This document shows positions 1 through 42,172 of a stretch of DNA of 42,172 nt, piece by piece. The notes beneath the pieces were generated by a model. That model did no database searches, had not been told where the DNA came from, and saw nothing but the letters and a program-made list of their open reading frames with translations. The position numbers and the translations under genes were made by a program. Within the stretch, counting starts at the first letter, position 1, and every line of letters starts with the position of its first letter. The DNA comes from Candidatus Woesearchaeota archaeon (GTDB taxonomy: Archaea > Nanobdellota > Nanobdellia > Woesearchaeales > WJIZ01): positions 1 to 42,172 of the forward strand of contig JAAOYF010000015.1 in assembly GCA_018221205.1 (NCBI GenBank), read 5' to 3'.

Positions 1-156
1 GCAGCTACCAAGATCGTAGCTGAGATGGACAAGGTTAAAGCAGCAACCAGCGATGCTCTGTTGGTTACCACCTCAACAGGAACCGTTACGACCTACACTG
101 CAGCCGAGGAAGAGGCTATGGAAGAGGAAGTAGTGGAAGAAGAGGCTGAAGAGTAA
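1..156 (+). CDS. 3' end of a gene entering the window, with an acidic C-terminal tail; possibly an S-layer-type protein
   Basis: Frame 1 is open and reads AATKIVAEMDKVKAATSDALLVTTSTGTVTTYTAAEEEAMEEEVVEEEAEE*, with TAA at 154-156 followed by a T-tract. The product is a guess. Confidence 0.55.
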   Translation, partial: AATKIVAEMDKVKAATSDALLVTTSTGTVTTYTAAEEEAMEEEVVEEEAEE

Positions 157-160
157 ACCC

Positions 161-189
161 TATTTATTTTTTCTTTTTTTTATCTTTTT
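161..189 (+). terminator. Oligo-T archaeal terminator-like tract
   Basis: TATTTATTTTTTCTTTTTTTTATCTTTTT lies directly after the stop codon, between convergent genes. Confidence 0.55.
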
Positions 190-1383
190 CTAAACAATTT
201 TAGCATAGAAGACATTGTAGGCATCTTTGGTTATCTCTACTCTGATTGTTCTTCTTCTCTCGAATGGACAGCTCAAAAGGAGCACCCTATTCTTTGCCAC
301 TGCATAGCTTTCATAAGGATAGCGTCCTCTTGAGATGATCTCTGCAGTGATGATATCACCCTTCTTGAAGGGCTTGGAAAGCTGTCTTGTCTTTCCGATC
401 TTCTTGTCCTGGATAAGGACGATATTGCACTTTTTCTCAATCTCTTTTATCTTTTCGTAGAAAAAATCAAAGGACCTCTCTTTTACAGGGTTTCTGCCGC
501 GCTTATTGATCATAAAATTCTGGATGCCTATTTCAAAACCTTGCTTTTTTGCGTATCTGACAATGTCTTCGATGTCTTCATCATTGACACCAAACATCCA
601 TACTGGAGTCAGGATAACATCGATCCTGCCCTTGATCTTCTCAACTATCTGAAGAATTCTCTTGATGTTATAAGCAGGAGTATGCATGATCTCTTTGCTG
701 ATATCTGATCTTAACGAGTGGAGGGAGACATTGAAAGAGGTCAAGCCGGCATCGATGAGGCCTGCTGCCAGTTTTTCAGTCAGGAGGATGCCATTAGTGA
801 TGATGGATATCTCTTTCACATAGGGTAATCTTGATAGGTCATGCACCAATTCAACGATTTCCGCATATAATAATGGCTCGCCCTGTGGATTGATGTAGAG
901 ATGCATCGGATGTTTCTTGAATTCGAGCAATCTCCTTGTCTCTTCGACGAGATAATCCTTCTCGACAACGACGTCAAACGTCTTTTTTGAGTCAAATCCT
1001 TCATCGACAGAGCAGAAGATGCAAGAGGTGTTGCAGCTCGACAATGGCTTGATCTCAAGAAGATCAGAGCCTTTGTCGACAATGCCGAAGCTTAATGATC
1101 CTATGAGGGGAATTCCAGAGTTCTTGTGGATGTAGAGAGTGGGATTTTTTGTAATGTTGTTTGTGAGATTTTGAAAGCCCCTATTCAGCAGCTTTGAGAA
1201 CGATTTCTCTGCCCTTTTTTGGGTTATTTTCTGGAATTCTATGGTATTGCCCTTTATCTCAAAGGGGGCTATCTTTCGCAGCTCTTCTTTCTCTATCGTG
1301 AAAGAGAATAATCTAAGAAAATTGACCTTTATTGAGTCTTTTTCCTCTCTGAAGGCAAAATCCTGGAAGCTGAGCATCACCAT
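190..1383 (-). CDS. Radical SAM protein with C-terminal TRAM-like domain (COG2100-like)
   Basis: CxxxCxxC motif (CNTSCIFC), GEPLL, TNG and a beta-rich C-terminus. Start trimmed to ATG 1383 because the longer ORF overlaps the GINS gene. Confidence 0.85.
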   Translation of the reverse strand: MVMLSFQDFAFREEKDSIKVNFLRLFSFTIEKEELRKIAPFEIKGNTIEFQKITQKRAEKSFSKLLNRGFQNLTNNITKNPTLYIHKNSGIPLIGSLSFGIVDKGSDLLEIKPLSSCNTSCIFCSVDEGFDSKKTFDVVVEKDYLVEETRRLLEFKKHPMHLYINPQGEPLLYAEIVELVHDLSRLPYVKEISIITNGILLTEKLAAGLIDAGLTSFNVSLHSLRSDISKEIMHTPAYNIKRILQIVEKIKGRIDVILTPVWMFGVNDEDIEDIVRYAKKQGFEIGIQNFMINKRGRNPVKERSFDFFYEKIKEIEKKCNIVLIQDKKIGKTRQLSKPFKKGDIITAEIISRGRYPYESYAVAKNRVLLLSCPFERRRTIRVEITKDAYNVFYAKIV

Positions 1384-1452
1384 GTGCTTAGAATCCGGAC
1401 GTGGATTAAAAATATTGCTAAAATTTAAATAAAAATCCCCATTCTTTAGTGT

Positions 1453-2016
1453 ATGGAAATGGTCATGAGCTATGAAACCCTTTTTGAGCTGCTGAGGACA
1501 GAGAGAAGCAGGACTGAATTGCAGCAGCTTCCTGCGAGCTATGCTGAGGATCTGCAGAAACTTCTCAAGCAGGAGCAGCAGCATGAGAAGAATATCCTTA
1601 AAATTACCCATGAGATCTATGAGCGGAGAGAGAAGAAGATCATCACCATGGCCATAGATAAGAGCAAGACAAAATCGGCGTTGATAGATTTCACGAAATT
1701 CCTCGATTATGAAAGAGAACTGTTCGATCTTGTCCTGAAGCTTCTTGACAGGCACCGAGATATGCATACACTTTCTCTGGAAGCCGGGAAAAAGGATGAG
1801 CCGAAAGAAGAGTTTCAGACAGCAGATAGTGTAGAGAAGCCAAAGATTGAGAATAACCTCAAGACAGTCAGGTTCTTAAGCCCGTTACCAAAGTTTGTCG
1901 GGCCAGAATTAGAACAGTATGGACCGTTTGATGAAGAGGATGTCGCGAGCCTGCCTTCAAAGATCGTTCAGGTCCTCGTCGATAAAAAAAGAGCGGAAGA
2001 GATTCAACCTATGTAG
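1453..2016 (+). CDS. DNA replication GINS complex subunit (Gins15/Gins51-type)
   Basis: N-terminal 'YETLFELLRTER..ELQQLP..Y', 'IYERREKKII..A', and C-terminal B-domain 'PKFVGPELEQYGPF.EEDVASLP'. Confidence 0.85.
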   Translation: MEMVMSYETLFELLRTERSRTELQQLPASYAEDLQKLLKQEQQHEKNILKITHEIYERREKKIITMAIDKSKTKSALIDFTKFLDYERELFDLVLKLLDRHRDMHTLSLEAGKKDEPKEEFQTADSVEKPKIENNLKTVRFLSPLPKFVGPELEQYGPFDEEDVASLPSKIVQVLVDKKRAEEIQPM

Positions 2017-2765
2017 TTGACTTCACCAGGCCCTTTTTTCTGAGAGCTGACTTTTGTCAATTCATCTGTCCTTCGCAATACTTCTTCTTCCATATCCTTG
2101 ATTTCAGAATCAAGCCTGTCTAGTTTTACATTGAAATTGAAGCGTTTATTGAAAAACTTGAGGATCTCTTTTGCTCCGGCAACTCCTAGATACATCGGAT
2201 GGCCATAGGTCTCAGCTAGCAGGGCCACGGCATTTGTGCCTTTATCAGCCAGGCCAAGCAGCAATCCAGATACTCCTACAATGGGACCGACTACGCCATA
2301 GAGCTTATGCTGGAGGCTCTTGTCCTTATAGAGCTTCATCGCTTTCTTTGAATTTGCTGTGCAGTATAATTTTGGCTTTTTAGGAATCTCTACCAATCCA
2401 ATGCCTCCTAACGCGATAAGGTCTTTGCAATGATGCTGCCTGCAGATCTTTATAATCTCTTCAGTAAATTCATAACAGCTTACCTCTTCAGAAGGTTGGA
2501 CATCTCCGCTGAGAAAGAGGAATTCCTGATTCTTGACCTTTTTCATATAGATCTCGATCTTTGGCAATTCCACCAGATTGTCTTCGTTGATGAACACAGA
2601 ATGCGGCAGGCTGTGGCTGTGCAGCTCGTACATCTTCTCTGCTTCAAGCTCGTCGATAAGAAAGTCTACCGCTACCTTGCCCACGTTGCCTATTCCAGGG
2701 AGACCCTCTATCAGAATAGGGGCCTTAAGTTTTATGCTCTTCAGCTGCTTTATCTTCCAACTCAT
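2004..2765 (-). CDS. PAC2 family proteasome assembly chaperone
   Basis: 'ILIEGLPGIGNVGKVA', 'GDVQP' and 'GPIVGVSGLLLG'. Sits in the conserved L44e-S27e-eIF2a-Nop10-PAC2 order. Confidence 0.9.
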   Translation of the reverse strand: MSWKIKQLKSIKLKAPILIEGLPGIGNVGKVAVDFLIDELEAEKMYELHSHSLPHSVFINEDNLVELPKIEIYMKKVKNQEFLFLSGDVQPSEEVSCYEFTEEIIKICRQHHCKDLIALGGIGLVEIPKKPKLYCTANSKKAMKLYKDKSLQHKLYGVVGPIVGVSGLLLGLADKGTNAVALLAETYGHPMYLGVAGAKEILKFFNKRFNFNVKLDRLDSEIKDMEEEVLRRTDELTKVSSQKKGPGEVNYIG

Positions 2766-2904
2766 GATACATCCGCCTATATTTTGCGTATTTATCTTCA
2801 GGAGAGTATTTTGGGGGACGAGCAATCTTTGTCTGCTTCTTGCATTTTGGACATTGCTCTTTCATCGTATAGGTGAGGCATATGCATTTCCTGATATGCT
2901 TCAT
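2725..2904 (-). CDS. nop10: H/ACA RNP protein Nop10 (missing from the ORF track, 59 aa)
   Basis: Manual translation gives MKHIRKCICLTYTMKEQCPKCKKQTKIARPPKYSPEDKYAKYRRMYHELEDKAAEEHKT*, with a Zn ribbon and the PPKYSPEDKY motif. ATGA overlap with the eIF2-alpha stop. Confidence 0.92.
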   Translation of the reverse strand: MKHIRKCICLTYTMKEQCPKCKKQTKIARPPKYSPEDKYAKYRRMYHELEDKAAEEHKT

Positions 2905-3677
2905 TCTGCTCTCTCAAAAGTCCCTTCTCCTAGATCCTTCTCTGTAAAAGCAAGCACTTTTTTCATCGATTTCTCGAGTATCTTCTCTGCATCCTTATAG
3001 TTCTTCGAGGTGACGGAGACAGTATAGCTGCCCCCACCAGCGTATCTGATGGTGATCTTATCGTCTACAGATTCGCCATCTATCAATGCTTTCTTGATGA
3101 TTTCCATGCCGTTGGGCCGGTAGCTCTGCAGATGAAAGGTGCCGCCGATGATGACGTCCTCTTCCTTAAAGCGTACTTTGATGATATCGACCAACTGGTC
3201 TGCGGTCTTTTTTGGAATGCCTAATCTCTCAAGCAAGTCAGTATCTTTGACGACATCTTTGAAGCATGAGGTAAGATCAGCATATTTATCGAATATCTTC
3301 CCAGTGAGCTCCTTGTAGAGCTTGATAGGATCAAGTTTATTCTGTTTTGCAATCTGTTCGATGATCTTCTCGGCTTTTTGTTCCTGCTTGATCTCATTGA
3401 CCTTCTTCCTTTTTTGATTATCATTCACTCTTCTCAGAGAGAGGTCGATATGGCCTGCATTCTTGTCTACCCTCAGCACTTTGCAGACTACTTTCTTTCC
3501 TTCCACGACATAATCACGGATGTTCCTGATTCGACCTGGAGAAATCTCGGAGATATGGATCAGGCCGGACTTTCCATATTCATCAAGCTTCGCGAAGACA
3601 GAATGATAATGGATGTTCGTGATGGTACATAGGACTAAAATATCTTCTTCTGGGAAGCCTTCTTTTTGCAGCAGCAT
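2901..3677 (-). CDS. eif2a: Translation initiation factor 2 subunit alpha
   Basis: S1 domain 'GLIHISEISPGRIRNIRDYVVEGKKVVCKVLRVD...HIDLSLRRV', plus operon context. Confidence 0.95.
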   Translation of the reverse strand: MLLQKEGFPEEDILVLCTITNIHYHSVFAKLDEYGKSGLIHISEISPGRIRNIRDYVVEGKKVVCKVLRVDKNAGHIDLSLRRVNDNQKRKKVNEIKQEQKAEKIIEQIAKQNKLDPIKLYKELTGKIFDKYADLTSCFKDVVKDTDLLERLGIPKKTADQLVDIIKVRFKEEDVIIGGTFHLQSYRPNGMEIIKKALIDGESVDDKITIRYAGGGSYTVSVTSKNYKDAEKILEKSMKKVLAFTEKDLGEGTFERAE

Positions 3678-3854
3678 TTATTGCAGTACCTCAAGAATCC
3701 TTGATTTGATCTTTGACTTTCCGCCTGTCGGCTCGGCCAATACCTTGTCACAAACAAGACACTTAATGGATGTTGACGCTTTACCAAATATGGTCTGCTC
3801 ATTCTTGCATTTAGGACATCTTACTTTAATGAATTTGCTGTCTGGTTCTTGCAT
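3678..3854 (-). CDS. rps27e: 30S ribosomal protein S27e (missing from the ORF track, 58 aa)
   Basis: MQEPDSKFIKVRCPKCKNEQTIFGKASTSIKCLVCDKVLAEPTGGKSKIKSRILEVLQ*, with a GGTGA RBS upstream. Confidence 0.95.
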   Translation of the reverse strand: MQEPDSKFIKVRCPKCKNEQTIFGKASTSIKCLVCDKVLAEPTGGKSKIKSRILEVLQ

Positions 3855-3911
3855 ATTATCACCTTATTATAGTTTTTAGGAATAAAACTTGCTTTATAAG
3901 GCTTTCGAGAA

Positions 3912-4220
3912 TTATGTGAACTCTACCCTTTTTGCCCGGATGCCTTTTCTTTGGACAGATATCTTCTTGCAGACCTTGCATTCATATCTCAAATCAGTCT
4001 TTTTCGAGAGTTTCTTTCCTGTAAGCTTGAACTTCGTAACAGCAGGTTTGGAATATCTGCCTAGGTTGCCCATTCCTCGAGCTTTTCCCCTTCGCTTGGC
4101 CCTGATCTTTGAGCCATACGTCAGGCTAGAGGCCTGTTTTCGCTTATTCTGAGAGACTTTATGCTCAGTATGCTTCTTGCATTTCGCACAGAATCTCTTC
4201 ATCACTTTGGGCTTTTTCAT
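3912..4220 (-). CDS. rpl44e: 50S ribosomal protein L44e (eL42)
   Basis: 'MKKPKVMKRFCAKCKKHTEHKV...KKTDLRYECKVCKK', start at ATG 4220. Confidence 0.95.
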   Translation of the reverse strand: MKKPKVMKRFCAKCKKHTEHKVSQNKRKQASSLTYGSKIRAKRRGKARGMGNLGRYSKPAVTKFKLTGKKLSKKTDLRYECKVCKKISVQRKGIRAKRVEFT

Positions 4221-4313
4221 GGTTCTGAGGATTATGAGGCCATATAAAAAGCTTGCGGCTACCAATAATTATATAAATGTCTTTTATTCATTTTTAGTAT
4301 CGAGGGGGTTGCC

Positions 4314-5567
4314 ATGAAAATACTCAATGTCAAAGCGCGAGAAGTTCTTGATTCACGGGGAAATCCAACAGTAGAAGTCGATCTGCAGACAGACCATGGC
4401 ACTTTTAGAGCGATGACGCCTTCTGGAGCGAGTGCTGGACAGCATGAAGCCTTAGAGTTAAGAGATAAAGAGGAAAGATATAGTGGAAAAGGCACACTGA
4501 AGGCTGTTAAAAATGTCAATTCAATCATCTCTCCAAAGGTTGTGGGTATGGATTGTACCCAACAGAAGGATATTGATACTGTTATGCTTGATCTAGATGG
4601 AACAGAGAACAAAGATAAGCTTGGAGCGAACGCTATCCTGCCAGTCTCGATGGCTGTTACTAAGGCAGGAGCTGCCGCCACCGGAATGCCTCTTTATGCC
4701 TATATCGGGAAGCTCTATGGAGTCACTCCAAACACTATCCCTACGCCGATGTGCAATGTGATCAATGGAGGAAAGCATGCAGGTCAGGAAAACTCTGTCC
4801 AGGAGCATATGCTCGTGCCTACTTCTGCGAAGAATTTCACTGAAGCCATCCGTCGAGTATCTGAGAGTTATCATGCATTGCGGAAGTTGTTGAAAGCAAA
4901 GTATGGATCTATGGCTACACTCATCGGAGATGAAGGAGGGTTTGCACCGACTAAATTGGATAATATCGAGGATAGATTTGAATTGATGATGAAAGCATGC
5001 AATGATGAGATGAAGATTGCTTTGGATCCTGCAGCTTCTGAGTTTTTTCATGATGGGAAGTATAAGATTGGTTCGAAATCCTATTCTGGCGGAGAGCTTG
5101 TCGATTTCTGGAAAGAATTGACAGAGAAATGGCCCATTGTCTCAATTGAAGACGGCCATGCTGAGGATGACTGGGACAGCTGGACTGAGATGGTAAGCAA
5201 ACTTGGCAATAAGATCCAGATTGTAGGAGATGACCTGTTTGTGACCAATACTAAAAGAATTGCCAAAGGCATTGAATTGAAAGCTTCAAATTCTGTCTTG
5301 ATCAAATTGAACCAGATAGGTACTGTTACCGAGACATTAGATGCGATGAAGATGACGCATGATAAAGGATGGACTACTGTCGTGAGCCATCGTTCTGGGG
5401 AGACCGAGGATAGTTTTATCGCTGATCTTGTTGTCGGAACAAATGCTGGCCAGATCAAGACAGGAGCACCAGCACGTTCGGATAGAAATGCGAAATATAA
5501 TCAACTGATCAGGATCGAGGAAGAACTCGGCAGCAAAGCCAACTATCAAGGCGGGAATTTCCGATAG
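4314..5567 (+). CDS. eno: Enolase
   Basis: 'AREVLDSRGNPTVEVD', 'GDEGGFAP', 'IQIVGDDLFVTN' and 'VSHRSGETED'. Confidence 0.98.
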   Translation: MKILNVKAREVLDSRGNPTVEVDLQTDHGTFRAMTPSGASAGQHEALELRDKEERYSGKGTLKAVKNVNSIISPKVVGMDCTQQKDIDTVMLDLDGTENKDKLGANAILPVSMAVTKAGAAATGMPLYAYIGKLYGVTPNTIPTPMCNVINGGKHAGQENSVQEHMLVPTSAKNFTEAIRRVSESYHALRKLLKAKYGSMATLIGDEGGFAPTKLDNIEDRFELMMKACNDEMKIALDPAASEFFHDGKYKIGSKSYSGGELVDFWKELTEKWPIVSIEDGHAEDDWDSWTEMVSKLGNKIQIVGDDLFVTNTKRIAKGIELKASNSVLIKLNQIGTVTETLDAMKMTHDKGWTTVVSHRSGETEDSFIADLVVGTNAGQIKTGAPARSDRNAKYNQLIRIEEELGSKANYQGGNFR

Positions 5568-5598
5568 ACTTTAATATCTACCTCTACCTTTTTCTTTT

Positions 5599-6543
5599 AT
5601 GAACTTTCAGAATCTCCATCCAGTAGAGGATTATCAATTCTATATTGATCTAGCTTTTCGGAGAGCCCGTGAAGGAGGAAAAAGACTTCGGGCAAAAAAG
5701 CTGAAAGGCGGCAGACTGGAGAAATCAACACATATCGAACTGATGAAGATGCAGATCATCGCAGATACCATCACTGCTCGAATGGATAGCATCGGCAAGA
5801 ACTTTCCGAGTATCAATCAATTGCCTGTTTTCTATCAAGATATGCTTAAATTGACCCTTGATGACGGCCAGCTGAGGAAATCTCTTGGAGCAATCAATTG
5901 GCTCAGGATACAGAGCAGAAAGCTTTTCCTTGACTATAAATGGAAATTAGTGAGGAATAAACAATTTTCCCGCGTCAATATCATCCGGGGGGAATTTCTT
6001 GGCAGGATCTCTTCTCTGGTCAAACAAGTGAAGAAGGATTTCCTCTTTCTTGAAGCAGCCAGGAAGACCATGAAGGGGTATCCAGATATCAAAGAGATGC
6101 CTACTGTGGCGATAGCAGGCTTTCCTAATGTGGGCAAGACAACTCTCCTGTATAAGCTGACCGGCTCGAAAGGAGAGATCAATTCTTATCCTTTTACGAC
6201 AAAAGGAGTGAATGTGGCCTATATCGGCAAGAAGATACAGCTTTTGGACACTCCCGGAACATTGAACAGGCTGGATAAGATGAATTTCATCGAAAAAATT
6301 GCCCATCTTGCCATCAAGCATTCTCATGCTGTTGTCTATGTCTTTGATCCTACTGAAGAATATCCGTTGAAAAGACAGATCCAATTGTATAAGCTCACCA
6401 AGACCTATAAGAAACCCTTACTCTGCTATCTCAGCAAGATTGATATCGCAGAAGAAGAGATTGTCGGCGAGATCATCAAGAAATTCAACCCTATTACCAA
6501 TTATCATGAGCTCAAAGAGAAAATAAAGGAGATTATTTCTTAG
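5599..6543 (+). CDS. NOG1-family GTP-binding protein
   Basis: Helical N-terminal domain, G1 GFPNVGKT, 'YPFTTKG', DTPG and SKID. Confidence 0.9.
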   Translation: MNFQNLHPVEDYQFYIDLAFRRAREGGKRLRAKKLKGGRLEKSTHIELMKMQIIADTITARMDSIGKNFPSINQLPVFYQDMLKLTLDDGQLRKSLGAINWLRIQSRKLFLDYKWKLVRNKQFSRVNIIRGEFLGRISSLVKQVKKDFLFLEAARKTMKGYPDIKEMPTVAIAGFPNVGKTTLLYKLTGSKGEINSYPFTTKGVNVAYIGKKIQLLDTPGTLNRLDKMNFIEKIAHLAIKHSHAVVYVFDPTEEYPLKRQIQLYKLTKTYKKPLLCYLSKIDIAEEEIVGEIIKKFNPITNYHELKEKIKEIIS

Positions 6544-7333
6544 GCTTGCAGAACCAAATAGGGAAAGTTTCATCTATCTTCGGATTGACACAGTCTTTTA
6601 AGATATGCTTTTCTTTGATATCGAAATACTTGCTCACTTTCTCGTCGACATCTTTCTCATAGCCGAAAGACCATTCTTTATCCATAGGATCCCAGAATTC
6701 CCAGATGTCATTGAGGAATTGAGTTATTCTTTTGTTTGAATGGATATATTTCCCTTCTTCGACTTTATGCTTTTCCATCCACTCTTTGATTTTTTTCATT
6801 TCAACCTTATCTTTTTTGTCCCAGGCATCACTTAGTAGGTGACAGATGAGTTCCCAGAACACAGTCTCTTGCATCGGCACATGTGCATAATAATCAAGCA
6901 CTTGATCGAAATCAAGAAACTGCCAGTCATTTGGAATAACTTCCATCTTAGAAATCCATAATCCATCCTTCTTTAGGATACGGACAAGATTTTCCAGAAA
7001 AAGAGGATGATTGATTGCCATTACATTCTCTAAGGCGATATCTGATAGCACTACGTCCACACTGTTCTCTAGAAGGGAAATTTCTATCCAATCCTGGATA
7101 ATAGTCTCTTCTTTGGGATTTTTCTTTTTTAGGATTGAATTCATCGCTTCGTTGAATTCTTTGTTGATATCAATCACAGTCACTTTACAATCATATTCTG
7201 CAGCCAGATCCCTTAATTCTGGCGTAGATCCAAGAATGACGATATGAGAAGGCTTAATCTTTTCAATACCTTTACGGTATAATTCGATCGCTTGCTTAGA
7301 TGGACGAGGAGGGGGCGATAGAATTTCTCCCAT
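6533..7333 (-). CDS. Class I SAM-dependent methyltransferase; the true start may be 7374 across a 1-nt frameshift
   Basis: 'IVILGSTPELRD', 'VTVIDIN', 'VDVVLSD' and 'ILKKDG' match methyltransferase motifs. Confidence 0.75.
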   Translation of the reverse strand: MGEILSPPPRPSKQAIELYRKGIEKIKPSHIVILGSTPELRDLAAEYDCKVTVIDINKEFNEAMNSILKKKNPKEETIIQDWIEISLLENSVDVVLSDIALENVMAINHPLFLENLVRILKKDGLWISKMEVIPNDWQFLDFDQVLDYYAHVPMQETVFWELICHLLSDAWDKKDKVEMKKIKEWMEKHKVEEGKYIHSNKRITQFLNDIWEFWDPMDKEWSFGYEKDVDEKVSKYFDIKEKHILKDCVNPKIDETFPIWFCKPKK

Positions 7334-7402
7334 TTATCTGCTAATCTTTTCCATGGTCCAGAATGTTTGTCCATATGGGAGAAAAAAGCAGATAAGTATA
7401 AA

Positions 7403-8455
7403 TTATTTTTCTAAATGCACTGTGTGGGTGGGGAAAGGGATGCCTATCTTGTTCTTGTTCAATGCATTGTAGATCTCTGTTGTTATCTTGTCCTTCATGT
7501 CAAGCCTTTCTGAGACATCATCCAACCAAAAACGTAGTGAGAAATTCAGAGAAAAATCAGCCATCTGGGTGAAGAGCACATAGGGAGCAGGATTCTTGAG
7601 GATCTTCTTTTCTTTTTTCACTACTGCCAATACGGTCTTCTTCACGTTAGCGATATCTGAACCATATTCTACTCCGAATTCGATGACTGCCCTGATGCGT
7701 TTATTCGGCAAGTTCCAGTTAGTCAGTTTCGAGTCGGCGAGCTTTCCATTCGGAATGGTCATGAGCTCGTTGTTCCAGGTCCTGATCCTTGTTGAGCGCA
7801 ATGTCACTTTAGTTACAGTTCCAGAGGTGCCATCATCCAATTCGATATTGTCTCCGATCCTCACTGCTTTGTCGAGGATAAGGGAGATGCCTCCGAAGAT
7901 ATTTCCCAGGGTGCTCTGCAGCGCAAAGGCAACGGCAATGCCTGCTACTCCCAATGAGGCTAACAGCGGCCCTACCTGGATGCCCCATATTCCTAAGATG
8001 TAGATAATCGCGAGCAGATAGATGACAACCTTGACAAAACGATGGAACATCACCAAGATATCATCATCAAGGCTTGATTTTGTCTTCGAGACAAGCTTCT
8101 TGCCCCATTGGTCTATGATGACATTGAGGATGACGACGAGGATACGGGCGATGACAATAACAATCAGAGAAGTGATGATCTGCTGGATTGCCCCTGTGAA
8201 TGCCTCTGGGTATTGCAATGCCTCTGTCCCTAATCTGGCGCCAAACAATAATACGAGAACCGCGAGCGGTTTTTTCGTTCCTTGCACAATGAGATTATCC
8301 ACTTCTGTCTTGGTCTTTTTTGTCAGTTTAAGAATTATCCCTTCTAATATGAAGACCAGGACCTGCATCACAAGATAAGAAGCGATAAATATAGCCAAGG
8401 CTCGAAGATAGTGCACATTCCATATGACAGAAACGAATTCAGGTAGTTGTATCAT
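7403..8455 (-). CDS. mscS: Small-conductance mechanosensitive channel (MscS family)
   Basis: 'LLASLGVAGIAVAFALQSTLGNIFGG', 'RSTRIRTWNNELMTIPN' and 'IGIPFPT'. Confidence 0.95.
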   Translation of the reverse strand: MIQLPEFVSVIWNVHYLRALAIFIASYLVMQVLVFILEGIILKLTKKTKTEVDNLIVQGTKKPLAVLVLLFGARLGTEALQYPEAFTGAIQQIITSLIVIVIARILVVILNVIIDQWGKKLVSKTKSSLDDDILVMFHRFVKVVIYLLAIIYILGIWGIQVGPLLASLGVAGIAVAFALQSTLGNIFGGISLILDKAVRIGDNIELDDGTSGTVTKVTLRSTRIRTWNNELMTIPNGKLADSKLTNWNLPNKRIRAVIEFGVEYGSDIANVKKTVLAVVKKEKKILKNPAPYVLFTQMADFSLNFSLRFWLDDVSERLDMKDKITTEIYNALNKNKIGIPFPTHTVHLEK

Positions 8456-8811
8456 TTCTCTTTATACCAGCGATCCAATGTAGCAGAGGTCCATCCCTTG
8501 CTTATTAAAGTTTTCTTAATTTCCGGCCATTTCTGACCGCGGGAAAGACCTGTATGGATATACTGCTTCACTTTCTGCTTGGCATCTGCAGAATTCTTCT
8601 TTCCTGATATCTTGTCAAGGATCTTGATATCTTTATCTAGTTCAGCCACATCCTGCTGCTCTTCGCTCAGCGCACCCTTCAAGGCACGCAGCTCCCGAAG
8701 GATATAGATGATGGCGAAGATAAGTATCACTAAACCGATAATCAACAAGAGAGATATCATGAAGATAATCTCAAAAATAGGGATGTCCAGACCGCCAAAG
8801 ACGATTGTCAT
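8452..8811 (-). CDS. Small single-TM protein, paralog of 8808-9167
   Basis: One TM segment, a coiled coil and a C-terminal 'YI...L..G....I...L...GW' helical motif. ATGA overlaps on both sides. Confidence 0.8.
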   Translation of the reverse strand: MTIVFGGLDIPIFEIIFMISLLLIIGLVILIFAIIYILRELRALKGALSEEQQDVAELDKDIKILDKISGKKNSADAKQKVKQYIHTGLSRGQKWPEIKKTLISKGWTSATLDRWYKEK

Positions 8812-9167
8812 TTTCTACCTCCTAAAGCCTGGGAAATTGCCTTTTCGTCCCAACCTGCTCCCAGCAATGTCTTCCTGATCTGTGCGCTAGAATATCCACG
8901 AGATCTGCATGCTTTCACATAGCCTGTGAGCTCATTATCTTTCTTCTTCACAGCGCCTTTCTCGAGCTTGGCGATATCAGCATCAAATTCTTTGATATCT
9001 ACCCCTTCTCTCCTTATGAGCCCTCTCAAGGCCTGCACTTCCTTAAGGATATAGTATACTCCAAGAATAATAATCGTCAGCCCTATGATCAATAGCACAG
9101 AAACTATGAAGATTATCTCGAATACAGGAATATCAAAACCTCCAAAAACATATACCACTTCTATCAC
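8808..9167 (-). CDS. Small single-TM protein, paralog of 8452-8811
   Basis: Shares 'VFGGxDIPxFEIIF..S.LLIIGL' and the C-terminal GW motif. GTG start overlaps the upstream stop. Confidence 0.8.
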   Translation of the reverse strand: MIEVVYVFGGFDIPVFEIIFIVSVLLIIGLTIIILGVYYILKEVQALRGLIRREGVDIKEFDADIAKLEKGAVKKKDNELTGYVKACRSRGYSSAQIRKTLLGAGWDEKAISQALGGRK

Positions 9168-12091
9168 CTCTTCATGTAACGTGCGAAAATCGATGCTGTC
9201 ACGACGACCAACAGGCCGACTACAGCGAATGCAGCAATCAATCGTAATATGAACATATTAATAGGAGCATCTGTCAATAACGTAGATGAGTTGTACTGCT
9301 CTAAATCAGATCCTTTCTCGAATATCTCACCCTCAAGCTTGAAGTTTTCTCCTTCGCTGAGCAAGTAGAAAGGCATGGTCATTATCTTAGTGAATTCCTC
9401 CTCCTCATCAATGGTGAGGGGTCCAAGATATTCTTCAGTCACCAGTTTGCCATCTTCATTCTTAAGGAGAATCTTGAAATAGACTCCAGATTTGCGTCCT
9501 TCTCCCCGGTTATCATAGTAGATAGTCACTCTGCTTTTCTTAAGCTCTGTTTCATCAGTCAGGATCTTAAATCGTTCATACTCTAAAGGTGCGAGGTATT
9601 CTTCACATTCTCTTGTGCAGCTTCCACCACAATCAATGCCTTGCTCATTTCCGTTCTGGATGCCGTCAAAGCAAGTGTTGGCGCAGGTTGTTTTTGTAAC
9701 AGGTTTCTTGTTTGTTGAGCCGCAGTTGTTGACATCCCGGCAGTTTCTTGTCTGTATGCCGTCCTGGCACTCGTCCCAAGGTTCGCATACCCATTTTACT
9801 GAGCAAGTCTTTGGAGGATCATTACATTTGTCTTCAACGCAAGCATATCCAGAGCAGCATTGACTTGTCGAGGAACAAGCGAAATTCTTAGGTTTGCAGG
9901 AGAGTCCTCCACCTCCACCGCCTCCTCCACCAGAACTTGGTGGTGGTGGGGGTGCGCAGGATCCGCAATCACCTGAACAGGTTGAGCAGGTCTCGCCGCC
10001 ATTGCAGACATTGTCTCCGCAGGAAGGATCCACTTGCTCTCCAAGGGTTATTTCTGAGAATGATGCAACATCGACATCGACTTCTAATTTTGTAGCAGAC
10101 GGCCTTCTGATGGCAAAGATGATGCATTGAGGTTCTCCACAGATAGTACCATCTTTCAATACGAGGATCTTGTCATCTGTCGGAATATCACCATTAGGAT
10201 AGAGTCTGCTTATGGTCACACGAGCAGGCACATTCAAGAGGGGCGCGAGAGTGCTGTCTACACTTACTTTATTGTCTTCTATTATTATTATGATATCAAG
10301 GGGCAAGACATCAAGATAGGTGTTTACACCATCGATGACATCTTTCATGAGATTGATATTGTTCTTGAACAGGATCTTACCGAACTGCTGGGCGATATCT
10401 TCAACCTCGAAGTCAGCAATGTCCTGCAAATTTTCTAGAGATACATCTTTGATGAGGCGTAATTTTTGGAACTGAAGATCACTATTGCAGCCTTTTGGAT
10501 TAATAGGAGTATTCGGTCTGGTACGAGGGCAGAAATCATTTGCATTGAGAACACCATCATTATCTGAGTCCTCTCCTGTACAGACATTGTCCTCATCAGC
10601 AACACCGTTGCAGTTATTGTCTAAGGTGTCACAGATCTCTGGAATGGCTGTCACTTCACCAGCGCATGTCTGATCCCAGCTGCCATCACCTAAACAGGTC
10701 TGTAGACCTGTTGAACATTCGCCGATATCTGAGCCGCAGACCCTTGTCTCACCAGGAGTACATCCGGTGAAAGGGACATCTACCTGTACGATCAGATCTC
10801 CTGTGAATAAAGTAGCTGTATCAGAGAGGATCTCTGTATTCAGACCAGAAATCGTCGTCAAGCCGCCTGCGAGAATTTCATATTTTAATGAGGCTAATGT
10901 GCCAGAAGCCATGTCATTCTGGAACTGGACCCCTTCTGGAGGGATGATGATTCCTGCATGCAGCAGGCCTGGTCCATTCGGATTTGCTTTAGCGATAGGG
11001 AAAGGTTCAGCCTGTCCAACGTAACTTGTCAATACTTCTCCTAGTGCAAGATCATTATAGCTGAGCTGAGCTTCGTCGACTACTGCTACAGACTCATAAC
11101 CCATGACATCTGAGAGCTTGTTTATCTTATAGATGACATTTAGATATTCTACGCCGCCAAATTCTTCCTGGGATGTAGTTATATAAGCGTTACATTGATC
11201 GGGTATGGGGTCGATGAACCTTTCGAAACAATTTCCCCAAACCTGGCCAGTACATGCCTGGATTGTTTCTTTACAGGTGTCAGCAGGCTGCTCACCACCA
11301 CATTGTCTTTCCATGCCTAGCCGGCAATCTGATACAGTAACGCGAGCTGTTCCAGAATAGAAGTTGTCACATTCAACACTATAATCATATGTTCCGACAA
11401 AATCAAATGTGGCAGAGGTAGAATAGACACCGTTTGAATAGGACATGGGCAGCACCTGATTATTAATTGTCAGCTGACAGGTTGTTGCTATAGGGTTGCT
11501 CTGGGAATCTTCTAAGGTGGCGTAATACATTCCAGCTTCACTCGCAACAATGGTGTTGCCTTGGTCAGCATCATCCCAGATGGTGAGATAGTAGACATCA
11601 AAATCAGCAATTACCTGGCCTTCATTTCCGACGATGGTCATGAGCTCAGGATTCAAGGTCACTTTTGCGTTTCCATCTCCCAGTTTGTCAAACATGATGG
11701 TGAAGAGCAGACCATCTCCGGTCACTCCATTTGTCTGATCCCCGGTTATGGTAGCGATGATCTCGTTGACATATCCAGAGCCGACTTTTGGCTGATCAGG
11801 GAAATTCTCCCAGCTCATGATCGGGTCGCCATCTTTTGTGAGAAAAGAGCCCATGATCAAACTATTATAATCAATGACTGCAGGATTGTCATAACTTGCG
11901 TCGATATCATAAGCATACACCATATCGGCACCCCGTATCCATACAGGGACAGCCACTTGAGCGCCTTGCTCATAGGTCCGGATAACATGGCCTTTCGGAA
12001 AGATGATCGCAGTGGCAGAAATAAGTGAGGCAGAGAGGATTATAGTCAATAATACAACAATCCCTAGCTCAATTCTTTTTCTTTGAACCAT
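9164..12091 (-). CDS. Large secreted, membrane-anchored Cys-rich surface protein (cohesin-like domains, Ca-binding DxDxDG and CxxxDNNCxG motifs)
   Basis: Signal peptide, C-terminal TM, 'EICDTLDNNCNGVADE', 'DSDNDGVLNANDFCP', 'CGDNVCNGGETCSTCSGDCG', a Pro/Gly linker and 'CFDGIQNGNEQGIDCGGSC'. Confidence 0.8.
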   Translation of the reverse strand: MVQRKRIELGIVVLLTIILSASLISATAIIFPKGHVIRTYEQGAQVAVPVWIRGADMVYAYDIDASYDNPAVIDYNSLIMGSFLTKDGDPIMSWENFPDQPKVGSGYVNEIIATITGDQTNGVTGDGLLFTIMFDKLGDGNAKVTLNPELMTIVGNEGQVIADFDVYYLTIWDDADQGNTIVASEAGMYYATLEDSQSNPIATTCQLTINNQVLPMSYSNGVYSTSATFDFVGTYDYSVECDNFYSGTARVTVSDCRLGMERQCGGEQPADTCKETIQACTGQVWGNCFERFIDPIPDQCNAYITTSQEEFGGVEYLNVIYKINKLSDVMGYESVAVVDEAQLSYNDLALGEVLTSYVGQAEPFPIAKANPNGPGLLHAGIIIPPEGVQFQNDMASGTLASLKYEILAGGLTTISGLNTEILSDTATLFTGDLIVQVDVPFTGCTPGETRVCGSDIGECSTGLQTCLGDGSWDQTCAGEVTAIPEICDTLDNNCNGVADEDNVCTGEDSDNDGVLNANDFCPRTRPNTPINPKGCNSDLQFQKLRLIKDVSLENLQDIADFEVEDIAQQFGKILFKNNINLMKDVIDGVNTYLDVLPLDIIIIIEDNKVSVDSTLAPLLNVPARVTISRLYPNGDIPTDDKILVLKDGTICGEPQCIIFAIRRPSATKLEVDVDVASFSEITLGEQVDPSCGDNVCNGGETCSTCSGDCGSCAPPPPPSSGGGGGGGGGLSCKPKNFACSSTSQCCSGYACVEDKCNDPPKTCSVKWVCEPWDECQDGIQTRNCRDVNNCGSTNKKPVTKTTCANTCFDGIQNGNEQGIDCGGSCTRECEEYLAPLEYERFKILTDETELKKSRVTIYYDNRGEGRKSGVYFKILLKNEDGKLVTEEYLGPLTIDEEEEFTKIMTMPFYLLSEGENFKLEGEIFEKGSDLEQYNSSTLLTDAPINMFILRLIAAFAVVGLLVVVTASIFARYMKR

Positions 12092-12140
12092 TTAGGTAGA
12101 TATTTGAAGGTAGACTTTTTAAAGTTTACGTATTTAAGAA

Positions 12141-12668
12141 TCACTTCTTCTCTGTGATGACAATGCGTGTGGTGCAGGCAATCTTATAAGAGGCCCGTGT
12201 CAATGCTTTCTTGCCGATGTCAATATGATTCTTATCCAGATCGATCTCGAATATCGTATCGCCTTTCTTGAACCTTGCTGCCTGACCAATGGGCTTGCCA
12301 AAGGATTTTTTCATACCTGTTGAAAACCGGTCTGCTCCAGCGCCAGAAGCGATAGGATTGTTTCTGAGAACATGATAAGGATATTTATTTACACGGAAGA
12401 AATAATTGGGAGTGCCTATATCCCTTTCCAACAACCTGTTTGAGGTGAGCCTTGCGCTCTCCATGCTGTTGTCCCGGATCTGGATATCTATATTGGTCTT
12501 GAGCCTGAGCTTGCAATTGAAATCCTGCTTCTTGGCATTGCCCATGACAAACTTTATGACGCGGGCATTATAATTGGTCTTGATGAAGGATTTCTTCTTA
12601 TACTTCGATACTCTCGTATAGGGCCTTTCCAGCCTTCTATAACAGACGCCTTTTCTTAATCTTGCCAT
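12141..12668 (-). CDS. rpl10e: 50S ribosomal protein L10e (uL16)
   Basis: 'YRRLERPYTR', 'QIRDNSMESAR' and 'GAGADRFSTGMKKSFGKPIG'. Confidence 0.96.
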   Translation of the reverse strand: MARLRKGVCYRRLERPYTRVSKYKKKSFIKTNYNARVIKFVMGNAKKQDFNCKLRLKTNIDIQIRDNSMESARLTSNRLLERDIGTPNYFFRVNKYPYHVLRNNPIASGAGADRFSTGMKKSFGKPIGQAARFKKGDTIFEIDLDKNHIDIGKKALTRASYKIACTTRIVITEKK

Positions 12669-12744
12669 GCAAATTTGGTTTTATAAGTGGTTTTTAAAGC
12701 TTGCGGTACAAACTTATAAATAGTCCTTCGCTCCATTTTGTCTT

Positions 12745-13755
12745 ATGCTCATCGTCAACATCTTACTCTTTATCATCGGCTTGGTCCTGTTAGTGAAAGG
12801 GGCAGATTATTTTGTCAAGGCAGCTGCAACCATCGCCCGAGTATTGGGAGTTTCTGAGTTTGTGATCGGCTTGACGCTAGTGAGCCTAGGCACCTCTATC
12901 CCGGAACTCGCATCATCGATACAGGCAGTCATGCGGGGAGCAACTGGACTGGTTATCGGAAATGTCGTCGGCTCCAACATCGCCAACATCTGCCTGGTCA
13001 TCGGGGTATCGGCGAGCATCATGACGATCAAGACGAAAAAGGAGATGCTCAACAGAGATGGCTATATCATGCTCTTTGTTACAGTATTATTCTATCTCTT
13101 CTTGTTGAATTCTGTCATCGGTCTGGTAGAGTCTATTATATTATTATTGCTCTATATAGCATATCTCTTTTACCTCTTCGATTCCAGAGAAGGATATGGA
13201 AACCATTTTCCTGGATTTCTCAAATATTTCTTCACTTTCGGCTATGTCACTCTGCTTTTCCGAAAGCAGCCGAAGAAAAAGAAAGTCAGAAGAGAGTCGC
13301 TCTGGAAGGACATCCTGATCTTAGTTGGGGGCAGCGCTGCTGTCATCTATGGGTCGCACTTTGTCGTCGAAGGAGCACTGTACTTTGCTGAGTTCTTTTC
13401 GGTTTCAGACTCTTTCATCGGAGTGACTGTTGTTGCTTTGGGCACATCTTTGCCTGAGTTAGTTGTCACGATCTCAGCCCTGAGGAAAGGATATGGAACG
13501 ATCGCATTAGGAAATGTTCTCGGCAGCAATGTGACCAATATCCTGCTCATCATAGGAGTTACAGGAATGATCAGCAATCTGCAGGCGATCCAGACAACAC
13601 TTCTCTTTACAGCCCCTTTCATGATCCTGATGAGCATCTTGATGGTCATCTTCATGAGGACAGACTGGAGAATCAGGAGAAGGGAAGGAGTGGGCTTTAC
13701 GCTGCTCTATATTATATTTCTCATCGCAATTTTTGCACTAAGAACTATTTTTTGA
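12745..13755 (+). CDS. Calcium/sodium antiporter (YrbG/CaCA family)
   Basis: Two alpha repeats: 'GTSIPE...GNVVGSNIAN' and 'GTSLPE...GNVLGSNVTN'. Confidence 0.95.
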   Translation: MLIVNILLFIIGLVLLVKGADYFVKAAATIARVLGVSEFVIGLTLVSLGTSIPELASSIQAVMRGATGLVIGNVVGSNIANICLVIGVSASIMTIKTKKEMLNRDGYIMLFVTVLFYLFLLNSVIGLVESIILLLLYIAYLFYLFDSREGYGNHFPGFLKYFFTFGYVTLLFRKQPKKKKVRRESLWKDILILVGGSAAVIYGSHFVVEGALYFAEFFSVSDSFIGVTVVALGTSLPELVVTISALRKGYGTIALGNVLGSNVTNILLIIGVTGMISNLQAIQTTLLFTAPFMILMSILMVIFMRTDWRIRRREGVGFTLLYIIFLIAIFALRTIF

Positions 13756-14113
13756 ATGCGTCGTGGCAGACACACTGGATATGCTTGCATTTCTCAGGAA
13801 TCTTGTAATGATGACTGATGCACCAGAGCTTGGTCTTGTGGAGAAGCCCTTTGAGCTCTTCCCCTTCTGGAGTTATAGTGTAGACAAGTTTCTTGTTCTT
13901 GAGCTCTTTCTTTATCATCTTCAGCTCGATCATGTCCTTCAGGCGCTTGGAGAGAAGGGTAGGGTTGATAAGGTGCTTGGAAATGCTATAGAGCCCGTTG
14001 AATGTCTTAGGATGGTCATCGATATGGGAGAATAAGGCAAAGGCCCATTTCTTGCCAAGAAACCCATACAGGTCTAATATCCCGCATACTGATTTTTTTC
14101 TTTTTTTCAACAC
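13745..14113 (-). CDS. HxlR-family winged-helix transcriptional regulator
   Basis: 'C....LGKKW', 'INPTLLSKRLKDM' and 'VYTITPEGEEL'. Start trimmed to GTG 14113 (TTG 14110 is also possible). Confidence 0.8.
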   Translation of the reverse strand: MLKKRKKSVCGILDLYGFLGKKWAFALFSHIDDHPKTFNGLYSISKHLINPTLLSKRLKDMIELKMIKKELKNKKLVYTITPEGEELKGLLHKTKLWCISHHYKIPEKCKHIQCVCHDAFKK

Positions 14114-14189
14114 GTACAGAATAGTGTAGCTGATATTTAAATATTTCTCCTTCTTCAAAAATGAAGTGCTTTCTTGAAGGGATGTTAGA

Positions 14190-16160
14190 ATGACAATCAG
14201 AACTATAAAAAAACGGGATAGACGCATTGTCGAATTCGACAAAGCGAAGATTACGAACGCTATCTTTAATGCGGCGAAATCTGTTGGGGGAGAAGATCGA
14301 AAGCAGGCTGAGGAACTTTCCAGCAAAGTTGAGGCAGTTCTTGAAGTAAATTATGATGAGAAGAACACTCCGACAGTCGAGGAAGTACAGGACACTGTCG
14401 AGAAGGTCCTTATCAAGTCAGGGCATGCGAAGACAGCAAAAGCCTATATCCTCTACCGAAGACAGCATGAAAAGCTCAGGCGGACAAGAGGAGCATACGT
14501 CGAAGTGAAGGATTCGATGGAAGAATACCTTGGCAAGTCTGATTGGAGAGTCTATGAGAACAGCAACGCTGATTATTCTTTCTCAGGACTGATGTCCCAT
14601 ATCTCTGGCAAGATCATCGCCAATTACACTCTGAATGAGATCTATACGCCGCAGATTGCGGATGCACATCGTGATGGTGATATCCATGTCCATGATCTGG
14701 GTTTTGGGGTTGTGGGCTACTGCTGTGGATGGTCGCTGAAGAATCTTCTTCTGATGGGATTTGGAGGAGTGTCCAAGAAGATCAGGAGCAAGCCTGCAAA
14801 GCATCTTGAAGTTGTTGTTATTCAGATGGTCAATTTCATGGGAACCATGCAGATGGAGCATGCAGGCGCACAAGCATTCTCTTCTGTCGATACTCTGCTT
14901 GCCCCTTTCATCAAAGCAGACAAGCTCAGCTACAAAAAGGTAAAACAGAATATGCAGATGCTTGTCTTCAGCCTGAATGTACCAAGCAGGTGGGGCTGTC
15001 AAGCGCCTTTCACGAATTTCACCTTTGACTGGAACGTCCCAGAGGACATGGTCGATGAGAAAGTCATCGTAGGCGGGAAGATCCTGGATTTCACCTATGG
15101 AGAATGTCAGGAAGAGATGGACATGATCAACAAAGCGTTTATCGAAGTGATGATCGAAGGAGATGCGGATGACCGGACATTCTTCTACCCTATACCTACT
15201 TATAATATAACAAAGGATTTTGAATGGGAATCTGAAAATGCTGCTCTGCTGTTCGAGATGACAGCAAAATATGGCACACCTTATTTCCAGAACTTCATCA
15301 ATAGCACCTTGAAGCCTGCTGATATCAGGAGCATGTGCTGCAGGCTGCAGCTTGATCTGAAGCTTTTACGTAATAAGATGGGCGGATTATTCGGAGCAGG
15401 AGACCAGACCGGCAGTATCGGCGTCGCCACCATCAATCTACCCCGTCTTGGCTATAAGTCTAAGGACGAAGAGGAATTTTTTGAGAACTTGGGCAATGCA
15501 ATGGACCTTGCCAAAGAATCTTTAGAGATCAAAAGGAGAGCTATCAACTCAAACCTCCAGGCTGGTCTGATGCCGTTCTCAAAGAAGTTCTTGGGAAGCT
15601 ATAATAACCATTTCTCCACTATCGGCATCAATGGCATGCATGAAGCTTGTCTGAATCTGCTTGATAAAGGAATAGACAGCAAGGAAGGGAAAGAACTTGC
15701 GTTGAAGACATTGCATTTTGTGAGAGATAGGCTGACAGCCTATCAGGAAGGAACAGGGAACCTGTATAATCTTGAGGCAGCGCCTTGTGAAAGCGCTACG
15801 TTCAGGTTTGCCAGGGAGGATATCAAAAGATATGCGAATATCATCACTTCCGGCACAAGGAAAAAACCTTACTATACAAATTCGACCCACTTACCTGTCA
15901 GCCATTCGACAGATATTTTTGATGCTCTAGAACATCAGGATGAGCTCCAATGTCTCTATAATGGAGGCACTGTTCTGCACGGCTTTCTTGGAGAACGCCT
16001 GGACGACTGGAGGAGCGCAATGAAATTGGTGAAGAAGATAGCATATAATTTCAAGCTGCCTTACTTTACCCTGACGCCTACCTTCAGCATCTGCCCAGAA
16101 CATGGCTACATCGCAGGAGAGCATTTCTCCTGTCCGTGTACAAAGGAGGTAAAAAAGTGA
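14190..16160 (+). CDS. nrdD: Anaerobic (class III) ribonucleoside-triphosphate reductase, large part with ATP cone, lacking the glycyl-radical tail
   Basis: ATP cone 'IKKRD..IVEFDK.KI', 'GDIHVHDL', 'RSMCCRL', 'YYTNS' and 'TPTFSICPEHGY'. Ends at CPCTKEVKK*. Confidence 0.93.
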   Translation: MTIRTIKKRDRRIVEFDKAKITNAIFNAAKSVGGEDRKQAEELSSKVEAVLEVNYDEKNTPTVEEVQDTVEKVLIKSGHAKTAKAYILYRRQHEKLRRTRGAYVEVKDSMEEYLGKSDWRVYENSNADYSFSGLMSHISGKIIANYTLNEIYTPQIADAHRDGDIHVHDLGFGVVGYCCGWSLKNLLLMGFGGVSKKIRSKPAKHLEVVVIQMVNFMGTMQMEHAGAQAFSSVDTLLAPFIKADKLSYKKVKQNMQMLVFSLNVPSRWGCQAPFTNFTFDWNVPEDMVDEKVIVGGKILDFTYGECQEEMDMINKAFIEVMIEGDADDRTFFYPIPTYNITKDFEWESENAALLFEMTAKYGTPYFQNFINSTLKPADIRSMCCRLQLDLKLLRNKMGGLFGAGDQTGSIGVATINLPRLGYKSKDEEEFFENLGNAMDLAKESLEIKRRAINSNLQAGLMPFSKKFLGSYNNHFSTIGINGMHEACLNLLDKGIDSKEGKELALKTLHFVRDRLTAYQEGTGNLYNLEAAPCESATFRFAREDIKRYANIITSGTRKKPYYTNSTHLPVSHSTDIFDALEHQDELQCLYNGGTVLHGFLGERLDDWRSAMKLVKKIAYNFKLPYFTLTPTFSICPEHGYIAGEHFSCPCTKEVKK

Positions 16161-16321
16161 CAACAGAAAAATGCGGCAAGGCAACTGAAGTGTACAGCAG
16201 GATTGTCGGTTATTTTAGACCTGTACAGAACTGGAATGCTGGCAAGTCGCAGGAATTTGAGGATAGAAAGGAATTCTGCGAAAAAAAGAGCGATGAACAC
16301 TCTCTGAAAATAGAGGTGTAA
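16157..16321 (+). CDS. Stand-alone NrdD C-terminal glycyl-radical domain (54 aa)
   Basis: 'TEVYSRIVGYFRPVQNWNAGKSQEFEDRK'. Has its own RBS (GGAGGT), and the GTG start overlaps the nrdD TGA. Confidence 0.88.
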   Translation: MTTEKCGKATEVYSRIVGYFRPVQNWNAGKSQEFEDRKEFCEKKSDEHSLKIEV

Positions 16322-16322
16322 G

Positions 16323-17018
16323 GTGCTCATCAAAGGCCTGCAGAAGACTACCTTAATCGATTACCCGGGAAAATTGGCATGCACCTTATTCGTAGGTGGA
16401 TGCAATTTTCGCTGCGGTTATTGCTATAATTCTGACCTGGTCTTCAATAAAGACGTAGAAGAGATCCATCTAGAGGAGATATTTGCATTCTTAGACAGCA
16501 GGAGGCGATATCTGGAGGGAGTATGCATCACGGGAGGTGAACCGACGATCTATCCTGGCCTTGCTGATTTTTGCGACAGATTGAAGAAGATGGGTTACTT
16601 GGTCAAATTGGATACGAACGGCTCAAACCCTCACTTGCTGAAGAAACTGATCTCCCGAAAGCTTGTCGATTATATCGCCATGGACATCAAAGCAGGCATG
16701 GAAAACTATTCTCAAGTCATTGACACCAAAGCGAACCAGGAAAAACTGAAGGAGAGCATCTCTTTAATCATGGATTCGGGAGTGGAGTATGAATTTAGGT
16801 CAACCATCATCCCTGATATTTTTACGGATGAGGAGATGAAGAAAATCTCTTTGTTGATCAAAGGCGCGAAAAAATACTATATCCAGCAGTTCAGGCCAGA
16901 TTCCAAGTCAATCGCAGAGAGATATCGGGAGATGAATCCTTTGCCAGCTGAGAAACTGCAGGAGTTCAAGAAGATCATCGAACCGATGGTCAAGGAAGTC
17001 TCTATCCGTAATGATTAG
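16323..17018 (+). CDS. nrdG: Anaerobic RNR activating enzyme (radical SAM)
   Basis: 'IKGLQKTTLIDYPG', 'GCNFRCGYCYN', 'ITGGEPT' and 'KLDTNGS'. Confidence 0.93.
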   Translation: MLIKGLQKTTLIDYPGKLACTLFVGGCNFRCGYCYNSDLVFNKDVEEIHLEEIFAFLDSRRRYLEGVCITGGEPTIYPGLADFCDRLKKMGYLVKLDTNGSNPHLLKKLISRKLVDYIAMDIKAGMENYSQVIDTKANQEKLKESISLIMDSGVEYEFRSTIIPDIFTDEEMKKISLLIKGAKKYYIQQFRPDSKSIAERYREMNPLPAEKLQEFKKIIEPMVKEVSIRND

Positions 17019-17059
17019 TTCTCGATAAATTTATAAGTGAGTATTTGTTGGATGGAACC

Positions 17060-18025
17060 ATGCCCGTATTTGCATTGAAAAAAAAGAGGTTTAGTAAATT
17101 CATTTCCAAGCTCACGAAGAGCTATGAAGTCATCGCTCCTGTCAAGGAAGATGTAGTGAAATTCCAGCAGATCCAGGATGCAGATGAGATCCATTTTGAA
17201 AAAAACTCTTTCTTTCCTGTCAAGGAATATTTTTTCAGGAAGCAAGAGACCATCTTTACCTTTGATGGGAACAAAATAACTGTTCCGGCTTTCAAGACAC
17301 CTTCCCGAGTCTTTTTTGGGATACGACGGTGCGATCTCAATGCGATTGCGCATCAGGATGTGGTGTTCAAAGGGGCAAAGGATCCTTATTACACTGAAGC
17401 GCGGGAAAAAAGCATCCTTATCGGTTACCATTGCGATGAAGCGCCTTCACCATACTGCTTTTGCGGCAGTCTTGAATTGGCAGAGTTCTTTGACCTGATG
17501 TTCTTTGACAAAGAAGACTATTTTCTTGTTGAGACAGGCAGCCAGAAAGGAGAGAATTTCGTGAAAAAATATATGGGCTTGTTCAGCAAGACCGATAAAA
17601 AAATAAGTGCAAGAGATAGGTTCATCTTGGGAGCGGATAGGCTGGAGAAGAAAGATATCAAGGAGTTCTATGATCATCCTGATTGGAAAAAGGGAGTTGA
17701 TGTCTGTCTGAGCTGCTCAGCCTGCACCAATCTTTGCCCAACCTGCTACTGTTTTGAGCTGCATGATGAAGTGAATATCAGCAAGCCTTCAACAGGAGAG
17801 CGGAAGAGGACGTGGAGCAGCTGCCAGGTGCAGGAGTTCACTAAAGTTGCCGGTGACCATGTCTTCAGAAAAGATAGAGAAGAAAGGTTCAAACATCGTA
17901 TCTATCATCAATTACAATATTTCAAGGAAAAAAATGGTGTAGATCTCTGCGTCGGCTGCGGTAGATGCGTCGAAGGATGTCCGACACGGATTGATTTTGT
18001 CCAGATACTGAACGAGATGAAATGA
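17060..18025 (+). CDS. hydB: Group 3b [NiFe]-hydrogenase (sulfhydrogenase) beta subunit, Fe-S
   Basis: 'CLSCSACTNLCPTCYC', 'CVGCGRCVEGCP' and 'RFKHR'. Start taken at ATG 17060. Confidence 0.85.
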   Translation: MPVFALKKKRFSKFISKLTKSYEVIAPVKEDVVKFQQIQDADEIHFEKNSFFPVKEYFFRKQETIFTFDGNKITVPAFKTPSRVFFGIRRCDLNAIAHQDVVFKGAKDPYYTEAREKSILIGYHCDEAPSPYCFCGSLELAEFFDLMFFDKEDYFLVETGSQKGENFVKKYMGLFSKTDKKISARDRFILGADRLEKKDIKEFYDHPDWKKGVDVCLSCSACTNLCPTCYCFELHDEVNISKPSTGERKRTWSSCQVQEFTKVAGDHVFRKDREERFKHRIYHQLQYFKEKNGVDLCVGCGRCVEGCPTRIDFVQILNEMK

Positions 18026-18828
18026 AAAAAGAAAATCCCTATATCCCGACGCCGTATAAAGTATTAGATTTCTATAGAGAGACTCCTGACAGCTTCACGT
18101 TGACCGTGAGCATGAAGACAAAACATGATCCTGGACAATTCGTTCAAGTCAGTTTACCGGGCATAGGAGAAAGCCCCATATCGATCTGTTCTGATTCTCG
18201 AGAGCACATCAAATTGAATGTCCGAGAGGTCGGGAACGTTACCCGAGCGTTAAGCCAATTGAAAAAAGGGGACACTCTGCTGATGAGAGGGCCCTATGGC
18301 AAAGGATATCCGATGCACCACCTGAAAGGAAATGATCTCCTTATCATCGGCGGGGGCTGTGGCATCGCTCCGCTTAAAGGAGTCATAGACTATGTCGAGA
18401 ATCACCGAGATGATTATGGTGAGGTGAAGATGTTCTTAGGATATAGAAGTCCTAACGATGTCATTTTCAAGCGAGAGCTAAAAGAATGGAGGAAGACGTA
18501 TCATCTTCAAGTGACTGTTGATGAGAATCCCCACGGGCAGTTTTGCTATGACGCCCGCGAAGGGTTCATCACTGAGGCACTGAAAGAAGCAAAACTTTCT
18601 AACGATAAAAAGATAGTATTCCTTTGTGGGCCGCCCATCATGATGAAATTTGTCATCGGGATCTTGCATCAGAAAGGATTCAATGATGATCAGATATTCA
18701 TCAGCGCTGAGCGATTGATGTATTGCGCTTTCGGAGTGTGCTGCCATTGCATGATACGGGGAAAATTCACGTGTATGGACGGACCAGTATTCAGATATGA
18801 TGAGATAAAGGATTTCAAAAATGACTAA
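18022..18828 (+). CDS. hydG: Group 3b hydrogenase gamma subunit (FAD/NAD(P)-binding)
   Basis: 'PGQFV', 'GESPISI', 'RGPYGKG', 'GGGCGIAPL', 'CGPPIMM' and a 2Fe-2S motif 'CAFGVCCHC...CMDGPVF'. Confidence 0.88.
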   Translation: MKKENPYIPTPYKVLDFYRETPDSFTLTVSMKTKHDPGQFVQVSLPGIGESPISICSDSREHIKLNVREVGNVTRALSQLKKGDTLLMRGPYGKGYPMHHLKGNDLLIIGGGCGIAPLKGVIDYVENHRDDYGEVKMFLGYRSPNDVIFKRELKEWRKTYHLQVTVDENPHGQFCYDAREGFITEALKEAKLSNDKKIVFLCGPPIMMKFVIGILHQKGFNDDQIFISAERLMYCAFGVCCHCMIRGKFTCMDGPVFRYDEIKDFKND

Positions 18829-19633
18829 ACCAAAAGTGGGAGTATATGGTATCACTGGTTGTGCAGGCTGCCAGCTCTCTATCATCTTCAATGAGGATGA
18901 GATCCTGGATATTGTTGATCTAGTGGAGTTGAGAGCGTTCCCTTTCATCAAAGAGGTCAATGCTGATGAGAAATTCGATTTCCTTTTTGTCGAAGGACTG
19001 GTGGCAGACAAAGGAGATTTGAAGACGATCAAGAAACTGCGGGAGAATTCAACTTTCCTGATTGCTTTGGGAGCGTGCGCCTGTACGGGATGCGTGCCTG
19101 CTTATCGAACATTTACCTTGAGAGAGAATTATGAGCATCTCTTGTACAAGAAGCAGCAGCATATCGAAGATGTGAAGCCTACTCCCATAGATGACCATGT
19201 CAAAGTCGATTATTATATACCAGGATGCCCTCCTGATAAGAAAGAGATAGTATCTTTCATCAAAGCAGTTGTCCAGGGCAAACAGCCGAGGCCTTTTGAA
19301 AGTCCGGTATGCGTCGAATGCAGACGGAACGGGAACGAATGCCTCTTAGAGAAGGGCAAGCCTTGTCTTGGTCCGATCACCATCGGAGGATGTGATAGCG
19401 TATGCATCAATGGAGGTTTTGAATGCTGGGGTTGCAGAGGGCCTACAAAAGACATGAACCTCGATGCGATGATCGCTCTTCTGAAGAGCAAAGGATTTGA
19501 CGAGAAATTCATCCAGGATCGGATGAGGACTTTTGTCGGTTTGAAGCTTCCTATGCTCGAGAAGGTCATGCAGAAAGGAAATATGGACAAATTAGTGCAG
19601 ATCGCGATAAACCATGGAAAAGATAACACTTAA
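18821..19633 (+). CDS. hydD: Group 3b hydrogenase delta (small) subunit
   Basis: 'TGCAGC', 'GACAC', 'PGCPP', 'VCVEC', 'CLGP' and 'CWGCRG'. Confidence 0.9.
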   Translation: MTKPKVGVYGITGCAGCQLSIIFNEDEILDIVDLVELRAFPFIKEVNADEKFDFLFVEGLVADKGDLKTIKKLRENSTFLIALGACACTGCVPAYRTFTLRENYEHLLYKKQQHIEDVKPTPIDDHVKVDYYIPGCPPDKKEIVSFIKAVVQGKQPRPFESPVCVECRRNGNECLLEKGKPCLGPITIGGCDSVCINGGFECWGCRGPTKDMNLDAMIALLKSKGFDEKFIQDRMRTFVGLKLPMLEKVMQKGNMDKLVQIAINHGKDNT

Positions 19634-20885
19634 CCACATCACGAAGATAGAAGGGCATGCTAAATTAGCTTTAGGCATCGAGAACGGAGAAGTGAAGCAG
19701 TGTGAACTGAGCTCTGTTGAAGGAAGCCGTTATTTTGAAGGCATAGTCCGAGGAAGGAGATTCAACGAAGCCAGTGAAATCACCTCTCGAATCTGCGGCA
19801 TCTGCAGCTGCGCACATGTCATCACATCAATACAGGCAATAGAGAATGCGCTGCACTATATACCGACTGAGCAGACAGAGACACTACGAGTATTGTTGAC
19901 GTTGTCAGAACGCATCCGGAGTCACGCAACACATCTTTATTTTTTGGCCTTGCCTGATTATACAGGTTATGAATCTGCATTGGCGATGGCCCCGAAGTTC
20001 AAGAAAGAGCTGAAGCAGGCATTGCGGCTGATGAAAATAGGAAACGGAATGATCAAGATCCTTGGAGGGAGAGATCTGCATCCTGTCTCTGCCACGGTCG
20101 GCGGTTGGTTAAGCCTGCCGACGCAGGAGGAGTTTGATACGATGGCAAGAGATCTGGAAAGTATAAAGGCAGATGCATCTGCCACTTGCGATCTTTTTTC
20201 CAATCTTACCTATCCTGATTTTGAGACCAAAGGAGAATGGTATTCTCTCGTGGATAAACACCATTATGCAGTGTTGCATGGAACGTTCAAATCCTTCAGC
20301 AGCTCATTCGAGAAAAAGCATTACCGCAAATTCGTCAAAGAATACCATGAAGAGCATTCTACTGCAAATTTTGTTGTAAAAGGAGATCATAGGTACATGG
20401 TAGGAGCATTGCCTCGGCTGAACAACAATCACCGGCAGCTCTCTTCTGATGCGAAAAAGATGCTGAAGCAGGCGAACATACCTATTCCGACCCTCAATCC
20501 TTTCTATAACAATATTGCCCAGGCTGTTGAACTGGTGCATTGCATAGATCATGCTATCGATATCTGCAGATCGATGAAAGTGAGGAAAGAAAGGGTGGAT
20601 AAAGTTGGCATGAGAGCAGGTACTGGAGTAGGCGCCATAGAGGTCCCCCGGGGAACGTTATGGCACGAATATACGTTAGATAAAAACGGCATGATCACGA
20701 ATGCAAACATCATCACTCCTACAGCACAGAATCTCCTGAATATGCAGGAAGACATCCGTGCTTTTGTCCCTCGATTGATGGATAAGAAGAAAGAAGATAT
20801 CGTCATTGAGATCGAGAAACTTATCAGAAGCTATGATCCTTGTTTCTCCTGCTCAGCTCATTTTTTAGAAGTGAAATGGCTATGA
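19614..20885 (+). CDS. hydA: Group 3b [NiFe]-hydrogenase large (alpha) subunit
   Basis: L1 motif 'SRICGICSCAH' and L2 motif 'RSYDPCFSCSAH', followed by a cleavable tail FLEVKWL. Confidence 0.95.
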   Translation: MEKITLNHITKIEGHAKLALGIENGEVKQCELSSVEGSRYFEGIVRGRRFNEASEITSRICGICSCAHVITSIQAIENALHYIPTEQTETLRVLLTLSERIRSHATHLYFLALPDYTGYESALAMAPKFKKELKQALRLMKIGNGMIKILGGRDLHPVSATVGGWLSLPTQEEFDTMARDLESIKADASATCDLFSNLTYPDFETKGEWYSLVDKHHYAVLHGTFKSFSSSFEKKHYRKFVKEYHEEHSTANFVVKGDHRYMVGALPRLNNNHRQLSSDAKKMLKQANIPIPTLNPFYNNIAQAVELVHCIDHAIDICRSMKVRKERVDKVGMRAGTGVGAIEVPRGTLWHEYTLDKNGMITNANIITPTAQNLLNMQEDIRAFVPRLMDKKKEDIVIEIEKLIRSYDPCFSCSAHFLEVKWL

Positions 20886-21238
20886 AGACTATCTATGTTT
20901 TTGGGAATGAGTTTCTGGCTGAGGATTCTTTTGCTCGGAAGACATCTGAATATCTCAATGATGTGCATCTTATACACTGCCGAAGCCCGGATGATCTTTT
21001 GGAAGCTGATGGTGAAATAACCATACTGGATGTGGTGAAGGGCATTGAGAAACCTATCATCATCACTGATGTCAATCAGCTGCAGACTAGAGATATCATC
21101 TCACTGCATGATTTTGATCTGAGCTTTTTCCTCACCCTGCTCCAGAATATGGGAATAGGGAAAAACATAAAAATCATCGGCATCCCTATGCAAGGAGATG
21201 CCCAGAAAATGGCTCAAGAGGTGGAAGCGTGTCTTTGA
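20882..21238 (+). CDS. Compact hydrogenase maturation protease-like protein
   Basis: 'IYVFGNEFLAED', 'ILDVV' and 'SLHD' match the GN..D / D / H pattern. ATGA-coupled to hydA. Confidence 0.7.
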   Translation: MKTIYVFGNEFLAEDSFARKTSEYLNDVHLIHCRSPDDLLEADGEITILDVVKGIEKPIIITDVNQLQTRDIISLHDFDLSFFLTLLQNMGIGKNIKIIGIPMQGDAQKMAQEVEACL

Positions 21239-22131
21239 ATAAAGGTCTGACATTGGTCTTATTTACTGCATTGATCTCAGGATTCTCCATATTCATCAAC
21301 AGTTTTGGTGTGAGGGGATTTGACAGCTCTGTGTTTACGTTTTCGAAAAACATTCTCGTCGCAGTGCTGCTTTTTGCCATCATCCTCGGCTTTAAAGAGT
21401 TCAGCCAGTTGAAATCATTGAAAAAGAAACAATGGTGGCAGCTTGCTTCGATCGGCCTTATCGGCGGGTCCATCCCCTTCCTTCTGTTCTTCAAAGGATT
21501 GCAGCTTTCTACTGGCACTACCTCTGCCTTTATCCATAAGACCTTGTTTGTCTTTGTCGCTATTTTCGCGATAATCTTCCTTAAGGAAAAATTATCTAAA
21601 GGGATATTTATCGGCGGCGCATTCCTCTTATTGGGAAATTATTTCTTGATCAGGCCTGATTTCAATCTTTCCCTGGGTCATGTCCTCATTCTTTTAGCTA
21701 CTCTCTTCTGGGCAGCTGAATATACTCTTTCGAAATATGTCTTGAAGGACTTATCGGGCACAACAGTTGCTTTCGGCAGGATGTTTTTTGGAAGTGTCTT
21801 TATCTTTGCTTTCCTTCTTGCTACAGGAAAAGCCTCTCTTGTTAGTTCGATGAGCGCTGCACAGTATGGGTGGATCGCTTTAACATCAGTTTTCCTCTTG
21901 CTGTATGTGTTTACCTTCTACAACGGACTCAAGAATGTCAATGTGACTACAGCCACATCAATCCTTTTGCTGGGAAGCCCGATCACAACAGCATTGGCCT
22001 GGGCGTTTAGAGGAGGAGCAGTAAGCTTGCTCCAGGCATTAGGAATGCTTCTTATCGTGACAGGGATTGTTTTCATCGTGTGGTACAATAAGATCATCTC
22101 ATATGGGACTCCTGCTCATGAAGGGTATTGA
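21229..22131 (+). CDS. DMT/EamA family transporter
   Basis: About 10 TM segments in two repeats, with 'AIIFLKEKLS'. Confidence 0.88.
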   Translation: MSLNKGLTLVLFTALISGFSIFINSFGVRGFDSSVFTFSKNILVAVLLFAIILGFKEFSQLKSLKKKQWWQLASIGLIGGSIPFLLFFKGLQLSTGTTSAFIHKTLFVFVAIFAIIFLKEKLSKGIFIGGAFLLLGNYFLIRPDFNLSLGHVLILLATLFWAAEYTLSKYVLKDLSGTTVAFGRMFFGSVFIFAFLLATGKASLVSSMSAAQYGWIALTSVFLLLYVFTFYNGLKNVNVTTATSILLLGSPITTALAWAFRGGAVSLLQALGMLLIVTGIVFIVWYNKIISYGTPAHEGY

Positions 22132-22822
22132 ACTTTGTCTCAGGTTTTCTTATATCACCAATAAACTGAGATTTTGCGGACCAGAGGAAGCACAGAAGCA
22201 TTTCTTAACGTATCTAGAGAATAAAGATAATACTTCGGAAGTGGAGGATTCTCTCGAGAAGTTTGAAGGATTATGGCCTTATCTGCATGCTATCGCTTCA
22301 AAGCACGGCCTTGATGAGTTCGACTATAAAGTCATTGAGGCCTATTGGATAGGAAATGAATTATTGGACAGTTTTTCTGATGATGATATGAAGAATATTG
22401 TTGTTGCTTTAATGAAAAGAGGATTGCCTAAAAGCATCGGCGAGTCTGTAATTAGCAAGATGCCTTCTGGATTCTTTCCTCATCATAATTTCAATGTCTT
22501 TTACGTTGGTGTGGGAAATATCACTGGAGCAGTTGAGGCTACTTTGCAGAATATGGACAATTGCCGTGTGGGTTGGGGAGAGGTTGTTGAAGTGGGAGAT
22601 TCTCTTATTGTCAAGACGCAATCTTTGAAGAAGGATGAGAAATTCTTTTTGAGTGAGGAAGAGACAAAGAACATCGTCTACCTCAAGGAGATGCTCCCTA
22701 CTGTAAAGAAAGGAGATATAGTTGCGTTGCACTGGGGATTTGCCCCTTATATCCTTACGTCTGAACAATTGGAGAATCTGAAGAGATATAATCAGAAGAT
22801 CATTGATGTTCTGAATTCTTGA
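22118..22822 (+). CDS. DUF6390-like protein
   Basis: 'RFSY..N.L.FCGP', 'FEGLWPYL', 'VIEAYWIGN', 'PHHNF.V', 'MDNCRVGWG' and a HypC-like tail 'GDIVALHWG'. Family assigned from memory. Confidence 0.7.
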   Translation: MKGIELCLRFSYITNKLRFCGPEEAQKHFLTYLENKDNTSEVEDSLEKFEGLWPYLHAIASKHGLDEFDYKVIEAYWIGNELLDSFSDDDMKNIVVALMKRGLPKSIGESVISKMPSGFFPHHNFNVFYVGVGNITGAVEATLQNMDNCRVGWGEVVEVGDSLIVKTQSLKKDEKFFLSEEETKNIVYLKEMLPTVKKGDIVALHWGFAPYILTSEQLENLKRYNQKIIDVLNS

Positions 22823-23024
22823 TGGCTTCTTGATACATCTTTAGGCTTGCTTCTGCCTCTTTTTGAGGGATCTTCTGCATCACAAAACCGCCCTGGATGA
22901 TGACATAGTCGCCTTCTTTAAAATCTCCTTCTAGAATTTTCCCCTCTCTTTTTTCCTCTCCATAATCAACTGTAGCAGTATCATCCTTGATGCTGACTAT
23001 CTTTCCGGGGACGGCGAGGCACAT
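22800..23024 (-). CDS. hypC: Hydrogenase maturation chaperone HypC
   Basis: 'MCLAVPGKIV' and 'GDYVIIQGGF'. Confidence 0.93.
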   Translation of the reverse strand: MCLAVPGKIVSIKDDTATVDYGEEKREGKILEGDFKEGDYVIIQGGFVMQKIPQKEAEASLKMYQEAIKNSEHQ

Positions 23025-23347
23025 CAGTCTATCACCACATTAAGGATCTTTATCTCTGTTCCATCTGTCAGTTCAGGAACGGCTTTGCATTTTGGGCATT
23101 CGATCATGAAGAAATCATGTCCTCTATCTAAGATAGTCGGTGGGCCTTCAAAGCCGCATTTGCATTTTACCATGGCTTTTCTTTCTTCATGGTTGATCTT
23201 CCAATCTATCATTCTTTCAAGGCATTCGATCAGTTCATGGCCAGGCACATGGGCCAACTGGCCTATCTCCAAGGAGATCTCTTTTACAGAGCCGTGTTTC
23301 ATGGCTTCGTCGATGATCCCTTTAGCGATTGCTGTTTCGTGTGACAT
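23024..23347 (-). CDS. hypA: Hydrogenase nickel chaperone HypA
   Basis: N-terminal 'SHE..IA..I', 'IGQLAHV', and Zn ligands 'CKCG' and 'CPKC'. Confidence 0.88.
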   Translation of the reverse strand: MSHETAIAKGIIDEAMKHGSVKEISLEIGQLAHVPGHELIECLERMIDWKINHEERKAMVKCKCGFEGPPTILDRGHDFFMIECPKCKAVPELTDGTEIKILNVVID

Positions 23348-23406
23348 AATGGTAAAGAAAAAGAAGAGGTATAATAAATTTACTTATTATCGATGCTGCA
23401 TGTCCC

Positions 23407-25044
23407 TTACATACCCATGCCCATATCTGGAGGCATTCCGCCCGGCATACCTGGGGGCATGGATGGCTTATTTCCTGATCCTGAGATGACGTCGTCAATC
23501 CTCAGAATCATCACAGCCACTTCAGCAGCTGAACTTACTGCCTGGGTCTTAATCCGCAACGGCTCAATGACTCCATTGCGCCATGCATCCATCGATTTCC
23601 CAGTAAAGACATTGATTCCAGACCATCTCTGGCCTTTATCGTGCTGTGCTTTCAGATCTGTGAGAACATCGATAGGATCCAATCCAGCATTCTCTGCCAA
23701 TGTCCGTGGAATGACTTCCATCGCATTAGCAAAAGCCTGAACTGCTAACTGCTCTCTGCCGGATAATGAACGGGCGAATTTTTGCAATCCTTTTGAAAGT
23801 TCCATCTCGGGTGAGCCTGCTCCTGCAACAATCTTGCCTTCTTCCAACGCTGCTGCGACATCGCCGATGGAGTCTTCGATCGCCCTTTTCACTTCATCGA
23901 CAACATGCTCTGTCCCTCCTCGTACAAGCAAGGTAACAGCTTTCGGATTCTTGCATCTCTGGATATAGGTCATGTCTTCATCGCCGACCTTCACCTGCTC
24001 TACCAATCCTGCTTTTCCAAGATCTGAACTGGAGAGATCTTTTATGCTGGAGACGATCTTTGCCCCGGTCGCTTTCACCAGCGCTTCTATATCGGATTTC
24101 TTAGCCCTTCTTACAGCGTAAATCTTCCTCTTCGCCAAGAAATGCTGTGCAATATCGTCGATGCCTTTCTGGCAGATCAAGACGTTTGCGCCTGAAGCGG
24201 CAATCTTGTCTACTTTGTCCCGGATCATCTTCTCTTCCTGATCTAAAAATGCCTGCAACTGATTTGGATTGGTGATCTGGATCTTTGCGTCAATCTCAGT
24301 ATTCTTGATCTCGACTGCCGCATCAATCAGAGCAATCTTAGCGTCGGTAATCTTAAGGGGCATCTCTGAGTGTACTCTTTCTTTATCTAAGACAACTCCC
24401 CGGATCAATTCGGATCTTTCGACAGCTCCGCCCACTTTCTTCTCGAGCTTGATATCATTTGTATTGACTTTGACACCATTATCTCTGTCGAAGATCGTCT
24501 TTACTGCCTGGACTGTCAGTTCAGCGAGCTTCTCTTTTGCATTTTCAGCCCCTTTACCGGTCATGGCAGTCATGGCTATTTTCCTTAGATTTGATTCATC
24601 TTTTTCTGAGACATCTTCTGCTATCTTATAGAGAATCTCTAAAGCCTTAGACTCTGCTAGCCTATATCCCCTTGCTATGACTGTGGGATGGACTTCCTTT
24701 TCGATAAGATCTTCAGCATTCTTGAGCAATTCTCCAGCCAGCACAACTGCGGTTGTGGTGCCATCTCCCACTTCAGCCTCTTGGGTCTTAGCAATCTCTA
24801 CCATCATCTTTGCTGCCGGATGCTCAATCTGCATCTCTTTCAATATCGTAACGCCATCATTCGTGACGATGACATCTCCCATAGAATCGACGATCATCTT
24901 GTCCATGCCTTTAGGGCCTAATGTTGTTCTCACAGTCTCAGCCACTAATTTAGCTGCCATGATATTGACTTTCTGAGCATTCCTTCCTGTAGAGCGTTGT
25001 GTGCCTTCAGGCAGTATAAACACGGGTTGAATTTGATTTGACAT
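23407..25044 (-). CDS. ths: Thermosome (group II chaperonin) subunit
   Basis: '[12 protein letters not shown]', 'TNDG', 'GDGTTT' and a GGM-like tail. Confidence 0.98.
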
Positions 25045-25111
25045 TTTACAATACCTCCAGTTATTCGTCTTTGTGAATAAATGGGCATTTATAAATATAT
25101 CGGGCTAAGAA

Positions 25112-26410
25112 TTATTTAGCCTTTATAAGCAACGCTCCTATTATAAAGACCACCAGACCCAGCAACAGTATACCTATGATGGTGTAGAGGAAATTCAGTC
25201 CAAGTGTGTCTCGAGGAGGTGATTTTGTCTGGGTTTTGTCCACCACTACAACCACTGATTCTTCCTCTTCTTCAAACACCTCATCAATACATCTCCGAAT
25301 ATCCAGATTTATCTTTTCAGTATCCTCTAGCCTTATCTCGTCCCTGAAAGCCCCTATATCGAGCGTGTAGCTTCCTGGAGAGGCATCTTCCACATTGATG
25401 GAGAAATGAGCAGTATATTCTGCATTGGCATCTGTTCCTGTCTCTAAATCGATCCTTCCATCCTTGAACTCTTCTTTATTTATGGCCAGTTCAGAATTCT
25501 CTACTGTTATCCTGATCTCTTCTTCTTCATCACTGCCAAGATTAAGGACAGTAACGTCCAACTCTGTCTTTCTTTCACAGCCGAGGAAAGGGTTACTTAA
25601 GTCTGCCTTACTGATCACTACATTGTGAGATTCTTTGTCTACATTGAGGACAAACCTCTTCACGAGCCTGTGTTTTCGGCCTATTTCATCCTCTCCTTCG
25701 ATCTCGATGATGATAGTATAGTCTCCCTCGTCAATCTTTATCGGTACATCAAAGTCAAGCTTGAACAGTTCATCATTGCCTGCTTTGATGTCTTCTTCAC
25801 TTGTCTCGTCATCAACATCATCGTCATCATCAAAGTCCATTATAGTGATCTCCATGACAACGTCCTCTATCTCAAGATCCTTGAATGTGTTCTCTACTTC
25901 GACATCAAAATCTAGCCTATCACCAGGCTCAGCATCTCTGTCTATATCATATCCATCTGCTTTTTCGTGCAGGTTTTTATCGGTCTTTGATCCTACTTGT
26001 ACATCAATATCTGTAAACCTCAGCATTGATTCATTGCAGATGACATCAAGTTCCACTGTCTTAGAGTCTTCCGGACTGTCTTTGTCTTCATAGAGCGCCA
26101 CATCAATTATATAGGTGCCGTGCTGGAGTGATTCATCTGTCTCTATAATCACTTCAAGGGAAAGACCATCTCCAGGCTCTAATGTTATAGATCCTCCATC
26201 AAATTCCTCAAAGAAAAGACCAAGCTCAGGATCAACTGCAGTTATCCTCACTCCTTTTGCTATCGATGCTGTCGCCTCATTCTCAACATGGATTGTCAGC
26301 ACCGTAGACTCGCCGCAGTGCAATGAGTCAACATCTGTATCAGTTATGGTAAGCGCAGAAGCAGAAACTGCGAACAAACTGAATAAGAATAATAGTAAGA
26401 TTTTTTTCAT
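25112..26410 (-). CDS. Secreted acidic Ig-like (CARDB-like) repeat surface protein with C-terminal TM anchor; putative S-layer component
   Basis: Signal peptide MKKILLLFLFSLFAVSASA, three beta-sandwich-like repeats, a C-terminal TM segment and a GGTGA RBS. Confidence 0.7.
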   Translation of the reverse strand: MKKILLLFLFSLFAVSASALTITDTDVDSLHCGESTVLTIHVENEATASIAKGVRITAVDPELGLFFEEFDGGSITLEPGDGLSLEVIIETDESLQHGTYIIDVALYEDKDSPEDSKTVELDVICNESMLRFTDIDVQVGSKTDKNLHEKADGYDIDRDAEPGDRLDFDVEVENTFKDLEIEDVVMEITIMDFDDDDDVDDETSEEDIKAGNDELFKLDFDVPIKIDEGDYTIIIEIEGEDEIGRKHRLVKRFVLNVDKESHNVVISKADLSNPFLGCERKTELDVTVLNLGSDEEEEIRITVENSELAINKEEFKDGRIDLETGTDANAEYTAHFSINVEDASPGSYTLDIGAFRDEIRLEDTEKINLDIRRCIDEVFEEEEESVVVVVDKTQTKSPPRDTLGLNFLYTIIGILLLGLVVFIIGALLIKAK

Positions 26411-26535
26411 ATGAATCACCCTACTGCATTTAGAATTCCATAATATATAAACGTTACCATTTTAAAGTGATAGGACTTATTCTCTATGTCATGAAAGCAA
26501 TAATTTTAAATAGATGTTAGCGAAGAAAAACATCT

Positions 26536-27732
26536 ATGGATGATCTAAAAGTTGAGGAATTAGCGAAGAAATTATTCAGCAACGGACTTGCTGCTTCTTT
26601 ATGGGATGCGAAAGAGAAAGCCCGGACCATTCTAGGATTATCAGCGAGGAAGATCAGTGAAGGTGATCAGCCTTTGAAGAAACTTGTGGAAGATGCAGAT
26701 AAACTTCCTAAGGAAGGGGCTGTTTTGAAAGAGGGCCCTGAAGACAGCGTCACCATCACTCCAGATATTCAAACGCACACATCTGAGCCGCAAGAGCCAG
26801 TTCGGGAAGCTCCTGAAGAACCGGAAGTGCAGGAGGAGACTCAGGCAGAACCGATCCAGGAAACAACTCCTGAAGAACCGGAAGTGCAAGAAGAAAGCCC
26901 AGTGGAGACAATGCCTGAGATTGAACCAGTCCAAGAAGCTACACCTGAGCCATCTCAAGAAACAACTCCTGAGATACAGGAAGAAACTCTTCAAGAAGCT
27001 CCGGAAATCCAAGAACCTGTTATAGAAGAAACTGCAGTCCAAGAGGAAAGTCCAGTTCAAGAAACAACTCCCGAGATACAGGAGCCTATGGAAACAACTT
27101 CAGAAACCGAACAAGAAACCCAGACAGAACCTGAGATTCAAGAAGAGCATCTATCTGAAGCAACTCCTGAGATCGAAGAAGCCCAAGAACCAGTGCAAGA
27201 GGAAATTCCAGAGATTCAAGAAGAAGTCCAAGAGTCTGTTGCAGAGCCAGTCCAGGAAGCAGTTTCAGAACAAGTTCAGGAATCCATCTCTCAAGAACCA
27301 GTGCAGGAGCCTGAGACCGCTGCAGAACCTGAGGAAAACGAGCAGGCAGAACCCAAAGAAGAATCCAGCGAAGCAGTTGAGGACCAACCAATTGAAGCAG
27401 AAGAGAGCCCTGAGACCGAAGAAGTCCAGGAAGAAGTTGAAGAAGAGATCGATCATGCTGTCGAGGAAGTGACTGAAGAAGAAGCGCCTGGAGTGCTCAT
27501 CAGCGAGGAAGAGAGTCCTGAAGCAGAGGCTATAACTGGTGAGTCAAAAGAAGAGCCTGAGGAAGAACCTGAGCCTGTTGAAGAGCCTGCAACCGAGGAG
27601 CCAGAAGATGTCCCTGAGACTGAAGAAAGCACTGAAGAAGCAGCTGAATCCGAGGATAGTATAAATGATTCTGATATCACCATCGATGAAAGCCCTACTC
27701 TTGATGATATGGACAAGAGCAATAACATTTAA
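26536..27732 (+). CDS. Highly acidic low-complexity protein with PE(I/V)QE repeats
   Basis: Short folded N-terminus followed by about 300 aa rich in E/P/Q/T. TTTTAAA TATA-like box upstream. Confidence 0.8.
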   Translation: MDDLKVEELAKKLFSNGLAASLWDAKEKARTILGLSARKISEGDQPLKKLVEDADKLPKEGAVLKEGPEDSVTITPDIQTHTSEPQEPVREAPEEPEVQEETQAEPIQETTPEEPEVQEESPVETMPEIEPVQEATPEPSQETTPEIQEETLQEAPEIQEPVIEETAVQEESPVQETTPEIQEPMETTSETEQETQTEPEIQEEHLSEATPEIEEAQEPVQEEIPEIQEEVQESVAEPVQEAVSEQVQESISQEPVQEPETAAEPEENEQAEPKEESSEAVEDQPIEAEESPETEEVQEEVEEEIDHAVEEVTEEEAPGVLISEEESPEAEAITGESKEEPEEEPEPVEEPATEEPEDVPETEESTEEAAESEDSINDSDITIDESPTLDDMDKSNNI

Positions 27733-27756
27733 AAACAAACTGACTTCTCATCAACT

Positions 27757-29277
27757 ATGCGAAAAGTCATCATAGTCATCCGTGATGGATGGGGTTATCG
27801 AAAAGAGAGTTCTGATAATGCTATAGCATCAACTGCAACGCCAGTTGCAAATGAACTGATGAAGAACTATCCGAACGTTTTATTGGATGCGTCAGGGAAG
27901 TATGTCGGCCTGCCGCAAGGATACCAAGGAAACTCAGAAGTAGGGCATATGACGATCGGCTCTGGAAGGATCATCTATCAGATGCTTGTCCGGATCGACA
28001 AATCCATTGAGTCTGGTGATTTTTTCAAGATACAGGAATTCTTGGATGCGATAGAGAATTGCAAGAAGCATAACACTGCGCTACATATCATCGGCCTGTT
28101 GCAGACTCAGGGCGTACATAGTCACATCAAGCATCTTTTTGCGCTGCTTGATCTCTGCAAGCAACAGGATTTCACTAACGTCTATGTGCATGCAGTCACT
28201 GATGGAAGAGATGCTCCAGTCCATGAGAGCAAGAAGCATATCAGTTCATTGCTTGAGAAATTCAAAGATGTGGGTTTTGGAAAGATAGCGACACTCTCAG
28301 GAAGATATTATACTATGGATAGAGATAAGAGATGGGACCGTACAAAAAAGAGCTATGATTGCATCGTCAACGCAGAAGCAGAAGCAGACTTTGATGATGT
28401 CTTGCGACAGGTCCAGACCTGCCACGATAATGATGAAACAGATGAATTCATCAAGCCGAGGAAAGCAGACTGGTATGAAGGAATGAAGCCGAATGATTCA
28501 ATCATATTCTCTAATTACCGCACTGACAGGCCGAGACAACTGACCAAGGCTATTATCGAACAGGAGTTTGACGGCTGGGAACGAAAACCGTTAGATGTCT
28601 TCTATGTCAGTATGACGCAATTCTACAGACCGATGAACTGTAAGGTGGCCTTTAAAGATGTGAAATATACTAATCTTTTGGGAGAGGTCATCAGCAAGCA
28701 TGGGTTGAAGCAATTCCGTACGAGCGAGACTGAGAAATATGCCCATGTCACTTTTTTCTTCAACGGCCAGCAGGAAAAACCTTTTGAGGGGGAGGACAGA
28801 AAGATGATCTCTTCACCAAAAGTCGCTACCTATGATCTCCAACCTGAGATGAGCCTGTTTGAAGTGACTGATAATCTCTTGAACCAAATCAATTCAGGAA
28901 CGTATGATCTCATTGTCGTCAACTTTGCCAATCCTGATATGGTGGGACATACAGGTGTTATCGAAGCGATAAAAAAAGCAGTAGCAGATGTTGATAGCTG
29001 TGTCGGGAAGACTGCTGAAGCCGGACTAGCAAATGATTATACACTCATCGTCTTCGCGGACCATGGCAACGCAGAAGACCAAACTCCTGAATGGAGGACA
29101 TCTCATACGATCAATCCAGTCCCTTGCATCCTTGTATCAAAAGAAGAGGCGTTACAGAAAGCTACCTTAAAGGAAGGGAAAGGGCTGCAGGATATCGCTC
29201 CTACTGTGCTTGATCTGATGGATATCGACAAGCCAGAAGAAATGACTGGTGAAAGTTTTATTCAAAAGCAAGAGTAG
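27757..29277 (+). CDS. gpmI: 2,3-bisphosphoglycerate-independent phosphoglycerate mutase
   Basis: 'DGWG', 'GNSEVGH', 'TDGRD', 'ETEKYAHVTFFFNG', 'NPDMVGHTG' and 'ADHGN'. Confidence 0.97.
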   Translation: MRKVIIVIRDGWGYRKESSDNAIASTATPVANELMKNYPNVLLDASGKYVGLPQGYQGNSEVGHMTIGSGRIIYQMLVRIDKSIESGDFFKIQEFLDAIENCKKHNTALHIIGLLQTQGVHSHIKHLFALLDLCKQQDFTNVYVHAVTDGRDAPVHESKKHISSLLEKFKDVGFGKIATLSGRYYTMDRDKRWDRTKKSYDCIVNAEAEADFDDVLRQVQTCHDNDETDEFIKPRKADWYEGMKPNDSIIFSNYRTDRPRQLTKAIIEQEFDGWERKPLDVFYVSMTQFYRPMNCKVAFKDVKYTNLLGEVISKHGLKQFRTSETEKYAHVTFFFNGQQEKPFEGEDRKMISSPKVATYDLQPEMSLFEVTDNLLNQINSGTYDLIVVNFANPDMVGHTGVIEAIKKAVADVDSCVGKTAEAGLANDYTLIVFADHGNAEDQTPEWRTSHTINPVPCILVSKEEALQKATLKEGKGLQDIAPTVLDLMDIDKPEEMTGESFIQKQE

Positions 29278-30100
29278 CTGATCCTACTGTCCCTGGTTCT
29301 CTCATGGTGTTCTTGACCACTTTTGTCTTGAAAAGAGACCGGTGTTTCATCTCATGCTCCATGCTGAGCTTGAAGAAGTCAAAGGCGTTGCTCAATTGGC
29401 CGCCCAGGATGACTATGTCTGGACTGAAGATGTTAACAAAATTCGAAAGCGCTATCCCAAGATATTTTCCATATTGTTCGAAGATCTTCAACGCCTGCTT
29501 GTCATTCCTCAATGCTTTCTTGTAGACATCTAACGGACCGCCATCCTTGAAACTCTTTCTGCCCAGGAACGATTCCACGCAGCCATTGCTTCCACAGCAT
29601 TTTGATGGGGGACCGTCAAATTTGATCGTAGTATGCCCGAATTCAGGGGCACCATTATTTGAGAAGAGTTCTCCGTTCAGGATGACACCTGAGCCGACAC
29701 CAGTCCCTAGAGTGAGGGTGATGATATTCTCGAATTTCTTCCCTTGCCCGAAATATTTCTGCGCAAGAGCGAAATTATCAGCATCATTGCCAAAGACAGT
29801 CTTTTTTTTGAAGACTTCTGCGAGCTCTTTCCCTAAATCAAAATTGCTCAATGGAATATTTGGGGTGAGCGTGACAAAACCTTCCCTGCTCACAATGCCG
29901 GGAATACCTATACCTATGGCCTCTATCTTCTTATCCTTGCTCAGAAGAATCCTGCCGACTTTCTCGATATTCGAGATGACTGCTTCTCTGCCCTTTTCAG
30001 GCTCAGTAGAGCACACCTCTTTTTCAAGGAGTTCCCCTTTTTTTGTGACAATACCGGCTTTAATGGATTGCCCGCCGACGTCAATTCCTAAAAATGTCAT
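29258..30100 (-). CDS. ROK family sugar kinase (glucokinase-like)
   Basis: 'GIDVGG', 'GIPG', 'NDA', 'TLGTGVGSG', 'EFGH' and a Cys cluster 'CCGSNGCVE'. Confidence 0.92.
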   Translation of the reverse strand: MTFLGIDVGGQSIKAGIVTKKGELLEKEVCSTEPEKGREAVISNIEKVGRILLSKDKKIEAIGIGIPGIVSREGFVTLTPNIPLSNFDLGKELAEVFKKKTVFGNDADNFALAQKYFGQGKKFENIITLTLGTGVGSGVILNGELFSNNGAPEFGHTTIKFDGPPSKCCGSNGCVESFLGRKSFKDGGPLDVYKKALRNDKQALKIFEQYGKYLGIALSNFVNIFSPDIVILGGQLSNAFDFFKLSMEHEMKHRSLFKTKVVKNTMREPGTVGSATLAFE

Positions 30101-30139
30101 AGTCCTTTCTGCAGGAAGGGTATTTAAAAATTTATTGTT

Positions 30140-31234
30140 TTAGAACTTCTTTATGGTCACTTGACCTTTTTTCAGGCTCAGGACGACTTCCTGATTCTCA
30201 TCTAATCCAGATATCTTGGTGACAAGCTCTGGCAGCAAGATCCTGTTTCCCCTCAGGTCTAATTGGGTGATGATACCCTGGCCTTCTGCCATATTGATGT
30301 CTTTCATGATCTCCTTAGCTTCATTCTTTGTCTTTTTCTGCCTGTGTTCTTTTGCCTTATCATGGAGAAACTTTGCGATCTTATCAGAAACGTCAATCTC
30401 TGTTGTTTCTGTTATCCCCTGCAAGCCAGGGGAGATATTAATCTCGATGACAGTAGGACCCTTTACATCCTCTAAAATATCTACAGCACATACTTCAGCA
30501 CCTATGGCTTTAGCAGCCTTCACTGCCACTTTTCTCGTGTGAGCATCGGGCATAAATGCATCTCCCATGCCTCCTGCATGGATATTGGCCCTTTTCTCTC
30601 CAATCTCAGCTGTCCTCTTCATCCCTGCAACGACTTTCTCACCGACGACAATGGCACGGATATCCACTCCGGATGTCTCGATATATTCCTGGATGAGGAA
30701 CGGCTGTTTTAAGGTATCCAGTGCATCCAGGATAGAAGATGCAGAAGCGAATGAATCAGCATACATCACCCCTTTTCCCTGGGTGCCTTGAGGAAATTTC
30801 ATGATTATCGGATAATTCACTTTTTTGAGGATCTTTCTTGCGGCCGCTATCGTCGCAGTCAAATATGTCGTAGGCATAGGGATATTATTCTGTTGGATGT
30901 CAATCTGCGTGTAGATCTTGTCATGTGCGCTGATGTAGGCCTTCGGAAGAATGGGCAGATAGGCCTTGTCCCATAATGAAGAGGCAAGTGAATTCAATAA
31001 TTGGGCGTATTTGTAGGGGCCTTTGATATAGATGCAGTCATATTTTAAGAGGACCTCTCCGTTGTAGAGAACTTCGAGCTGCTTCGATAGGTTTACCTCA
31101 ATGTTCCTTAAGTCTATCATATCGACTTCTTTGAAATGGTTCTTCATCGCTTCTGCTAACATCTCGGAGCTTTTGCTCCCTAACGAGATGATGGCAGCTC
31201 TCAGCGAGCGTTTCTCCTCATTGTCTTGTTTCAT
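30140..31234 (-). CDS. RimK-family ATP-grasp ligase with an extra C-terminal domain
   Basis: 'KFPQGTQGKGV', 'LIQEYI', 'DIRAIVVG', 'RANIHAGG' and 'EINISPG'. Confidence 0.9.
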   Translation of the reverse strand: MKQDNEEKRSLRAAIISLGSKSSEMLAEAMKNHFKEVDMIDLRNIEVNLSKQLEVLYNGEVLLKYDCIYIKGPYKYAQLLNSLASSLWDKAYLPILPKAYISAHDKIYTQIDIQQNNIPMPTTYLTATIAAARKILKKVNYPIIMKFPQGTQGKGVMYADSFASASSILDALDTLKQPFLIQEYIETSGVDIRAIVVGEKVVAGMKRTAEIGEKRANIHAGGMGDAFMPDAHTRKVAVKAAKAIGAEVCAVDILEDVKGPTVIEINISPGLQGITETTEIDVSDKIAKFLHDKAKEHRQKKTKNEAKEIMKDINMAEGQGIITQLDLRGNRILLPELVTKISGLDENQEVVLSLKKGQVTIKKF

Positions 31235-31566
31235 TCTATCATCGGATCGATTAAAAAATCTTTTTTCAATGCATTCTGCCCTATGAGGACCTTATATTTC
31301 ATATGGCTCCTGTCTGCAAGAGTGAATTCTGTGCTGAATGTCTTTTTCGCGATGGTTATTTTACACTCGATGATCGGCCTGACATGAGAGCCATGCGCTG
31401 ACCTCACTTTCTTCTGTCTCAAAATGGGCCCGAGGTGGAGCTTTTTTGCGAGAGTGCTGTCCATAGAACTTCTTGTTGCACCGGTATCTATTCTCGCCCT
31501 TATCTTATGCTTTGATGCACCATGAAGGGTGACTTCTTCAGTGAGGCCGATGATTGTCTTTGACAT
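31231..31566 (-). CDS. RimK-associated retropepsin-like putative protease
   Basis: 'ARIDTGATRSS' and 'FTLADRSHMKYKVLIG'. Translationally coupled to the RimK-like gene. Confidence 0.85.
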   Translation of the reverse strand: MSKTIIGLTEEVTLHGASKHKIRARIDTGATRSSMDSTLAKKLHLGPILRQKKVRSAHGSHVRPIIECKITIAKKTFSTEFTLADRSHMKYKVLIGQNALKKDFLIDPMIE

Positions 31567-31646
31567 GGTTGGCTTGAGTCAAGATTGCTTTATAAATGTC
31601 ACTATTTCTGGCAAACTGTTATAAATTGTCAGATAATACTTTGGCC

Positions 31647-32312
31647 ATGCAATTAGAGAATATTAAAGAGCATATTCCAGCAAAACTCTATGAGGTAATC
31701 TCCCAGAACATCGAGGAGTTAAGGCCAGCTCAGACAAAGGCCATCGAAAACGGCCTATTTGAAGGGAAGAACTTATTGATATGCACCCCTACTGCTTCTG
31801 GCAAGACCTTGATTGCAGAGATGGCCTGCATCAAGAATATCCTGGAGCGGAAGGGAAAGGCAGTGTATATCGTGCCGCTGAAAGCATTGGCAAATGAGAA
31901 GTTCAAGGAATTCAAGAAAAAATATGGTAGCTTCTTGAAGATCGCACTTTCCATAGGAGATATGGACTCGAGTGATCCCTACCTGATGGATTATGATCTC
32001 ATCTTCACCACTTCTGAAAAATTAGATTCTTTGACCAGACACCATAGCCCGTGGCTGAAATATATCAAGACAGTCATCGTGGATGAGATCCATCTGATGA
32101 ATGATCCGGGCAGAGGACCTACATTAGAAATCTTGATCACTATCCTTCGGAAATTACTGAGCAATCTGCAGATAATAGGATTAAGCGCCACTATCGGCAA
32201 TCCTGAAGAATTAGCAGAGTGGTTAGGCGCTCATTTAGTTGTTGACGATTGGCGTCCTGTGAAATTAGAACAGGGAGTGTATCTAGAAGGGAGAATAGAT
32301 TTTTCTAAGTGA
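31647..32312 (+). CDS. Ski2/Hel308-like helicase, N-terminal RecA domain only
   Basis: Q motif, PTASGKT, PLKALA, DEIH, SAT and WRPV, then stop. Motifs IV-VI are absent. Confidence 0.85.
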   Translation: MQLENIKEHIPAKLYEVISQNIEELRPAQTKAIENGLFEGKNLLICTPTASGKTLIAEMACIKNILERKGKAVYIVPLKALANEKFKEFKKKYGSFLKIALSIGDMDSSDPYLMDYDLIFTTSEKLDSLTRHHSPWLKYIKTVIVDEIHLMNDPGRGPTLEILITILRKLLSNLQIIGLSATIGNPEELAEWLGAHLVVDDWRPVKLEQGVYLEGRIDFSK

Positions 32313-32862
32313 GACCGACCGCTAACAGAATGATCGCTGTGACTGTGGCGAGGATCGCTATCAATACTAAAGGGATGGCGATGACAGCTATGGCCCTTCC
32401 TGTCGTCAATACCATGGTGTTCTTGAGTACAATGACAGTAAGGATGATCATCCAGATCCCTGTGAGGAATGTTATCAACGCGCCAAAGAGAGGAATGATA
32501 TTGAGGACAGCAAGCCACGAGATTACCCGTGCATAGGCCAATGGCTGGAACAATTCCAGGAAAGATCCTTTACCCCTGAGAAGTCTTGCGAGAAGATATA
32601 AGATGCCGGTCCAGATCAACGCGCCGACGATGCTGCCTATGGCAGAGCCAAAGAAGCTGAATGCAGAAGGCTTGACAAGCGGTGCAAGCCCAAGGGAATG
32701 CAATGCCTGCCTCTGCGTGCCGAAGAAACTTGGAATGTTCCCCAGCAAGCCAGCAATGGCGATTATGATTATGCCAAAGTGCCATGCGTTCTTCTCTTTC
32801 GAGACTTTCTTGATGGTCTTTATGTCAAATGCAAGTATCTTGAATGGTTCTATGAGTTTCAT
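32305..32862 (-). CDS. YIP1-family-like membrane protein
   Basis: About 5 TM segments with 'LARLLRGKGSF....LAYA'. Confidence 0.75.
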   Translation of the reverse strand: MKLIEPFKILAFDIKTIKKVSKEKNAWHFGIIIIAIAGLLGNIPSFFGTQRQALHSLGLAPLVKPSAFSFFGSAIGSIVGALIWTGILYLLARLLRGKGSFLELFQPLAYARVISWLAVLNIIPLFGALITFLTGIWMIILTVIVLKNTMVLTTGRAIAVIAIPLVLIAILATVTAIILLAVGLT

Positions 32863-34505
32863 GCTTCAAGCCCCAGGCTTTTCATAATCTCGTCCTTGTC
32901 GAAGGGCTTGATGTCGGAATATTCCTGCCCTGTCCCTAGATAGAGGATCGGTTTTTGGGTGACATAGGATATTGATAGGGCAGCACCGCCTTTCTCGTCT
33001 ATGTCTGCTTTCGCCAGGATGATGCCGTCAATCTCGATGGCTTCGTTGAAGCGTTCGGCCTGTTCGACGCAGTCATTGCCGGTTATGGATTCACCCACGA
33101 AAATCTTCATGTCAGGATCGGCTACCCTTATTATCTTTTTCATCTCATCGACTAGGTTGATGTTTGAATGCAATCTACCGGCTGTGTCTATCAAGACGAC
33201 ATCAGTATCCTTTGATTTTGCGTATTTGATAGCGTCAAAGGCGACGGCAGCAGGATCGGAACCATAATCATGCTTGATCATCTTCACTCCAAGCTTATCT
33301 GCATGTATCTGCAGCTGGTCTATGGCTGCTGCCCTGAAGGTGTCGGCTGCTGCCAATACCACCTTCTTATCTGCGTCGAGGAACATCTGCGTCATCTTAG
33401 CTATGGTGGTAGTCTTTCCAGAGCCGTTGATGCCGACAAAGGCGATGACATAGGGCTTTTTCTCTTCAGATTTCTTGATGAGATCTATCTTGTCAAATGT
33501 AAGGATATTTTTGATGCTGTCAGTGAGCGAGAGAATGATGGTCTGTTCAATCTTATTTCTTCTGATGGGAGTATCGACAATATCTTTTTTCAGATCTTCC
33601 TTGATTTTCTCTATCACCTGGACAGCGACGTTGTTCTCCAATAATGCGACCTCTAAATCCCAGAACATCTCGTTGAACTTATTTTCACTGATTTTTTTCG
33701 TGATGACTTTCTCCTTTATCTTAGCGAAAAAGCCTTTTTTTGGTTCTGCTTCTTTAGTTTCTTGACGCGCCTTTTCAGCAGCCCTTTCTTCTTCCTTCTT
33801 CGCTTCTTCCTCTGCAGCCTTTTGGGATTCTTCAGCTTCTCGTCTTTCTTTTTCTGCCTTCTCTGAGGCTAGTCGTTCAGATTCCTTCGCTTTTTCCGCG
33901 GCTCTCTTTGCCTCTTCTGCTTTTCTTTCTGCCTCTTTCTTCTCTTCCTCTGCTTGCTCTTTAGCTAATCGTGCCTCTTCTACCTGTTTCTCTGCTTCTG
34001 CTTTTTCTTCAGAGTCTCTCTCTTCCTCAGCTATCTTTTTCGCTTTTTCCTCGGCCTTTTTCGCTTCCTCTGCAGTTTTTTTGGCTTCAGCAGCTTTTCT
34101 TTCTGCCTCTTCTGTCTGTTTCTCTGCTGCTTTCTTTTCCTGTTCGGCTTTCTCAACAATGATCCGTTCTTCCTCGGCTTTTCGCTCGGCCTCAATGGCT
34201 TTCTGTTCTGCCTCTTTCTTCTCTTGTTCAGCCTTCTTCTCTTCCTCTGCTTTCTCTTTGGCTAGAAGCCCTTCCTTCTTTTTTTCGTCTTTTTCGACTA
34301 GCTTTTCATCATCTTCGGTAATCTCAGATTTCTTGAATATGCGTTTGAAAAATCCCTCTTTCTTCGGTTCCTCTTTCGGAGCTTCTTTTACTTCTTCAGA
34401 TTCCTCTTTGATCTCTTCCTTGACTTCCTCTTCTCCTTCCTTGTCAATCTTTTTCGAGAATGCAGCAATACTTTTTTTCAGTTTTTCTTTCAGAAACTTG
34501 AACAT
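32859..34505 (-). CDS. ftsY: Signal recognition particle receptor FtsY with a long charged N-terminus
   Basis: 'GINGSGKTTTIAK', 'DTFRAAA', 'DTAGR' and 'KGGAALS'. Confidence 0.96.
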   Translation of the reverse strand: MFKFLKEKLKKSIAAFSKKIDKEGEEEVKEEIKEESEEVKEAPKEEPKKEGFFKRIFKKSEITEDDEKLVEKDEKKKEGLLAKEKAEEEKKAEQEKKEAEQKAIEAERKAEEERIIVEKAEQEKKAAEKQTEEAERKAAEAKKTAEEAKKAEEKAKKIAEEERDSEEKAEAEKQVEEARLAKEQAEEEKKEAERKAEEAKRAAEKAKESERLASEKAEKERREAEESQKAAEEEAKKEEERAAEKARQETKEAEPKKGFFAKIKEKVITKKISENKFNEMFWDLEVALLENNVAVQVIEKIKEDLKKDIVDTPIRRNKIEQTIILSLTDSIKNILTFDKIDLIKKSEEKKPYVIAFVGINGSGKTTTIAKMTQMFLDADKKVVLAAADTFRAAAIDQLQIHADKLGVKMIKHDYGSDPAAVAFDAIKYAKSKDTDVVLIDTAGRLHSNINLVDEMKKIIRVADPDMKIFVGESITGNDCVEQAERFNEAIEIDGIILAKADIDEKGGAALSISYVTQKPILYLGTGQEYSDIKPFDKDEIMKSLGLEA

Positions 34506-34506
34506 T

Positions 34507-34905
34507 TTAGATGACTTTAAGCTCTTTCTCCAACTCAGAGGCGCGTTTCATCAGAACTTCGATGTTGGCTGTAAGCTGGGTGCGAACTTTCTCAATCTCC
34601 TTTTTTTGATTCTCGATGAGTTCCTTTGCCTGGTCAAATGTCTTGTCAACGACGATAGAACTGCCGACATTCACTCTCAATTTGTCCTCTTTCTTCAATG
34701 AGGCCTTGGCAAAGATGCCATTGTTGATCGGCACGAGAATTTCAGTCCCTTCCTCTAATGCCGAAAATTCTTCGAGACTGGCAATCGTGGCTGCGATCTC
34801 AACCATCTGCTGGTCAGCCATCTGGATCTGTTCATGGAACTGCTTCACTCTCTGATCAAGCATCTGGTACTCCATGAATTTCTTCTGCATCGCTTCTTGG
34901 TCCAT
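34507..34905 (-). CDS. pfdA: Prefoldin subunit alpha
   Basis: 'EILVPINNGIF' and 'VNVGS' flanked by coiled coils, in the usual pfdA-ftsY order. Confidence 0.93.
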   Translation of the reverse strand: MDQEAMQKKFMEYQMLDQRVKQFHEQIQMADQQMVEIAATIASLEEFSALEEGTEILVPINNGIFAKASLKKEDKLRVNVGSSIVVDKTFDQAKELIENQKKEIEKVRTQLTANIEVLMKRASELEKELKVI

Positions 34906-34906
34906 C

Positions 34907-35857
34907 TTAGATCTGTGCGTGCTTTCCCTGCACGATGATGCCCATGGGCTCGCCGTCGAAAATCGAGGTTATCAATTCGGCAATAAAGGGAGCCAATGAG
35001 ACTGTCTTAATCTTGTCTATCATATCCTTATGTGGAAGGGTATCTGTCACAATGACCTCTTTGATGTCTTTATTGGCCAATTTTTTCATCGCCTCTTTCG
35101 AAAAGATACCATGGGTCGCGCAGATATAGACCTCTTTTGCTCCCTGCTTCATCAGTTCTGTCGAGGCAGTTGAGATCGTTCCAGCCGTATCGATGATATC
35201 ATCGATGATGATGGCAGTCTTTCCCTTCACTTCTCCTATGAGGTTCATCACCTGCGATTCGCCATGAGCTATCCGTCTCTTATCGATGATGGCCATGTCG
35301 GTCTGCAATGATTTTGCCCATCTTCTCGCTCTCACTGCGCTGCCCACATCTGGTGCGACAACAACCATGTCTTTCAATTTTCTTTCTTTGATTGATTTAG
35401 CCAGAACGGGCATGGCTTCGAGATTGTCAACAGGAATATCGAAAAAACCCTGAATCTGGTCAACATGCAGGTCAAACGACACTACTCTATTGACTCCGGC
35501 TTGCTCGAGCAGGCCTGCCACCAAACGGGCAGTTATCGGTTCTCTCGAAGTGGCTTTTCTATCCTGTCTTGAATATCCATAATAAGGGATGACTGCTGTT
35601 ATCTCTTTCGCAGATGCCCTTTTCAAAGCATCGACAATGATAAGAAGCTCCATGAGGTTATCGTTGACTGGGGGAGAGGTAGGCTGGATGATGAAGACAT
35701 GGCAGCCCCTTACGGATTTCTGGATCTTCACATAGGTCTCTCCATCGTTGAAGCGTTTTATATCAACAGTAGTAAGGTCGGTGCCGAGGCTCTTTGACAC
35801 CCGTTCTGCCAATTCTCTATTTGCGGTTCCACTCAGGACTGTCAGGTGTTTATCCAT
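34907..35857 (-). CDS. prs: Ribose-phosphate pyrophosphokinase
   Basis: 'FNDGE', 'PYYGYSRQDRK', 'DLH..QIQGFF' and 'DDIIDTAGT'. Confidence 0.97.
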   Translation of the reverse strand: MDKHLTVLSGTANRELAERVSKSLGTDLTTVDIKRFNDGETYVKIQKSVRGCHVFIIQPTSPPVNDNLMELLIIVDALKRASAKEITAVIPYYGYSRQDRKATSREPITARLVAGLLEQAGVNRVVSFDLHVDQIQGFFDIPVDNLEAMPVLAKSIKERKLKDMVVVAPDVGSAVRARRWAKSLQTDMAIIDKRRIAHGESQVMNLIGEVKGKTAIIIDDIIDTAGTISTASTELMKQGAKEVYICATHGIFSKEAMKKLANKDIKEVIVTDTLPHKDMIDKIKTVSLAPFIAELITSIFDGEPMGIIVQGKHAQI

Positions 35858-35880
35858 GCTCTGAAAGAATTATAGAGGCT

Positions 35881-36639
35881 TTATATACTTTTCTCACTCT
35901 TAAGCTCTTTGTCGAGGTCTTTTTTCAGGATGATTTCTATCTCTCCGAAATGCTGATATTGGTTGATGTCAATCTTCCCCTGATTGGTGAGATGGAGCAG
36001 GGGAATGAAGGTATAGATGCGGTCTTCTTTTGATGTTGAGGGAAGTAGTTTGGTGAAGGTAAGTCTTTCTGACTTCTGGAAGAAATGCATTATCTTCTTG
36101 TAGATATCTTTGATGACCTCGCTGATGTCTTTCTTTTTTACAGGCCTCTTGATATCCATAATGGGGATATCTCTCAACACCCTCCTATGTTTCACTTCCA
36201 ATGCTTTTTCTAATGCGTTGACTAAATCATAGACAGAGACTTTTCTTTTTCTCGGCTGAGGTGTCCTTGGAATCAAGGTAGCATCCACCTGCTCCCTTTC
36301 TGGATGGTCGTCTTCCAACCCATCCAAAAGATCATCCATATCATCCTCTGCAGAGGAGAACAATGCATCTAGGTTGGCGATATCCTCTTTTATCCATTTG
36401 GTGGACTTGATTTTCAACAACAATGCCGCTGCCAACAGCACTTTGCCGCTTACCCTGAAGTCATGCTCTTTCAATGATTTGATCATCTCGATATATTTCT
36501 TTGTCAGCAAAGAAACATCGACATTCCAGGGATCCATCTGCTCTGAATTGACCAGATCATAGATGATAGTCTGCCAGGTAATCTTATTCTTGTCCAGGAT
36601 GATATCCAGGATCTGCTCATGATGCTTCTTCTCTGTCAT
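35881..36639 (-). CDS. scpA: Segregation and condensation protein A (kleisin)
   Basis: 'MDPWNVDVSLL', 'SGKVLLAAALLLKIKS' and 'FIPLLHL......Q.QHFGEI'. Confidence 0.92.
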   Translation of the reverse strand: MTEKKHHEQILDIILDKNKITWQTIIYDLVNSEQMDPWNVDVSLLTKKYIEMIKSLKEHDFRVSGKVLLAAALLLKIKSTKWIKEDIANLDALFSSAEDDMDDLLDGLEDDHPEREQVDATLIPRTPQPRKRKVSVYDLVNALEKALEVKHRRVLRDIPIMDIKRPVKKKDISEVIKDIYKKIMHFFQKSERLTFTKLLPSTSKEDRIYTFIPLLHLTNQGKIDINQYQHFGEIEIILKKDLDKELKSEKSI

Positions 36640-36718
36640 ATGTCTCTTTCTGCACGAGTTGTATATAAAATTAATGTTCAGTTAAATTTTTAAACGGCTT
36701 TAGACTCAGAAAGGTTAT

Positions 36719-36834
36719 GGGCCCATAGTTCAGTGGCTAGAACGTCTCCCTTACAAGGCAGCGGAAATCAGATTTCCTGGTCTTTCGTTGTTGACGAAAG
36801 GAGAAGGTCACCGGTTCGAGTCCGGTTGGGCCCA
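36719..36834 (+). tRNA. tRNA-Val(UAC) with a 43-nt intron (nominally 36756-36798, position 37/38)
   Basis: GGGCCCA/TGGGCCC acceptor, GTTC/GAAC D stem, TCTCC-CT-TAC-A[intron]A-GGAGA, and ACCGG-TTCGAGT-CCGGT T arm. TTTTAAA box upstream. Confidence 0.9.
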
Positions 36835-36835
36835 T

Positions 36836-37020
36836 GAGATTTTTGCCCGCTCCCTGCGGTCATGTCAGAAATGCAAAGCATTTCTGATCACCATCAAGAA
36901 TCTCCGATTCTTGAGGCTTAAAAATCTCGTAATCCTGGAAATCGAAGATTTCCGGGAACTTGGAAATCTACTATTTCCAAGTAAAGCGGGCGACATTCGC
37001 ACCTTTGGTGCTCAGTCCCC
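36836..37020. repeat. Modular palindromic element, copy 1, immediately 3' of tRNA-Val
   Basis: Backbone GAGATTTTTGCCCGCTCCCTGCGGTC / GCTTAAAAATCTCGTAA / AAAGCG..TTCGC..GCTCA is shared with the tRNA-Gly(CCC) intron. Interrupted by two double-hairpin inserts. Confidence 0.85.
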
Positions 37021-37034
37021 CGGAACAGTTTACC

Positions 37035-37457
37035 ATGTACAAACGCACACAAATAGGCTATCTCATCCTTTTCAGCTTTCTTATCACTATTGCGCTTATC
37101 TTTTATCTCTCCTCTCAAGAAGAAGCACCTGTTGAGTGGTTGGTGGGTTTTTTCTTCCTCTTAATCCCACTCTTCTCTACACTTACGGTTTCAGTCACTG
37201 ATCGCATCACTGTCAGATTTGGCATAGGCCTTATCAGGAAGAATTTTGTTCTCGAGGATATTGTCAGCTGCAAGCAAGTCCGGAACAGATGGTGGTATGG
37301 CTGGGGAATCAGATATTTTGGGAGAGGATGGCTGTATAATATCCACGGATTAGACGCTGTTGAGCTGCAGTTCAAGAATGGGAAAGTAGCGCGTATCGGC
37401 ACAGCTGAGCCTGATAAATTATGCAACGCAATCAAGATGAGGCTGCGTTCTCCATAA
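37035..37457 (+). CDS. Hypothetical membrane protein (2 TM plus PH-like domain)
   Basis: Start MYKRTQIG, with 'WWYGWGIR', 'LYNIHG..AVEL' and 'IGT.EP..L'. Confidence 0.75.
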   Translation: MYKRTQIGYLILFSFLITIALIFYLSSQEEAPVEWLVGFFFLLIPLFSTLTVSVTDRITVRFGIGLIRKNFVLEDIVSCKQVRNRWWYGWGIRYFGRGWLYNIHGLDAVELQFKNGKVARIGTAEPDKLCNAIKMRLRSP

Positions 37458-37492
37458 TATTTAAATATCAACCCCCTACTCAATCAAGCCAT

Positions 37493-37578
37493 GCGGTAGT
37501 AGTATAGTGGTTAGTATACGACGTTGCCATGCTTCGCGCAAAGACGTTGTGACCTGGGTTCAAATCCCAGCTGCCGCA
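37493..37578 (+). tRNA. tRNA-Gly(GCC) with a 14-nt intron at 37530-37543 (37/38)
   Basis: Cloverleaf with CGACG-TT-GCC-A[TGCTTCGCGCAAAG]A-CGTTG. Central BHB helix UUGC/GCAA. TTTAAATA box upstream. Confidence 0.95.
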
Positions 37579-37615
37579 TATATTTTTTATAGTTGGTTCT
37601 TTTACCTTGTTTTAT

Positions 37616-37820
37616 GCGCAAGTAGTATAGGAGTTAGTATATGGGCTTCCCAGGAGATTTTTGCCCGCTCTCTGCGGTCGCTTAAAAATCTCGTAAAAAG
37701 CGTGGGTTTCGCTTTTGTAGGCAAAGCCTACAATCCTTTGAGCATAGCTCAAAGTTCGCTCAAGCCCACAGAAAATCTCGGAGAGAGCCTGAGACCCGGG
37801 TGCGAGTCCCGGCTTGCGCA
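37616..37820 (+). tRNA. tRNA-Gly(CCC) with a 133-nt intron at 37653-37785 (37/38)
   Basis: GCGCAAG/CTTGCGC acceptor and TGGGC-TT-CCC-A[intron]A-GCCTG. BHB with central helix UUCC/GGAG and intron helix GAGAUUUU/AAAAUCUC. Confidence 0.93.
37654..37779. repeat. Modular palindromic element, copy 2, forming the tRNA-Gly(CCC) intron
   Basis: 42 of 43 nt at 37654-37696 are identical to the copy 1 backbone. Carries its own double-hairpin insert at 37715-37754. Confidence 0.85.
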
Positions 37821-37855
37821 TAAATTTATAAAAATATATAAAGTTCTTCTCTATT

Positions 37856-38425
37856 ATGGCTTCACACACAGAAGAGATACAAGCAAGAAATCGACGTGAT
37901 ATGGAAGAAGCGCATCAGCAGGTTTTAGAGCGGACCATCACTGAGCCCGTTGTTCTGGTTGTTGAGCCCGGTAGTTCAGCGTATGTTTCAAATGGAGGAT
38001 ATGACAATACCATCAAACGCATGATAACACAATTTTTAGGACTTTCTAGACGAGCAGTCGATAGAGCCACCTTAGCATCTCGAGAAATCCAAGATGTCCT
38101 TGATACGTTTGAAGATGCAAAAGGGGTTTATGCTGTCAGTACGGATGAAGCAGTTTTACGTGCTATCAATACGAAGTATCCCGGCAGAGTGCAAACTCTT
38201 CAAAGGGATCTGAGCACTGATCCATTAGTATTGAATCCGAGGCCAGATATTGTTCTTTGTTATGATGCACTACAAGGAATGAAAAATCCTGCTCAAGGAC
38301 TAGAAGTTCTTTTGAGGACAGTCACTCGAGGCGGATTAGTCTCTACTGACACTGGTTTGCCTGTCTTTCTAGAGGGCAAGAGATTTTTTCCGATTGAGGG
38401 CTCATCTAATCTCTATACTTGTTAA
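37856..38425 (+). CDS. Hypothetical protein, possibly a degenerate class I methyltransferase fold
   Basis: 'VLVVEPGS', 'DIVLCYDAL' and 'LLRTVTRGGLV' resemble methyltransferase motifs. TTTATAAA upstream. Confidence 0.55.
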   Translation: MASHTEEIQARNRRDMEEAHQQVLERTITEPVVLVVEPGSSAYVSNGGYDNTIKRMITQFLGLSRRAVDRATLASREIQDVLDTFEDAKGVYAVSTDEAVLRAINTKYPGRVQTLQRDLSTDPLVLNPRPDIVLCYDALQGMKNPAQGLEVLLRTVTRGGLVSTDTGLPVFLEGKRFFPIEGSSNLYTC

Positions 38426-38462
38426 AAAGTTTTATAAACCGAATTCTCACTCTGGGAGTTAT

Positions 38463-38479
38463 GGCCCTGTAGCTCAGTG
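38463..38479 (+). pseudogene. Truncated tRNA 5' fragment behind a TATA-like box
   Basis: GGCCCTG-TA-GCTC-AGTG, then the similarity breaks off. TTTATAAA lies about 25 nt upstream. Confidence 0.6.
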
Positions 38480-38514
38480 TACTACTTTTATTCTGGATCT
38501 ATTTGATAAGAAAA

Positions 38515-38654
38515 TGCCCCCACGGAGATTTGAACTCCGGGCCTCCGGCTGGCCTAGAGAATTGCTGGAACATGCCCAGCAATTTCATATAAGACTTGCG
38601 CGTTAAGAGATAGCCTCTAGACACGGCGCTCTTACCAGCCTGAGCTATGGGGGC
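38515..38654 (-). tRNA. tRNA-Ile(UAU) with two introns: 28 nt at 29/30 (38596-38623) and 37 nt at 37/38 (38551-38587)
   Basis: Removing both introns gives a 75-nt cloverleaf with CCGGT-CT-TAT-AA-GCCGG. Intron 1 BHB: central GCGC/GCGC, outer AAGA/UCUU. Intron 2 BHB: central CUUA/UAGG. Confidence 0.9.
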
Positions 38655-39333
38655 GTAGTTTTTTAACCCTTGCCTCAAAATCGAGCTCGTCGATCCTCGG
38701 GCAGTATCCAAATCGTTTCCAATGTTCAAATTTGGATAGCTTATCTGGATGGTTAGAGCCGATGTGGTGCATGAACTTAAATAAGTTTTCCTTTCCATGG
38801 AGTTTGACAGAATCTTTGTAGTGGCTTATTTTAACCCGAAAACCGAGCGATTTGAATATAGATTCTAGTTGATTGACTAAGGCAGTACTATGCGTAGATA
38901 GTTCAATAATGGGGTAAAAACGCTTTTCTGAGTTGTTCTTGGTGAAATAGAGACATCCATCAGTGTCAAATATACCCCTTAGAACAGGCAACAATTGTTT
39001 TCTATGAGTAATTCTTTCATTGATTGAAATTTCTCCCTTCTTTCCGTAAGGAAATCCTAATTGGTTATGTAGAGAAATTGCAAATTCTTTATATTCGAAC
39101 ATAATAAATATACAATTTCCAATCTTTCTCGACCTAATACTGACTTTTCTTTCAATAATTCTCTCAATTAATGGCTTTAAGTATTCTTTATAGTATTGGT
39201 AATCTGTTATGGAATTTCCATCTATTCTAATAGCATAATGGGTTCTTCCACCTGATTCAAATCTAGATATGCAACCATCTCCTATAAGGATTCCATATAG
39301 TTCAAGCAGATCATCATTTATCTTTAGATTCAT
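38632..39333 (-). CDS. Free-standing double-motif LAGLIDADG homing endonuclease-like protein
   Basis: 'LLELYGILIGDG' and 'VLRGIFDTDG'. GGAGGTG RBS before ATG 39333. No flanking intein splicing motifs. AT-rich. Confidence 0.88.
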   Translation of the reverse strand: MNLKINDDLLELYGILIGDGCISRFESGGRTHYAIRIDGNSITDYQYYKEYLKPLIERIIERKVSIRSRKIGNCIFIMFEYKEFAISLHNQLGFPYGKKGEISINERITHRKQLLPVLRGIFDTDGCLYFTKNNSEKRFYPIIELSTHSTALVNQLESIFKSLGFRVKISHYKDSVKLHGKENLFKFMHHIGSNHPDKLSKFEHWKRFGYCPRIDELDFEARVKKLRPHSSGW

Positions 39334-39601
39334 GCTAGCACCTCCAAAGTTCTTGTTCTTTTGGACTTTGGATATCAAAAAGTGGATGTTCAGCGAAACT
39401 CCGTAATTGATTTTGGTACTGAAATCATTATTTGGGAGTTTTGCGTATTCTCTTTCTGATGGATTCTTTATATATGTTACATACATAAATAATGTCCAGT
39501 GCTGAATCCGGAAAAATTGCAAAAAGGGCCATTTTATAATTTATATATCCCTATTTCAGAAAGGTTTTAATAGTTCTGTGATATCTGTACTATCGGGGAA
39601 G

Positions 39602-40063
39602 ATGGTAGATTTAGACGAACTTCGCACCGATGTCATCAATATTCTCGAAGCTGCAGGATTTTCTGTGAGAAGAGATGAACTGATGCACGGCTATAAGGTG
39701 GATGTCGTAGCTGAGAAGGATTTGGTTGCGGTACAGAAGGATTTCAAGATTATCTGTGCATTTGTCCATGAGCAATCTGAATTGACGTTACGAGAACGTG
39801 TGAAAGAATTCAGGGAATTGAACAAGGAGCTGAAGGCAGACAAATGTATCATTGTCCTCGTCGGACTTGAGGCTTATGGAGAAGATAGGGGTATGGCGAA
39901 GAGACAGAATATCTTGATATGGGAGAAAGATAATATCAAGAATTATCTCAAATGCTTTTCAGAGAAAGATAAGGATGCCTGCAATCGATTGATGAGTGAT
40001 TTAGGATTGGAGAGCTATACTGATCCTAATCTGGATTATTCTTCTTCTTTTTATTGTGGATAG
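39602..40063 (+). CDS. PD-(D/E)XK restriction-endonuclease-like (Mrr-cat-like) protein
   Basis: 'V..IL...GFSV', 'VDVVAEK', 'ADKCIIV' and 'AK..NILIW'. The expected ExK is not evident. Confidence 0.6.
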   Translation: MVDLDELRTDVINILEAAGFSVRRDELMHGYKVDVVAEKDLVAVQKDFKIICAFVHEQSELTLRERVKEFRELNKELKADKCIIVLVGLEAYGEDRGMAKRQNILIWEKDNIKNYLKCFSEKDKDACNRLMSDLGLESYTDPNLDYSSSFYCG

Positions 40064-40101
40064 CAATCTTTTTAAAGCAGGTATTTATTCTCGGTGCATA
40101 C

Positions 40102-40176
40102 GCTCCCATGGTGTAGCCCGGTCAATCATTCTGGCTTTTCGAGCCAGTGACGTGGGTTCAAATCCCGCTGGGAGCA
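40102..40176 (+). tRNA. tRNA-Glu(UUC), intronless
   Basis: GCTCCCA/TGGGAGC acceptor, CTGGC-TT-TTC-GA-GCCAG and GTGGG-TTCAAAT-CCCGC. TTTTAAA box upstream. Confidence 0.96.
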
Positions 40177-40177
40177 T

Positions 40178-40684
40178 TTATAATTCTGGATAGAAAATTG
40201 CACCAACTAATGCACAACAATATCTCCCTTCACCTTTACCCTCGATACTCAAAGAAATAATATCGCCTAGATTCCATCCTAAGTCCTTTCTCCTTTCAAA
40301 TGCGTGTCTTACTGAATCTACTGCTTTGCGTTCTAAATCTTCAGATGAAGCATTGATTCCAGCATATTCCATGATTATTCCTGGCTTATCCCTCTCTTTG
40401 TTTAATCCGATTGCTATCGCGCCACTAACTAACCTATCCTTTGAAACAGATTCTTGATAAGCCATAGGCAACGCAACACCATTCTTAATTGAGTAATCAC
40501 AGTCTAGATTTATCTTCCACCTACCATTAGGCCCGACTGGTACAAAAGAAGTAAATTTAACGGCATTAAGAGCTTCTATACCTGCGTTTACTTCTGCATC
40601 GTCAAATGCATCCAGTTCATTTGTACCGTAACCGAGCGAAACAAAAGGATATACCGTGCCTTGAACTTGTGTCGGATCTAACAT
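40178..40684 (-). CDS. pdaD: Pyruvoyl-dependent arginine decarboxylase-like protein
   Basis: 'AFDDAEVNAGI..LNAVKFTSFVP' (T-S self-cleavage site), 'GIIMEY' and a C-terminal 'CALVGA'. Confidence 0.75.
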   Translation of the reverse strand: MLDPTQVQGTVYPFVSLGYGTNELDAFDDAEVNAGIEALNAVKFTSFVPVGPNGRWKINLDCDYSIKNGVALPMAYQESVSKDRLVSGAIAIGLNKERDKPGIIMEYAGINASSEDLERKAVDSVRHAFERRKDLGWNLGDIISLSIEGKGEGRYCCALVGAIFYPEL

Positions 40685-40740
40685 ATTACCACTAATGAGT
40701 GGAGATGTATTTCAATTATTAATAACTTTCTTGAATATTC

Positions 40741-40755
40741 TACGTTAATTACGTA
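40741..40755. promoter_or_regulatory. Candidate Lrp-type operator
   Basis: TACGT-TAATT-ACGTA inverted repeat between the divergent pdaD-like and Lrp genes, next to a TTATATATA box. Confidence 0.4.
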
Positions 40756-40788
40756 ATACTTATATATAGAATTACAATTCTAACGTAT

Positions 40789-41745
40789 ATGGACTTGAAA
40801 AACACAAAGATTTTGTTCGAGCTTTCCAGAAACTCAAGACAATCAGCCAATCAAATAGCCAAAAAAGTAGGGCTGTCAAGAGATGCTGTCATTTACCGTA
40901 TGAATAGTCTGGAAGAAAGCGGAATCATCAAGAAATATATGACTGTTATCAATTTAAACCAGATAGGTTACAGGACACACATCTTATTTCTTGAATTTAA
41001 GAAATTTGATATTAACATTGAGAAGGATATCATCCTCTATTTGAAGAATTTACCTTATTCAATATGGATCGCATCTCCAAGTGGAAAATGGGATATTGTA
41101 ATTGATGTAATCTCGAAAGACTCATATCAATTTAATGAGATCCTGATGCAATTGATGAATAGATTAGGAGATAATCTAAAAAATTATGATGTTCTGGAGA
41201 CGATCAAAGAATACTACTATAACTTCAAGTTTCTTACAGGAAGGGATTCTAAAAGAGCAAACAAAAGAACAGTCCCCTATGGGTTAGATGAAATTGATAT
41301 CAAGATACTCTCGGTTTTATCCCAAGAATCACGCATACCAAGCACTAAGATTGCAGATAAGTTGAAGATCTCACATGATCGAGTCTCTTATAGAATCAAG
41401 AAAATGCAGCAATCTGGACATATAGAGCAATTTATAATACAATTAGATTATAATCTCATCGACCTATCTTACTATTATTTATTGTTCCAATTCACAAAAC
41501 TGGATAAGAAAACCGAAACTTCTATTGTAGATTTCCTAAGATCACAGAGTGAAGTTTTATACATCGGAAAGAATGCCGGAAAATTTAATTTCAATGTCGA
41601 TGTAATTGTGAAGAACGCAATGGAATTGAAGCAATTTATCTTGAGGTTCAGGACACTTTTTGGAGATATCTTAGAATCAAGAGAGTCAATCCTCATGTTT
41701 GAGCAACATAAGAATGATTATTTTCCAAAGTGCCTACATCATTAG
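40789..41745 (+). CDS. Tandem-domain Lrp/AsnC transcriptional regulator
   Basis: Two HTH plus ligand-binding units: 'KILFELSRNSRQS...IAKKVGLS' and 'DIKILSVLSQESRIP...IA'. Confidence 0.9.
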   Translation: MDLKNTKILFELSRNSRQSANQIAKKVGLSRDAVIYRMNSLEESGIIKKYMTVINLNQIGYRTHILFLEFKKFDINIEKDIILYLKNLPYSIWIASPSGKWDIVIDVISKDSYQFNEILMQLMNRLGDNLKNYDVLETIKEYYYNFKFLTGRDSKRANKRTVPYGLDEIDIKILSVLSQESRIPSTKIADKLKISHDRVSYRIKKMQQSGHIEQFIIQLDYNLIDLSYYYLLFQFTKLDKKTETSIVDFLRSQSEVLYIGKNAGKFNFNVDVIVKNAMELKQFILRFRTLFGDILESRESILMFEQHKNDYFPKCLHH

Positions 41746-41765
41746 TGCAAATGTTATCTGTCCCA

Positions 41766-42041
41766 TCAATTCTTTACTGGAACTTTATGCATCTGTTCTC
41801 GAAGAACGATGAGTCTCCAGACTGCTAAGATGCTGAGGGTGATCACTACACCAAGCGCTAAATCAAACCAGTTGAACAGGAATAATTCTCTGTTCCACGC
41901 ATGGTCGACAACGCCGAATATGGCTGCGCCGAGAAATAACGTATTGAGCATTGAATGATCTTTAGTCCGTAACTTCGGAAATTTTTTCCTCAGAAAGAAA
42001 TGTATTATTGCAGCTGCTGTTGGAAATATGTAACACCCCAT
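41766..42041 (-). CDS. Small hypothetical membrane protein
   Basis: Three hydrophobic segments, 'GVVDHAWNREL' and a GGTGA RBS. Confidence 0.7.
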   Translation of the reverse strand: MGCYIFPTAAAIIHFFLRKKFPKLRTKDHSMLNTLFLGAAIFGVVDHAWNRELFLFNWFDLALGVVITLSILAVWRLIVLREQMHKVPVKN

Positions 42042-42156
42042 TTTTTATCACCTACACATTTCTTATTCTGTTGCTTTATATAGTTTATGGGACAGTGTTA
42101 ACTAATCGACAGATTAATAAATAAGTTCATCTCAAAAAAGAATGAGGTGAACTTTA

Positions 42157-42172
42157 ATGAAGATTTGTCCGC
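42157..42172 (+). CDS. Start of a gene running off the window (MKICP...)
   Basis: GAGGTGA RBS 6 nt before the ATG. Confidence 0.45.

Follow-up and report, generated by a model that had tools for sequence, protein, structure and literature searches.

The question raised by this locus is whether a short palindromic element that lies free beside one archaeal tRNA gene can also become the spliced intron of another. The window, a 42,172-nucleotide stretch of DNA from a Candidatus Woesearchaeota archaeon (contig JAAOYF010000015.1), carries on its plus strand tRNA-Val(UAC) (36719..36834; assigned from Rfam RF00005, 61 bits, and from sequence), a hydrophobic ORF of 140 residues with no match in Pfam (37035..37457), tRNA-Gly(GCC) with a 14-nt intron at position 37/38 (37493..37578), and tRNA-Gly(CCC). 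The 5' exon (37616..37652) and 3' exon (37786..37820, with TGC in place of TTC in the T-loop) of the last are separated by a 133-nt bulge-helix-bulge (BHB) intron at 37/38 (37653..37785). The 37/38 intron of tRNA-Val (36756-36798), which was placed by eye, is 43 nt long and has one small hairpin inside. The host assembly is 1.28 Mb in size and 95% complete, and the genome is the sole member of its genus among those searched. Further along the window, in the region 38515-39522 (minus strand), the end of a 296-residue LAGLIDADG-domain ORF overlaps a tRNA gene with an intron (38515-38654) at the 5' end of the latter; in relatives G003 and G006 no such ORF adjoins the syntenic tRNA.

Two copies of the element lie here, 820 nt apart and both on the plus strand. 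The free-form copy 3' of tRNA-Val (36836..37020; fold z = -9) comprises hairpin 1 (36836-36924, interrupted), a linker and hairpin 2 (36983-37020), and holds two nested double-hairpin modules, one of 54 nt in the loop of hairpin 1 (36862..36915), with related modules in other copies, and one of 50 nt in the linker (36933..36982). The copy within the Gly(CCC) intron (37654..37769) has hairpin 1 at 37654-37692, a linker, and hairpin 2 at 37702-37769, the loop of which contains a single nested module of 42 nt (37713..37754). The original prediction reported 42/43 identity between 37654-37696 and 36836-36861 plus 36916-36932; this was borne out, as were the start points, two bases after the discriminator A (36834) in the Val copy and position 2 of the intron in the Gly copy. 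The continued likeness claimed beyond this 43-mer proved weak. Hairpin 1 is common to both copies and the second hairpins are of different subtypes; that of the Val copy, which the 50-nt insert separates from its 43-mer, aligns better with the T-loop intron of tRNA-Lys(CTT) on another contig than with the Gly intron.

The nearest relative of the Gly(CCC) intron is not the Val copy but a free copy that lies where a GH57 gene begins (C1:43210-43295), with which it is identical at 85 of 86 positions including the nested 42-nt module. Another free copy (C45:35024) matches it at 69 of 74 positions when the nested insert is set aside, and the Gly(CCC) intron is a mosaic of two element subtypes. No joints were seen in contigs from two sequencing runs, which fell short of spanning the stretch, and one low-depth run contig has A at 37734, the same base as the C1 copy; neither observation bears on splicing. 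The Val-adjacent copy carries no long flanking duplication. A possible 5-nt CCATG duplication lies on both sides of it, too short for significance. The start codon of the ORF at 37035 lies 14 nt past the end of this copy, which may therefore count equally as an insertion at a gene start and as one associated with a tRNA. The junction between tRNA-Val and the element (36834-36887) creates a new ATG and a 17-codon upstream reading frame before this ORF.

The BHB motif of tRNA-Gly(CCC) has an outer stem paired at 5/5 positions, a central helix TTCC/GGAG paired at 4/4, two 3-nt bulges, and an intron helix, GAGATTTT/AAAATCTC, in which 9/10 positions of the arm pair. The proposal that the ends of the intron form this motif was right in its geometry, but the closing AAAATCTC (37772-37779) lies past the last hairpin, which ends at 37769, and is not the AAAAATCTC of the shared 43-mer (37684-37692). 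The 5' arm thus has two possible partners, the internal one, found in all free copies, and the distal one; the distal partner alone yields a BHB and the internal partner competes with it. The distal arm belongs to a 14-nt tail (37772..37785, plus strand), in which it is followed by the central-helix strand GGAG (37780-37783) and the 3' bulge, and which is missing from the free relatives, the Val-adjacent copy among them. The further claim that the element's own ends keep it spliceable is not supported in that form, as the free form pairs its 5' arm internally, the second, distal arm and the site-matched 4-nt strand being confined to the intron form. Only one base precedes the element in the intron, leaving no host 5' arm and no duplication, and the tail is the minimal arm only, whereas most intron copies share a longer terminal module. 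The splicing endonuclease EndA is encoded in the genome as a 184-residue protein with PF01974 and PF02778 domains.

BLAST and pattern searches of the genome revealed about 30 related elements on 17 contigs, a count that takes in a group with a different 5' part but a common hairpin 2; the two copies at this locus are therefore not the only ones. In each, an A-rich linker joins hairpin 1 to hairpin 2; there are several subtypes, and the core is approximately 60-75 nt long. The gene-less elements measure approximately 70-190 nt, often being enlarged by nested double-hairpin modules of 40-55 nt, which are present in many copies. Of the 30 copies, 11 lie within one of the 34 tRNA genes found or no more than 25 nt from it, where 7% would be expected for non-ORF DNA (p ~4e-6); the other 19 are intergenic or at the starts of protein genes. 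Four copies are inside introns (Gly(CCC) 37/38, Lys(CUU) T-loop, Gly(UCC) T-loop and Thr(UGU) 30/31) and 26 are free, the free copies forming a near-identical group of their own. No Rfam family matched the element at E <= 1. The notion of a non-autonomous, tRNA-associated mobile element of MITE or REP type thus survives in part: the family is dispersed, gene-less, palindromic, enriched at tRNA genes and patchy among relatives, but neither specificity for tRNA genes nor membership of the MITEs or REPs was upheld.

Some smaller introns and one unusual arrangement deserve mention beside this family. The 28-nt T-loop intron of tRNA-Pro(GGG) (contig C64:30310-30457) is barely more than the two arms of the element-filled Lys(CUU) intron, and is possibly an eroded element. 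Short T-loop introns in G004 start like the second element group. On contig C44 (17564-17909) a complete, intronless tRNA-Ser(UGA) (17700-17783) lies between inverted repeats, nested in an apparent intron of another tRNA-Ser(UGA)-like gene, itself interrupted several times.

The element was then sought in other genomes. Scanning the GTDB genomes yielded 52 loci, of which 41 were archaeal; the 11 bacterial loci had no second hairpin and were dropped as chance matches. Named element-bearing records are mostly Woesearchaeota or Nanoarchaeota, some carrying the label Methanosarcinales, which is doubtful. In a pattern search of 200 relatives only eight genomes gave matches, three at most in each, against 17 in this genome; the reversed pattern gave none in 201 genomes, and no match to the element pattern was found in viral contigs. 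The pattern search of relatives contributed 14 later loci, of which six duplicates were dropped to leave eight new ones. The final set comprised 69 loci, 24 intron and 45 free; two free loci, L158 and L168, were lost to a stricter pattern, both having had repeats earlier. Element-like copies L046 and L125 were also seen in the 16S-23S spacer of two genomes.

Two features separate the intron loci from the free ones, with the qualification that each class was assigned by eye and that loci from related genomes are not independent, so that the p-values overstate the significance. The first is the distal arm. In the first test an arm at or below -9 kcal/mol was present at 14 of 19 intron loci and at one of 37 free loci, and this lone free locus turned out to be an intron as well, a BHB intron of 141 nt within the 16S rRNA gene of an archaeon (L141:301-441). 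With a looser arm score the final set gave 23/24 intron against 15/45 free loci, and this genome alone 2/3 against 10/19, which is not significant. The second is the presence of flanking direct repeats of about 11-60 nt, seen at none of the 24 intron loci and at 25 of the 45 free loci, a contrast that is likewise not significant within this genome alone. The eight later-found loci kept the split, with the distal arm at 3/3 intron and 0/5 free loci and repeats at 0/3 and 3/5, respectively.

The 24 intron copies occupy positions 37/38, 53/54, 59/60 and 30/31 as well as the 16S rRNA gene, and in 23 of them the first G of the element falls within intron positions 0-3. At their end stand an imperfect repeat of the arm and four bases that match the host exon; the two combine to give the BHB. 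In T-loop introns this partner strand tracks the exon, CGAA being matched with TTCG in 8/10 cases and TGAA with TTCA in 5/5, and variant 5' arms are paired with matching variant distal arms (L172 and L185). The BHB register was set automatically at 19 of the 24 loci, by hand at four and by eye at one (Thr 30/31). When the 19 automatically registered loci were spliced in silico, 12 gave an ARAGORN call, the isotype being doubtful in some; among the remaining seven, further introns are visible in several. Free copies have a fixed GAG start and a variable spacer at the end. They are found in sense orientation at the starts of genes or tRNAs, while those at tRNA 3' ends are antisense and point into the gene; their duplications rebuild the gene start or the tRNA end, so that an intact gene resumes past the spacer.

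The reading we favour, to which we give a probability of roughly 0.55, is that a non-autonomous element inserts at the DNA level and becomes a spliceable intron when it carries the distal arm. One two-hairpin family would have multiplied in the genome, with the Gly(CCC) intron and the Val-adjacent sequence both copies of it. Insertion into DNA is suggested by the orientation of the free copies, antisense where they adjoin a tRNA 3' end and sense where they adjoin a gene start. An enzyme acting in trans would probably make staggered nicks and then fill in or switch templates. Insertions in tRNA or rRNA loops would survive only where the distal arm was carried or acquired, allowing removal by EndA and ligase; the Gly(CCC) intron would have been gained in this way and would since have undergone recent sequence exchange with free copies. 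A bolder version, which we offer tentatively, is that fold-back synthesis during insertion writes the inverted exon-element junction. Any copy landing in sense orientation within a tRNA or rRNA loop would in that case be spliceable at once, one gene-less element would cycle between dispersed repeat and BHB intron as an archaeal 'introner', and many short introns of these archaea, such as the Pro(GGG) T-loop intron, would be its eroded remnants.

The strongest competitor, although with only about one chance in five by our estimate, is expansion rather than gain: a short BHB intron already existed at position 37/38 of tRNA-Gly(CCC), and the element either inserted into it or replaced its inner part in a gene conversion mediated by the GAGATTTT arm that the two shared. 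Orthologous loci bear directly on this. A first Gly(CCC) pattern matched in 5 of 400 relatives, none in the same family, a second, too narrow, gave 0/5, and a metagenome scan with the 5' exon motif gave five matches, none of them an archaeal Gly(CCC) gene. With a third pattern Gly(CCC) was found in one of six same-family genomes (G001), where it is intronless; its acceptor stem differs from ours on both strands with pairing kept. Among seven other Gly(CCC) genes five have no intron at 37/38 and two have a short, unrelated one, which means that an older Gly(CCC) intron could have been overwritten here. In all four same-family genomes with an observed Val(UAC), the 3' flank of tRNA-Val was empty, but since they lack the downstream ORF as well, none of the four counts as a clean empty site. 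The empty-site comparison that had been proposed at both loci came out as expected of insertion (Gly ortholog intronless 1/1, Val flank empty 4/4) but yielded no clean empty allele among the relatives compared, which included no close strain.

Expansion gains further weight from other tRNA genes. The Thr(UGU) 37/38 intron is short in this genome and in G006 and element-filled in G003 and G004. In this genome the Thr(UGU) 30/31 element sits within separate CCTA/TAGG arms, and the Gly(UCC) T-loop element has a 4-nt TAAC repeat ahead of a self-contained host hairpin; both look like insertions into existing introns. A separate observation concerns the 37/38 intron of tRNA-Gly(GCC), which is absent from G001, 13-14 nt long in G003 and in this genome, and enlarged in G006 (L039:355-475) and G004, where it holds nested hairpins, a series that shows intron expansion. 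At Gly(CCC) itself the mosaic structure and the minimal tail, without the longer terminal module of most intron copies, also fit expansion. Against it are the single base before the element with neither host 5' arm nor duplication, and the starts at intron positions 0-3 in 23/24 loci, which are not expected from random insertion into existing introns. As the same-family Gly(CCC) gene is intronless and five of the seven others have no 37/38 intron, gain is favoured for this gene; both gain and expansion seem to operate.

A slightly less probable alternative reverses the direction, with introns as the source. Excised intron RNA, its 5' end fixed by EndA, would be copied into DNA, so that full-length copies move among tRNA genes and 3'-truncated copies with target duplications become free repeats. 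The fixed GAG end does coincide with the 5' splice site, and free copies resemble intron copies cut right after hairpin 2. The nearest neighbour of 20 of the 24 intron copies is another intron copy, crossings between the two states being a minority. Target-primed insertion leaves variable duplications and short fillers, and those seen here resemble them. Set against these points, free copies outnumber intron copies in this genome by 26 to 4 and form their near-identical group, and the 95%-complete assembly, in which multi-copy elements are collapsed, contains no match to RVT_1.

Candidate mobilising enzymes of other kinds were sought in the same assembly, again with its multi-copy elements collapsed, and no Cas1, DDE_Tnp_1 or phage/tyrosine integrase was found. 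The suggested search for a Y1/IS200 TnpA likewise returned no PF01797 match, in an assembly where multi-copy IS200 is itself collapsed: about 12-13 IS200 ends were found on each side at contig edges with the bodies missing. Judged from relatives, this collapsed element is an IS200 of approximately 630 bp with a Y1 transposase, and the G003 relative encodes Y1_Tnp. A second insertion sequence has 4+4 ends at contig edges with 8-9-bp shared flanks. Because IS bodies are collapsed at contig edges, false blanks are to be expected and the transposase blanks weigh little. By inspection the ends of the collapsed insertion sequences do not match those of the element; one copy shares an 11-nt word with the IS200 left end (shuffle p = 0.014, post hoc). 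Y1 chemistry leaves no target duplication, and IS200 TnpA was not adopted as the mobiliser in view of the long duplications, the lack of a fixed target and the sharing of only that 11-nt word. A nested double-hairpin module (L214) was seen within the left end of an IS200-like sequence in G013.

It is improbable that tRNA-Gly(CCC) is simply a dead gene, broken by the insertion, with its BHB unused and GGG codons read by tRNA-Gly(UCC). This idea draws on the internal hairpin that competes with the splice helix, the TGC T-loop, the presence of Gly(CCC) in just one of six same-family genomes, and the status of GGG as the rarest Gly codon (2850/20528). The competition is evident in folding predictions. 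In the unconstrained precursor fold the 5' arm is in the internal hairpin at 99% against 0.3% for the distal helix, and the exons are misfolded too. When the exon stems and central helix are forced, the two ensembles are at -75.8 and -75.2 kcal/mol, approximately 0.6 kcal/mol apart, and the minimum-energy fold of the anticodon arm and intron alone contains the distal helix. From these models splicing appears plausible but must compete with another fold. On the other side, the BHB is perfect, all four exon stems pair and the acceptor-stem changes relative to G001 preserve pairing; TGC T-loops also occur in the Thr(CGU) genes of G003 and G004. The predicted spliced product, of 72 nt, is called tRNA-Gly(ccc) by ARAGORN.

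Finally, a local duplication or a chance match of two nearby hairpins, for which only their close spacing speaks, is already refuted by the copies on 17 contigs, the closer relative of the Gly intron on another contig and the 41 archaeal loci in other genomes, the family of about 30 copies and the empty reversed-pattern control together excluding chance.

The DNA-level insertion reading is of interest as a testable lead on how archaeal tRNA introns arise, since an intron and its near-identical free relative occur in one genome and a defined 14-nt tail marks off the spliceable state from the free one. Introns of this kind are probably under-annotated, because the intact, unspliced Gly(CCC) gene was missed by both ARAGORN and Rfam; at a relaxed intron setting ARAGORN was too noisy for use. 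A literature search, with most subscription journals outside its coverage, found no description of such a family, and its features may be set beside those of better known systems.

Eukaryotic Introner elements are mobile and create introns by carrying or co-opting splice signals; they are spliceosomal and mRNA-based. The present element resembles them as a mobile element that makes introns, but its signal is a structural BHB formed partly of exon bases and cut by a protein endonuclease. MITEs are characterised by terminal inverted repeats, a target duplication of fixed length and an autonomous insertion sequence with matching ends. Like prokaryotic MITEs the element is short, non-coding and dispersed, and its intron form has imperfect terminal inverted arms; unlike them, its free copies have no terminal repeat, its duplications vary in length, and no insertion sequence with matching ends was found in the assembly with its collapsed IS bodies. 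Non-autonomous derivatives of IS200/IS605 leave no target duplication, use a fixed 4-5-nt target and have IS-type ends, from which the long duplications of the element set it apart, together with its 5' flanks, among which no common sequence was seen.

With REPINs and their RAYT Y1 transposases, as the available part of PMC3116915 describes them, the element shares its nature as small, non-autonomous hairpin DNA with many, mostly extragenic copies. It differs in having two unlike hairpins in tandem rather than a doublet of one inverted REP, in its long and variable duplications and in forming introns; the more REPIN-like part is the nested double-hairpin modules, which leave no duplication. 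In Caldiarchaeum subterraneum, according to the portion available of PMC3293823, tRNA-Thr is disrupted by a 1.8 kb mobile element that encodes a recombinase. In both cases an element has inserted next to a tRNA gene, a fragment of the tRNA is duplicated and there is a link to intron gain, whereas the present element is approximately 70-190 nt long, gene-less and itself the intron (PMC3293823).

The closest parallel is with the transposed BHB tRNA introns of Thermoproteales (Fujishima et al. 2010, as summarised in PMC4090602 and bioRxiv 10.64898/2026.10.13.758758, each in part). There, as at the 24 intron loci here, related introns occur in different isotypes and positions. The available parts of these accounts (PMC4090602, bioRxiv 10.64898/2026.10.13.758758) mention no free-standing form; the element described here is not confined to intron positions, being free-standing at 45 of 69 loci with frequent target duplications, and is also found in a 16S rRNA gene. 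To these systems the locus adds a counted contrast between intron and free copies, a competing internal arm, the 16S rRNA case and an intron nearly identical to a free copy.
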